Positions 1 through 64,000 of a DNA stretch of 64,000 bases are shown here, in pieces; within the stretch, counting starts at the first letter, position 1; each line of letters opens with the position of its first letter. A program made the translations under genes and the position numbers. The notes below the pieces were generated by a model that saw only the letters and a list, made by a program, of their open reading frames with translations, had not been told where the DNA came from and ran no database searches. The DNA is from Octopus vulgaris (taxonomy: Eukaryota), in assembly GCA_951406725.2 (NCBI GenBank), contig OX597831.1, forward strand, positions 32,302,001-32,366,000, written 5' to 3'.

Positions 1-273
1 AGTAGTAGTAGTAGCAACAGTAGTAGAAGGCTATTTAGAGACAACAAACAAGTCTCCTCTTGTTAGGTTAAAAATCTTATTACTCACAGCTGTAGAAATT
101 TAAGCCCAAGCAACATTAAATGAATGAATAAATAGATGATAATAATAATAATAATAATAATAATAATAGTGATAATAATAATGGAAATAATTTTAAAAAA
201 AAGAAAAGAAAAACACATTCCAGAAACGAGGATACAAGCTGATTATGAAAGTAGAGAGACTAGAATAATAACA

Positions 274-492
274 ATCCTTTCTACGATAGGCACAAGGCCT
301 GGAATTTTGGGGAAGAGGGGACTAAGTCGATTACATCGACCCCCAGTGTTTCACTGGTACTTAATTTATCGACCCCCGAAAGAACGAAAGGCAAAGTCGA
401 CCTCCGTGGAATTTGAACTCAGAATGTAGCAACAGGCAAAATACTGCCAAGCATTTTGTCCAGCATGCTAACCATTCTGCCAGCTCACTGCC

Positions 493-494
<2 letters not shown>
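274..494 (-). mobile_element. SINE-A (tRNA-derived; central GTCGACTTTGCCTTTCATCCTTTCGGGGTCGATAAATTAAGTACCAG core resembling Nin/Deu-type domains)
   Basis: Reverse complement of the family consensus seen more than 25 times in the window; flanked by (AAT)n. Confidence 0.85.
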
Positions 495-547
<53 letters not shown>

Positions 548-1467
548 TAATAATAATAATAATATTGGCTTCAGTTTTTGGCACAGAAATTTTGCTGAAG
601 TGGGTAAGTCAATTACATTGACCCCAATATCCAACTGGTACTTATTTGACTCCCAAAAGGATGAAAGGCAAAGTCAACCTTGGCAGAATATGCATGTGCT
701 TGGTGTACCCTTATTGGCTGAATAGCCATGATGGGTACTTTAGGCTTTGTATATTTGTACCCCAATGTCACATGCATTGCTCTCTCTCACCCAATAATAA
801 TAATAATAATAATAATTAAAGACTACCACAATCCAAGCCAGAATCTGAAGGAAACGGTGAGGACTGGGACAGGGGTTGAAGGAAGACTTGTAGGCACTAA
901 GTAAAGGTGTTGGTTTTGGTAAAAAGGAAATCCCATGCTGGCAGCAGTACTATCAACCCCTCCAGTCACAAAGCCAACCTCTTACCATATCTCATCTTTG
1001 GAGAAAAATAAATATTTTCATCACTGAAGAATAAACATTTCTGATGAAGAATATACACACACACAGACACATGTGTGCGTGTGTGTGAAAGAGCCTGAAA
1101 AGTCTGGTTATGGGACAAAATGAAAAGCTATGAAATACAAGAATTATACAGCATACACATTCTTTCTCACACTCACACACATGTAATACACACACACACA
1201 CATACACTATTACACACTTCTGCACTTAAGTGTACCACTCTAAAACCTCACATACATACACCTACACACACACACACACACACACACATGCCTAAATACA
1301 CTACCATACACAGAAACACAACAGCTCTCCCTGACACATGCATACACCTATATATAGCCACATGTGTACACACACCATGCCCCCACCCCACCCACACACA
1401 CAGAATGATAGTATTAAAGTGGATAGAGAGAAGAAAATAATTCAAAATATTGCCTTTAAGATTGTTG

Positions 1468-1510
<43 letters not shown>

Positions 1511-1572
1511 TATATAGAAGGAGCTTCTACAGGACTAGTACTGTTTCATTCAAGAGAAATCTTCAGGAAGCA

Positions 1573-1659
<87 letters not shown>

Positions 1660-1662
<3 letters not shown>

Positions 1663-1990
1663 GTGGTTGTGTGGTAAGAAGCTTGCTTCCCAACCATGTA
1701 GTTCCAGGTTCAGTTCCTCTGTGTGGCATCTTTGACAACTATTTTTATTGCCCTTGTTATAGCCTTTGGCTAACTAAAGTCTTGGGAGTGGATTTGGTAG
1801 AGGAAAACTGATAGAAGCCCCTTGTGTGTGTACATAGACATGGAGTGGGGTTATTCCCCACCATCACATGACAACTGGTTTTGGTGTACTTACTTCTCTG
1901 TAACTTAGCAGTTTAGCAAAAGAGGCTGATAGAATAAGTGTGAAAAAAAGAAAAAAAAATCTGAGGTCAATTCAGGCAGAGATGAGACAG
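1660..1990 (+). mobile_element. SINE-B, degenerate
   Basis: Homologous to 6736-7164. Confidence 0.75.
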
Positions 1991-2400
1991 ATCATCATCT
2001 TCATCATTTAATGTCTGTTTTCCATGCTGGCATGGGTTGTAGTTTGACAGCAACTGGCAAGCTGAAGAGCTACCCAGGCTCCAGTTGTCTGTCTTGGCAT
2101 GGTTTCAATAGCAGGATGCCTTTCCTAATGCCAATCACTTTACAGAGTGTACTGGGAGATTTTAATGTGGCACTGGCATGGTTGTATTTATGTGGCACCA
2201 GCGCCCCTACAAACCCACAAGGTTAGGAATGCTTGGCTGGAGAGGGATGCAAGGAATGAACCTGTATAAAAAGGGTAACCACGCTTTTATTTAGCTTGAG
2301 ATGTCTTTCAAGCACAGCAAATCACCAGGAGTCTCAATGCCCTATCATCCCCTTTGTGATGTGTGTGTGTGTGTGTATGTATATATATAAATAAATAAAT

Positions 2401-2627
2401 GCGCCCTTTTTAAAGCTTAGCCTGGCTCATGGGCCCGGTTTCAATGGTGTATGTGTACCCCAGCTGGACAGGACGCCAGTCCATCACAGCATTACTCACT
2501 TTTGCCAGCTGAGTGGACTGGAGCAACGTGAAATGAAGTGTTTTGCTCAAGAACACAATGTGTTGCTTAGTCCAGGAATCGAAACCACAATCTTATGATC
2601 ATGGTGCTGACACCCTAACCACTAAGC

Positions 2628-2630
<3 letters not shown>
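2401..2630 (-). mobile_element. SINE-D (tRNA-derived head, TTGTGTTCTTGAGCAAAACACTTCATTTCAC core)
   Basis: Minus strand GTGGCTTAGTGGTTAGG A box and GTTTCGATTCC B box; relatives at 13875, 19088 and 38430. Confidence 0.75.
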
Positions 2631-2659
<29 letters not shown>

Positions 2660-2662
2660 AAA

Positions 2663-2910
2663 GGCGGCGAGCTGGCAGCATCGTTAGCACGTCGGGTGGG
2701 TAGGTAGGTAGCCGTAGATTGATAGATAGATGGACAGACAGACATGTGTTCTGGGTTCAAATTCTGCCGAGGTCGACTTTGCCTTTCATCCTTTTGGGGT
2801 CGATAAAATAAGTACCAGTTACGTTCTGGGGTCAATGTAATCAACTTAATCCCTTTGTCTGTCCTTGTTTGTCCCCTCTATGTTTAGCCCCTTGTGGGTA
2901 GTAAAGAAAT
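2663..2910 (+). mobile_element. SINE-A, tail variant ending GTAAAGAAAT, inserted in (TA)n
   Basis: GGCGGCGAGCTGGCAG head, GGTTCAAATTC B box, conserved core. Confidence 0.85.
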
Positions 2911-3383
2911 ATATATATATATATATATATAAATAGCCACAGTCAAATGACTGACACAGGTAAAGGGTGGGTGGGTGGGTAGGTGGTAGATAGATAGATA
3001 GATGGACACTCAGACTTGTAGGTTGATGGAGAGATAGGAAGACACACACACACACACACACACATCATATATATTTGAGAGAGAGAGATGATAGAAGAGA
3101 GAGAACTACAAGTAATTTTGCTGAATAGCATGTCTTCTCTCATTATTTAACGTCCATTTTCCATGTTGGCATGGGTTGGATGGTTTGATTGAGAACTGGC
3201 AAGCCAGAAGTTTTCTAACAGCTTCCATTACAGCAGGTAACTTAGCTTTTCAATACAATTCACAAAACACTCAACTGTCTAATTGTCATCAAAGACATAA
3301 CAATAACAACACTCACACACACACACACAGATATGTATATAAACGCATGTATACATGTATGTATATATACGGATATATGTTCT

Positions 3384-3712
3384 TCATCATCATCATCGTT
3401 TAACGTCCATTTTCCATGCTGGCATGGGTTGGATGGTTTGATTGAGAACTGGCAAGCCAGAAAGCTGTACCAGGCTCCAGTCTGATCTGGCAGTGTTTCT
3501 ACAGCTGGATGCCCTTCCTAATGCCAACCACTCCAAGAGTGTAGTGGGTGCTTTTTTTACGTGCCACCAGCACAGGGGCCAGAGCAGCTGGCATCAACCA
3601 CGATCAGATGGTGCTTTTTACATGCCACTGCTATGGAAGCCAGTCAAGGCAGCACTGGCATCGACCACGTTTGGATGGTGCTTTTTACATACCACCGGCA
3701 CGGGTATCACAA
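3384..3712 (-). mobile_element. Family C retroposon ((GAT)n tail, AGGAAGGGCATCCAGCTGTAGAAA core, 5' tandem ~65-bp subunits)
   Basis: CATCATCGTTTAACGTCC...CCATGCT-GCATGGGTTGGA start is shared with 18557, 37738, 41434 and 52885. Confidence 0.8.
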
Positions 3713-4140
3713 CTACAATTTCCATTTGATTGTGATTTGATTTTGATGTACCCGACTCAATAGGTCTCCTCAAGCATGGCATGTTGCCCTACAATACAAG
3801 GTACTTTTTGGGTATGCTGGTTATGTATGCATATATATATATGTTCTGTCCATTAAGAATTTAGAAAGTTTGGAAGATATGAAGAAAAAAATTGTTTTTT
3901 TTTTTAATGGTGAAAATCAACCGCAGTATGCAATTGGTACTTAATTTATCGACCCCGAAAGGTTGAAAGGCAAAGTCGACCTCAGCAGAATTTGAACTCA
4001 GGACATAAAGACTAAATAAAAGTGTGTAGAATATTGAGTTTGAAATGAGAGTTTTTTCAGCCCAATACTTTTTATAGATTTATCTTTGAGTTGCTTTATG
4101 AAAATGAAGAGGAAAAAAAAAGAAAAAGAAAAGAAATAAT

Positions 4141-4480
4141 GAATGTGGCTGTGAAGTTTGCTTTTCAGTCTCATGATTCCGGGTTTAGTCCAGTGGCATG
4201 GTACTTTGGGCAAAGTGTTTTATAATATAACCCCTAGTTGACCAGGGCCTTGTCAGTGGATTTGCTAGATGGAAGCTGAAAGAATCCCGTCATGTGTGTG
4301 TGTGTGTGTGTGTGTTTGTCCTCCACCACTGCCTGACAACCGGTGTTGGTGTGTTTACATCCCCATAACTTAGCAGTTTGGCAAGAGAGACCCAGAGGCT
4401 TTAAAAAAAAGTAAGTACTGGGTTTGTTTTGTCCAGCTAAAGCTCTTCAAGATAGTGCTTCGAGATATCACTGTGTATTG
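4141..4480 (+). mobile_element. SINE-B, degenerate
   Basis: Homologous to 6736-7164. Confidence 0.75.
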
Positions 4481-5295
4481 TAACTAGTAAGACAGCTAAA
4501 TACAGTGGCAGAATAACTATTAACACTGGAAGATTATTCGATAATGGTAATCGGGGTGGGTGGGGGATCTAATTCATCAGTAATAGTTGTACATCTAACT
4601 GTGCACACAAGATGTGTGTGTATGTATGTGTGTATACATATATACAACCTCTGCGATTACCATTTCATAGGAACAAAATGCATTTTTGGCAGACTCGGTG
4701 TTTGGCTACAACAAATACTTGTGAGTGTGTGTGTGTGTGCTTGCACAAAAGTAGAATAAAACAAAAAAAAAAGCAGCATTCAAAACATTATTTGGAATTT
4801 TAGATATATAGTAAGTTCACTGAGCCTCACATTACTGAAAGTTTCGTAAGCACCGGACACATTCACATTTATTAGGTGCACAAGGTCAGAGTGAAGAGAA
4901 TTTAAATGAAACTTTAAAATACTTACTAGATAGGAAGCTAAGAGAAATTTAAAGCAAGTTACATGATAACTTTAAAGCTGTCAGTGCAAAAACTCTCAAT
5001 AGATGTAAATTCACCCTATTACTGCCTTTGTACACAGACTAATAAAAGAGGTTGTCTTGTCATGTATCACAGTTCATTGACCCTTCATCGGTGCTTATGT
5101 AGCACCACCTCATCTTTCTTCTACAAAGAGAACTACATAAGTTGTTGCTGCTTGAACTAAACACAAACCAAAACTGAAACTAATTTGCATATTGTACATA
5201 TGTTATGCAAATGTGCTTTGAGAGTGATGAAACATATTTTAGCGACACTGTTTGAAAGAGCACATAGGCTGGGAATATTAAGCCCCACTGCACAA

Positions 5296-5348
<53 letters not shown>

Positions 5349-6044
5349 TGTACATACACATATTGAGACATGTAAGCTTATGTTTGGTAAGTCCAAGGAT
5401 CTTGTAAATACACACATGCATACAGATGTATATAACTATATACATAAGGGTCCTTGTGCGTATGTGAGTGTGTGTGTGTATGAGTGTGTGTGCATATGCG
5501 TATGCATATACATATTTCTAATACACACACATACATGTAAATCAATTACCGTGATTATTAATTCCTCTCTTCGTTTATATATTTTCTGGTTATTAAAATT
5601 AATCTACAGAATATAAAAAATTGTCCATTGAAAGGAGTTCTGTAGAAGGCCAGAGGCAGCAGAGGTGGAAGAATGGTCAATGAAGAACAAACAAAAGCTC
5701 TGCTATCTCAGACATATGCACAAGGTTTGGGGCAGAAAAAAAAACAAAAGAGGAATAACATCAGGGAGCAGCAGCAGCCAAGCAATTGTTGCTATTGAAG
5801 ATGAGAACATCAAAGAGTCTAACAGAAGAGACTATTAGATACGAGGAAAGAAACGGCTGCGTGTGTGTGTGTGTGTGTGTGTGTATTAGCAATTTCCAAC
5901 TGATGGAGCCCATATGAAAGTGTTCTGATGTTTCTAATAAAACTGTATTTGTTTGCCTATGTTTTCCAATAAACTCTGCAGAATTGTCCTTATTTTACAT
6001 TTTTTCCTGAATTTTTGAAATTCTAAAGGTAATTTATGGACACT

Positions 6045-6271
6045 GTATACACATACATACACACACACATATATACATACATATATACATACATACATAT
6101 ATACATACATATATACATACATACATATATACATATACATACATACATACATACATATACATATATATACATATACATACATACATATATACATACATAC
6201 ATACATACATACACATACATACATATACATACATACATATATACATACATACACATATATACATACATACA

Positions 6272-6305
<34 letters not shown>

Positions 6306-6440
6306 CATACATACATACATATATACATACATACATATATATATACATACATACATACATATATACATACATACATACATATATATACATACATACATAT
6401 ATATACATACATTATATATATATGTATATATATGTATATA
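6045..6440. repeat. (TACA)n/(TA)n compound microsatellite
   Basis: Direct observation. Confidence 0.95.
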
Positions 6441-6735
6441 AAATACACTGCTTTATTTGGAGATTGCTAGTGTTAAACAATACTCGCAAATAAACTTTTA
6501 AATCTAAAATTCACTGTGTTTTATGTATCATATCGATATTTATCTATTTACATGTATTTTTATATTTATATATTTGGAATTTTTATATCCGTTTTATAAA
6601 TGTAGAGGAATACATGTATATATTTGATTTTGAGTGTGGTTATTAATTATGCTCCTCTAGTTTCCACTTGCATTGCCTCTACTGAGATTATTAAGCAGTA
6701 TATACATACATACATACATATATATATATATTACA

Positions 6736-6909
6736 GGCGCAGGAGTGGCTGTGTGGTAAGTAGCTTGCTAACCAACCACATGGTTCCGGGTTCAGTCCCA
6801 CCGCGTGGCATCTTGGGCAAGTGTCTTCTGCTATAGCCCCGGGCCGACCAATGCCTTGTGAGCGGATTTGGTAGACAGAAACTGAAAGAAGCCTGTCGTA
6901 TATATGTAT

Positions 6910-6945
<36 letters not shown>

Positions 6946-7164
6946 ATGTGTGTTTGTGTGTCTGTGTTTGTCCCCCCTAGCATTGCTTGACAACCGATGC
7001 TGATGTGTTTACGTCCCTGTCACTTAGCAGTTCGGCAAAAGAGACCGATAGAATAAGTACTGGGCTTACAAAGAATAAGTCCCGGGGTTGAATTGCTCGA
7101 CTAAAAGGCGGTGCTCCAGCATGGCCGCAGTCAAATGACTGAAACAAGTAAAAGAGTAAAAGAG
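6736..7164 (+). mobile_element. SINE-B (tRNA-derived head, internal TA/TG microsatellite, GTAAAAGA tail repeat)
   Basis: GGCGCAGGAGTGGCTGTGTGGTAAG...GGTTCAGTCCC head; family recurs more than 15 times in the window. Confidence 0.85.
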
Positions 7165-7836
7165 TATATATACAGAGAAAGAGAGAGAGATTGATGGAAA
7201 GGGAGAAATACATAGATAGACAAGCAGATAACCAGATGAAGGAAGACAGCTAGATAACTAGACAGAGATTCAAAGAGACGATCATAAAGTATGGCGCTTT
7301 ATTTATAGGTCAAAAGTTCTAGCTTTGCTACAAGCAGTAAAATGGTCAATTAGAACAACGAACAATTATCTGATTCATTCTTAGATTAATTAGGTGCTAT
7401 GTGAAGAATTAACTGTCTTTGAAGTGCTGGCAGTGGAAATGGCCAAGTTGAAGCAATGTCAGACAAGCTCCATCACAGTGTCAACAACATTACAGTTCTA
7501 TCTTATTGATGATGCTGGTTGAGTGTTCTGAATGGAGCATGCTCAGAAGCTTAACACTTGCTATCTCAGTTCACCTACGTGTAAAATAAGTGCAATGAAT
7601 AGTTCAAAGTTAGCCATTGATAAATGCAGCAGCAGCAGCAGTTTATCTGACTGGTATGGGGTGTGTATTTGACTGGTTCAGTTTATCTTTGGTATTTATT
7701 TTATCAACCCCTGAAAGGACAAAAGCAAAACGAAACTATCATGGGACTTGAACTCAAAATATAAAGGGAGATAAACTAAATACATTGCTCTACTGATTCC
7801 ACCATACACTACTACTGTTCTTATAATAATAATCAT

Positions 7837-8054
7837 AATCCTTTCTACTGGAGGCACAAGGCCTGAAACTTGTGGGGGGGGGGAGTTAAGTCGATTACAT
7901 TGACCCCAGTGCATAACTGGTACTTATTTAATTGACCCCAAAAGGATGAAAGGCAAAGTTGACCTCAGCAGAATTTGAACTCAGAACACAGTGATGGGCA
8001 AAATACTGCTAAGCATTTCATCCAGCATGCTGATGATCCTACTACCTCGCCACC

Positions 8055-8056
<2 letters not shown>
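7837..8056 (-). mobile_element. SINE-A
   Basis: Full-length reverse copy between (AAT)n tracts. Confidence 0.8.
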
Positions 8057-8089
<33 letters not shown>

Positions 8090-8634
8090 CAATAATAAAA
8101 ATAATAATAATAATAACGATAATAATGCTTTCAAATTTTGGCACATGGCCAGTAGTTTCAGAGGGAAAGGGATAATCAATCACATTGACCTCTCTGTATT
8201 TGGCAGATACTTATTTTATCGACCCCAAAAGGATGAATGACAAAGTTGACCTTGGGATCACTTGTAGTAGCAGCAGCAGCAGCAGTAGTAGCAACCATAG
8301 TCTTCATTTGAGGGACCTGCTACTGTTACTGTTACTGTCTTCTATCTTATTTTTCTTACAATTTTCCTCTCGTTTCCCCAATGGAAAGTCAAGTGACCTC
8401 TACCGCCACACATGTAGCAACTAGGTCTTCTCTGCCCTGTCAATCTTACTGACCCCTTTTCTGCTCCCAGAGAGGAACAAAACTAAATGCTGCAAGTCAT
8501 TTAGTTCATTTAATGTAGCAGTATGCTTATCTCCGTCACATATCAGCAGATTTAGACACCTTCTCAGTCAACCCACCTTCGACTCAGTGGCACATCAAAG
8601 ATGCAAGAGCTAGAGAGAGAGAGGGAGAGAGAGG

Positions 8635-8665
<31 letters not shown>

Positions 8666-9253
8666 AGAGAGAGATAGAGAAAGAGAGAGATAGAGAAAGA
8701 GAGAGATAGAGAAAGAGAGAGAGAGAGACAGACAAGAGACAGAGAGTTGCATCAGCACAAGACTGGTGGTCATTTACAGCCAAGTTGACTGAAACAAGAT
8801 GAAATAAAGCAATTTGCTTGCATACGCAACGTGCCGTCTAGCCTGGAAATTGAACCCCCCAACCTTATAATTGTAAGCCCAATACACTCAACACTAGACC
8901 ATGTTCACCAGTAACATGGGCAACAATCTGTAAACTACTGGTGGGGGTGGGGGGTTAAGAATGAGAGATTAACAGATATTAGTCAAAACTAAAGCTAAAC
9001 AAAAAAAAAATTAAAACAAACAAACAAGAAAGTGATATGTATTAATTGGTTTAGTCTGTTATTTAATTTTAGTTAAATAATTAACTACATACACTCACCA
9101 CCGTTTAGGATATAAACCATCTTAGGTCATAAAATGTTGAAAAATATATATTCTCTGGTTGATGGGGAAAAATAGATAAATAATAGTAAATAAATATAAA
9201 AAATACATAAACAATAAATATATTTTTGATAATTATATATATACACATACATA

Positions 9254-9804
9254 CGAGGGTGAGCCAAAAAGTAATGCCATTTTGTTTAGGACAGGTATAA
9301 TTAATTACCAACACAGGAACATGCATCATACATCAAAATGAAACTGGTCGTCTTTGGTTCACATCCCTACTTTTCAAAATAGTCACTATTTCTCTCAATA
9401 GCAATGTTCCACCTTTGAATGAGAGCATGTATCCCTGCCCCGTAAAATTCTGTTGACTGTTCTTTGAGCAACTTCTTTACTACAGTTTTCACTTCCTTGT
9501 CACTGGAATAATCTAGCACCTTTAGACTATCATCTCTTCGTCGCCATGAAAGAGGGTTTGAGAGGCAAACATTATTCCAGTGATGAGGAAGTGAAAAACT
9601 GTAGTGAAGAAGTGGCTCAAAGAACAGTCAACAGAATTTTACAGGGCAGGGATACATGCTCTCATTCGAAAGGTGGAACATTGCTATTGAGAGAAACGGT
9701 GACTATGTTGAGAAGTAGGGATGTGATCCACAGAAGACCAGCTTCATTTTGATGTATGATACATGTTCCTGTGTTGGTAATTATACCTGTCCTAAACAAA
9801 ATGG
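9254..9804. mobile_element. Palindromic (foldback) mariner/Tc1 derivative made of two inverted transposon 3' ends
   Basis: Starts TA|CGAGGG (mariner-like terminus). Arms 9277-9512 and 9571-9804 are inverted. The plus strand encodes a frameshifted mariner transposase C-terminus (DYHLFVAMKEGLRGKHYSSDEEVK...WNIAIERNGDYVEK). Confidence 0.85.
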
Positions 9805-10068
9805 AACATGGATGTTAAATAATGATGATTATGTCTAGTTTGATAAGTGCCAATGGATGAAACTCTTGACCCTTGAGTCCTTCTGTAATTTCTGCTGGTT
9901 AATAATAATAAAAATATATATTCTCATATTTTGAGTTCTATTTCCTTCTTTATATCACCAAACCTAAACAAACATACATAACAATCATCATAATCATATT
10001 TTTTAAAATATGTTAGGCCACTGGTTTTAATTGATTAATATCAATTTCTACCCTTATTTAATTTTATG

Positions 10069-10114
<46 letters not shown>

Positions 10115-10818
10115 TGGAGGTATGGCTGTGTGGTAAGAGGCTCGCTTCCCAATGACATGGTTCCAGGTTCAGTCCCACTGTGTGGCACCTTGGGCAAGTG
10201 TCTTCTACTATAACCTCGGACTGATAAAAGCCTTGTGAGTGGATTTGGTAGATGGAAACTGAAAGAAACCTGCCGTACATATATCTTATAGTCAAGAGGA
10301 AAGGCAGGCCCCATGACTCTTTGCAGAGCTTCCAGAACAGGTGGGAGGGATGGAGGATTAATATCCTCAAATTAGAAATCTGCCTGAAGGCTTGTAACTG
10401 AAGGAGACTTCACTAAAGGCACCCATGGTGAAATTAAACCAGGTGATGGCTGGTTTAATTTCACCTCCCAACTAGGCTGCAGCAGAATTTGAACTCAGAG
10501 CACAGGGGGACCTAATACTGAGCAGCATTTTATTCATCATTCTAACAACTGTGCCAATTCATTAAAACAGGAACATGAAATGGAAAAGAATGAGGAATTA
10601 ATTTATAAAATTTCCCCTGTGTGCTCGGCTGTGGTGATGGGAGGAGTAGATCTCTGTTGGATTAATTGTTCAATTGTTATTTTTCCAGTTGGATTGCCTT
10701 GATGTTGTCAACCACTCAACCGTGAATTAACAAAGGAACCAGTTTGTCTGAGAGAGAAATGTGTACTAAGCACAAAGTCACAACATAATTGTTGTACTTG
10801 TAAGATTAGAACTTATGA

Positions 10819-11180
10819 GCTTGGGATATTCTGATAATATTTTGTGGGAGCTAGAGTGGGACATCCCGATACATTTCTGTGGAAATTATTGTGGGACATA
10901 CAGATATATATGTGGGAGATTGTGAAAAAAATATTCTGATGGATTCTGTGGGAGCTAATGTAGGACATAGGTATATTTGTGAGAACTTGTACAGGGTTAC
11001 CCTGATACGTTTCGTGGGAGTAAGTGTGGTACAGAGATTTTAATGCTAATTTCTGCGGGGTATTGTGACACATTTTGTGGGTGCTAATGTGGGACACCCT
11101 GAAATATTTGTGGGAGCTAGTGTAAGACATTGATACATTCTGTGGGAATTGGACAAGTTGTTATTTCGTGGGTGTAGGAG
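10819..11180. repeat. Degenerate ~33-36-bp minisatellite (TGTGGGAGCTAGTGTGGGACATCCTGATATATTT-like)
   Basis: About 10 diverged units with a recurring TGTGGG. Confidence 0.7.
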
Positions 11181-11443
11181 CTGTTATTACAATGTCGTGT
11201 TTCAGTAAATAAATCCCACAGGAGATATTTACTATCAGTATTATAAGCATATAGATATTCCTCTGACTATATCCAGGAGTGATAGGGGGTTGTTCTTTCA
11301 CTAATGTTATTACTGTTGTGGCCCCATTCAGCTTGGGTTTTCTTATGTAGACTACAGTTGTTTTATTGTCTTTTTTTATATTTTTATATGGAGTATTCAG
11401 CAATATTAATAATTTACTTATTTTTTCTTATGAAAACAGGGAA

Positions 11444-11478
<35 letters not shown>

Positions 11479-13300
11479 GATTGATTTATTTATTCTTGCT
11501 TATCTATTGATTAAAAATTATCAGTTTTAGCATATTGTGTGTATATGTGCATTGTGTTTGCAAGTATGTGTATATATGTGTGTGTGTGTTGTGTAGTGTA
11601 CATGTTTGTGTATTTTGTATCGTGAGTGTGTGCGTATGTAGGTTGTGAGACTGTGTTGTTATTTAGCCCCAGGTCAGCCTCACCTTGCAAATTTGCAATG
11701 AAAGGCTTCCCAACCATAGCCACCCTGTCGTTCTCATATGTGCAAAGAAGCTAGATCACATGATCAAATGTCTGTCGTGTATGTGTGTGTGTAAGGGAAG
11801 AGATAGAGATGCAAAACAACAACACTTTTATATCATCCCTCCATGGCAATATATAAAGTACAATACGAAGAGATGTTGCCTGCCTTTACAACCACTACCA
11901 CCCAAACATCACCACCAGTACCACTATACTAATACTACTACTACTACAATCATCACCACTCTACTATGTCCACCACCACTATTATTACTATTGCAGCACT
12001 ACTACAAAAACACCACCACCCTTTACAATCATAGCCACTACCATGCTACAAACACCACTAAACCATCACCAGTGCAACTATCACCACCAATAACAGCACC
12101 CTCCCTACAAACCCACCACTACCCTCTAGTGGAGGAAGAAAAATATTCAATGGTTTGTAGTAATATAGACAAAAAGGTGTCAAGTACTTCAACAACAACA
12201 ACAACAAAAGTCACAACAATGAGATCTTTGTTACAACATCCAACATAACAAAACCAAAGTGTATTCTTTCATCAAGAGAACTTATCAAGAAGACACCAAT
12301 TAGTAAAACGGTATTTATGAATTAATTAATTAAAAAATAAAAGGGAGGGAGAATAAAGGGAGAAAACTGCTTTCAACCTGATTTATTATCTGGGGTAGGA
12401 TGGAAAAATAAGAGAATAGATTTAACAGTGTCTCAATAAATAATAATAAGAATGGTGCGCTTATGTGTTACGGTCTCCTTGCCTTGCCACCATGTGGTAA
12501 TTGTAAATGGGTGCAACCATCATACAAAATGGTGCCATTCGTTTCCAATCTTCCATGAAACACTTTTGTCTAACCCTGGGGGAAATGTTACTTTATTTGG
12601 AAACAGGTGAGGATAGATAATAGGAAGGGCATACACCCATAAGAAATTTGTCTCAATTAACTCGACCCAACCCAGGCAAGCATGGAAAAGTGGATGTTGA
12701 AATGATGATTAATAAATATAAACTCCTTATCAGTTCAAATATACTTGAGGTATATTTGAACTCGTAAGAAAGCCGTTTGCTATATTCAAAGTAGTTCCAA
12801 GCCCAGACTGACTGATAGATGTATGCATTTCAGAGTGGTTGTCTCCTCTTCAGCATCAGACACTGGAAAGGAGAGGCACTATGGTCAGACTTGATATGGA
12901 TCTCTCTTATATTCCAATCAGCATACTGCAATTGGTTGCAATAATTGGTGGCTTGGTCACAATAAAATACAAAATTGAAGAATTAAGCAGTGATGTGTAG
13001 AAATATAAACTTGCTGCCAGTTCAAATATGCTTGAGGTATATCAGAATCCAGAAGACGGCCATTCTTTGTATTTTGTCATGGAGAAAATCTCTCGCAGTA
13101 GACAAATACGTTTAAATACACCAAGATTAAGAAAGATTTTCTCTCAGTTTTTGGCTACCAAAATGTACTCAAAGGCTTTCACAAGGCTTACACCTTTCTA
13201 AAATACCACACAATAGGAATGAACTTGAAACCTCCTGATCAATACTTAACCACACAGCCATGCCCACACCAATGTACATCTTTTGGATTGTCTATCTTCT

Positions 13301-13347
<47 letters not shown>

Positions 13348-13612
13348 TTGAGTGAGTGTATATCTTGTATGTAATGATGGATATGAGAGAAATGATAAAC
13401 ATACTTGGAAAGTCTTCAATTACAAGGTTATTGTTTTTTTATTTTGTTTGTGTGTGCATATATATGTATATATATATATATATATATATTCTGTTAAGCT
13501 AATCTATGAAACACTAATCTAATCAGATTAAACTCCTCATTTAGATCATTCAAGCACAAAATGATGAGAAATATATCTGATTTACTGAAAGTTAATCCTT
13601 TACCATATAAAC

Positions 13613-13651
<39 letters not shown>

Positions 13652-13874
13652 TTAGACACACACGCGCGCGCGCGCACACACACACACACACGAAATATAG
13701 CATACTTACATCATTATCATTATCATTTTACATCAGTTTTCTTATGTTGTAGTGAGTTGGATGGGTGTCTTGCAACATTGCACAATCCTCCACAGCATTT
13801 GCTATACCAATTCATCAACCCACTTACATTCATTATTGTATGTCAATGCATGGATTTTACTGCTGGGGTGGAGG

Positions 13875-14190
13875 TGCATGGCTCAGTGGTTATGGTATTT
13901 GGCTTGTGGTCATAAGGTTGTGAGTTCAATTCCCAGCACCATGTTGTGTCCTTGAGCAAGACACTTTATTTCATGTTCCTGCAGTTCATTCAGCCGGCAA
14001 AAATCAGCTGTACCAGTAATTAAGAGGGGGTCAGCCTTGTCACATTCTGTGTCACACTAAATCTCCCTGGGAACTACGTTAAGGGCATGTGTGTCTGTGG
14101 AGTACTCAGCCACTTGCACGTCAATTGAGCAGGCTGTTCTGTTGGTCAAATCAACCGTAACTCTTGTCATCATAACTAACAAAGTGTCAG
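13875..14190 (+). mobile_element. SINE-D
   Basis: TGGCTCAGTGG A box, GAGTTCAATTCC B box, TTGTGTCCTTGAGCAAGACACTTTATTTCA core. Confidence 0.7.
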
Positions 14191-14789
14191 CTTTTACAGC
14201 TGGGTGCCCTTCCCCTTGTCACAGAGGCCTTTATAGGGTTGCTGAATCAGAAATAGCCGGCAAATGCCTTCAACTAACCCTATACATTATAAATGAGTGA
14301 ATGAACAAATCAAAGAAGTGGCACTCAATGCATTTGGTAAGAGTTGCATTATATTTTTTAATAAGTCATATGGAGCTGAGCCAAACTGTTTATATGTGTG
14401 TGTGTGTGTGGAGAGAGAGAGAGAGAGAGAGAGAGTATATGTTAAGATATACATCTCTATAGGCACATATACATATATAAATGAATATGCCTCAATGTAT
14501 GAACGTATATTAATAATAATGTCAAAATAAATAAATAATGTGAAAAACTGAAGAGAACACTGCACTCTCCGATGTTGTTATATAACAACGTTCAGTAATG
14601 TTGTGGAGTAACGATACAGTATGGAAGACCAGACGTGTAACCAATATTGTCTAAAGCATCTACCTTGATTTTTGAAGTCTTTATCAAGAACACAGATCAA
14701 CTAAAGTTACAAAAGCCAGTCCTAATTTAGACAGACACGCATAAATATATACGTATATGAACATACATTTTTGCCTCTATATGTGTGTG

Positions 14790-15330
14790 TGTGGCCAGTA
14801 TGGAGCAAGCAAAGATGATTTTAATACAAAGAAAGGACTGGCATGGGCTACAATAAATAAGACATAATATGGAAGTCTAAAATGGACGGAAAATTGAAAA
14901 CTAAGACTTATGACTTTTCAGGCACGGGCAGAAAGTATTGTTACATAACTCAGATCGTAATAAGAAACCTAGAAATGAAAAATTGATGAATTATATACTG
15001 TGCTAATTAGGAGAGTTTTTAACATTAACCAGAGAGATCATGTAACCAATAGAAAGCTATATTAACTGCTATGGCTGTCAGACATCATTTCTGGCAGAGA
15101 AGATTACACGTTGCTGGCAATTTCTTCAAGAGTTGGTGCCCAACTGGCTTCTAGACTTTTATTTTGGTCACCATTATGATGTAGACATCACAAAGGACCA
15201 GGAATGAAGATTTTCCCTAAAATGCTCAGAGAGGATACTACTATGAACTCTGATTCTGAAATCAAAGATATCTGGAGGCAGAGAGTGAAAGAGGTCTTAG
15301 TTTCGTCTGCAGACAACTGATGACGACGAT
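14790..15330 (+). mobile_element. Decayed RTE-like LINE ORF2 C-terminal fragment
   Basis: Broken frames give ESIVT/LLHNS, RVFNINQRDHVTNRKLY and WQRRLHVAGNF, resembling the post-RT region of RTE-clade LINEs. Ends in a GAT/GAC repeat tail. Confidence 0.6.
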
Positions 15331-15623
15331 ATTATTATGTATGTATAAGCATATGCTAGCTTTTACATCAGTCACAAGCAGGCAGGTGTGACTAATATAT
15401 ACATACAAGGACTGATCGTCATCATCATTTGAATGTCCACTTTTCTCTGTTTGCATGGGAAAGACAGCTGATTCCAAGCAAGGCAATACTGCCCCCATGG
15501 CAGGACAGATTTTCACAGAAAATTGGAAATGAAGAAACGCTTTTATGACAGCAATGCACATTTACAAATATCACAGAATATCAAAAGAAGAAAACACAAA
15601 TAAATATATATATATATATATAT

Positions 15624-15665
<42 letters not shown>

Positions 15666-15697
15666 CGAGCGAGAGAGAGAGAGAGAGAGCGAGAGAA

Positions 15698-15807
15698 AGA
15701 AGAGTGTAGGCTCGAAATGTAAAAGACTTTTTCTATTCCTGAGCGTTATACTAATACATCTGTTTGTTTTGTACACCACCTGTCTTCATCTTTTGTTTTT
15801 TCGTAAA

Positions 15808-15812
<5 letters not shown>
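15698..15812 (+). mobile_element. Possible Penelope-type terminal fragment beginning with the 3' half of a hammerhead-like motif
   Basis: AGAA-GAGT(GTAG)GCTC-GAAATGTA-AAAGAC embedded between (GA)n and (TA)n; the 5' part of the core is missing. Confidence 0.35.
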
Positions 15813-15899
<87 letters not shown>

Positions 15900-18310
15900 G
15901 CTTATCTTGTATCTTTTACTTGTTTTAGTCATTAGAATCGACCTCACTACTTACGTTCTTAAGTTTGGTTTTTATTTTATTGGTCTCTTTTAACGTACAA
16001 CTAAGTCTCAGAGATGAAAACACACCAACACTGGTCATCAAGTAGTGGTGGAAGAACAAACACACACATACACGCACACACGACAGGCTTCTTTGAGCCC
16101 AGGGTTATAGTAGAAGACACTTGCCCAAGGTACCATGCAGTGGCACTGAACCCAGAACCATATGGCTGGGGAGCAAGCTTCTTACCACACAGATATGCCT
16201 ACACAAACATGTGTGTATGTATCAAAAGGATGTGTTATAATACTATTCCACATATACAAAAAACAGCCATACCAACAATCCAACATACCTCCATCATCGG
16301 CTGCTTCACGGATATCATTATGGTTTCAACACTTGGACAGTACCATTCAATTTGGCGGTGTCAACAGCACTTAAATAAGTATGAGTGTGTGTGTGTGTGT
16401 GTGTGTATACATACACATATGTACATTATATCATTAGTACATTATAACTGAGAGGCTCTGGTTTCCAGTACTCAGAATTGCTCATTTCCGATCATCAGCT
16501 GGTAATCTGAGCCTGGTTTTCTTTAGAAATATCCACTGTCTGAAATACTTTTTGAAATAAGAAATGAAAGTTTGAAGGAAACGTTTATCCCAGTTGGAAG
16601 CCTTTGTGAATGACAAAGGATATCAAGAAGAAAACTAGGCTCAGTTGACCAGTTGATGATTGGAAATGAGTAACCCTGAGTCAAGGAAATTGGAGCCTTT
16701 CAGTTACAGTGTTTTAAAGAACACTTCACATCTGTATTGAGTCCTGTAAATTTAAAGCTTCTGGTGAATCAACAGATACATATGTGTGTATGTGCATACA
16801 TACATACATACAGACAGACAGACATACAGACAGACATACAGATAGACAATAAACGTTTTACAGTTTCATTTGCAAGACTTTGGTCATCCCAAATTACAGT
16901 AAAAGACACTAACCCAAAGCAACATGACATAGGACTGAACCAGAGATCACAGAGTTGAGAAGCAAGCTTCTTAATCACACAGCCATGCAAGTGCACACAC
17001 ACACACACACACGTGTGTGTGTGTGTGTGTATCTTTTAAAAAACAACAAAAAATCCCACAGACCATAAAACTCTATTTTAGCGTATATTTTATTTATTGC
17101 TTACTTTCTTGTAGTCAGCTTGGAACATGTTCATCGCTGTCAAGGAGGAGATGATAAATGGTAAAGAGGAACACAGCGGCGGCAGCAGCAGCAGAGAATA
17201 ATTGGGGCAGGGACGGGGGGGGTGTAGGAAGAAGGAGTTGAAGAGAGATGGCAGAGGGATTGGTAGAGGAAGTAGCAGAGAGAATGGTAATTGTAATGCA
17301 AGGGTGATGCCAGATGGAATGGTAAAGGAAGAACGGTAAAGAGAGAAATGCATGGAACAGCAGACTTCTCATGTAAAAGTGCATAGTGAGTTGAATGTAC
17401 CAAATATGGAGAGAAGAACACAATATGGATGTAGAGTCCATATCTACTCCCAAGAGAAGCATATGTAGAAAAGATGGCACCAGAACCATATATATATATA
17501 TATACATACACACACACATACATATATCTATATACATACATACACACACACATACATATATCTATATACATACATACACACACACATACATATATCTATA
17601 TATGTCTGTACACATGAATATATGCACATATATACATATATCTATATATGTATACACACATATATACACACACATATACAGATATATACACACACACAGA
17701 TATATACATATATATATACATACATGTACATGCACAAATGCATATATGCATGCATAAAAGATGTGGACAGAAGAGGGTAAGAGAAAAAGATGTAGAGAGG
17801 AAGTGATGACTGGCAGCGGTCCAGCAGGGAGTGAGCATCACAAGTGGTGGTGGGTGTGGGGAAGGGGAGAAGAGATGATTGATAGGGTGATAATTGAAGG
17901 GGGGTTGGAGGTAGGGAGGAGGTGGGCACAGGTAGAGTGGTGCGGGAGAGACCAATACAGTCTCATAGACAGGCCAAGTTAAGGACACGGGCAGAGGTAG
18001 GACCGGAGCAGGGGAGGATAGAATGACAGGGAGGGGGGAACTGGAGCAGGAGGGAAGTAAAATGACGGGGAGGGAGGGGGCTTTGAAGTGGAGGGGCAGA
18101 GGGTGGGACCCCCCCCCCCGTGAGCTTCATAGGTAGTGGGGAGTTGTGAGAAAGTGAGATAGAGAAGGTGATCAACAGGTAGATAGGAGGAGGATGGGGT
18201 TATCATCAGATCAGGAATGTAAAGGGTGACTGCAAATACTGGCTTAGAAGGGTGTAAATATATACATACCCACTACATGCAGGGATATGTGTACAAAACT
18301 ACTATTTCAT

Positions 18311-18391
<81 letters not shown>

Positions 18392-19030
18392 TGCAGGCTT
18401 GGCCATGTGCTGGGAAACCTGCTTCCCAACAACATGGTTCTGGGTTCAGTCCCACTGCGTGGCACCTTGGATAAGTATCTTCTACTATAGCCTCAGGCCG
18501 ACCAAAGTATTGTGAGTGGATTAGGTAGACAGAAACTGAAAGAAGCTCATTGTGTATCATCATCATCATCGTTTAATGTCCGCTTTCCATGCTAGCATGG
18601 GTTGGACAGTTTGACTGAGGACTGGCAGGCCAGAAGCTGCACCAGGCTCCAATCTGATCTGGCAAGGTTTCTACAGCTTGATGCCCTTCCTAACACCAAC
18701 CACTCCAAGAGTGTAGTGGGTGCGTTTTATGTGCCACCAGCACAAGGACCAGTCAGGCTGTACTAGCATCAACCACGCTTAAATGGTACTTTTTACATAC
18801 CACCGGCACGGGAACCAGTCAGGCAGCACTGGCAACAAGCATGCTCGAATGGTGCTTTTTACACACCACCATCGCTTGACAACCAATGTTGGTATGTTTA
18901 TGTCCCCATAACTTAGCAGTTCGACAAAAGAGACCTATAGAATAAGTACTAGTCTTACAAAGAGTAAGTCATGAGGTCAATTTCTTCAACTAAAACTCTA
19001 AGGCAGTGCTCCAGCATGGCCACAGTCAAA

Positions 19031-19035
<5 letters not shown>
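18392..19035 (+). mobile_element. SINE-B interrupted by a family C element (18557-18862, minus strand)
   Basis: B head at 18392-18556, C insert in the central microsatellite, B tail from about 18865. Confidence 0.75.
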
Positions 19036-19061
<26 letters not shown>

Positions 19062-19291
19062 CGTGCGTGCGTGTGTGTGTGTGTGTGTGTGGCCTAGTGG
19101 TGAGAGTATTGCATTCATGGTCACTACATCATGGGTTCAGTTCCTGGACAGGGCAGTACATTGTGTTCTTGAGCAAAACATTTCATATTGTTCCTGTCCA
19201 TTCACCTGTAAATGGGCTACCCCCTGCGATAAAACAGCCTCATGATTAGGGGGAATGTTAGTCTGTACTCATTATTATTATTATTATTAAA

Positions 19292-20130
19292 GGCAATGAG
19301 CTGGCAGACTCGTTAGCATGCTGGACAAAATGCTTAGGGGTATTTCGCCCCCCCCCCCCCGGCTACATACTGTTTTCAAATACCGCTGAGGTCGACTTTG
19401 CCTTTCATTCTTTCAGGGGTCGATAGATTAACTACCAGTCAAGTACTGGGGTCGATGTGATCAACTTACCCACTTCCCACAAATTTCAGGCCTTGTGCCT
19501 TTAGTAGAAAGGACTATTATTATTTTTATTATTATTATTATTATTATTACTATTATTATTATTATTATTATTAAGGTGGTGAAAGGCAGCAAGCTGGGAG
19601 AATCGTTAACATGCTGGACGAAATGTTTAGCAGTATTTCGTCTGTCGCTATATTCTAAGTTCAAATTCTGCCAAAATCGACATTTCCTATCATACTTTCA
19701 GGGCTGATAAAGTAGCAGTTGAGAACTGGGGTTGATGTAATCAACCAGTCCCCTCCCCCAACATTTCAGGCCTTGTGCCTGCAATAGAAAGGATTATTAA
19801 GGTGGTCAAGTGGCAGAACCGTTAGCATGCCAGGCGAAATGCTTAGTGGTATTTCGTCTGTCTTTGCATTTTGAGTTCAAATTCCACCGAGATTGACTTT
19901 GCCTTTCATCCTTTCGGGGTCGATAAATTAAGTACCAGTTGCAAACTGGGGTCGATCTAATCATCTGACCCCCTCCTCCCAAATTTCGGGCCTTGTGCCT
20001 ACAGCAGAAAAGATTATTATTATTATTATTATTATATCATTATTATTATTAATAAGAGCAGGCTGGTAGAATTGTTAATATGCTGGACAGAATGCCGAGT
20101 TCAAATTTCACAGAGATAATCTCACCTTTA
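19292..20130 (+). mobile_element. Head-to-tail cluster of 3-4 SINE-A copies separated by (ATT)n
   Basis: Copies start near 19292, 19585, 19800, with a partial copy near 20055. Confidence 0.85.
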
Positions 20131-20198
20131 ATAAATTTGCCCTCTTCCTTTAAAACTGTTAAATTTGTGACAAAATTTGCAATTATTATCATTATTAA

Positions 20199-20610
20199 CA
20201 GTAGGAGTGGTTGTGTGGTAAGTATGTTGCTTACCAACCACACGGTTCCGGGTTCAGTCCCACCGCGTGGCACCTTAGGCAAGTGTCTTCTACTATAGCC
20301 TCGGGCCAACCAAAGCTTTGTGAGTGGATTTGGTAGACGGAAACTGAAAGAAGCCTGTCGTATATATGTATATATATGTGTGTGTGTTTGTGTGTCTGTG
20401 TTTGTCCCCCCAACATCGCTTGACAACCGATGCTGGTATGTTTACATTCCCATTACTTAGCGGTTCGGCAAAAGAGACCGATAGAATAAGTACTAGGCTT
20501 ACAAAGAATAAGTCCTGGGGTCGATTTGCTCGACTAAAAAAGGCGGTGCTCCAGCATGGCTGCAGTCAAAATGACAAACAAATAAAAGAGTAAAAAGAGA
20601 ATAAAAGAGA
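20199..20610 (+). mobile_element. SINE-B, well preserved
   Basis: Colinear with 6736-7164. Confidence 0.85.
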
Positions 20611-22292
20611 AGTAGTATTATCATTATTATTTTCAGTGTAGTTGTTGTTAGGCCCGAGCCCAAACCTGAGTTAGCTGGACCCCTTGTTCAAAAGCATACG
20701 CCAGCCATCTTCTTTTCAGAAATACTGTTTCTAGAAGCCATACTATTCTATGTACCCACATTTTCTAAGATGGCTGTTATTTCTAGCACATCAACACTAA
20801 ATTAATTCCTTCCTTATGCTGACCACACAAACTGATATCTCCTGAAATATAGAGGATAGCTCTACATGATAGCTTGACTTACTAGAAAAAGTAGCCAAAC
20901 ATTCCTTAAACTACATGTTTACAACTTAAAAAAGGACACATTGGAAAATGTAGCCAGGAGTAGGTTATTCTTGGAAAACAAAAGCAAAAAAAAATATTAC
21001 TGGATGGCCATAGTTGGAATGCCTTTGTTCATAGGTTTACTTGATGAGAGTCATCCAAAAGTAAACAAGAATAAGACACATCTTGCAGAAAACCAATATA
21101 CCAACATAGATTCTTTGGAAGTTATAATATTACCAAATTAGAGAGAAAGAGAGAGTGGAGGGAGAATCTGTAGTCTTCATGCCTTTCTGAAGATCTTTAT
21201 GACTAGAGGCAGCAATCAAAAACCATTCTAATCAAGTAATCAAAATAAGTCTGTGGAAGATTCCATTTGTCAATATTTTCTGATTCTAGCAAAGGATTTG
21301 TGTACGTTCATTTAAATAATGGTTAATATGTATTTAAAGATGCGAATGAGAGAGAGAGAGAGAGAGAGAGAATGTGGAGTAGGAATATTAGGACTTTTTG
21401 GAGAAGCAACGTGAATATTCTTCAATTCCTCTGAGATTGGCATTGGGAAGGAAAAACCAATGGAAGGAAAGATTAGCAGAGAGAGAAATTAACAAACTGT
21501 CATTCCTCAGTGTGTGTGTGTGTGTGCATGCACACACACACACACACATATTTTATATATTGTGGAATATATATATATATATATTTATCAACATAGTTAA
21601 CTTACAAGATCAGTGAAATATAAAATATATCACATGCTTAACAGACACACACACACATTTTGTTTAAGTATCATACAAAGACGATATGTTTACTATGAGC
21701 TGTCATTTTAGACAGAAATATGAAAAAAAAAATATGCATTTTTCTTTAGTTGCTTTGAATTTGTTTATTATTTTTATTATTAGCATCATCATTATTATCA
21801 TTAATATTAATCTTGCTCAGAAACGGGATGAAATGGAGCTGTCCCTAAAAAAATAAAAGAAATATAAAAAATTTTTTTTTAAACTGCAGATATGGCAAAT
21901 GCTTCCATTATTGTTTAGCACCTGACCATTGTGCCTTGCCCCAATTACTACCTCATCAGACTGGAATATCTATTCTTATTCAATTTATTGTAGAAGGGAA
22001 GCATTCCACTTCTCAGGTGACCGTTCTGCTGCCAGCACCCTCAGTATGGCTGGTTAGGCACATCCTGGATGAGAATGCTAAGACAAACACAACAGAGATT
22101 TCTAGATGATGAACAGGTGTGGGTACCGTTTGTGAGAGGCATGTCTTTTTGCCACTCATCTCAATAGAACTGCAGTCCTGTTTGAAGCAAAGACCAAGAC
22201 TGGGCACCTGACATTTAGAATTATATCAGGTATCTGTCCCCCTCAACCAGTTGGTCAACAGGGTCAGTGGAAGTTTCATTCTAGTAATCTAT

Positions 22293-22513
22293 GGCAGCGA
22301 ACTGGCAGAATCGTTAGCATGCCGGGCGAAATGCTTACTGGTATTTCGTCTGCTGCTAAGTTCTGAGTTCAAATTCCGCCGAGGTCGACTTCGCCTTTCA
22401 TCCTTTCGGGGCCGATTAAATAAGTACCAGTTACACACTGGGATCAATGTAATTGACTTAATCCCTTTGCTTGTCCCCTCTATGTTTAGCCCCCTTTGGG
22501 CAATAAAGAAATA
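22293..22513 (+). mobile_element. SINE-A with TSD
   Basis: AATCTATGG at 22286-22294 and 22514-22522. Confidence 0.85.
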
Positions 22514-23401
22514 AATCTATGGAAGATTAGTTAGAAGCAGGAATAATTTTCTCAGGGAAATTCTTGGCTTCAGTGAAAATTGGCGAGGACTTTTAGATCA
22601 GGGATTACTAGCAATAATTTTCACAAGTCCTTGAATTCATAGTGCTTCTTGCTAGCACTGCGAAGCCAAAATAAACTCTACAAGAATGGAAGTACAGGGT
22701 GCCAGGTCTGACAGGGTTAAGGCAGCAAACTGGCACTTTGGACAAAATGCTTAGCAGCATTTCTTCTGACTCTTCACAATTTGTGTTCTAATTCCACCAG
22801 GGTCAAATTTGCCTTTTATCCTTTGGAACCGTAAGAACATCAGGTGCCTCTATTGGAGCCCACTCTATTGGAAGAACACGGATTAGGGTCCCAGTTTAAG
22901 GATACCTCCCTCTCTCCTTGTCACCAGTCTTGGCAGCCCTGTAAAGGGTCATAGGCACAGAGTTCCCTCCTACCTAAAAGCATAAGAGAAAGAACAATTT
23001 GAGGGACCAATACAAACCTGATTAGTATTGGCAATGAAACAGAAACCTATGATTTAAAACCCTACAGAGAATTAAGTCAAACAGTTTTTTTTTTTAATTC
23101 CTCTCTCCACCCTCTGCCGCCAATTCCCATAATAATCACTGTTCTTGTTAGAATTCTAAACAGATGTCAATTTAAAGTAATGCAATTCTTAAGTGCCTTA
23201 TGGTTTATTAGACATGAGAATTGGTAAACGGCTTCGATTCCAGTTGAACATGACACTTCACTTGCATGCAACAAATTGCTGCTGGAGAACTCACCACTCA
23301 CCCATCCTTGCCATTCTCACAGAAATCAATAATACAAGGAATTAATGGCATATAATAATAATGATGATGATGATGATGATGATGACAAAAATAATTGTTT
23401 C

Positions 23402-23432
<31 letters not shown>

Positions 23433-23742
23433 CATCTCTATATTCTAATTTTAGTGTATATACTGCCAAAGCAAATAATAATCTTAATAATAATAATAAT
23501 TGTTTCTAATAATGATAATAATAATCATCTTCTCTGTATCATTCCAATTTTAGTATATGTACTGCTGAAGTAAGTAATAATAATAACTAAAAAAAAAAAT
23601 AATGATTTACTTATTGCCACAGGATTGATGCAGATGTGTGTGGGGGGGACATTATAGAGAAAAATTACAAAACGGTGGGTGGCTTTTACTTAGAGTAGAA
23701 ACAAAAAAAGAATATGCTGCTGCTGCTACTACTACTACTACT

Positions 23743-23792
<50 letters not shown>

Positions 23793-23797
<5 letters not shown>

Positions 23798-24690
23798 TCT
23801 ACTATAGGCAATAAGCCTGAAATTTGTGGGGAGGGGATAGTCAATTACACCAACCCCAGTGTGTAACTGGTACTTAATTTATTGACCCACCCACCCCCGA
23901 CCCCCAAAGGATGAAGGGCAAAGTCAACCTTGGTAGAATTTGAACTCAGAATGTAAAAACGGACGAAATGCCACTAAGTATTTTGTCCAGCTTGCTGCCC
24001 TATAATAATGATGATGATGATGATGACGGCGAAGATAATTTCTATCATAAACCCAGGGGTATCAGATGAGGGGAACATTACAAAGATGGGTTATAATTTA
24101 TGTGGGGTTTTAGATAAAATCGAGTGATAGCATGGAGAAAAAAAGGACTCCCAATAATAATCCTGTCTACTATAGGCAGAAGGCCTGAAATTGTTGGGCA
24201 GAGGAGGGCTGGTCAATCTCATCGGTTCCAGTCTTTAACAGGTACTTGTTTTATCGGCTCTCAAATGATGAAAGGCAAAGATGACTTTGGCAGGATTTGA
24301 ACTTGGAATGTGAAGCCTGAAGAAATACTATGGAGCATTTTATCAGGCACGGTAATTATTTGGTCCCTTTGCCACCTCCACAATAATAATGGTTTCAAAT
24401 TTTGGCAGCGGGCCAGATTTTTTTTTTTTTTTTTAAGGGAGGGGCAAAGTCAATAACATTGACCCCCAGTTCTTAACTAGTACTTATTTTATTGAGCCCA
24501 AAAGGATGAAAGGCAAAGCTAGCTTCAGTACAATTTGAACCCAGAACATTTTGTGTGGAATGCCAATAGTTCTACCAGCTCATCACCTTTAAAACAAATT
24601 TTGGAACAGGGCCAGCAGTTTTCGCAGATGTGGATAAGTCAATGACATCAACTCCAGTGCTTAGGTGGTACTTTATTTTATCAACCTCTC
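23793..24690 (-). mobile_element. Cluster of ~4 SINE-A copies
   Basis: Repeated GGTACTT..TTTAT.GACCC..AAAGGATGAAAGGCAAAG core in the same orientation. Confidence 0.8.
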
Positions 24691-24728
24691 CCTTGACCCT
24701 CACTTTCCTCTTCTAGCAGTTTTGGAAG

Positions 24729-24768
<40 letters not shown>

Positions 24769-24855
24769 TTTAAGAGAAAAAGTTTATCTGTAAAACTTTC
24801 AATCACATCCACCAAAAGACCCTTATAAGCATCACCCGTCAAAGGAAGAATTATC

Positions 24856-25220
24856 AGGTGTGACTGTGTGGCAAGAAGTTTGCTTCCCAACCACATGGTT
24901 CCAGGTTCAGTCCCACTGCATGGCACCTTGGGCAAGTATCTTCTACTATAGTTGCAGGCCAACCAAAGTCTTGTGAGAAGATTTGGTAGATGAAAACTGT
25001 AAGAAGCTTGTGTGTGTGTGTCTGTGTGTGTTCCACCACTGCTTGACAATAGTGTTGATATATTTACATCCTAGTAACTTAGCAGTTTGGCAAAAGAGAC
25101 TGATAGAATAAGTACCAGGCTTTAAAAAATATATTGGGGTTGATTCATTCAACTAAAAAAAAAAATTCAAGGCAGGGTTCCAACATGGCCACAATCTAAT
25201 GACTGAAACCAGTAAAAGAT
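24856..25220 (+). mobile_element. SINE-B
   Basis: Colinear with 6736-7164. Confidence 0.8.
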
Positions 25221-25767
25221 CCTACCTTCCCAAAGGATGTTGAGGGTCATGAGTATTTAATCTTTAGAATAGATTGGGATCTTCCCCAGCCCCATACATA
25301 TCACTAATATACAATGCATATCAGATGATTTAGTCACCCTGTGTTCATCTCAGATAGGGGTTGATAACTGGCAGCTCCAGCATGGCCATAGCTGTAAAGC
25401 TTATTCCAGAAGACTGCACCAAACTCTGCTGTCAGCTCCAACATAGTTTCTATGGCTGGATGCCCTTCCTAACACCAACCATCTTGCAGAGTGTTCTGGG
25501 TCCCTTTTCTTCTAGTTGGCACCAGCAGCAATGAGGTAACCAAGTAACTCACAAGAGAAGACAAGGCCCCTCAGCCTAAGTCAGCTAGGAATAGTATTGA
25601 AGGACAGAAAAAAAGGAATTTTGCATTAGAAGAGATACATGGCTGCCTCAGGTGGGGAGCATGAGTAAAAAGATGACCCAAGGCTGTAGAAAATGATATT
25701 TACCCAAAATGCCACGCAGTGGAATTGAACCCAAGGCTTCAAGTGAAAAAGGTATGCAGATATAGCA

Positions 25768-25957
25768 GTGATGCTTGTGCCATGTGAAAAGCACCCGGTA
25801 CAGTCTGTGAAGTGGTTGGCTTCGGGAAGGGCATCCAAGTGTGGAGACCATGTCAAAAGGGACAAAGGAACTTGGCAGGATTCCTGGCCTGGCCAGTTCT
25901 GGTCAAACCGTCCAACCCATGCCAGCATGGAAAACAGATGTTATATGATGATGATGA
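25768..25957 (+). mobile_element. Family C retroposon
   Basis: Forward copy ending CCATGCCAGCATGGAAAACAGATGTTA-(GAT)n. Confidence 0.75.
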
Positions 25958-26404
25958 CAATGTTTTCACCAAGTGCATCACAGGTACATCATGTAAGTAG
26001 ACTGACTAAATTAATATCAGTTGTGGTGGTTATGGCCGGTGTGTCGTACATCAAAATACGTTTGAATATAGACAAAATAAGGAGAAAAAGAGACAAAAAT
26101 TGGGAGAGGGGGAAGGTGGAGAGGAAAAAGTTACGCTGTGAGTTTTATGCCTTGTTTGTAATTGTTGTTGTTGCTGCTGTTGCAAAGTCTTTAATTGGTT
26201 CTTGGGAAGGAAACACACTGATGGAAGCTGTGGTTCCAACCAAGAACTAAAAAATGAAGTGGGCAGCAATTGTAATACACAATAGCTCAAACCTAATTAA
26301 TTAACTAAAGAATGAAATTGAATTAACAATAGCTGATTAGTGTGTTGTTCCATGAACAACACACAATAACAGTAACGACAATAACAAAAACAATAATAAA
26401 GATA

Positions 26405-26636
26405 ATTCTTGCTAATTTTGACACAAAGCCAGTTGCTTAGAGGGGAGGGGCTTAAGTCAGTTACACTGCCCCCCCCCCCCCACCCCCCCAGTGTTCAACT
26501 GGTACTCATTTTATCAACCCTGAAAGGATGAAAGGTAAAGTCTGCTTTGGTGGAATTTGAACTCAGAACGTAAAGAGAGACAAAATGCCGCTAAGTATTT
26601 TGTCTGATGTGTTAATGGTTCTGCCAGCTTGCTGCC

Positions 26637-26683
<47 letters not shown>

Positions 26684-26791
26684 TATGATAATAATAATAA
26701 TAATGATAATAATAATAATGATAATAATAATAATAATATTAATAACAATAATAATAATAATAATGATAATAATAATAATAATATTAATAAC

Positions 26792-26834
<43 letters not shown>

Positions 26835-27645
26835 GTGATAATAATAGTAGTAATAATAATGATGGTAATAATAGTAATAATAATTATAATTATCCTTTCT
26901 ACTATAGGCACAAGGCTTGACATTTGGGGGAGGGGACCGTTGATTACATTGACCCCAGTACACAACTGGTACTTATTTTATTGACTGCCAAAAGGAAGTC
27001 AACCTTAGCGGAATTTGATCTCAGAATGTAGCAACAGGCGAAATATCACTAGGCATTTTGTCCAGAACACTAATAATAATAATGATAATAATAATAATCC
27101 TTTCTAGTGGAAGTACAAGGCCTCAAATTTTGGGGAAGGGATTAAGTCTACATTGACCCCAGTGTGTAACTGGTACTTATTTTATCGACCTCCGAAAGGA
27201 TGAAAGGCAAAGTCAACCTCAGTGAAATTTGAACTCAGAACATAGCAACACGCGAAATACTGCTAAGTATTTCGTCCAGCATGCTAATGATTCTGCCAGC
27301 TTGCCACCTTAATGAGGAGGAGTACGAGGAGGGGGAGTGAAGGAGAAGAAGAAGAAAATTAGAAGAGGAATGGTTTCAAATTTTGGCACAGGGCCAGTAT
27401 TTCAGGGAAGGAGTAAGTCGACTACATGAACCCCAGTGCGTGACTGGTGCTTTTTAGCACAAGGATAGCAATTTCGAGGCAGGAGGCAAGATGATTGCAT
27501 CGACCCCTCCCCCGCCCCCTGCTCAACTGGTACTTATCTCATTGACCCTGAAAGGATGAAAGGCAAAGTCGACCTCGGCGGAATTTGAACTCAGAACATA
27601 AAGGCAGATGAAATGCTGCCAAGCATTTTGTGCACAGTGCTGACA
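26405..27645 (-). mobile_element. Cluster of ~5 SINE-A copies with long (AAT)n spacers
   Basis: Cores near 26500, 26970, 27170, 27420 and 27530. Confidence 0.8.
26638..26892. repeat. (AAT)n microsatellite
   Basis: Direct observation. Confidence 0.95.
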
Positions 27646-27662
27646 ATAACAACAACAACAAC

Positions 27663-27731
<69 letters not shown>

Positions 27732-27935
27732 CTCAACAAGCATTCAAAGGAAAGCTAAAGGTTAGAAATTAACTATTTTCTCAATGGCTATTTTTTGTGG
27801 TAAAAACTAAAGTCTGCTACACCTTCCTTCTTTCCTTCCTTCCTTCCTTCCTTATTTCCTACATTAAGCTATTATAGTTTCTTTGTCTGTTTGCTTTTTT
27901 TCTTTCTATTTTATCTCAGTTGTGTAAACAAAAGC

Positions 27936-27973
<38 letters not shown>

Positions 27974-28999
27974 GAGAGAGAGCCTTCTCATCCTCACTGA
28001 AATTCATCTAAAAACAGACAAAAAAAACCCCCACTTGATAGAATGAATAAATAAGTCTTTGGAAAGATCGCTGCCAATAATAACAACAACAATAAAATGA
28101 AAGAAAAGGAATTGATGATTACATTTCAATATAATCAGACACACGAGGGAAAATGAGGTGAGGCAGTTGGCTTTTATTTTCACTTTTTGCATGTCTTTTT
28201 TTGAAAAAATTTGTTCCTTCCCTCCTTTGCATAAGAAGTGAAGTGATAGTCTTTGTAGCAATAATGTTCCATATTTTCCATAATCTTCAACTCAAACACA
28301 GCAGTTCCTGTTTTCTTTGCGAATTTCGAAACGGATGAAATAAAAAAAATATAATTAAAAAAAAAAATTTTTTTTTATGAAAGATAAAATTAAACAAACC
28401 AACACCGCTGAAAACATAACCTCCTTCCTTGGCAGAGGTAATAAATATATAAGCACAGGCATGGCTGTGTGGTTTTAAAGCTCAGTATACAATCAGACAG
28501 TTCTGGGTTCAGCCCCACCCCCTGTGTGGCACCTTGGGCAAGAGTCTTCTACAATAGCCTTGCGTCAACCAAAATCTTGTAAGTGGATTTGGGAGATGGA
28601 AACTGGAAGAAGCCCATCATATCTGTGTATCATCACAATCGTCATCATCATTTAACGTCTGTTCTCCATGCTGGCATGGGTTGGTCAGTGTGACAAGAGC
28701 TGGCAAGCCAGAGGGCTATGCCAGCTTCTATTGCCTGTTTTGGCAAGGTTTGTATGGCCAGGTGCCCTTCTTAACAGCGGCCACTTTGCAGAGTGTACTG
28801 GGTGCATTTTCCATGGCACCAACACTGGTAGGGTCACCAAGTAACTTGCAAGACAAGAGAAAGTCTCTTTAACTGGGAGAGAGGTGAGTAATATTGAGGG
28901 AGGTGGCTTTGTGCCAGTTGATGAGAGATTAAAAGGGTAATAGAAGCAGAGAGAGTGAGGGGTGTCTTGCTGATGAAGAGATACAAGGATATCTCAGTT

Positions 29000-29023
29000 G
29001 GAGAAGAAGAAGAGGGAGAAGAG

Positions 29024-29054
<31 letters not shown>

Positions 29055-29201
29055 GAGAAGAAGAGGGAGAAGAGGAAGAAGAAGAAGAGGGAGAAGAAGA
29101 GGGAGAAGAGGAAGAAGAAGAAGAGGGAGAAGAAGAGGGAGAAGAGGAAGAAGAAGAAGAAGAGGGAGAAGAAGAGGGAGAAGAGGAAGAAGAAGAAGAA
29201 A

Positions 29202-29232
<31 letters not shown>

Positions 29233-29277
29233 AGAAGAAGAGGGAGAAGAAGAAGAAGAAGAAGAAGAAGAAGAAGA
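29000..29277. repeat. Pure polypurine (GAA/GAG)n tract with a ~33-bp higher-order unit
   Basis: GAGGGAGAAGAAGAGGGAGAAGAGGAAGAAGAAGAA repeated; purines only on the plus strand. Confidence 0.95.
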
Positions 29278-30289
29278 TAGAGAAGGAAACGATAGAGTGG
29301 GAGAGATGGTGGTGGATATGTTAGGATATACTTTCATGGAACAGTGGAGGAAGGAGTGAATATAAGGGACAGGTGTGGGGGGGACAGAGGGGAAAAATTT
29401 CATAAGAAATGGAAAGGAAATGGCGAGATAGGATAGAGATAACTGTAGTAATTGAAGGCAAGAGATAGAGGAGTGGCTCAGATGGATGGGGGGGGGGGAG
29501 TCATGTCAGATATGTGAGGGCAAGGGGGGGAGAGACAGGGGATGAAAGAGGTGTTGAGAATGGATGGAGTATAGCAGGGAGGGGAGGAAGAAAATGAAGA
29601 ATGGAAGCGGTTCTGGGGAATGGAGAGAGAGGTCTGAGGAATATGTCTGAGTGTGTCTGGGTTTGAGAACTGGTGTTGGTGTGTTTCCATCCCCCACAAC
29701 TTAGCTGTTCAGCAAAAGATATCGATAGAATAAGCATCATGTTTTTAAAAATAAATAGGTCAATTTGTTTGACTAAAACCCTTCAACACAATGCCCCAGC
29801 ATGGCCACAGTCCAATGACTGAAACATGGAAAAGACAACAGAAAAGATATATTTGTCTAAAGCAGTAAACGGAATTTGTTAAATACTTAAAAAAATTTTA
29901 AAGGTTAAAATAATTAAAGGCAAAAATTGATTTAAATTAAATAATTTTTAAAAAGAAGTTAAGTAACAAAATGTTATTTTTTTAATTTTAAATTGTAATT
30001 TCAATCTAATTTAAGAGTTTTACAAACGTGTTTCAGTGATTAATCGATATACAGCGTCAGTCACTGGTCGTTAAGTTGATTAGAGGATTTAATCACTTTG
30101 TTACTCAATAGATTTAGAAGAACAAAGAAGATGAGTTGGTATGTAACTTAATACCAGCAGAAATCAACACACACACACACACACACACACAAGCACACAG
30201 ACACACGTCCACACACACACAAAGCTCACATACACAAACACACACATACACACACACAACACACAAACACACTCTTTTACAGGCCTCAG

Positions 30290-30650
30290 TCTTTGGACTG
30301 CGGCCATGCTGGGGCACCATTCCAAAGGGTTTATTCAAACAAATCAACCCCAGTGCTTATTTCTAAGCTTGCTACATATTCTATCGGTCCCTTTTTTGCT
30401 GAACCTCTAAGTTAAAGGGACATAAACAAAACAACACCAGTAGCCAAGTAGTATTTGTGAGACAGAAATACACACTCACACAGACATGTATATGATGGGC
30501 TTCTTTTAGTTCCTGTTTACCAAATCCTAGCACAGGCCTTGGTCAGCCTGGGGCTATAAAAGAAGACATTTGCCCAAAGTGCCATACAGTGGGACTGAAC
30601 CCAGAACCATGTGCTTAGGAAACAAATTTCTTATCCTGCAGCCAGGGCTG
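30290..30650 (-). mobile_element. SINE-B
   Basis: Reverse copy, head near 30640. Confidence 0.7.
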
Positions 30651-30867
30651 CATTAATATATCACCATCATCCTCATCATTTAATGTTCACTTTTCCACAG
30701 AATTTGTTGAAACAGATTTTCTATGGCTGGATGCCCTTCCTGTTGCCCATTTTCACCTGCTTCCAAGTTAGGGAAGATTTCCCCCATGGCCAGACATGTT
30801 TTCACGGAAGATTGGAAAGAAACAGCATTGCTTGCTTGTTTACATCATGTGATGTCAATACGAGAAT

Positions 30868-30910
<43 letters not shown>

Positions 30911-30944
30911 CATGCATGCACACACACACACATACAAACACAGA

Positions 30945-31292
30945 CTAGGCCCCCCCTGCAATGCATCCCCTACAAAGGTCAAGACCACATCACTTACGAA
31001 CATTGCAGCACAATTTCTTCACTGCAAATGGTCTTGTTCTTTTCAATGTTATCCCGAAAGAAATTAAAAAAGAAAAAGACCCCACAACTTTCAAACGGTA
31101 CCTGGACAAATTCCTCCAGGAAATACCAGATAAACCACATACACCTGGACATGCCTCAATCAACAACTCTCTGCTTGAGTAGTCCATGGTGTCCCGAAAT
31201 AATTAACTAAAAGACTTTTCCAGGTGGCGCTATTGAGTTAGTCATGGCCTGTGCCGATAATGACCAAAACCAATCTAAGTTATCCAAGTTAT
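30945..31292 (+). mobile_element. 5'-truncated CR1/L2-like LINE 3' end
   Basis: ORF 30961-31182 ...LFNVIPKEIKKEKDPTTFKRYLDKFLQEIPDKP... matches the typical CR1-clade ORF2 C-terminal motif (LFN.LP...FK..LD.FL). Followed by a short 3'UTR and a short repeat tail (CTAAGTTATCCAAGTTA). Confidence 0.75.
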
Positions 31293-31479
31293 ATACATAC
31301 AACAGACTTCTTTCAGTTCTATCTACCAAATCCACTCACAAGGCTTTGGTCGGCCCAAGGCTATAGTAAAAGACAACCAAGGTACCATACAGTAGGACTC
31401 AACCTGAACCATATGGTTGGGAAGATTCTTACCACACATCCATGCCTGTGCTCTATATAAATGGACTCATCACATGCAC

Positions 31480-32155
<676 letters not shown>

Positions 32156-32353
32156 TTTCAGTTTCTGCCTACCAAATTCACTCCTGGCCTATAGAAGAAA
32201 CTTGCACAAAGTGTCTCAAACAGTGGGGTTGAACCTAAAACCACAAAGCTGGACAGCAAACTTCATAACCACACAACCACACCATACTTACAGCTTTTAT
32301 GTGTGTGTGTGTGTGTGCATCTATGTATTATGTATGTGTACATTATATACACA

Positions 32354-32393
<40 letters not shown>

Positions 32394-32688
32394 TGCACAT
32401 GCAGTTTAGTGCTAAGCATTGGCAAAAAAGAGTGCATGATACAACAGTAATAGTTTTATTTTGGTTGAATAAGTCTCTTGTTACTTAGAGTTTCGTTTGT
32501 AGAAGCATAGAGTCTTTAGGCAAATTGACTGAAGAAATGATGGAATTTGCATGCCGATACTTATATATAGAATTCCTGTCAGAGTATGAAGTCAAAAGGA
32601 AATGGAAGAAAAGAAAAGAGAATCAAAAGGAAAAGATAAAATGGAAAAAGGTGAGAAAAAAGAAGAAAAATAAATCTATCTATCTATC

Positions 32689-32731
<43 letters not shown>

Positions 32732-33815
32732 CACACATACATACATGCACAGGCCAGAAAACTGAACTTTGAGAATCATCACAAGAGTAATTCTAAGGAA
32801 TCAGAGATAACCATCATCATGCTTTGATGCCTATTTTTCCAGGCTGGCATGTGTTGGACAGTTTGACCAAAGCTAGGAAGCTGCACCAGGTTCCAGTCTG
32901 ATTTGGTTTGGTTTCTATGGCTAGATGTCCTTCCTAATGCCAACCACTTTACAGAATGTGCTGGGTGCTTTTTAACATGCCACTAGCATGACGTGCCACC
33001 AAATTGTTGCTGTGACCTTCCCTTTGATTGAAAAAAATGGAACCACTTCCCAGCAGACTGAAAAGTACCACCAGTTTCTTTGTAGGAGGAAGAGTACCAA
33101 AATTAAGTGTCGTTAAGAAGCAAAAAACCCACAATTCAAAAACTCAGATGTAAGAAATATTATTAGCCATATTAACAGATGTTGCTGAAGACTATGTCTT
33201 TGGATTCTCTCATGCTGAGTTCCAGACAATAACATATGTCAATTCCCTTCAAGACTTTGGCAATGTCTTAGAAGAAGACAACAAACTTTTGCAAGTGAGA
33301 GGTGTCAATTGATCATCTCAACCAAATGAGTTGAGTAGGTGTTGTCTTACCCCAGGTGAGACCTGGTTAAGCAGACCTATGATCAAAACTGTTTCAGTTA
33401 TGGCCATCTCATATAATTTTCAGGAATGGTCTAACACAGACTACGTTATCTTGTCCGTGTTCCTTGCTTTTCTTTTCATTAAAAGACAATAAGGTGTCGT
33501 TTGAGGAAGATTTGGCTGCTATTTCTAACACCTAGGGGTTGCCTTAGATGAAATTGAAAAAGTATAAAAAGTGACCTACTTGGTACAGGAAGAGGCACAG
33601 GTGCCACTCTGTCACTGATCAACATACCATAAGCTGTGGTTTAACAAAAAAATAAACACATAATCAAAAATGAGATACACATTCACACACACGTACACAC
33701 ACACAAATACACACGCATAAACACATAAACACACACACAAACACACATAAGGACACAAAACATTTGGCATTATTTTATGTAAATGCAAAAGATTCTTAAG
33801 GCCCGGATGAAACAG

Positions 33816-34024
33816 TTAACCATTTTGATACCAACCTACCTGAGACCACCCCAACTAGTTCTATGATACAAACTTCTGATCTAAACATCAAAATATTTCA
33901 AGTTCATTTATATTCCAAACACCAGATTAATAATGACAAACTTATTTAACTAAATCCTTCATTATTTTCAAAATTGAAACAAAGGCACCATATTTCAACA
34001 GAAATACAATAAGAAAAGGGTTAA
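33816..34024 (+). mobile_element. piggyBac-like MITE, same family as 43455-43667
   Basis: TTAACCATTTTGATACC...AAGAAAAGGGTTAA, with shared internal CCAAACACCAG-TTAATAATGAC-AA-TTATTT motif. Confidence 0.6.
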
Positions 34025-35300
34025 AGTTATCTTGATTATATTAATTTACATTGCAATCACCAGCTCAATAATGACTAAGTTATTTTATTTAATTCTTCAT
34101 TATTTTAAAAATGAATTGAGACAATGACTATGTAGTCATTTCTGATGATTGCCAGAGTTAGTTCTCAATTTCTGGTATGAAACCAATTGGAAAATTGGCT
34201 ACAATAAGGCTGTAATATTGTATTCTATTATTATGATTAATGATAATAATACACCCACTATAAACTAATATATCTTAGGTTTGTCATGAGCCTACAGGCC
34301 GGAGTTTAACCCAGGGTGAGTGATCAAGATTAAAATACATAGAACAACCTAAATAGGACACTAGTTGGTCTCAGGGCTAATGCCAAGTTGGTGGGACTCT
34401 CAGCTGAGAGGGACTGGGGCAACAGGAAACGAAGCAGTTTACTAAAGAACACCTTTGTTATCACTCATTCTAGGATTTGAAACCATCAACTTTGTATGTG
34501 TGTGTTTATGCGTGTGTGCATGTGTGTGCACATGTGTATGTGTGTGTGCATGCATCATGTGTGGGGGTGTGGGGGTGTATGGAGGTGTAGTGTGTGGGTG
34601 CATATTTGTACATCATGTGTTTGTGTGGGTGTGGGTGCATGGAGTGTGTCTGTGCTTGTGTATGCATGCGTGTGTGTGTGTATGTGTTGTGTTGTGTAGG
34701 GGGGGGTGTTGTGTGTGTGTGGGGGGTGAGGGAGATTTTTCTTTGTCTTGTGAGTTATTTGGTGACTTCACTTGCACTGATGCCTTACAAAAAAAAAAGT
34801 ACCCAGTACACACTGTAGGGTGGCTGGCATTAGGAACGGCATCTACCCCATATAAACCATGCCAAAGCTGACACTGGACTTTGATGCAGTCCTGCAATTT
34901 GTTGGATTCTGTGAAACCTTCAAACTCATGCTAGCAGGGAATATGAACCTTAAACAATGATATATATATATATATCTCAATCGTCTTATCATTTTATGTC
35001 TGCTTTCCATGCTTCTAGGGCTTAGACAAGTTGTCACAGTACATGGCAGTTCTTATTCATAGTTACTGCCCAGCTAAGTGTTGTTGGGGTACCACATTCA
35101 CCTGTATGCTTCATTTAGGCATCATTTCTACATCTGGATACTGATTGACCATTTTTATAGATTGTACTGGGTATGTTTTACAATAGCACCAGTATTAGAG
35201 AGACTGCCATGTTCTCGACAAGACTAAAGACTTAGCACAACCCTACAATGCTTGTGCTTGTTTGTTTATTGGGTGTACTGGGTGCATATTATTGTGGCAG

Positions 35301-35530
35301 CTATCCTCGGTAGTATAGTGGTAAGTATCCCCGCCTGTCATGCGGGAGAACGGGGGATCGATTCCCCGCCGGGGAGGCATCTTAATTTGAGGTTGACTTT
35401 GCCTTTCATCCTTTCGGGGTCGATTAAAAAAGTACCAGTTAATCACTGGGGTCGATGTAATCGACTTAATCCGTTTGTCTGTCCTTGTTTGTCCCTTCTG
35501 TGTGTAGCCCCTTGTGGGCAATAAAGAAAT
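35301..35530 (+). mobile_element. Chimeric retroposon: tRNA-Asp head plus SINE-A body and tail, with 15-bp TSD
   Basis: ATATTATTGTGGCAG direct repeats at 35286-35300 and 35531-35545. 35389-35530 matches the 3' part of SINE-A copies such as 2663-2910. Confidence 0.85.
35304..35376 (+). tRNA. tRNA-Asp(GTC) sequence, probably a retroposed pseudogene forming the head of a chimeric SINE
   Basis: TCCTCGGTAGTATAGTGGTAAGTATCCCCGCCTGTCATGCGGGAGAACGGGGGATCGATTCCCCGCCGGGGAG. Acceptor stem TCCTCGG/CCGGGGA, GTC anticodon, close to canonical eukaryotic tRNA-Asp. T-loop is altered (GATCGATT instead of TTCGATT). Confidence 0.9.
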
Positions 35531-36192
35531 ATATTATTGTGGCAGGCACCAGCATTACTGAGGCTGCCCTTTACTCTGCAAGACAGAAAATAATCCTTAC
35601 TGCTCTGGCTGTTTCCATATGTTCAGGATTATGTGATCAACAGAATGGGTAGAAAGGGGTGGAGATGATTACAGTAGATAAAGTAAGGTGGGGAGGAGAA
35701 AGAAATGAGAGCCTGATGATGTGTATGAAATGAGAGAACAGTAACTGAATTACTGCAGTGGAAGAGAAGAGAGACAATAAGATGTTGTAAAGGTTGGGTG
35801 CAATGGAAGAGAGACAATTATGGTAGGTACATATTTATAAGTAAAAAGAGAGCATAAGTGAAGGATAGTCATGAAAATAGCAAGTGGTCAGAGAATATGA
35901 TGAATAATAATAGATGAGCAGGGGGAGGGGATTGGCAGGTAGTGGTGTGGAAATGGGGTTGTAATGTTAGCTGATGAGGGAGAGAGCATGGAATGTGGGT
36001 GGTCAAGAGTGTAGAGGAAACAGAGTGAATATTATAAAGAAAATTCTGATGAATCTAAAAGATTTGTTGGTCTCCAGGTGAAACATCTTGCAAATTGCAG
36101 GTCAACTTTCTATTATAAATTAACTGCCTTCAAACATGTTGAGTATTTTTTTTTAATTTGCAGCTGCCATAGCAACCAAGGGTACCTATACT

Positions 36193-36223
<31 letters not shown>

Positions 36224-36443
36224 CATATATATGTACACACACACACACCTATGTACATGATTGAATGGATAAACAAAATTAGCACTTAATGCATTTGGTT
36301 AGAGTAACGTGAATTCAATATTTTGACTATTACCCCTTCAGTCACTAAATTGACTGATCAATAATAAATGTGTTGTGGGGGGGGTACTCTAATATAAAAC
36401 ATTGAGAATGAGTGCTCAATACCACATTGGTGGATGAATATTG

Positions 36444-36601
36444 TTTATTAGTGAGTTAACAAGACAACCAATGGTTTCATGTGAAGAGATCTTTACAATT
36501 TTTTTAGAGACAAGTACCAACTCTTCCATGTGACTTTCTTGAACAACTGTGAAGATCTCTTCACATGAAACCATTGGTTGCCTTGTTAACCCACAAATAA
36601 A
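36444..36601. mobile_element. Hairpin MITE-like inverted repeat
   Basis: TTTATTAGTGAGTTAACAAGACAACCAATGGTTTCATGTGAAGAGATCTT...AAGATCTCTTCACATGAAACCATTGGTTGCCTTGTTAACCCACAAATAAA; ~55-bp arms with few mismatches. Confidence 0.65.
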
Positions 36602-37737
36602 GTTTATATATATATATAACATGTATATATAATCTGATATAATAATGGGCTAATGGAGTTAAATGCAGTGTTCAAGCAGTATTAAAAACAATCTTTTCAG
36701 TTCCTTATTTGAGAAGAATAACTTCTAAAAAAAAAATTAATCAAGCATTAATTTAATTAGGGATTTTAATTACACCTATTTAAAGATCTCTTTAGTCAGT
36801 ATCTCCGATAGATATTTATAACAGAAATGTCTTCAACTGTCTGAAATTTTTTTTTTAAATCCGACTGACTAAACAAAGCTAAAATGGTACAAATTTATTA
36901 ATTTTTTTTTTATTTTCCAAAAATTGTTTTCTCAATATTAATTGAAAAAATTGATTATTTCTAATTTCTTATTTAGGTTACAACAAAGCAAATTATTGAA
37001 GGAGACAAACATGATAACTGTTTCACTGTTACTCTTTTACTGGTTTCAGCCATAGGACAGTGGCCATGCTGGGGCACTGTATTGGCAGGATTTTTACTTT
37101 ATCGTATCATTCTCCACTGCTTATTCTGATGGCTCCTGTTTTGCTGAATCAAAAACTGGTTGGTGCTGAACGGTGTTTAAATACGAGATACAAAAGGACA
37201 CACACACAAGATAGTCTTTCACACAGCTTTTCTCTACCAAATTCACTCACAAGGTTCCACGCCTCGCTTTACCATTCTAACCCGACTCTTTTCATTGCTG
37301 TTGTCATATTCAACATCCCAGTCTCTGAAAGAATCATTTTTGCCCAGTTCTTCCCCACCAGAAAGTCATCCTGCTGGAACTTCCTCTCAGTTCATGTCCC
37401 ACACACACTCAGCAGATGCCGACTCATAACAGTTCAAGATAAACATTAATGGCATCAAATCTCACCAATCTCAGGTATTTCTCTTTTCTCCAAGTCCAAT
37501 AATTACAAAGAAAAAAAAAAAAAAGAAATCTGAATGTATTGCAGCCCAGGTGCTCCACAATGCGGAATGGGCTAGTCAGTTACATCAACCCCAATACATA
37601 GCTGGTACTTATTTTATTGACCTCAAAAGTATGGGAAGGAAATCAACTTCAGCAGAATTTGAACTCAGAACGTAAAAACAAATGAAATGCCACTATTCTG
37701 CAAACCTGCAGTCTTAACAACAACAACAGCAGCAATA

Positions 37738-38095
37738 ATCATCATCATCATCGTTGAACATCCACTTTCCATGCTGGCTTGGGTTGGATTGTTTGACTGA
37801 GTACTGGCAAGCCAGAAGGCTGCACCAGGCCCCAATCCGATCTGGCAAGGTTTCTGCAGCTGGATGCCCTTCCTAATGCCAACCACTCTGAGAGTGTAGT
37901 GGGTGCTTTTTACGTGCGACTGGCATGAGGGCCAATCAGGCAGTACTGGCACTGGCCGCACTTACAAGGCGCTTTTTACATGCCACTGGCACAGGAGCCA
38001 GTCAGGTGGAAATGGTAATGACCACACTTGAATGGTGCTTTTTATGTGCCACTGGCACGGGTGCCTATCAGGCGGTACTGTCATCGGCCACAAAA
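37738..38095 (-). mobile_element. Family C retroposon
   Basis: Colinear with 41434-41766. Confidence 0.8.
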
Positions 38096-38199
38096 ATGAC
38101 TTCACTTGCCTCAACAGGTCTTCGCAAGCACAGTTTATTGCCCAATGATTGAAGGGTTCTCTTATATAGACCGGTTACGCTGCACTAACAGCAATAATA

Positions 38200-39434
38200 A
38201 TAGTTTCAAATTTTGGATCAAGGCCAGAAATTCCAGGAAGGAAGTTGATTAAATCAACCTCAGTGTTCACCTGATACTTATATTATTGACCCCAAAAAGT
38301 CAAAAGGCAAAATTGACCTCGGCAGAATTTAAACTTAAAACAAAAACAAACAAAAATGGACAAAATGCCACTAAGCATTTTGGCAGGTGTGCTAATGAGT
38401 CTACCAGTTCAATGCTTTAACAACAACAGGAAGGAAGGAGACCCACCCTCTTTTAGTCATGCATGACCATAAGATTGCATCTAGAAAGTTCTTCCCCGAG
38501 GCACAAGTCCGGGCAGTTGCCCATACATGCCAGTCTCCCTTCTCAATGCCACCAATGTTATCCAAGGGACGTCAAAACTCATTTCTACAGCTGAGTGAAC
38601 AGGAACAACATGAAATAAAAAGTCTTGCTCAAGAACACAACACACAGCTCAGTCCAGGGATTGAACTTGCTATCTCATGATTGTGTGCCTGATGCTCTAA
38701 CTACTGAGCCATGTACCTTCACACAAGACCACCACCATCACCAACAGCAACAATAATAATGATTACAAACTTTGGCACAAGGCCAGCAGTTTGGGAGGGA
38801 GGGTGTAAATAGATTACCAGTGCATAACTGGTACTTATTTTAACAACCCCAAAAGGATAAAAGGCAAAGTCGACCTCGATGGAATTTGAACTCAGAACAT
38901 AAAGACAGACGAAATGCCAGGTGTGCTAATATTTCTACCAGCCCACTGCCTTAATAATAATAATAATCCTTTCTACTAAAGGCACAAGACTCGAAATTTT
39001 GGGGGAGGAGACTAGTTGATTACATTGACCCCAGTGCATAACTGGTACTTAATTTATCGGCCCCGAAAGGATGAAAGGCAAAGTTGACCCTGGCGGCATT
39101 TGAACTCAGAACATGAAGACAGACGAAATACTGCTAAGTACTTCGCCCAGCATGCTAATGATTCTGCCAGCTTGCTATCTTAATAATAATAATAATAATA
39201 GTCCTTACTACTAAAAACACAAGACCTGAAATTTTGGGGGAGGGGACTAGTTGACTACACTGACCCCAGTGTTTCATTGGTTCTTAATCAATTGACCCCA
39301 CCACCACCCACCACCCGACCGAAGGATGAATGGTAAAGTTCACCTTTGCAGAATTTGAACTCAGAACACAAAGACAGACAAAATACTGCAAAGCTTTTTA
39401 CCCAGCATGCTAACAATTCTGTTAGCTTGCTGCC

Positions 39435-39436
<2 letters not shown>
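38200..39436 (-). mobile_element. Cluster of ~4 SINE-A copies plus a SINE-D copy (38430-38720)
   Basis: Repeated cores, same orientation, (AAT)n spacers. Confidence 0.8.
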
Positions 39437-39466
<30 letters not shown>

Positions 39467-40235
39467 CTGAAGTAAATAGTGTGGTTTCCATTTTTTCTGC
39501 ACCACACCTCCAAGATATAAGTGATTTTTTGAAGTTACAGTAAACCACAATAAAAAGTGGTGGTGGTGGTGATGATGATAGCGATGGTGGTGGTGGTGGT
39601 GGATGGTGGTGGTGAAGGTAATGGTAGCGATGGTGGTGGTAGTAGTGGTGGTGGTGGTGGTAGTAGTGGTGGTGGTACTAGTGGTAGTGATGGCAGTAGT
39701 GACAATGATGGTGATGGTATTTATCATGGTACTGGTCTGGTGATAGTGGTGTTAGTGCCAGTGGTGGTATTGCAGAAACTGTAGTGGTGGTGGTGATAAT
39801 AGTGGCTATGGTGGTAGTGAAGGCGGAGGGCATGGTGGACAGCAACAAACAACAACAAAAACAACAACATTATTCATTTTATGAGAGACAACTTCCAAAC
39901 AAAACCGCTTGTAATCTCCGATTGCTTTCGGTCCCCCACCCCACCCTCAGAAGAATACTTCCCAGCCTTCATCACTCGTACACCCGACCCAAGTCTGCAT
40001 TGCTGATCACATTGTTTGGTCTTTTGCCACTCAGTTGAGCAAAAATTAAGCAGAATGTTATGAAAGCCATTGTAGAAGTCACTGGAAAGGAAAAAAAAAA
40101 CAAACATTCTATGTTCCACATGACATGTACACACAACACACACACACATATATAAACACATGTGCATGCATATACACATATACACACATGTATATGCATG
40201 TATAGAGATACACCTACAGACACAGAGAAAGTGCA

Positions 40236-40275
<40 letters not shown>

Positions 40276-40424
40276 TACATATATATATGTATATATATAT
40301 GCATACATATATATATGTATATATATATGCATACATATATATATGTATATATATATGCATACATATATATATGTATATATATATACATACATATATATAT
40401 GTTGCGTATTTATATATACGTTTG

Positions 40425-40466
<42 letters not shown>

Positions 40467-40471
40467 TACAT

Positions 40472-40520
<49 letters not shown>

Positions 40521-41433
40521 CACACACCCGACTGCAGCCACATGGCTGAAACAAGTAAAAAAAAAATAAAAGAGTAAAATTTAGTGTGTGTGTGTGTATA
40601 TATGTATATATATATGTATATATATATAAGCACATATGTATACATATATATACACACACAGACATTCACACATGGACACACACACAAACCTATACATCAT
40701 GCTTGCATGTGCACATGTTCTTTAAATGGTGCACTTGCTATATATTGTCATAGGAATATGGAAGAGAGGGAGAGGAGGGAAAAAAAGAAAGGTGAATGAG
40801 AGTGAAGAGAGAGGGTAGTAGCGATGCGTGTGTGTGTGTGTGTGTGTGTGTTTGTGTTCTCATTACAAAAGACCACAGCAAGCAGGGAAACAAAAACTGC
40901 GCTGCTAAACCTGCCTGTTGCAGCAGTCTGCATTTCTTGTAGTTCTGCTGTTCTGCACAAATGTGCAATCAAAGTACTGTACAGTTTACATAAAGAAGGA
41001 ATCATTCACCGTACGTGGTTTACCGAATTGTAGTGAACAAGCCTTTTATCATTGTAATAATTAATGCAAGAAACGTGAACGATTGGTGAACGATTGGTGA
41101 ACAATCAGTGAACCAGTCAACAGGTATTCTTGCTGTGCTATGATGGTATTTAAACATTTGATTGGTGGGGTGGAGGAGGGGTGAAACGAGGGTAGACAAT
41201 GTTAGAATACTGTGTGTGTGTGTCTCCCACCACCACCACCACCACCACCACAACTAAATGTTTTATAGTGTTTCTGTGTATCTTCCCCTATAGTTCTGGG
41301 TTCCTGATTTCAAATTTCACTAGAGTTAGCAATTATTTTTGGTTGAGATTAGGGAGAACTGGATAATTTTGTCAACAATACATAATTGCTGATACAGACA
41401 TCAGACATCTAATTGGTGCTGGTGCTATAAGCA

Positions 41434-41766
41434 ATCATCATCATCATCATCGTTTAACGTCCGTTCTCCATGCTAGCATGGGTTGGACGGTTCGACCGGG
41501 GATCTGGGAAGCCAGAAGGCTGCCCCAGGCTCCGGTCTTATCTGGCAATGTTTCTACAGCTGGATGCCCTTCCTAACGCCAACCACTCCGTGAGTGTAGT
41601 GGGTGCTTTTTACGTGCCACCTGCACTGGAGCCAGGCGAGGCTGGCATCGGCCACAGTCGGATTGGTGCATTTTATGAGCCACCTGCACGGAAGCCAGTC
41701 GAGGCGGCACTGGCTTCGGCCACGATTCGGATGGTACTTTTTACGTGCCACCGACACGGAAGCCAA
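41434..41766 (-). mobile_element. Family C retroposon, young copy
   Basis: CpG-rich, with three GGTGCTTTTTACGTGCCACC subunits. Confidence 0.85.
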
Positions 41767-41794
41767 AGTAATACAAATAATAAAAACAACAATA

Positions 41795-42340
41795 ATTTCT
41801 ACCACAGGTGCAAGGTCCACAAGGCCTGAAATTTTTCAAGGAAGTGGGCCAGTCAATTACATTGATTGGTGCTTAAATTATTGACCCAGAAAGGATGAAA
41901 GGCAAAGACAACCTCAGTAGAATTTGAACACGGAACATAAAGAGCCGGAAGAAACATTGCTAGTCATTTTGGCTGGTGTGTTAATAATTCTGCCAGCTTA
42001 CAACCGCTAATAATTCTTTCTAGTTTTGGCACAAGGCCAGAAATTTTGAGGGGAGGGGGAAATCATGAAAATTGTCCCCTTTACTTGACTGGTACTTATT
42101 TCCTTGACCCTGAAAGAATAAAAATGTCAGGTGGCCTCAATGGAATTTGAACCCAGAATATCAAGACAGATGAAGTGCTGTTAAGTATTTTGATATGCTA
42201 ATAATTCTGCCAACTTGACACCTTCCCCACCTTTAATAATGGTTTCAGATTTAGACACAAGACCAGCAATTTTAGAAAGAGGGGTTTAAGTTACATTGAA
42301 CCCAGTGCTTGATCGGTGCTTCTTTCATCAATCTTGAAGG
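41795..42340 (-). mobile_element. Cluster of ~3 old SINE-A copies
   Basis: Degenerate cores near 41880, 42100 and 42320. Confidence 0.7.
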
Positions 42341-43129
42341 GTTGTGATACCACTGTGGTCTTCTCTTATAACCTTGGACCAACCAAAGCCTTCCAAGTGG
42401 ATTTGGTAGATGGAAACTGAAAGAATCTTGTCATGTGTGTGTGCATGCATGTTAGTGATATGTGTGCGTGTGTGTGTGTGTCTGTATGTGTGTAAGTGTG
42501 TGTGTATCTGTACGGGTGTGTGTGTCTATGTGTGTACGTGTGTATGTCTCTGTATGCATGTGTATGTCTTTGTGTGCTTGTGTGCATGTGTACGTGTATG
42601 TCTGTATGTGTGTGTGCATGTGTCTGTATATTTATGTGCATGTGTCTAAGGATGTGTGTGTGTATGTGTGTGCATGTGTGTGTGTTACTTTGTCATGGTA
42701 TCATGTGACTATTCAACACAAGGCCACCAACATACCAGCAATGTTGTTTATTCTCAGTCTTCTGTGAAAAACATATCTGACTATTGTGAAATATAACCAT
42801 ATTTGGAAAACGGGTGAGGGTTGGTGACAGGGAGGGCATCCAGACACAGAAGAATCTGACTCAGTAAATTCTTTCTGACTCATGCAAGCTTTTAAAAATG
42901 GACACTAAAATGATGATGATGATGATGATGACAATCCCAACACACTCACTTCTCCCTGCCATCCACCCATGACAAACCAGTGGGTTAGACCTCATACAAG
43001 CAGTTATTTCATCAGAAGCCCTTTGTTTAATAAACTTCAATGTAAAGCCCTTTAGTTATCATATTTCTGTTGAAATACACTGCTGCTGGTTCAATCAATT
43101 TTGAGAATAAAGAATTTAGTAAAATACCT

Positions 43130-43361
43130 ATTTCTTTACTACCCACAAGGGGCTAAACACAGAAAGGACAAACAAGGACAGACAAACGGATTAGGTCGAT
43201 TATATCGACCCAGTGCTTAACTGGTACTTAATTTATCGACCCCGAAAGGATGAAAGGCAAAGTCGACCTCGGCGGAATTTGAACTCAGAACCTAGCGGCA
43301 GACAAAATATGGCTACTCATTACGCCCGGTGTGCTAACGTTTCTGCCAGCTCGCCCGCCTT
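43130..43361 (-). mobile_element. Young SINE-A with 17-bp TSD, inserted in a MITE
   Basis: AATTTAGTAAAATACCT at 43113-43129 and 43362-43378; CpGs retained. Confidence 0.9.
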
Positions 43362-43454
43362 AATTTAGTAAAATACCTGTCGTTATTAAGATGGCATTTG
43401 GAACATAAAATAACATGAAGTTTTGGTGGACGGTTTTAATTTAGATCACTTTAA

Positions 43455-43667
43455 CCCTTCCGATACCAATCCACCTCTGGTTCTGTAGTACAAATGTCTT
43501 GAATTCATAAGTTTTGAATTAAAATCTTATACCAAACCTTAGTCACAATTTATGCTCTTAACACTAGCTGAATGATAACTAAGTTATTTTACTAAATTCT
43601 TTGTTACATGTAAAAATTAAGTGAAAGAAACACAGAGCATCTCAAAATAAATACAGTAACGAAAGGG
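43455..43667 (+). mobile_element. piggyBac-like MITE with TTAA TSDs
   Basis: TTAA at 43451-43454 and 43668-43671; imperfect TIRs CCCTTCCGATAC / GTAACGAAAGGG. Confidence 0.75.
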
Positions 43668-43671
43668 TTAA

Positions 43672-44133
43672 TCTTTTTGTTACCATATTTCTTATTTCTT
43701 TATTGCCCACAAGGGGCTAAAAAACAGAGGGGACAAACAAGGACAAAGGGATTAAGTCGATTACATCGATCCCAGTGCGTAACTGGTACTTAATTTATCG
43801 ACCCCGAAAGGATGAAAAGCAAAGTCGACCTCGACGGAATTTGAACCCAGAACGTAACGGCAGACGATATACAGCTAAGCATTTGCCTGGCGTGCTAACG
43901 TTTCTGCCAGCTTGTTACCATATTTCTGTCGAAAAATGCTGCCCATGGTCCCACAAAAATATGGTAATTTTGAGAATAATGAAGAATTTAGTAATATAAC
44001 TTAATCATTATTAAGCTGATGTTTGAAACAAACATGAAATATTGATGGATGGTTATAATTCAGATCTCTTGAAAACAAAGAATTTGCATCACTGGACTAG
44101 GGGTGGTAAGAAGGGGTTTGAGTGTCAAAAAGG
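43672..44133 (-). mobile_element. piggyBac-like MITE copy interrupted by a SINE-A
   Basis: Reverse-orientation homology to the 33816 and 45035 copies; ends ...CAAAAAGGG|TTAA; SINE inserted at 43693-43911. Confidence 0.55.
43693..43911 (-). mobile_element. Young SINE-A with 16-bp TSD, inserted in a MITE
   Basis: TTGTTACCATATTTCT at 43677-43692 and 43912-43927. Confidence 0.9.
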
Positions 44134-44330
44134 GTTAAAGCTAGTGAGCCACAACAGACTGAAAATGTATAAGACAACCCTTCAACAAAAGAACAATTTA
44201 AAAATATAAACACAAAAACTAGTCAAAAAAAAAAGAAGTTAACAAAGGGAACAGTTTAAATGTTATTGTTGTTAAACTGTTTTTGTATTCTCAATGGATC
44301 GGAAGCTCTTGAAATTGGTGGTTCCTTTAA

Positions 44331-44533
44331 GCCTTTAGCATTCAGATTACTCTGTCAAAAGTAAGGCTTATTTATTAACATTGTTTTTAATTAATGATTA
44401 TCTTGCAGCTTCAAGATTTTGATATTCTCGGAATCACATTGTAGGATAGGTGTGAGAGGTTGGATCTGGCCAGTCTGAATATAAAATTGGTAGAATATTT
44501 GGGCTGAATGTGGCTGGTTTAAATGCCAAAGAG
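44331..44533. mobile_element. Second TTAA-flanked MITE family
   Basis: TTAA-GCCTTTAGCATTCAGA...TTTAAATGCCAAAGAG-TTAA, imperfect TIRs. Confidence 0.5.
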
Positions 44534-44623
44534 TTAAAATATATTGCGCTGCCAATCTTGATATCTTTTTGAAAGAACATTATTTACATTTGACCGATAT
44601 TTATCCTCATCATGTTTGTTGTT

Positions 44624-44669
44624 AACACAATGTTTCGGCTGATATACCCTCCAGCCTCCATCAGACGTC
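44624..44669 (-). ncRNA. Degenerate minimal type I hammerhead ribozyme motif (left arm)
   Basis: Minus strand reads GACGT-CTGATGG-A-GGCTG(GAGGGTATAT)CAGCC-GAAAC-ATT-GTGTT. This is a CUGANGA/GAAA core with stem II, carrying substitutions at core position A9 and in stem III. Confidence 0.6.
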
Positions 44670-44750
44670 TTGGGGAAATTTCAAACGTGGGTTCTCATTT
44701 CTCAGGTATTTTTCAATGTTATTATTATTAATATCATTATTATTATTTAG

Positions 44751-44821
44751 GTCACTGCCTGGAATCAAACTTGGAATCTTGGGATTAGAAGCCCATGCTT
44801 TTAACCACTACACCATATGCC
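44751..44821 (-). promoter_or_regulatory. tRNA-derived (Arg-TCT-like) Pol III A/B-box module inside the Penelope-like element
   Basis: Minus strand GGCATATGGTGTAGTGGTTAAAAGCATGGGCTTCTAATCCCAAGATTCCAAGTTTGATTCCAGGCAGTGAC. A box TGGTGTAGTGG, anticodon-loop-like CTTCTAA, B box GTTTGATTCC (CpG-decayed GTTCGATTCC). Confidence 0.65.
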
Positions 44822-44896
44822 TGTGGGCAATTATGGAGTGAACTTTTGGGCTTATAAATTTAATATTTTTCTATCCTTCCTTAATAATGTCCCTAA

Positions 44897-44942
44897 GACA
44901 CCTAATGAAGGCTGGAGGGTATATCAAGTTAAACGTTGTGTT
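44897..44942 (+). ncRNA. Degenerate minimal type I hammerhead ribozyme motif (right arm)
   Basis: GACAC-CTAATGA-A-GGCTG(GAGGGTATAT)CAAGT-TAAAC-GTT-GTGTT. Stem I (GACAC/GTGTT) and the palindromic stem III (AACGTT) are intact; the core is mutated. Confidence 0.5.
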
Positions 44943-45034
44943 AACAACAAACAAGATGAGGACAAGTATCTATCAAATGTAAATAATGTACATAATTCCT
45001 CATCTCTTAAATATAGAACTGTATTTTTGAAAGA

Positions 45035-45237
45035 GACCTGCCTGAAACTGCTCCTGTTTTTGATAGAAACTTGCTGTTTCAAAGTGATCTATGTCTAAAC
45101 TTTCCATAAAAATTTCATGTTGGTTTATGTTCCACACACCAGCTTAATAATGACTAAGTTATTTTATTAAATGTTCTAAATGAATTGAGATAAAAGTCAG
45201 TGGATTTCAAAAGAAATACAGTAACAAAAGGGTTTAA
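45035..45237 (+). mobile_element. piggyBac-like MITE remnant next to the Penelope-like insertion
   Basis: Shares internal motif and AAATACAGTAACAAAAGGG terminus with 43455-43667. Confidence 0.55.
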
Positions 45238-46744
45238 AACATTTAAATTAATTAAAGAAATTAATTGGTTAATTAACAGGAAATGTGTGTAAAAACAATG
45301 TTTGACAACAGGGTGAGGTGAGATGGGTGAAGGTCTGTAATAGTTAAACAATGGCTGCTGTACATATGGCTGTGTGGTTTTAGTGGGGGTTCAATCTCAG
45401 AGTGGGCCCCATGGGAAAGGGTCTGCCATGACAGCCACAAGTCAACACAGTTGGGGGAGACAAAAATAATGTGGAGATCTCTTAGAAAGACTGTCTTTGT
45501 TCTTGGCTAGGAGTCAATCTGTTGTCTGGTTTAACACTGTTGTTTAGTCCTTGGGCACCTCTTGTGGTGTCACTTCTGTTGTGAGCATTTGGGACTTCTG
45601 TTTGGGGAATCTCTCTTTTTACTCTCCCCGCTCCCATCTCAAGGGACCTGAAAAGGATCCTCTTTTGATTAAGCTGTTACCAAAAAAAAGAAAAAAATGA
45701 AAATGTTGATTCTGACCTACATGTCAACCCCATCTGTCCCCCACCAGCATAGGAAAACAGATTGATGATGATGATGATGATGGTAACAACGATGATAGTA
45801 ATGATGCTAATGATGGTTATCAACATCATCAATAGCATTAACACACCAGTATCATCATCATCAAAGTAATTGAAACAGTTACACACACACACACACATAT
45901 ATATACAGGCCCACACGCACACATACATACAGGCCCACACACATACACACATATATATACAGGCCCACATGCACACACATATACAGCTCCGCCACACATA
46001 CACACGCATACATACAGGCCCACACACATACACACACGCATGCTTGCATGCACACATTCTTTCATGTTGGTAGGAATGAGGGCACATTATCCGAATATTG
46101 AATTTTGTTTAACCAGTGTGCCTATGTGTTTAACAAGCCTGTGTGTGTGTGTGTGTGTGTGTGCTATATAAAGGGAAATACTAGCCACAGGCAGGTAAGT
46201 GTGGACGCGGTGGTGGTGGGGAGGTCAGGGTGTTTGAACTTAAAATTGCTTAATTATTGAACCTGAAGATAGAAGTCAGACGAGAATTCAAATACACACA
46301 CGTATGCATACCCACACACATACGCACATGCATACACACAAATACACACACATACGTATACACACATGCACACACACACATGCACACACATGCATGCACA
46401 CACACACATATGCATAGGTACACACATACGCACACATGCATACACACACACATATGCACACACTTTTGGACGACCAAACTATTTAACCTCTTTCGTTTGA
46501 GTAATTTAATTAAACTAAAATTAATTTACACCATTGATAAAAATAAATAAATATACACAGACAAAGTATATTTATATTTTAGCAGGAATAATGATTTGTA
46601 TGCGGTCGTTTTGTAGGACAGGGTAGGGGAGGGGTTCACTCATCTGAAATTCGAGTACAGTGAGGTGAACAGCATCCCTGAATGTGTGGCAAGTTCACCT
46701 CGGCTAACCTGTCCAACCCATGCCGGCATGGAAAGCAGACATAA

Positions 46745-47070
46745 AATGACAATGACAGTGGTGACAGTGATGGTGAATGATGGTCGGGGGAGGAGGGTGG
46801 TGATGACGATGATGACAAGTCATTGTGATGATGGTGATGGTGATGATGGTGATGGTGATGATGATGGTGATGATGATGATGAGGAGGATGGTGGTGATGA
46901 TTGCAATAATGATGATGATGAGGAGGAGGATAGTGGCGATGATTGCAATGATGATGATGATGATGATAGAGATGATGATGATGAAGATGGTGGAGGTGAT
47001 GATTGTGATGATGGTGGTGGTGATGAGGGTGGTGGTGATGATGGTGGTGATAATGATGGTGATGGTGGTG
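46745..47070. repeat. (GAT/GGT)n tract, extended tail of a family C copy
   Basis: Follows CCAACCCATGCCGGCATGGAAAGCAGACATAAA. Confidence 0.85.
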
Positions 47071-47529
47071 AACAAAGACCATGAGATCAGAAATGTGTTT
47101 GTACTTTAAATTTTATCAACCACAACCCTTTCGGAAAGGTTGAAAGAATCAACCACAGTGTGATTTGAACTTGGAACCAAAAGACAATGATGATGGTTAT
47201 GAAATCAGAAAAATTTCATCCTATCACACCCTACCGTCTGGTCCCCACTATTTCACTGGTATCTTAACATTATCAACCACTACCCACCCAGAAGGCTGAA
47301 AGAAGAGGGCTGGCTTAGATGAGATTTGAACTTAATATCTAAACACCCACAACTAGTTAACTACCGTAATACATTTTGTCCATCACGCTACTGTTTCAGC
47401 CAATTCCCTGCCAACATTTAATGAATTACTAACGAATTATTGATTAAAAAAGACACAAAACAATTCTTATGTTTAATTTATTAAGGGATTGGCGAGGTTT
47501 TAATGTCGCTCTTCTTATATTTTTTCTAT

Positions 47530-47778
47530 TTTATTCTTTTACATGTTTTCTTTCAGTCATTGGACTGTGGCCATGCTGGGGCAACGCCTTGAATGGTTGA
47601 GTCAAACAAACTGACCTCAATATTTATTTTGAGCTTGGTGCTTATTCTGTTGGTATTTGCTTTGCTTTGCTTTTTTTTTGCTGAATTCCCATGTAATGGG
47701 GACATAAACAAACCTACACCAGTGTGACAAACACATAAACATACACACATAAATATATATATATACATACATACATAC

Positions 47779-47819
<41 letters not shown>

Positions 47820-47862
47820 CATACATACATGCATACACAAATATATACATACATGCATACAC

Positions 47863-47893
<31 letters not shown>

Positions 47894-47910
47894 CATACAT
47901 GCATACATAC

Positions 47911-47957
<47 letters not shown>

Positions 47958-47975
47958 CATGCATACATACACAAA

Positions 47976-48022
<47 letters not shown>

Positions 48023-48258
48023 TAAGAGAGTGGTCACTATATGGCTCACTCTAGCACCAGTTAATCCAAAAGGTTTCAACCACAAAAATACATATTTCCC
48101 ATGAAAGTCAGTACGATTGTTAGCTCACACGGACATATATATATATATATACATACATGCATACATACACAAATATATATTATATATATATATATATACA
48201 TACATGCATACATACACAAATATATTATATATATATATATACATACATGCATACATAC

Positions 48259-48295
<37 letters not shown>

Positions 48296-48312
48296 CATAC
48301 ATGCATACATAC

Positions 48313-48349
<37 letters not shown>

Positions 48350-48369
48350 CATACATGCATACATACATA

Positions 48370-48402
<33 letters not shown>

Positions 48403-48680
48403 CATACATACACATATATATTAATACATACACACACATAAATACATACATACACACACACATATATATATATACATATATGTATACATACACACACACA
48501 CACACATATATATATATACACATATGGTGAGCTTCCACACAGTTTCCATCTACTGAATTCACTCCAAAAGCATTGGTTGGCCCAGGGCCAAAGCAGAGGG
48601 CATTTGCTCAAAATGCTGCACAGTGGGACTGAACCCCAAACCATGTGACTGGGAAGCAAGCTTCTTAACCACACACCAAT
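47530..48680 (-). mobile_element. SINE-B with a ~780-bp microsatellite-rich expansion in its centre
   Basis: Tail at 47530-47740, head at 48525-48680, separated by compound TA/TACA arrays. Confidence 0.7.
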
Positions 48681-49125
48681 GCTTGTTTTTTGCTTTATTT
48701 TGGTATGTTTGAGGGAAAGGGTGAGGCTGACAAAAGAAGTAGGTGGGTCATCACTACTGACCAAACACACCTATAGTCAAAGACAGAGCAAACTTTTAGT
48801 ACCTACCAGTTCCGATGATGTACCAAAAAGGAGGGTCCCCACCCACTTCAAAATAATTCCCTGTATGTGTCTCCCCCATGACCATCACTCCTGAAGCGAT
48901 TCCTAGAACCATAGGCTTTCTTAACTTTGGTGTCAAAGCATTCATAGTACCAACCTTAAAATGGCACTAATCAAAGGCATTCCAGCAGTGATCCTCCAGT
49001 CTTTTTATTATCTGTTACAAACCCAAGCTTACATTATCCACTATAATCTTTTCTTAGATAGTGAGGTGTATCTGAGGGTGATTTAGCTGCTATTTTTAAC
49101 TTAGCAGGTTGAACAACCATACAGA

Positions 49126-49389
49126 GCAATGTGTCTCAACCATTTTTTTTTTCCAACGGACCCCTTTGGTTGCTATGTTACTTGGGCGACCCTCAGCCAT
49201 TTAATGTTTAAAAATATCCCTTTACATTTTTAGAATTAAATATTAGGAATTGCATTAAAAAATTTTAAAAATTGATAAAATATTTTGCATATTGAAAAAG
49301 TATAAGCAATTTATTGCACACGAATTTTAAGAAAAAAATATCTTATACAGAGCCGCAAAGGCCATATGGTCCCAGGTGAGAACCAAGGA
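49126..49389. mobile_element. Possible degenerate hAT-like MITE
   Basis: Ends CAATGTGTCTCAACC / GGTGAGAACCAAGG resemble CAGTGGTTCTCAACC-type hAT TIRs; AT-rich interior. Confidence 0.35.
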
Positions 49390-49496
49390 CCCTAGTAAAA
49401 CAAAGCATTAAACCTTAAAAAGACTTACATCCTCAACAAAATGCTTGGCTAATGATTCTACCAGCTTATTGCCTTAATAATGACAATGATCATAAT

Positions 49497-49714
49497 AATC
49501 CTTTCTACTATAAGCACAAGGCCTGAAATTTGGAGTGAGAGGGCTAGTCGGTTACATCAACCCCAGTGTGTAACTGGTACTTAATTTATCAACCCTGAAA
49601 GGAAGAATAACAAAGTCGACCTCGACAGAATTTGAACTCAGAACATAGTGACAGACAAAATATTGTTAAGCATTTTGCCTGGCGTGCTAACGAGTCTGCC
49701 AGCTCACCGCCCTT
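49497..49714 (-). mobile_element. SINE-A
   Basis: Full-length reverse copy. Confidence 0.8.
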
Positions 49715-50743
49715 AGAATAATAATGATAATAATAATAATAATCCTGCTGTATACTACAATTCACCAGAAAAGAGTGAGGATAAGAATCAGGCATGTAAG
49801 TCTCGTAAAGTAGGAACAATAATAGCCAAAAGTACATGAATAGAGGAGAGGATAAAGGAAGACTGAAATAGGAAGAGTAAAAGAGCCACAAAGAGGGAAA
49901 AGTATTTAGGCATGCTAAGTATGATGTTAAGGAATTTCAGGAAGCAGGGAATAGCTCCTATTGGACTGACTTACAGACAAGATCAATGATGACACCTGCA
50001 CAAAAGAGTCCAGCAAATGATGGAAATTTCACAGATAAACATTGTTAAAAATATGGAGAGGGAGTTGGTGAGGAAGGTGAGAGTGTAGACCAAGTTCTAA
50101 AGCAAAGAAGACTATTTAGATCTTCAACATGATTTCTCTGTCAAGTGTTTCCTTCCTGGAAATGGTACGTTCCGGATATCAGCAGCTGTCAATGTTAAGT
50201 AGCTGTGTGTTTGTCCTTAGTGTTGCAGAACACAGGCAACAGCTGTGCTACTGTCCTACACAGAGCTAACTCTGCATGCACAGAAGACAAAAATCCTCAA
50301 CAGAAAGCTCAGAAGGGAGGGCCATCTGATGATGTGCATAGATAAATCGAGGACACCATGACAACTGTTGTGCAGAGAACTGAAACAGGGCAATTGTGCC
50401 CCAGGGTCACCCACAGAGAAAGTACAAGAACAATTTCAAATCCAACCTGAAGTGGGCCCAACTCCAGCCAAATTTGGAACAAAGGTTGTGAAATGATGTC
50501 AGTAGGCCCATTGATGCCCCAAAATAGAAAACAATTCCAATGCTGGGTTGTGGTTGCATAGCCTCAAGACAAACTATGAGAGACGAAGAGAGGTATCTGC
50601 TCTTGTCTCAATAAGTGGTGATCTATACCACAATCTAGCAGCCATAGTTACATGTCTGGCTTCAACCTGACAAGCCATGAGGGTGTCCATAGATGTTTTA
50701 ACTACAACACATTATCTTCCTTCAACTACAACACACTACAACC

Positions 50744-50775
<32 letters not shown>

Positions 50776-51086
50776 GCTTTGTGAGTGGATTTGATAGATG
50801 GAAACTGAAAGAAGCCCATTGTGTGTGTGCGCGCACACTTGGAAGCAATTGTCAGAAAGAACACCAAGCCATAGAAAATCTGCTTCAACAAATTCCATCT
50901 GATCCATGCAATCATGGAAAAGTGGATGTTAAAACAAAGACAATAGTGCTGTATATACACACATATATATATTATTTCTCAACCACATGGCTCTGGTTTC
51001 AGTCCCACTGCATGGTACCCTTGAGCCAACCAAAGCCTTGTGAATGGATCTGGTAGGTGGAAATTGAAAGAAGCCTGTCATGTGTA

Positions 51087-51147
<61 letters not shown>

Positions 51148-51183
51148 GTGTGTATACATATATATATATCTGTATGTGTATGT

Positions 51184-51214
<31 letters not shown>

Positions 51215-51269
51215 GTATATCTATGTGTGTGTGCATGCGCACGCATGTGTCTGTTTTGTCCCCCACCAC

Positions 51270-52678
51270 CACTTAACAACCAGTGTTGGTGTGTTTACAT
51301 CCCTGTAACCTAGCAGTTTAGCAAAAGAGACTGATAGAATACACACCAGGCTTTATAAAAAAAAAAGTACAGGGGTTGATACATTCAACTAATAATTCCT
51401 CGAGGCAGTGCTCCAGCATGGCTACAATCTAATGACTGAAACAAGATTATATATATACACACATAAATACACACAAATACATATTTACACACATGTATAA
51501 CCCCACCACCACCACCACATCTCTCTCTCTCACTTCGTCCCTCCCTCACTCACTCTCACATTTATTCACTCAACAAAGTGTCAAAGAATCATTAGAACAG
51601 TGGATGTAGAAAACCTCAAGGTATTTCTTCCAATGCTCTACATACTGAGTTCAAATCCCAGAGAGGTTGACTTTGCCTTTCATCCTTTCAGGGGTCAATA
51701 AAAATTTTAAAAAGCACCAATCCAGAGCAGAGAATTGGCACAATCTCCGGGTAGATGTAGTGGCGGCGGCGGTGGTGATGATGATGATGATGGTTATTAT
51801 TATTATTATATTAAGGATGGAGGTGTTGGTGGTAGTGATGATTGATGTGGTTGAGATTGTGTTGGTGGTGGTGGTGGTTGTGGCGCCGGGTGCGATAGAA
51901 GTGGCCACCTTCATACCCAGATTTCGTTTGGTATCAATGTTTGTCCGACATATCTCGTAGCCAACCAGCCAGCCAGGTAGGTAGGTAGATAGGTGTAAAA
52001 ACTGTAACGGTGCCTAATGTCCACGACACGACACGCAAGCACAGGGAAAGGCGAATAAAAACAGACCGACAGTTAGTTAAATAGTTGAATAGACACACAG
52101 ATAGACACATAAACACATAAATAAATAAATATATTCCTCAGGTTTTCTGTAAAACAGTTGTTTGATAAGCACTGACGCAATTAATAAAAACCATTTGTTG
52201 CTCTCACTTAACAACCAGTGTTGGTGTGTTTACATCCCTGTAACCTAGCAGTTTAGCAAAAGAGACTGATAGAATACACACCAGGCTTTATAAAAAAAAA
52301 GTACAGGGGTTGATACATTCAACTAATAATTCCTCGAGGCAGTGCTCCAGCATGGCTACAGTCTAATGACTGAAACAAGATTATATATATACACACATAA
52401 ATACACACAAATACATATTTACACACATGTATAACCCCACCACCACCACCACATCTCTCTCTCTCACTTCATCTCTCCCTCACCCACTCTCCCATTTATT
52501 CACTCAACAAAGTGTCAAAGAATCATTAGAACAGTGGATGTAGAAAACCTCAAGGTATTTCTTCCAATGCTCTACATACTGAGTTCAAATCCCACAGAGT
52601 TTGACTTTGCCTTTCATCCTTTCAGGGGTCAATAAAAATTTTAAAAAGCACCAATCCAGAGCAGAGAATTGGCACAAT
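51270..52678 (+). repeat. Direct duplication (51270-51744 / 52205-52678) flanking a 464-bp copy (51743-52206) of 58812-59275
   Basis: Near-identical sequence by eye; 2-bp microhomologies at both junctions (AT, CA). Confidence 0.95.
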
Positions 52679-52884
52679 TGCTTGAATCAGACACTATGCC
52701 TGTGGTTATCTGTTCCAGCCCCTTTACATTCTAACCCTAACCCCTGTGATGACACTGGTACTAAGCTACATCAGCCCTTGATGGAGGCTTTCTTCCCGGT
52801 TAAACATCGACAGCAAGGAGAAACTTGCATACATGGCAACTGTTGGTCTTCCTCAGGAAAATCTTGCCCAATCCTATACATATA

Positions 52885-53090
52885 CATCATCATCATCACT
52901 TAACGCCCGTCGTCCATGCTGGCATGGGTTGGAACAGTTTGACCAGGGCTGGCATGCTGGAAGGCTGTGCCAAGCTCCAGTCTGATTTGGCATGGTTTTC
53001 TATGGCTGGATGCCCTTCCTAATGCCAACCACTCCAAGAGTGTAATGGGTGCTTTTATGTGCCACCAGCACGGGTGCCATTTGTGTCACA
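52885..53090 (-). mobile_element. Family C retroposon
   Basis: Colinear with the 3' part of 41434-41766. Confidence 0.75.
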
Positions 53091-53612
53091 CCAGTATTTG
53101 CCATGATTGCAATCTTGCTTGGCTTGATGGGTTTTAATTCTCAAGAACAACATGATGCCAAAGGTCTTGGTCATTGCCTCCATGAGGCCCAACACTCGAA
53201 AGGAACTCAGCCACTTTGGCTCCATACATGTATAGATGACTGATGGAAGCCCTATATACATAAATCAATGGCTGTATAAATTCAAGTATATATGTGAATG
53301 GTTTCTATACCGTTTTCACAAATTAGAGAGATAGAAAGAGAGGGAGAGAGGAGGGGGAGAGAAAAAGATAGATTGATAGAGGGAGAAATAGACAGGTACA
53401 TAGATGAAAAGATACATAGTATATAGATTTGTACACAGAGATATACATATATCTATAGGTAGATATGTAGGTAAATGAACAGGTAGATGGATAGGTAGAT
53501 AGAGAAATAGCAGAAACCTCAGGGTACATTTGTATATATCGTGGAAAATAATGTAGAAGTAGTCACACACACCCAAAGTGAACATTGCTTTACAAAGGAG
53601 AATTACAATAGC

Positions 53613-53647
<35 letters not shown>

Positions 53648-54075
53648 ATACACACATATTTACACACACTTACACACACACATGTATATACACACACATG
53701 AAAGTTTGTGTGTGTGTGTGTGTGTGTGTATTTACAATGTATTTGTGTGTCGTGAGTATGCATTTACATTAGAATAACAATTGCAGGAACACCTTGATAA
53801 TAGTGAAAGAGAAAGTCCACAGACAAGAGGAGGAAGTGTTAGAAAAAGAAAGAGACAGACAGACGGAGGGAAAGAAAAAGAGAAATGGAGAGAGGGAGAG
53901 CCTCCTCTGGAGAGAAAAGAAAAGGGAGAGAGAGAGAGAGAAGGCTGGATGGGGTGGAAAGCAGAGAATTAAAGAGGAAAGCTTAATGTTAATCAGTTGG
54001 GTAGCAATTAATACTGTTGATTGCTTTCTCCTCTTTTCTCCTTCCACCCTGGGTATATATATGTGTGTGTGTGTG

Positions 54076-54129
<54 letters not shown>

Positions 54130-54232
54130 TATGTGTGTGTGTGTTTATGCATGTATGTATATATATTGATAGGATAGACTCTTAGTGCATTATATACAAC
54201 AGAACAATACATTCATGTGATTCCACCAACAG

Positions 54233-54282
<50 letters not shown>

Positions 54283-54689
54283 CAGGAAAAGACTGAAGGC
54301 AGGCTGCTTTGTAAGTGAAACTCACACACTGGCACAATATATAAGTATACACACACGCACGCACACACACACACACACACTATAACTACCACTAGAGTAT
54401 GTAACTATATACACCCACACAAGCACACAGTACTACTGTATATAAGTGGTCATACACATACACACTCCAGTACTAAATTATATAAGCATACACATACCAC
54501 TACCACAGAATATAGCTACACATACTACACACATCATCGCATACACACTGCCACCGTATGTAAGTAGGCTAAGTTGAAAAGTGAAAGTAGAAATGTACTA
54601 CATACATAAACAACATTGACTTGGTTGTGGGGACTGAATGAGAAGCAGCAGCAGCAGCAGTAGTAGTAATAATAATACAAATGAACGCA

Positions 54690-54785
54690 CAGAGACAGAC
54701 AAGCGGACAGACAGACAGATAGATAGACAGACAGATTGACAAATAGATAGACAGATAGATTGACAAACAGACAGACAGATAGATT

Positions 54786-54819
<34 letters not shown>

Positions 54820-54869
54820 TAGATAGATAGATAGATAGATAGATTGACAAATAGATAGACAGACAGATT

Positions 54870-54948
<79 letters not shown>

Positions 54949-54966
54949 GGACAGACAGATAGATAA

Positions 54967-55040
<74 letters not shown>

Positions 55041-55097
55041 GATAGACAGACAGATACATAGACAGACAGACAAACAGACAGACAGATAGACAGAGAC

Positions 55098-55177
<80 letters not shown>

Positions 55178-55238
55178 GATAGACAGACAAACAGATAGAC
55201 AGACAGATACATAGACAGACAGACAGATAGACAGAGAC

Positions 55239-55328
<90 letters not shown>

Positions 55329-55335
55329 GTAGGTT
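54690..55335. repeat. (GATA)n/(GACA)n array
   Basis: Direct observation, with internal ~175-bp block duplication. Confidence 0.95.
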
Positions 55336-55881
55336 AGTAATAGATCGATACTAAATTAAAGAAAACTACATAAGCTTTATATATAAACAGACACACAAAC
55401 AATATATGTATGTGTGTGTGTGTGTATGTGTGTGTGAACATGACATATCGAATTTGTCACAAGCCACAATTTGTAAATACCACGAAACGGATACGAGGGG
55501 GGGGGAAACGTCTGAAGACAAAAATTGATTTTTCATATTTACATTATTCATCCCCCCCCCCGCCTTTATCCTCCAGTCTATATACATACACATATATATA
55601 TATATACATAAGTGCGTGTGTATGTATGTATGGCCACCCGTTTAATATACCCCGTCATGTTTAATTTATGGTCATCTCTTGCAGTGGTGTAATCTACCTC
55701 TACCACCCACAACAATCTGGTCACAGCAAGGAACGAACCAGCTCTGATTAAATGACTTCAAGCATCGACCTTTTTTGTTTTGTTTTCTTTTTTAATTTAT
55801 GCCGCAAAAAGGAAATGAAATGTAAACAAAAGATTTGTTATATTTATTTCTTCCTCTCTAATACACACGGCCTCTCCCCCC

Positions 55882-55921
<40 letters not shown>

Positions 55922-56023
55922 ACATCTGTCTATCTATCTATTTAACTATCTGTTCGTCTGCCTGTCTCTCTATATATATATATGTAAAAGAAAGGAAAGT
56001 ATACACATATACATACATGTATA

Positions 56024-56070
<47 letters not shown>

Positions 56071-56677
56071 GTATGTGTGTACATACACACACGGATAGAT
56101 ACATAATGTAAGCACACAGGATGTCTATTTTGCTCCACAGTGTATGAATGCAATATACATACGTGCGTGCTCTTTGAATCTATACATTTTCATGTAAATA
56201 TGTGTATATATTTTCATATATATAACAATGTGTGTGTGTGTGTATGTATGTATGTATACATACATACATATATATAAATATATATATACACACACAAACA
56301 AACACACATACACAGTTTAAGAGTGTATATTGAAGCTCACTTGGTAACCACGTGGTTCCGCGTTCGATCCTCCAGAAAAACACCTCTGACATATAACCAC
56401 TACTATGTTTTCAGGTTAGCCAATACCTCGTAGCATTTTATACACTCGCACGCACATACACACACACACACACACACACATAGAAAGAGAGGGGGGAAGT
56501 GGGTCGTGTTTATGTCTGTAACGGTCTGAGAACCAGATTAATTCATGTTGTGTGCATTTTCGTCTTGTAAAATTAGTGGTTCGATAAGGAGAGATCGAAT
56601 AGATTAAGGTGATCGACTAAACCCTTGAAAGCTAAACCCGACATGGCCGCAGTCCAATGACTAAAGCCAGTAAAGAG

Positions 56678-56724
<47 letters not shown>

Positions 56725-56869
56725 CATAGACAGAAAGCTAGCTAGATAGACAAACAGACAGACAGATAGATAGACAGATGTAATATATGTATGTTTAAAT
56801 ATTCCATTTTAGCAAAGCCGTAACATCAATTCGCTTAATTATCATAATACGAAATGAAGTGTTATGGTA

Positions 56870-56944
<75 letters not shown>

Positions 56945-57168
56945 AGAGAGAGAGAGAGATAACTGGGTGTACATATTGAATGGTAAAGACAGCATATATG
57001 TATATATATACATGTATATACACACACACACAGATACATACATGTCTCAAACACCCACACGAGTGCATGGTTTTGTGGATGTATTCATACATATCGAAGA
57101 TTTACATTATACACGCACACAAGTGGGAGTATAGGTAGATATATAGGTAAAGATAGATGCGACAGTGT

Positions 57169-57224
<56 letters not shown>

Positions 57225-57478
57225 CATACTTTTATATTTGTATTTGCGAATGAAAGAAAGGAGGAAAAAAACATTTGTTCAGATGTTTTTATATAGGTCT
57301 GTCTTAAGTATTTAAAATTATACATTCTCACACATATTAATGCGTAACATATATATACATACATACATAAACATACATACATACATATACATACATATAC
57401 ACACACACACACACATACATACATACATACATACATATACACACACACATACATATACATACATACATATACACACAC

Positions 57479-57511
<33 letters not shown>

Positions 57512-57627
57512 CATACATACATACATACATACATCACTTCTACAGGCAATATGTACACTCGTATACATTCAAATAAAACACCTTCAGATAGAAATCATGT
57601 AAATGTGTGCGTGTGTGTGTGTGCGTG

Positions 57628-57670
<43 letters not shown>

Positions 57671-57794
57671 ATTTGAAAATTACGATATATGCCTTTCCTC
57701 ATTTTTTTTTTCCTACGCTTTGTCTTTAATAACTGATAATATTAATTAATTAACCACGAGTCGACATCAACAACAAATGAGAGAGAAGAAATTA

Positions 57795-58270
57795 ATATCA
57801 CATGAACAATATTTGATATCGATATCACATAAATATCACATCAGACAAACATCACATGAACGTCACACAAACATCACATTTCATCCTACAAATATCACAT
57901 CACATCACGTAAACATCACATAATTATCATCGTATCGCATAAATATCACATGAATACCACCATATAAACATCACGTCACATCTCATCGCATAATTATCAC
58001 AACCCACATCACATGAAGAGCACAGAACCACCACATCACACATCACATCACATGAATATCACAGTAAGCATCGCATAAATATACCACCTAACATAAACAT
58101 CGCATCACAGTAAAAACCCTCACTTCACATCAACATCCGCACGAAGCTCACATCCCGTCCCACTGTAGTCGACATCCTATAATGAGCAACATTACATCAC
58201 CTGAACAACATCACTTCGACATCAACATCGCCCCAGTCATCAACAAAGCCATGACATCACCACATCGCCA
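57795..58270. repeat. Degenerate (ATCAC)n pentamer array just inside the first intron
   Basis: Recurring ACATCAC/ATCAC motifs. Confidence 0.7.
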
Positions 58271-58420
58271 CCATCCCGACATCGACCCCGCTACACCAAC
58301 ATCAACATCAATCGTTTGTCATTCTCCAACAATCAACAATAACAACAACAACAACAACAACAAAGAAGAAGAAAGAGGACGACACGATGACAACGATGAC
58401 GACGACGACGACCAACTCAC

Positions 58421-58811
58421 CGTCCTGGTCTATCCATGATTCTGAACCACAATCCACGCTCCGGGAGGATGCCGGGCTAACACTGGTACGCGTGCTGGTG
58501 TTGGTTGAACTATACTTCCTGTTTCTGGCCGCGAAGGCCCTCAATAGATAACGATGTGAGGGGAACTCCTCTGGGCTATCGTCTGTGTATTCGTCGGTCG
58601 AACACAATGAACTCTGCAGGCCGGACGATTCGCCGCCAGATTCCAGGCTGACGGCATCCTTGTCCAAAGGCTGCGACTGGTTGTTGCGTTTGAAATTCTC
58701 CACGAAATTTTCGATCTCTTCTTCGATCTTATGAGCCTGGAAGCCCCCGGATGCACTTCCACTTGCGCTCGAAGGTACCCCCCTGTCTTGCCTGTATCTC
58801 CCTCGGCTCAT
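58421..58811 (-). CDS. Probable first coding exon (130 codons + 1 nt, phase-1 donor) of an unidentified protein-coding gene; Ser/acidic-rich N-terminus MSRGRYRQDRGVPSSASG...SESWIDQD
   Basis: The clearest complex, GC/CpG-rich ORF in the window. ATG context is GAGATATGA with an upstream in-frame TAA near 58863. The ORF runs into a consensus donor GACG|GTGAGT (plus-strand ACTCAC at 58415-58420), after which the sequence becomes simple repeat. Protein family not recognised. Confidence 0.75.
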
Positions 58812-59304
58812 ATCTCCGGGTAGATGTAGTGGCGGCGGCGGTGGTGATGATGATGATGATGGTTATTATTATTATTATATTAAGGATGGAGGTGTTGGTG
58901 GTAGTGATGATTGATGTGGTTGAGATTGTGTTGGTGGTGGTGGTGGTTGTGGCGCCGGGTGCGATAGAAGTGGCCACCTTCATACCCAGATTTCGTTTGG
59001 TATCAATGTTTGTCCGACATATCTCGTAGCCAACCAGCCAGCCAGGTAGGTAGGTAGATAGGTGTAAAAACTGTAACGGTGCCTAATGTCCACGACACGA
59101 CACGCAAGCACAGGGAAAGGCGAATAAAAACAGACCGACAGTTAGTTAAATAGTTAAATAGACACACAGATAGACACATAAATACATAAATAAATAAATA
59201 TATTCCTCAGGTTTTCTGTAAAACAGTTGTTTGATAAGCACTGACGCAATTAATAAAAACCATTTGTTGCTCTCATGGTCGTCTCTGATATAATATTCCT
59301 TTCT

Positions 59305-59360
<56 letters not shown>

Positions 59361-59962
59361 GTCGTTTCTCTCTTTGTTTCTCCGCTTCTTCAGTTGGTAT
59401 CAAAGCGTTGGTATGATCTAAACCACATTATTATTATTATGTCCAAGAACACACCCTCGCATTCATTCACTCACACACATACATACACACTAATAGCCCT
59501 GTTACATATGCCACAAGCAGAGAGAACAAACCCATCAACTACAGGTCGGGCGCAATCACAGGAAGCACATTATACATACATACATACATATATATATATG
59601 CACATGTATATAGTCTATTCCTCTCTTCTTCTATGTCTTCAAATGTATACGAAGCAATTTCTGTCGTTATCTACCATTCATTCCGACATTAGTAGTAGTA
59701 GTGGTAGCAGTAGTAATTATATCAACTACTACTACAATAGTTACGAGTGTTGTTGTTGTTGATATTAATTAATATACTCCAGTTCTCCGTCTACATGTCC
59801 ACAAGAATTCAACAAAACCATTTGTTGCTGTTGAATTTGTCTTGTCATCATCGTCGTAGTCATTTTTTCCCGGATTTTTTCTTTACACAGCCTCTCCCTT
59901 TCTACTTTCACTTTATCTCTCTTTTCCCGCGCTCTCTTTGTCTCTTTATGTATAAATCTCTC

Positions 59963-60014
<52 letters not shown>

Positions 60015-60300
60015 AATCTTTATCTCTTTTTCCCTATCTACCTACCACTATTTCCAACAGATCGATATACCTCTATTCAGTCCACTAGAACAACACACAC
60101 ACATACACACACACTTTCACAATCATTTTCCGCGCCCACACGCTCGCCTTTTGAAAAAAAAAAAAAAAAGAGTCTTTTCTCTTGTATCTCGTTGACGACA
60201 ATTATACATATGTTAATGATGATGATGATGATGATGCTAGCGTGGTCGTAGTCGTATCACTAGAGATGAAAAAAGAGTAAAAGGTATATTATGTGTGTAT
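58812..60300 (-). promoter_or_regulatory. Putative 5'UTR/promoter region of the minus-strand gene (CpG-enriched, GA/CT tracts)
   Basis: CpG dinucleotides are visibly more frequent than in the rest of the window. The region lies directly upstream of the candidate first exon and is largely free of SINEs. Confidence 0.4.
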
Positions 60301-60405
60301 AAATTTATTGACAGTGTAAACTTACACCTGCATTGAGGCTTTCATTCAGTGAATATTTTTGTTATATACATTATATATATATATACATTATATATATATA
60401 CATAC

Positions 60406-60443
<38 letters not shown>

Positions 60444-60468
60444 CATATATATCGAGAGAGCACGGGAG

Positions 60469-60516
<48 letters not shown>

Positions 60517-60771
60517 TCATACACACACCATATACATACATTCATACATGTACTAATGATTGGCGTAATGATTGTATATGCGCGCGCGAAAGTATGCGTG
60601 TATGATGTGTGTGTGTGTATGATGTGTGTGTGTGTGTTTGTGAGAGAGAGAGATGGAGGGAGGGAGAAAGGTATGTATGTGTATGTAGGTATGACACATT
60701 CCAAACGTATTCCCTTCAATACAAAGAAAGAAAATGGAACAAAATCTATATTTATTATATACACATGCGTG

Positions 60772-60810
<39 letters not shown>

Positions 60811-60861
60811 TGCATTGGCACTGTCGATAAGTTTATGTATAGGAGAACGTACACACACAGC

Positions 60862-60911
<50 letters not shown>

Positions 60912-61353
60912 CATACCCATACATAGATGAAGCAGATTTAAAAGACTTCTGACTTTTGTTCTTGTCGCAGTTCCTACTGTAAATTCTATAGTAATAGTAG
61001 TAGTGGTGGTGGTGGTGCTAGTGGTGACCGTTAAAACCCTAGGTCAGTCTTTCCCAACCCGATCTATGGCCAAAGCTTTCCAGCGGCGGTGACCATCTGG
61101 TTTCAAATTCTAGACATATTGTACGTCGTCTAACAACTTACATAAAACTAATTTCTCCTTCCATTTTTTCTTTTGCAGTTATTGTTGTTGTTATTGCAAC
61201 TTAAAGAAACTAGGAAGTGATTTGAGGGGAAGGTGTGATTTAGCAGTTATTTCTAGCATATTGAAAGACCATTTATAAAAAGCTCCGTTATTGTCGTTTT
61301 GCATTTGAGGTTACTGTGGTGCTCGTGCTAAAATTGTTGTGATTACTGTTGGT

Positions 61354-61359
61354 ATGATG

Positions 61360-61391
<32 letters not shown>

Positions 61392-61414
61392 GATGATGAT
61401 GGTGATGATGATGG

Positions 61415-61480
<66 letters not shown>

Positions 61481-61617
61481 TGATGATGATGATGATGATG
61501 ATGATAATAATAATAATAATAATGATGATGATGATGATAATAATAATAATGATGATGATGATGATGATGATAATAATGATGATGATGATGGTGATGATGA
61601 TAATAATAATAATAATA

Positions 61618-61649
<32 letters not shown>

Positions 61650-61710
61650 AATGATAATGATGATGGTGATGATGATGATGATGATAATAATAATAATAAT
61701 GATGATGATG
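61354..61710. repeat. (ATG)n/(ATA)n compound microsatellite
   Basis: Direct observation. Confidence 0.95.
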
Positions 61711-61937
61711 ACATTGTTGTTGATGTTGTTATGGTTTTGTGTTTATTTACTGACGTTTGTTTTTATTTTCTTGTTTCTTCTGGTTAAAGTTAGGTCGTGA
61801 CTTAACTGAGAATGTTTAGTCATGTGGCTATGTGTTACTACTACTACTACTACTACTACTGTTGCTGCTGCTATTACTACTGCTGTTGCTGCTGCTGCTG
61901 CTGTTAGTTTCGGCAAGCAACAAGCATCAAAATCGAT

Positions 61938-61973
<36 letters not shown>

Positions 61974-62031
61974 CACACAAACAGAGGGGGAAGAGAGAGA
62001 TAGAAAGATGTAGAGGGAGTCACACGCAAGG

Positions 62032-62211
62032 AGGGAGACATACACAGAGAGAGAGAAAGGCAGAGAGACATACACAGAGAGAGAGAAAAGCAGAGAGACA
62101 TACAGAGAGAGAGAGAAAGGCAGAGAGACATACACAGAGAGAGAGAAAGGCAGAGAGACATACACAGAGAGACATACACAGAGAGAGAGAAAGGCAGAGA
62201 GACATACACAG
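62032..62211. repeat. 30-bp minisatellite (GAGAGACATACACAGAGAGAGAGAAAGGCA) x5-6
   Basis: Units recur at 30-bp spacing. Confidence 0.9.
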
Positions 62212-62432
62212 CAAATGTGAGAGGAAGGAAGAAAGAAACGAAGAGTGAAAGGAGAAAGAGGGAGAGAGAGAAACGAGGAGTAGTAAGAAATGAGAAGGAG
62301 AGATATGCATGGGAGGAAAGAGAGAGAGAGAGAGAGATGTGTTTCATGTCAGACGTCGGTGGTCTTTAATTACAATTATGATGATGGTAATGATTGCACT
62401 TGTACAGATGATGGCTAGTAGTAGTAGTATTG

Positions 62433-62506
<74 letters not shown>

Positions 62507-62793
62507 GGTGGTGGTGGCAGTAGTAGCAGAAACACTGAGTGAAAGAAAGAGGTAGCTTAATGCTTGGTGGTTGCGGTGGTGGTGGTGGTGGTGGTGAAGG
62601 TGAGTCGCACGTTCAGAATACACTGATGATGATGATGGTGATGGTGACGGTGGTTACGGCGACAAAGTAGCAGTGAGAGGGGATGCGACATAAGCGAGAG
62701 TACATGTACACATATGCATGTGTACACCCCCCTCTCTCTCTCTCTCTCTCTCGTGTGTGTGTGTGTGTGTATGTATGCATGTATGTATGCGTA

Positions 62794-62851
<58 letters not shown>

Positions 62852-63860
62852 CACACACACGCATACAAAGAGAGGCATACGCACAAATACACACACCTGT
62901 GTGTATGAATGAATGAATGAATGAATTGGTGAATGCGAGATGGGATGTTGAAAAAGAATGCAGAGTCACGTCCAGAGGAAAACGAAAGATGTGGAGGATG
63001 GCTTTTCCCCAAATTCACCCTGCCTGCCTTCTTAATTTTCACGATGTTAAAACAACAACAACGATAATAATAACAGCATGTATAAGTAAGTGGTGGCAAT
63101 AATAAAGAGAGAGAGAAAGTAAAGGAAAAGATAAATAAAAAAAAAAAAAGAACATACGCGAGGAGAGAGAAGAAAATGAAATGGTTGTGGGATGAGGAAG
63201 AGAGACAGTCACGTAGAGACGGGAGAGAGAGAGAGAGAGAGAGGCATGTAAATGGACGAGAGAGAGAGAGGCACGTAAAGAGATGCGAGAGAGAGGAGAC
63301 AGACAGAGAGCGACCAAGAGATCTAAGTACATATACACTAAAAGTGTTTGAGGAAGGTAGAAGAATTTATTTTTTAATTAGAATTTAAGAAATTAAAATT
63401 AATTAAGAGCATGAGGGGATTGAGTACACTTCTTCAAGTTACGTATATGTAAATTATACATGTGCAAGAATAGCAGCTGTGTGGTTAAGAACTTTGCTTA
63501 TAAACCCCCCGTGGTATTGGATGTAGTCCCACTGTACAGCACCTTGGGTAAGCATCTTCAGGGGGACCCAAGTCTTGTGAGGGGATTTAGTATAAACTGA
63601 AACGAACCTCTGTGCGTTTGTGCATTGGTATGCGTTTCCTTGTCTTGACATTGAGAGCTGTAAATAAGTGTCACCACCATACAAGCAGTGTTACCTGTTA
63701 CTTAATCTTCTTTGAAAGCATGTCTAGTCATGGGGAAATATTTACCTTATTTGGAAACAGGTGAGCGCTGGCAACCGGAAGGGCATCTGGCCATAGAAAG
63801 TCTGCCTCAAATTCCATTTGACCCACGAGGGCATGGAAACATTAAAACAATAATATGTAA

Positions 63861-63902
63861 ATTGTTTGATAAGCCTCTTTGGCGAAACTTCGAAGTTACA
63901 GT
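63861..63902 (+). ncRNA. Degenerate type I hammerhead-like motif (probable Penelope pLTR remnant)
   Basis: ATTGT-TTGATAA-GCC(TCTTT)GGC-GAAACTTCGAAGTT-ACAGT. Stem I is ATTGT/ACAGT, stem II is GCC/GGC, and stem III is the perfect palindrome AACTTCGAAGTT. The core differs from CTGATGA at two positions. Confidence 0.55.
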
Positions 63903-64000
63903 CAACTTATGTATTACAACATTTGTAGTTTCCTTACTCCAAATTCTCACAAAATTTGAAACCATTATTATTATCCTTTTCTGTAAAATAGAAATCAGTA

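What the first reader, a model, noticed from the sequence alone, without database searches (positions are those of the whole stretch)
35286..35545. SINE head-swap caught in the act: complete tRNA-Asp fused to a SINE body inside one 15-bp TSD
Seen: ATATTATTGTGGCAG flanks CTA + 73-nt tRNA-Asp(GTC) + GCATCTTAATTT + the core and tail of SINE-A, whose own tRNA-like head is missing. There is no CCA after the discriminator G. Inference: the short leader and trailer suggest a pre-tRNA template, joined by template switching during reverse transcription or by read-through from a tRNA gene into a SINE. This is the proposed route by which new SINE families arise. The altered T-loop/B box may have silenced this copy.
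Basis: partly seen in the sequence, partly recalled or inferred. Interest (0 to 1): 0.7.

Follow-up and report, generated by a model that had tools for sequence, protein, structure and literature searches.

The report
Precursor tRNA replaces a SINE's head
An unprocessed aspartate tRNA copy and a headless short mobile element (SINE) sit in one insertion that other sequenced animals lack, one of dozens of separate fusions in this genome, likely made when the copying enzyme stalled at the SINE's head and jumped onto the tRNA precursor, the step long proposed to start new SINE families, though this copy has not multiplied.

Summary
Observation confirmed: a 15-bp duplication encloses CTA + tRNA-Asp(GTC) + 12-nt trailer + SINE-A nt 89-230. 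Leader and trailer match a tandem tRNA-Asp array elsewhere in the genome; the match stops inside its oligo-T terminator, so the template was a pre-tRNA. Contigs of other runs join the two flanks with one duplication copy (shown in 4 of 7 runs laid, inferred in 3): tRNA and SINE arrived together, and the insertion is probably polymorphic. It is single-copy, not a nascent family. It is one of many independent fusions: 49 of 81 non-array tRNA-Asp 3' ends run into a retroelement at the terminator; other pre-tRNAs and U6 (20 of 30) do too. The scan noted this class before on other DNA of this genome. Added here: true head replacements break at SINE nt 82, 88, 89, 89, the base of a predicted helix closing the SINE head, which fits stall-and-jump by reverse transcriptase (small n). 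Read-through is unsupported. B-box silencing is doubtful. Known relatives: U6/LINE and U6/SINE chimeras; the inferred origin of PittSINE. New variant of a known kind.

The parts
35286..35300 (+). Left copy of the 15-bp target-site duplication; its last 3 nt (CAG) also match the source gene's leader (possible microhomology)
   Evidence: single copy at the empty site
35301..35303 (+). Remnant of the pre-tRNA 5' leader (CTA; array units read CTG)
   Evidence: 6-nt leader match with 1 mismatch
35304..35376 (+). tRNA-Asp(GTC) copy, no CCA; differs from the gene at 35341 (C>T), 35350 (C>A), one extra G in 35352-35356, 35357 (T54>A)
35377..35388 (+). Pre-tRNA 3' trailer, identical to array units, ending after 3 of the 4 T of the Pol III terminator
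35389..35530 (+). SINE-A body and tail, nt 89-230; own tRNA-like head (nt 1-88) absent; no microhomology at the junction
35531..35545 (+). Right copy of the target-site duplication

Best explanation
This is a single-copy chimeric retrocopy: a pre-tRNA-Asp and a headless SINE-A lie inside one target-site duplication, likely joined when a LINE reverse transcriptase copying SINE-A RNA stopped at the base of a predicted helix that closes the SINE head and jumped onto the U-ended 3' tail of an unprocessed tRNA. Shown: one insertion (empty site), pre-tRNA boundaries (short leader, trailer cut in the terminator), single copy, recurrence with many RNAs and partners. Inferred: priming at the SINE tail by an unidentified LINE enzyme; stall at nt 89; end-to-end jump (a non-templated dA pairing with the 3' U is a plausible aid); second-strand joining through the 3-nt CAG match. 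With A and B boxes and no run of 4 T until 36146 the copy could in principle be read by Pol III into the SINE tail, but no daughter copy is seen.
For: Empty site: contigs join 35285 to 35531 in X4 and X19, in X1 (one 594-nt contig,+37), and X6 continues from 35300 into the right flank; inferred for X2, X18, X20. Source: 158-bp tRNA-Asp array on C5 with the same trailer. Recurrence: 118 exact tRNA-Asp 3' ends, 37 in the array, 81 outside; 49 of 81 run into one of six reference repeats right after the trailer. In 17 of these with an intact 5' end and a traceable trailer, the upstream match to the source gene is 0-10 nt. Duplications enclose tRNA+SINE-A in 13 of 21 cases, the SINE alone in 1 of 21, cross-paired null 1.2%. 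One partner carries a mature CCA end (L073, 1 of 81) and two keep what look like tRNA introns (L138, L140, by eye): RNA templates. U6 fuses the same way, 20 of 30. Many partners are full-length SINEs, whose 5' triphosphate and the pre-tRNA's 3'-OH (established knowledge) do not suit RtcB, which needs a cyclic phosphate and 5'-OH (PMC6789731, passages). A non-LTR RT jumps end-to-end and adds non-templated bases in vitro (10.1101/2021.04.30.442027, passages). Breakpoints 82, 88, 89, 89; nt 84-88 pair with nt 1-10 at P 0.98 in the majority sequence, 0.58 averaged over copies.
Against: Genomic junctions alone cannot separate a jump from RNA ligation; for this copy the SINE is truncated, so a cleaved 5'-OH end is possible. 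The hotspot rests on 3 independent cases (2 at 88-89; P about 0.008, post hoc, uniform over 39 searchable positions), breakpoints outside about 69-107 were not searched, and the helix is predicted, not probed. The partner LINE was not identified. The tRNA part carries 5 changes in 88 nt although flanks differ from organism B by only about 2% (17 substitutions in 806 nt): unexplained. No run showed a contig across either filled junction.
Confidence: 0.7

Rival explanations
1. RNA ligation first: a cleaved SINE-A RNA (5'-OH at nt 89) was ligated to the pre-tRNA 3' end, and the fused RNA was then retrotransposed, as shown for human U6/L1.
For: Blunt junction without microhomology, in the oligo-U tail; U6 fusions are abundant here; RtcB ligation shown for U6/L1 (PMC6789731); a nuclease cut beside the head helix could also give a hotspot.
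Against: RtcB was poor with 3'-OH U6 and with 5'-triphosphate partners; pre-tRNA trailers end in 3'-OH (established knowledge), one donor is CCA-ended, and many partners start at SINE nt 1. An RNase Z-type cut after the first unpaired base would start the body at nt 90, not 89 (inference).
Confidence: 0.18
2. Read-through: a headless SINE inserted into a tRNA gene's terminator, and the co-transcript was retroposed.
For: The junction has only 3 T, so read-through would be possible; three clustered tRNA-Asp genes on C3 do have a SINE-tail fragment behind their terminators.
Against: None of 45 array units read is followed by SINE-A; the junction pattern finds no source locus; dozens of different donors and junctions.
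Confidence: 0.04
3. Nascent SINE family: this copy is, or descends from, an active tRNA-Asp-headed master.
For: Promoter boxes present, terminator lost; probably polymorphic; a 63-nt contig with the same private tRNA variant exists in run X1 without a listed junction contig, so a second carrier elsewhere is not excluded.
Against: Private variant once in the assembly even at 1 mismatch; the only other junction hit has another breakpoint and trailer end.
Confidence: 0.04
4. Two separate insertions, DNA recombination, or an assembly artefact.
For: No laid run bridges a filled junction.
Against: One clean 15-bp duplication around both parts; empty sites lack both; no homology at the junction; the private variant is present in real reads (X1); the same anatomy recurs genome-wide.
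Confidence: 0.04

Closest known systems
U6/LINE and U6/SINE chimeric retrogenes (U6-L1; U6-L2 and U6-Mon-1 in platypus; U6 with L1, L2, RTEX and AnolisSINE2 in Anolis; PMC4476161, passages)
   Same: Small Pol III RNA, sense, fused at its oligo-U end 5' of a retroelement inside one duplication; each copy independent; U6 does the same in this genome.
   Different: Donor is an unprocessed tRNA with leader and trailer; it brings an internal promoter, which U6 does not; invertebrate genome.
PittSINE origin: tRNA-Asp head replacing the tRNA-Ile head of TguSINE1 by inferred template switching (PMC5729268, passages)
   Same: tRNA-Asp replaces a SINE head while body and tail stay; exactly the proposed intermediate.
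   Different: PittSINE amplified and its origin is inferred from consensus sequences; here the unamplified intermediate, source gene type and empty site are seen.
Human tRNA/LINE-1 chimeras (10.1101/2025.02.02.635956, passages)
   Same: tRNA sequence co-inserted with a retroelement, with duplications.
   Different: Those 21 loci are mostly tRNA halves in antisense, ascribed to twin priming; here whole sense pre-tRNAs joined at the terminator.
5' addition of small RNAs to SINEs (SINEU, PMC4494074; 5S or tRNA added to existing heads, PMC4824008)
   Same: Recurrent 5' capture by proposed template switch.
   Different: Those are amplified families; these are one-off copies.

Membership tests
Chimeric retrogene (small RNA/retroelement) | Both parts inside one target-site duplication, absent together at the empty site | tested here: met
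Chimeric retrogene (small RNA/retroelement) | 5' part bounded by the ends of an RNA, without gene flanks | tested here: met
   leader match 6 nt, trailer stops in the terminator
Chimeric retrogene (small RNA/retroelement) | Same orientation, retroelement 3' end intact | tested here: met
Chimeric retrogene (small RNA/retroelement) | Joined by template switch rather than ligation | not testable with these tools
   indirect only
New SINE family | Several dispersed copies sharing one head-body junction | tested here: not met
New SINE family | Internal Pol III promoter and no internal terminator | tested here: inconclusive
   boxes present by recalled consensus, T54A; no T4 run in 35304-35545; transcription not measured
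Functional tRNA-Asp gene | Identity to cognate genes, terminator, gene flanks | tested here: not met
   4 differences, no terminator, foreign flank
Named octopus SINEs (OK, OR1, OR2) or a named SINE superfamily | Match of SINE-A to the published consensus or domain | not tested
   no consensus library at hand; 'octopus' and these names are recalled or from a citation

The most novel reading that the evidence does not exclude
SINE head swaps are structure-guided: reverse transcriptase stalls at the helix that closes the SINE head and jumps onto U-ended pre-tRNAs, so precise, terminator-free head replacements arise again and again, and this still-polymorphic copy is a transcription-competent proto-SINE segregating in a living population.
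Probability: 0.3. Interest if true: 0.7.

Novelty: new variant of a known kind. Interest (0 to 1): 0.5.

Why it matters
How SINEs gain or swap heads is usually inferred from finished families. This genome keeps the intermediates by the dozen, with traceable source genes, and this one has an empty site in other individuals. If breakpoints really cluster at the base of the head helix, it would explain why swapped heads join bodies so neatly, and the jump-versus-ligation question becomes testable with one enzyme and two short RNAs. The practical side: such copies inflate tRNA gene counts.

Tried and rejected
Nascent family: rejected. L002 as sister copy: different breakpoint (82), trailer end and 5' truncation. 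Search for an array unit with the CTA leader or the private variant: none among 45 units. First duplication scan over mixed partners found clean duplications mainly for SINE-A; SINE-B and short-tail fusions often sit in (TA)n or show none, so the duplication test was run on SINE-A only. One search was swamped by array rows (100 of 240 listed) and replaced. In one search, 29 of 31 hits were ordinary SINE T-loops. Lack of filled-junction contigs in the runs laid is not taken as proof of absence (assembler and filter can drop them). An RNase Z-type cut as source of the nt-89 end fits one base worse than a stall. The partner LINE and the SINE's published name were not determined. No coding context was established; long frames in the window are nearly all microsatellite. 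Seven paper searches listed no report of pre-tRNA/SINE chimeras in cephalopods; the library lacks most subscription papers.

Full report
Observation. The 15-mer occurs at 35286 and 35531 only. Between the copies lie CTA, tRNA-Asp(GTC) at 35304-35376 (ARAGORN; Rfam 49 bits), a 12-nt trailer without CCA, and 142 nt of an abundant SINE (here SINE-A), starting at nt 89 of 230 and 97.2% identical to the nearest fetched copy. The genome is 2.8 Gb in 227 contigs; that it is an octopus is my recollection from its repeats, not a tool result.

Source of the tRNA part. A search with the tRNA and its edges hit a 158-bp tandem tRNA-Asp array on C5. Its units have the leader CAGCTG and, in several, the trailer GCATCTTAATTTT. 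The window matches 6 nt of leader (one mismatch; 3 of them shared with the duplication) and the trailer up to the third T of the terminator, nothing beyond. These are the ends of a primary Pol III transcript. The tRNA has 3 substitutions and 1 inserted base relative to the gene; none of 45 units read carries them and the variant occurs once in the assembly.

One event, probably polymorphic. Seven runs were laid, all as contigs, out of 24 listed. In X4 (organism B) and X19 (organism D) one contig passes from 35285 straight to 35531. In X1 (organism A) one 594-nt contig covers 35236-35300 with its letters 1-65 and 35531-35950 with letters 51-470. In X6 (A) the letters after 35300 are the right flank. 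For X2 and X18 (A; contigs stop matching at 35300 and run on for about 670 letters) and X20 (E) the empty site is inferred. X2's left flank has 0 differences from the window over 181 nt. No run showed a contig over a filled junction; X1 does hold a 63-nt contig identical to the private tRNA variant (35320-35382), which fits a heterozygote or a variant source gene. A loose end remains: 5 changes in 88 nt of the tRNA part is more than a young insertion should have gathered, given about 2% flank difference to organism B.

Not a family. A pattern for tRNA end + up to 25 nt + SINE core finds 2 places: the window and C17:42.03 Mb (L002), which has a 5'-truncated tRNA and breaks at nt 82.

One of many. 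The exact last 15 nt of tRNA-Asp occur 118 times (56 + 62): 37 in the array and 81 elsewhere, all 81 fetched. A script found a reference repeat starting within 40 nt in 50; I added 2 by eye and set aside 3 clustered genes on C3, leaving 49 (one, L110, may be a real gene); 3 run into simple repeats; 26 show no partner and most of these look like genes. Partners include full-length and truncated SINE-A, -B, -C, -F and two short tails. Trailers trace to many different genes; for 17 fusions with an intact 5' end and trailer match of 9 nt or more the upstream match is 0-10 nt. A run of 4 or more T precedes the partner in 28 of 49 by script (30 after correcting two by eye); the window copy is among those without. 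One copy has CCA directly after the discriminator (L073). Generic T-arm patterns give 42 hits before full-length SINE-B (8 fetched, ARAGORN called 2, two others appear to keep introns) and 24 before full-length SINE-A (ARAGORN called 10: His, Glu, Asp, Arg, Ser, Leu). I dropped 5 of the 24 as not tRNA ends, added the window and L002, set 5' boundaries by hand, and scored duplications: score 9 or more around tRNA+SINE in 13 of 21 (some are TA-rich), around the SINE alone in 1 of 21, and in 1.2% of cross-paired controls. Of the 30 best U6 matches fetched (48 listed), 20 run into the same partners by script, 22 by eye.

The head-swap point. Two whole-genome patterns that can see SINE-A breakpoints from about nt 69 to 107 returned only two tRNA fusions, at nt 88 (L202, 15-bp duplication) and nt 89 (L203, tRNA-Glu); both need exact motifs and missed the window and L002. 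With those, breaks are 82, 88, 89, 89. Folding predicts nt 84-88 paired to the 5' end, P 0.98 in the majority of 34 copies and 0.58 on average per copy; nt 89 is the first base outside. Leaving out the window, 2 of 3 at 88-89 has P about 0.008 under a uniform model, post hoc and on very few cases. Fusions to full-length SINE-A are several times commoner than head replacements.

Mechanism. Shown: single insertion, pre-tRNA ends, recurrence. Inferred: a LINE RT primes at the SINE tail, stops at the helix base or at the 5' end, and jumps to a free 3' oligo-U. A non-LTR RT does end-to-end jumps with non-templated additions in vitro (10.1101/2021.04.30.442027, passages). RtcB ligation explains human U6/L1 but needed a cyclic phosphate and a 5'-OH (PMC6789731, passages), which suits neither pre-tRNA or CCA donors nor full-length SINE partners; it remains the main rival for this truncated copy. 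On silencing: T54A fits the recalled consensus GWTCRANNC, the cloverleaf is still called, and the first run of 4 T lies at 36146, so the copy is not evidently dead at the promoter; expression was not tested.

Known relatives. U6 chimeras with LINEs of three clades and with SINEs (PMC4476161, passages); PittSINE's inferred tRNA-Asp head swap (PMC5729268, passages); human tRNA/L1 chimeras, mostly antisense halves (10.1101/2025.02.02.635956, passages); head additions in SINEU, MetaSINEs and mollusc SINEs (PMC4494074, PMC4824008, PMC4758252; passages). Buzdin 2002/2003, Schmitz 2004, Bibillo and Eickbush 2004 and Ohshima and Okada 1994 were seen only as citations. No supplements were read; those of the U6 and L1-chimera papers could list tRNA/SINE cases. 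Searches listed no paper on pre-tRNA/SINE chimeras in cephalopods. The scan's own notes already describe this class on other DNA of this genome for tRNA-Arg, tRNA-Ala, U6, 5.8S and 7SL; they are unreviewed, came after my census, and one supplied the id of the RtcB paper. Searches returned nothing.

Verdict. A real, single-copy pre-tRNA/SINE retro-chimera with true head-replacement geometry; a new variant of a known kind; interest 0.5.

Noticed in passing
L073 (G000:C1:183567267, -): tRNA-Asp 3' part ending in CCA fused to full-length SINE-B: a mature tRNA as donor, 1 of 81 sites.
   Followed up: partly
L138 and L140 (G000:C9:95.04 Mb; C23:34.26 Mb): tRNA-Lys-like and tRNA-Leu(CAA)-like donors appear to keep their introns, pointing to unspliced nuclear templates (by eye).
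   Followed up: no
L057 (G000:C3:23938200-23941700) and L110 (C18:2115345): tRNA-Asp copies identical to the gene with a 75-80% identical SINE piece right behind the terminator; may be old fusions kept as working genes, or SINE insertions at terminators.
   Followed up: no
L198-L201 (G000:C5:51.22-51.31 Mb): Tandem 158-bp tRNA-Asp array in both orientations, 45 units read, with varying trailers.
   Followed up: partly
L060, L069, L101, L152: Short repeats of the tRNA's first bases stacked upstream of the copy, as from repeated restarts at the 5' junction.
   Followed up: no
L004, L010, L012, L018, L020: SINE-A often forms head-to-tail multimers whose later units start near nt 47 or 15, matching the tail's last bases.
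   Followed up: no
L086 and L102: Locally duplicated fusions: two tRNA-Asp/SINE-F copies 1.5 kb apart, and an inverted pair of tRNA-Asp/SINE-B.
   Followed up: no
window 58308-58862 (-): An open frame with a non-repetitive, exon-like stretch, the only such frame among 34 of 150 aa or more; the insertion might lie in an intron of that gene.
   Followed up: no
G000:C9:100391470-100391532 (-): Donor 3' end resembles tRNA-Sec (recalled, not checked) fused to SINE-B.
   Followed up: no
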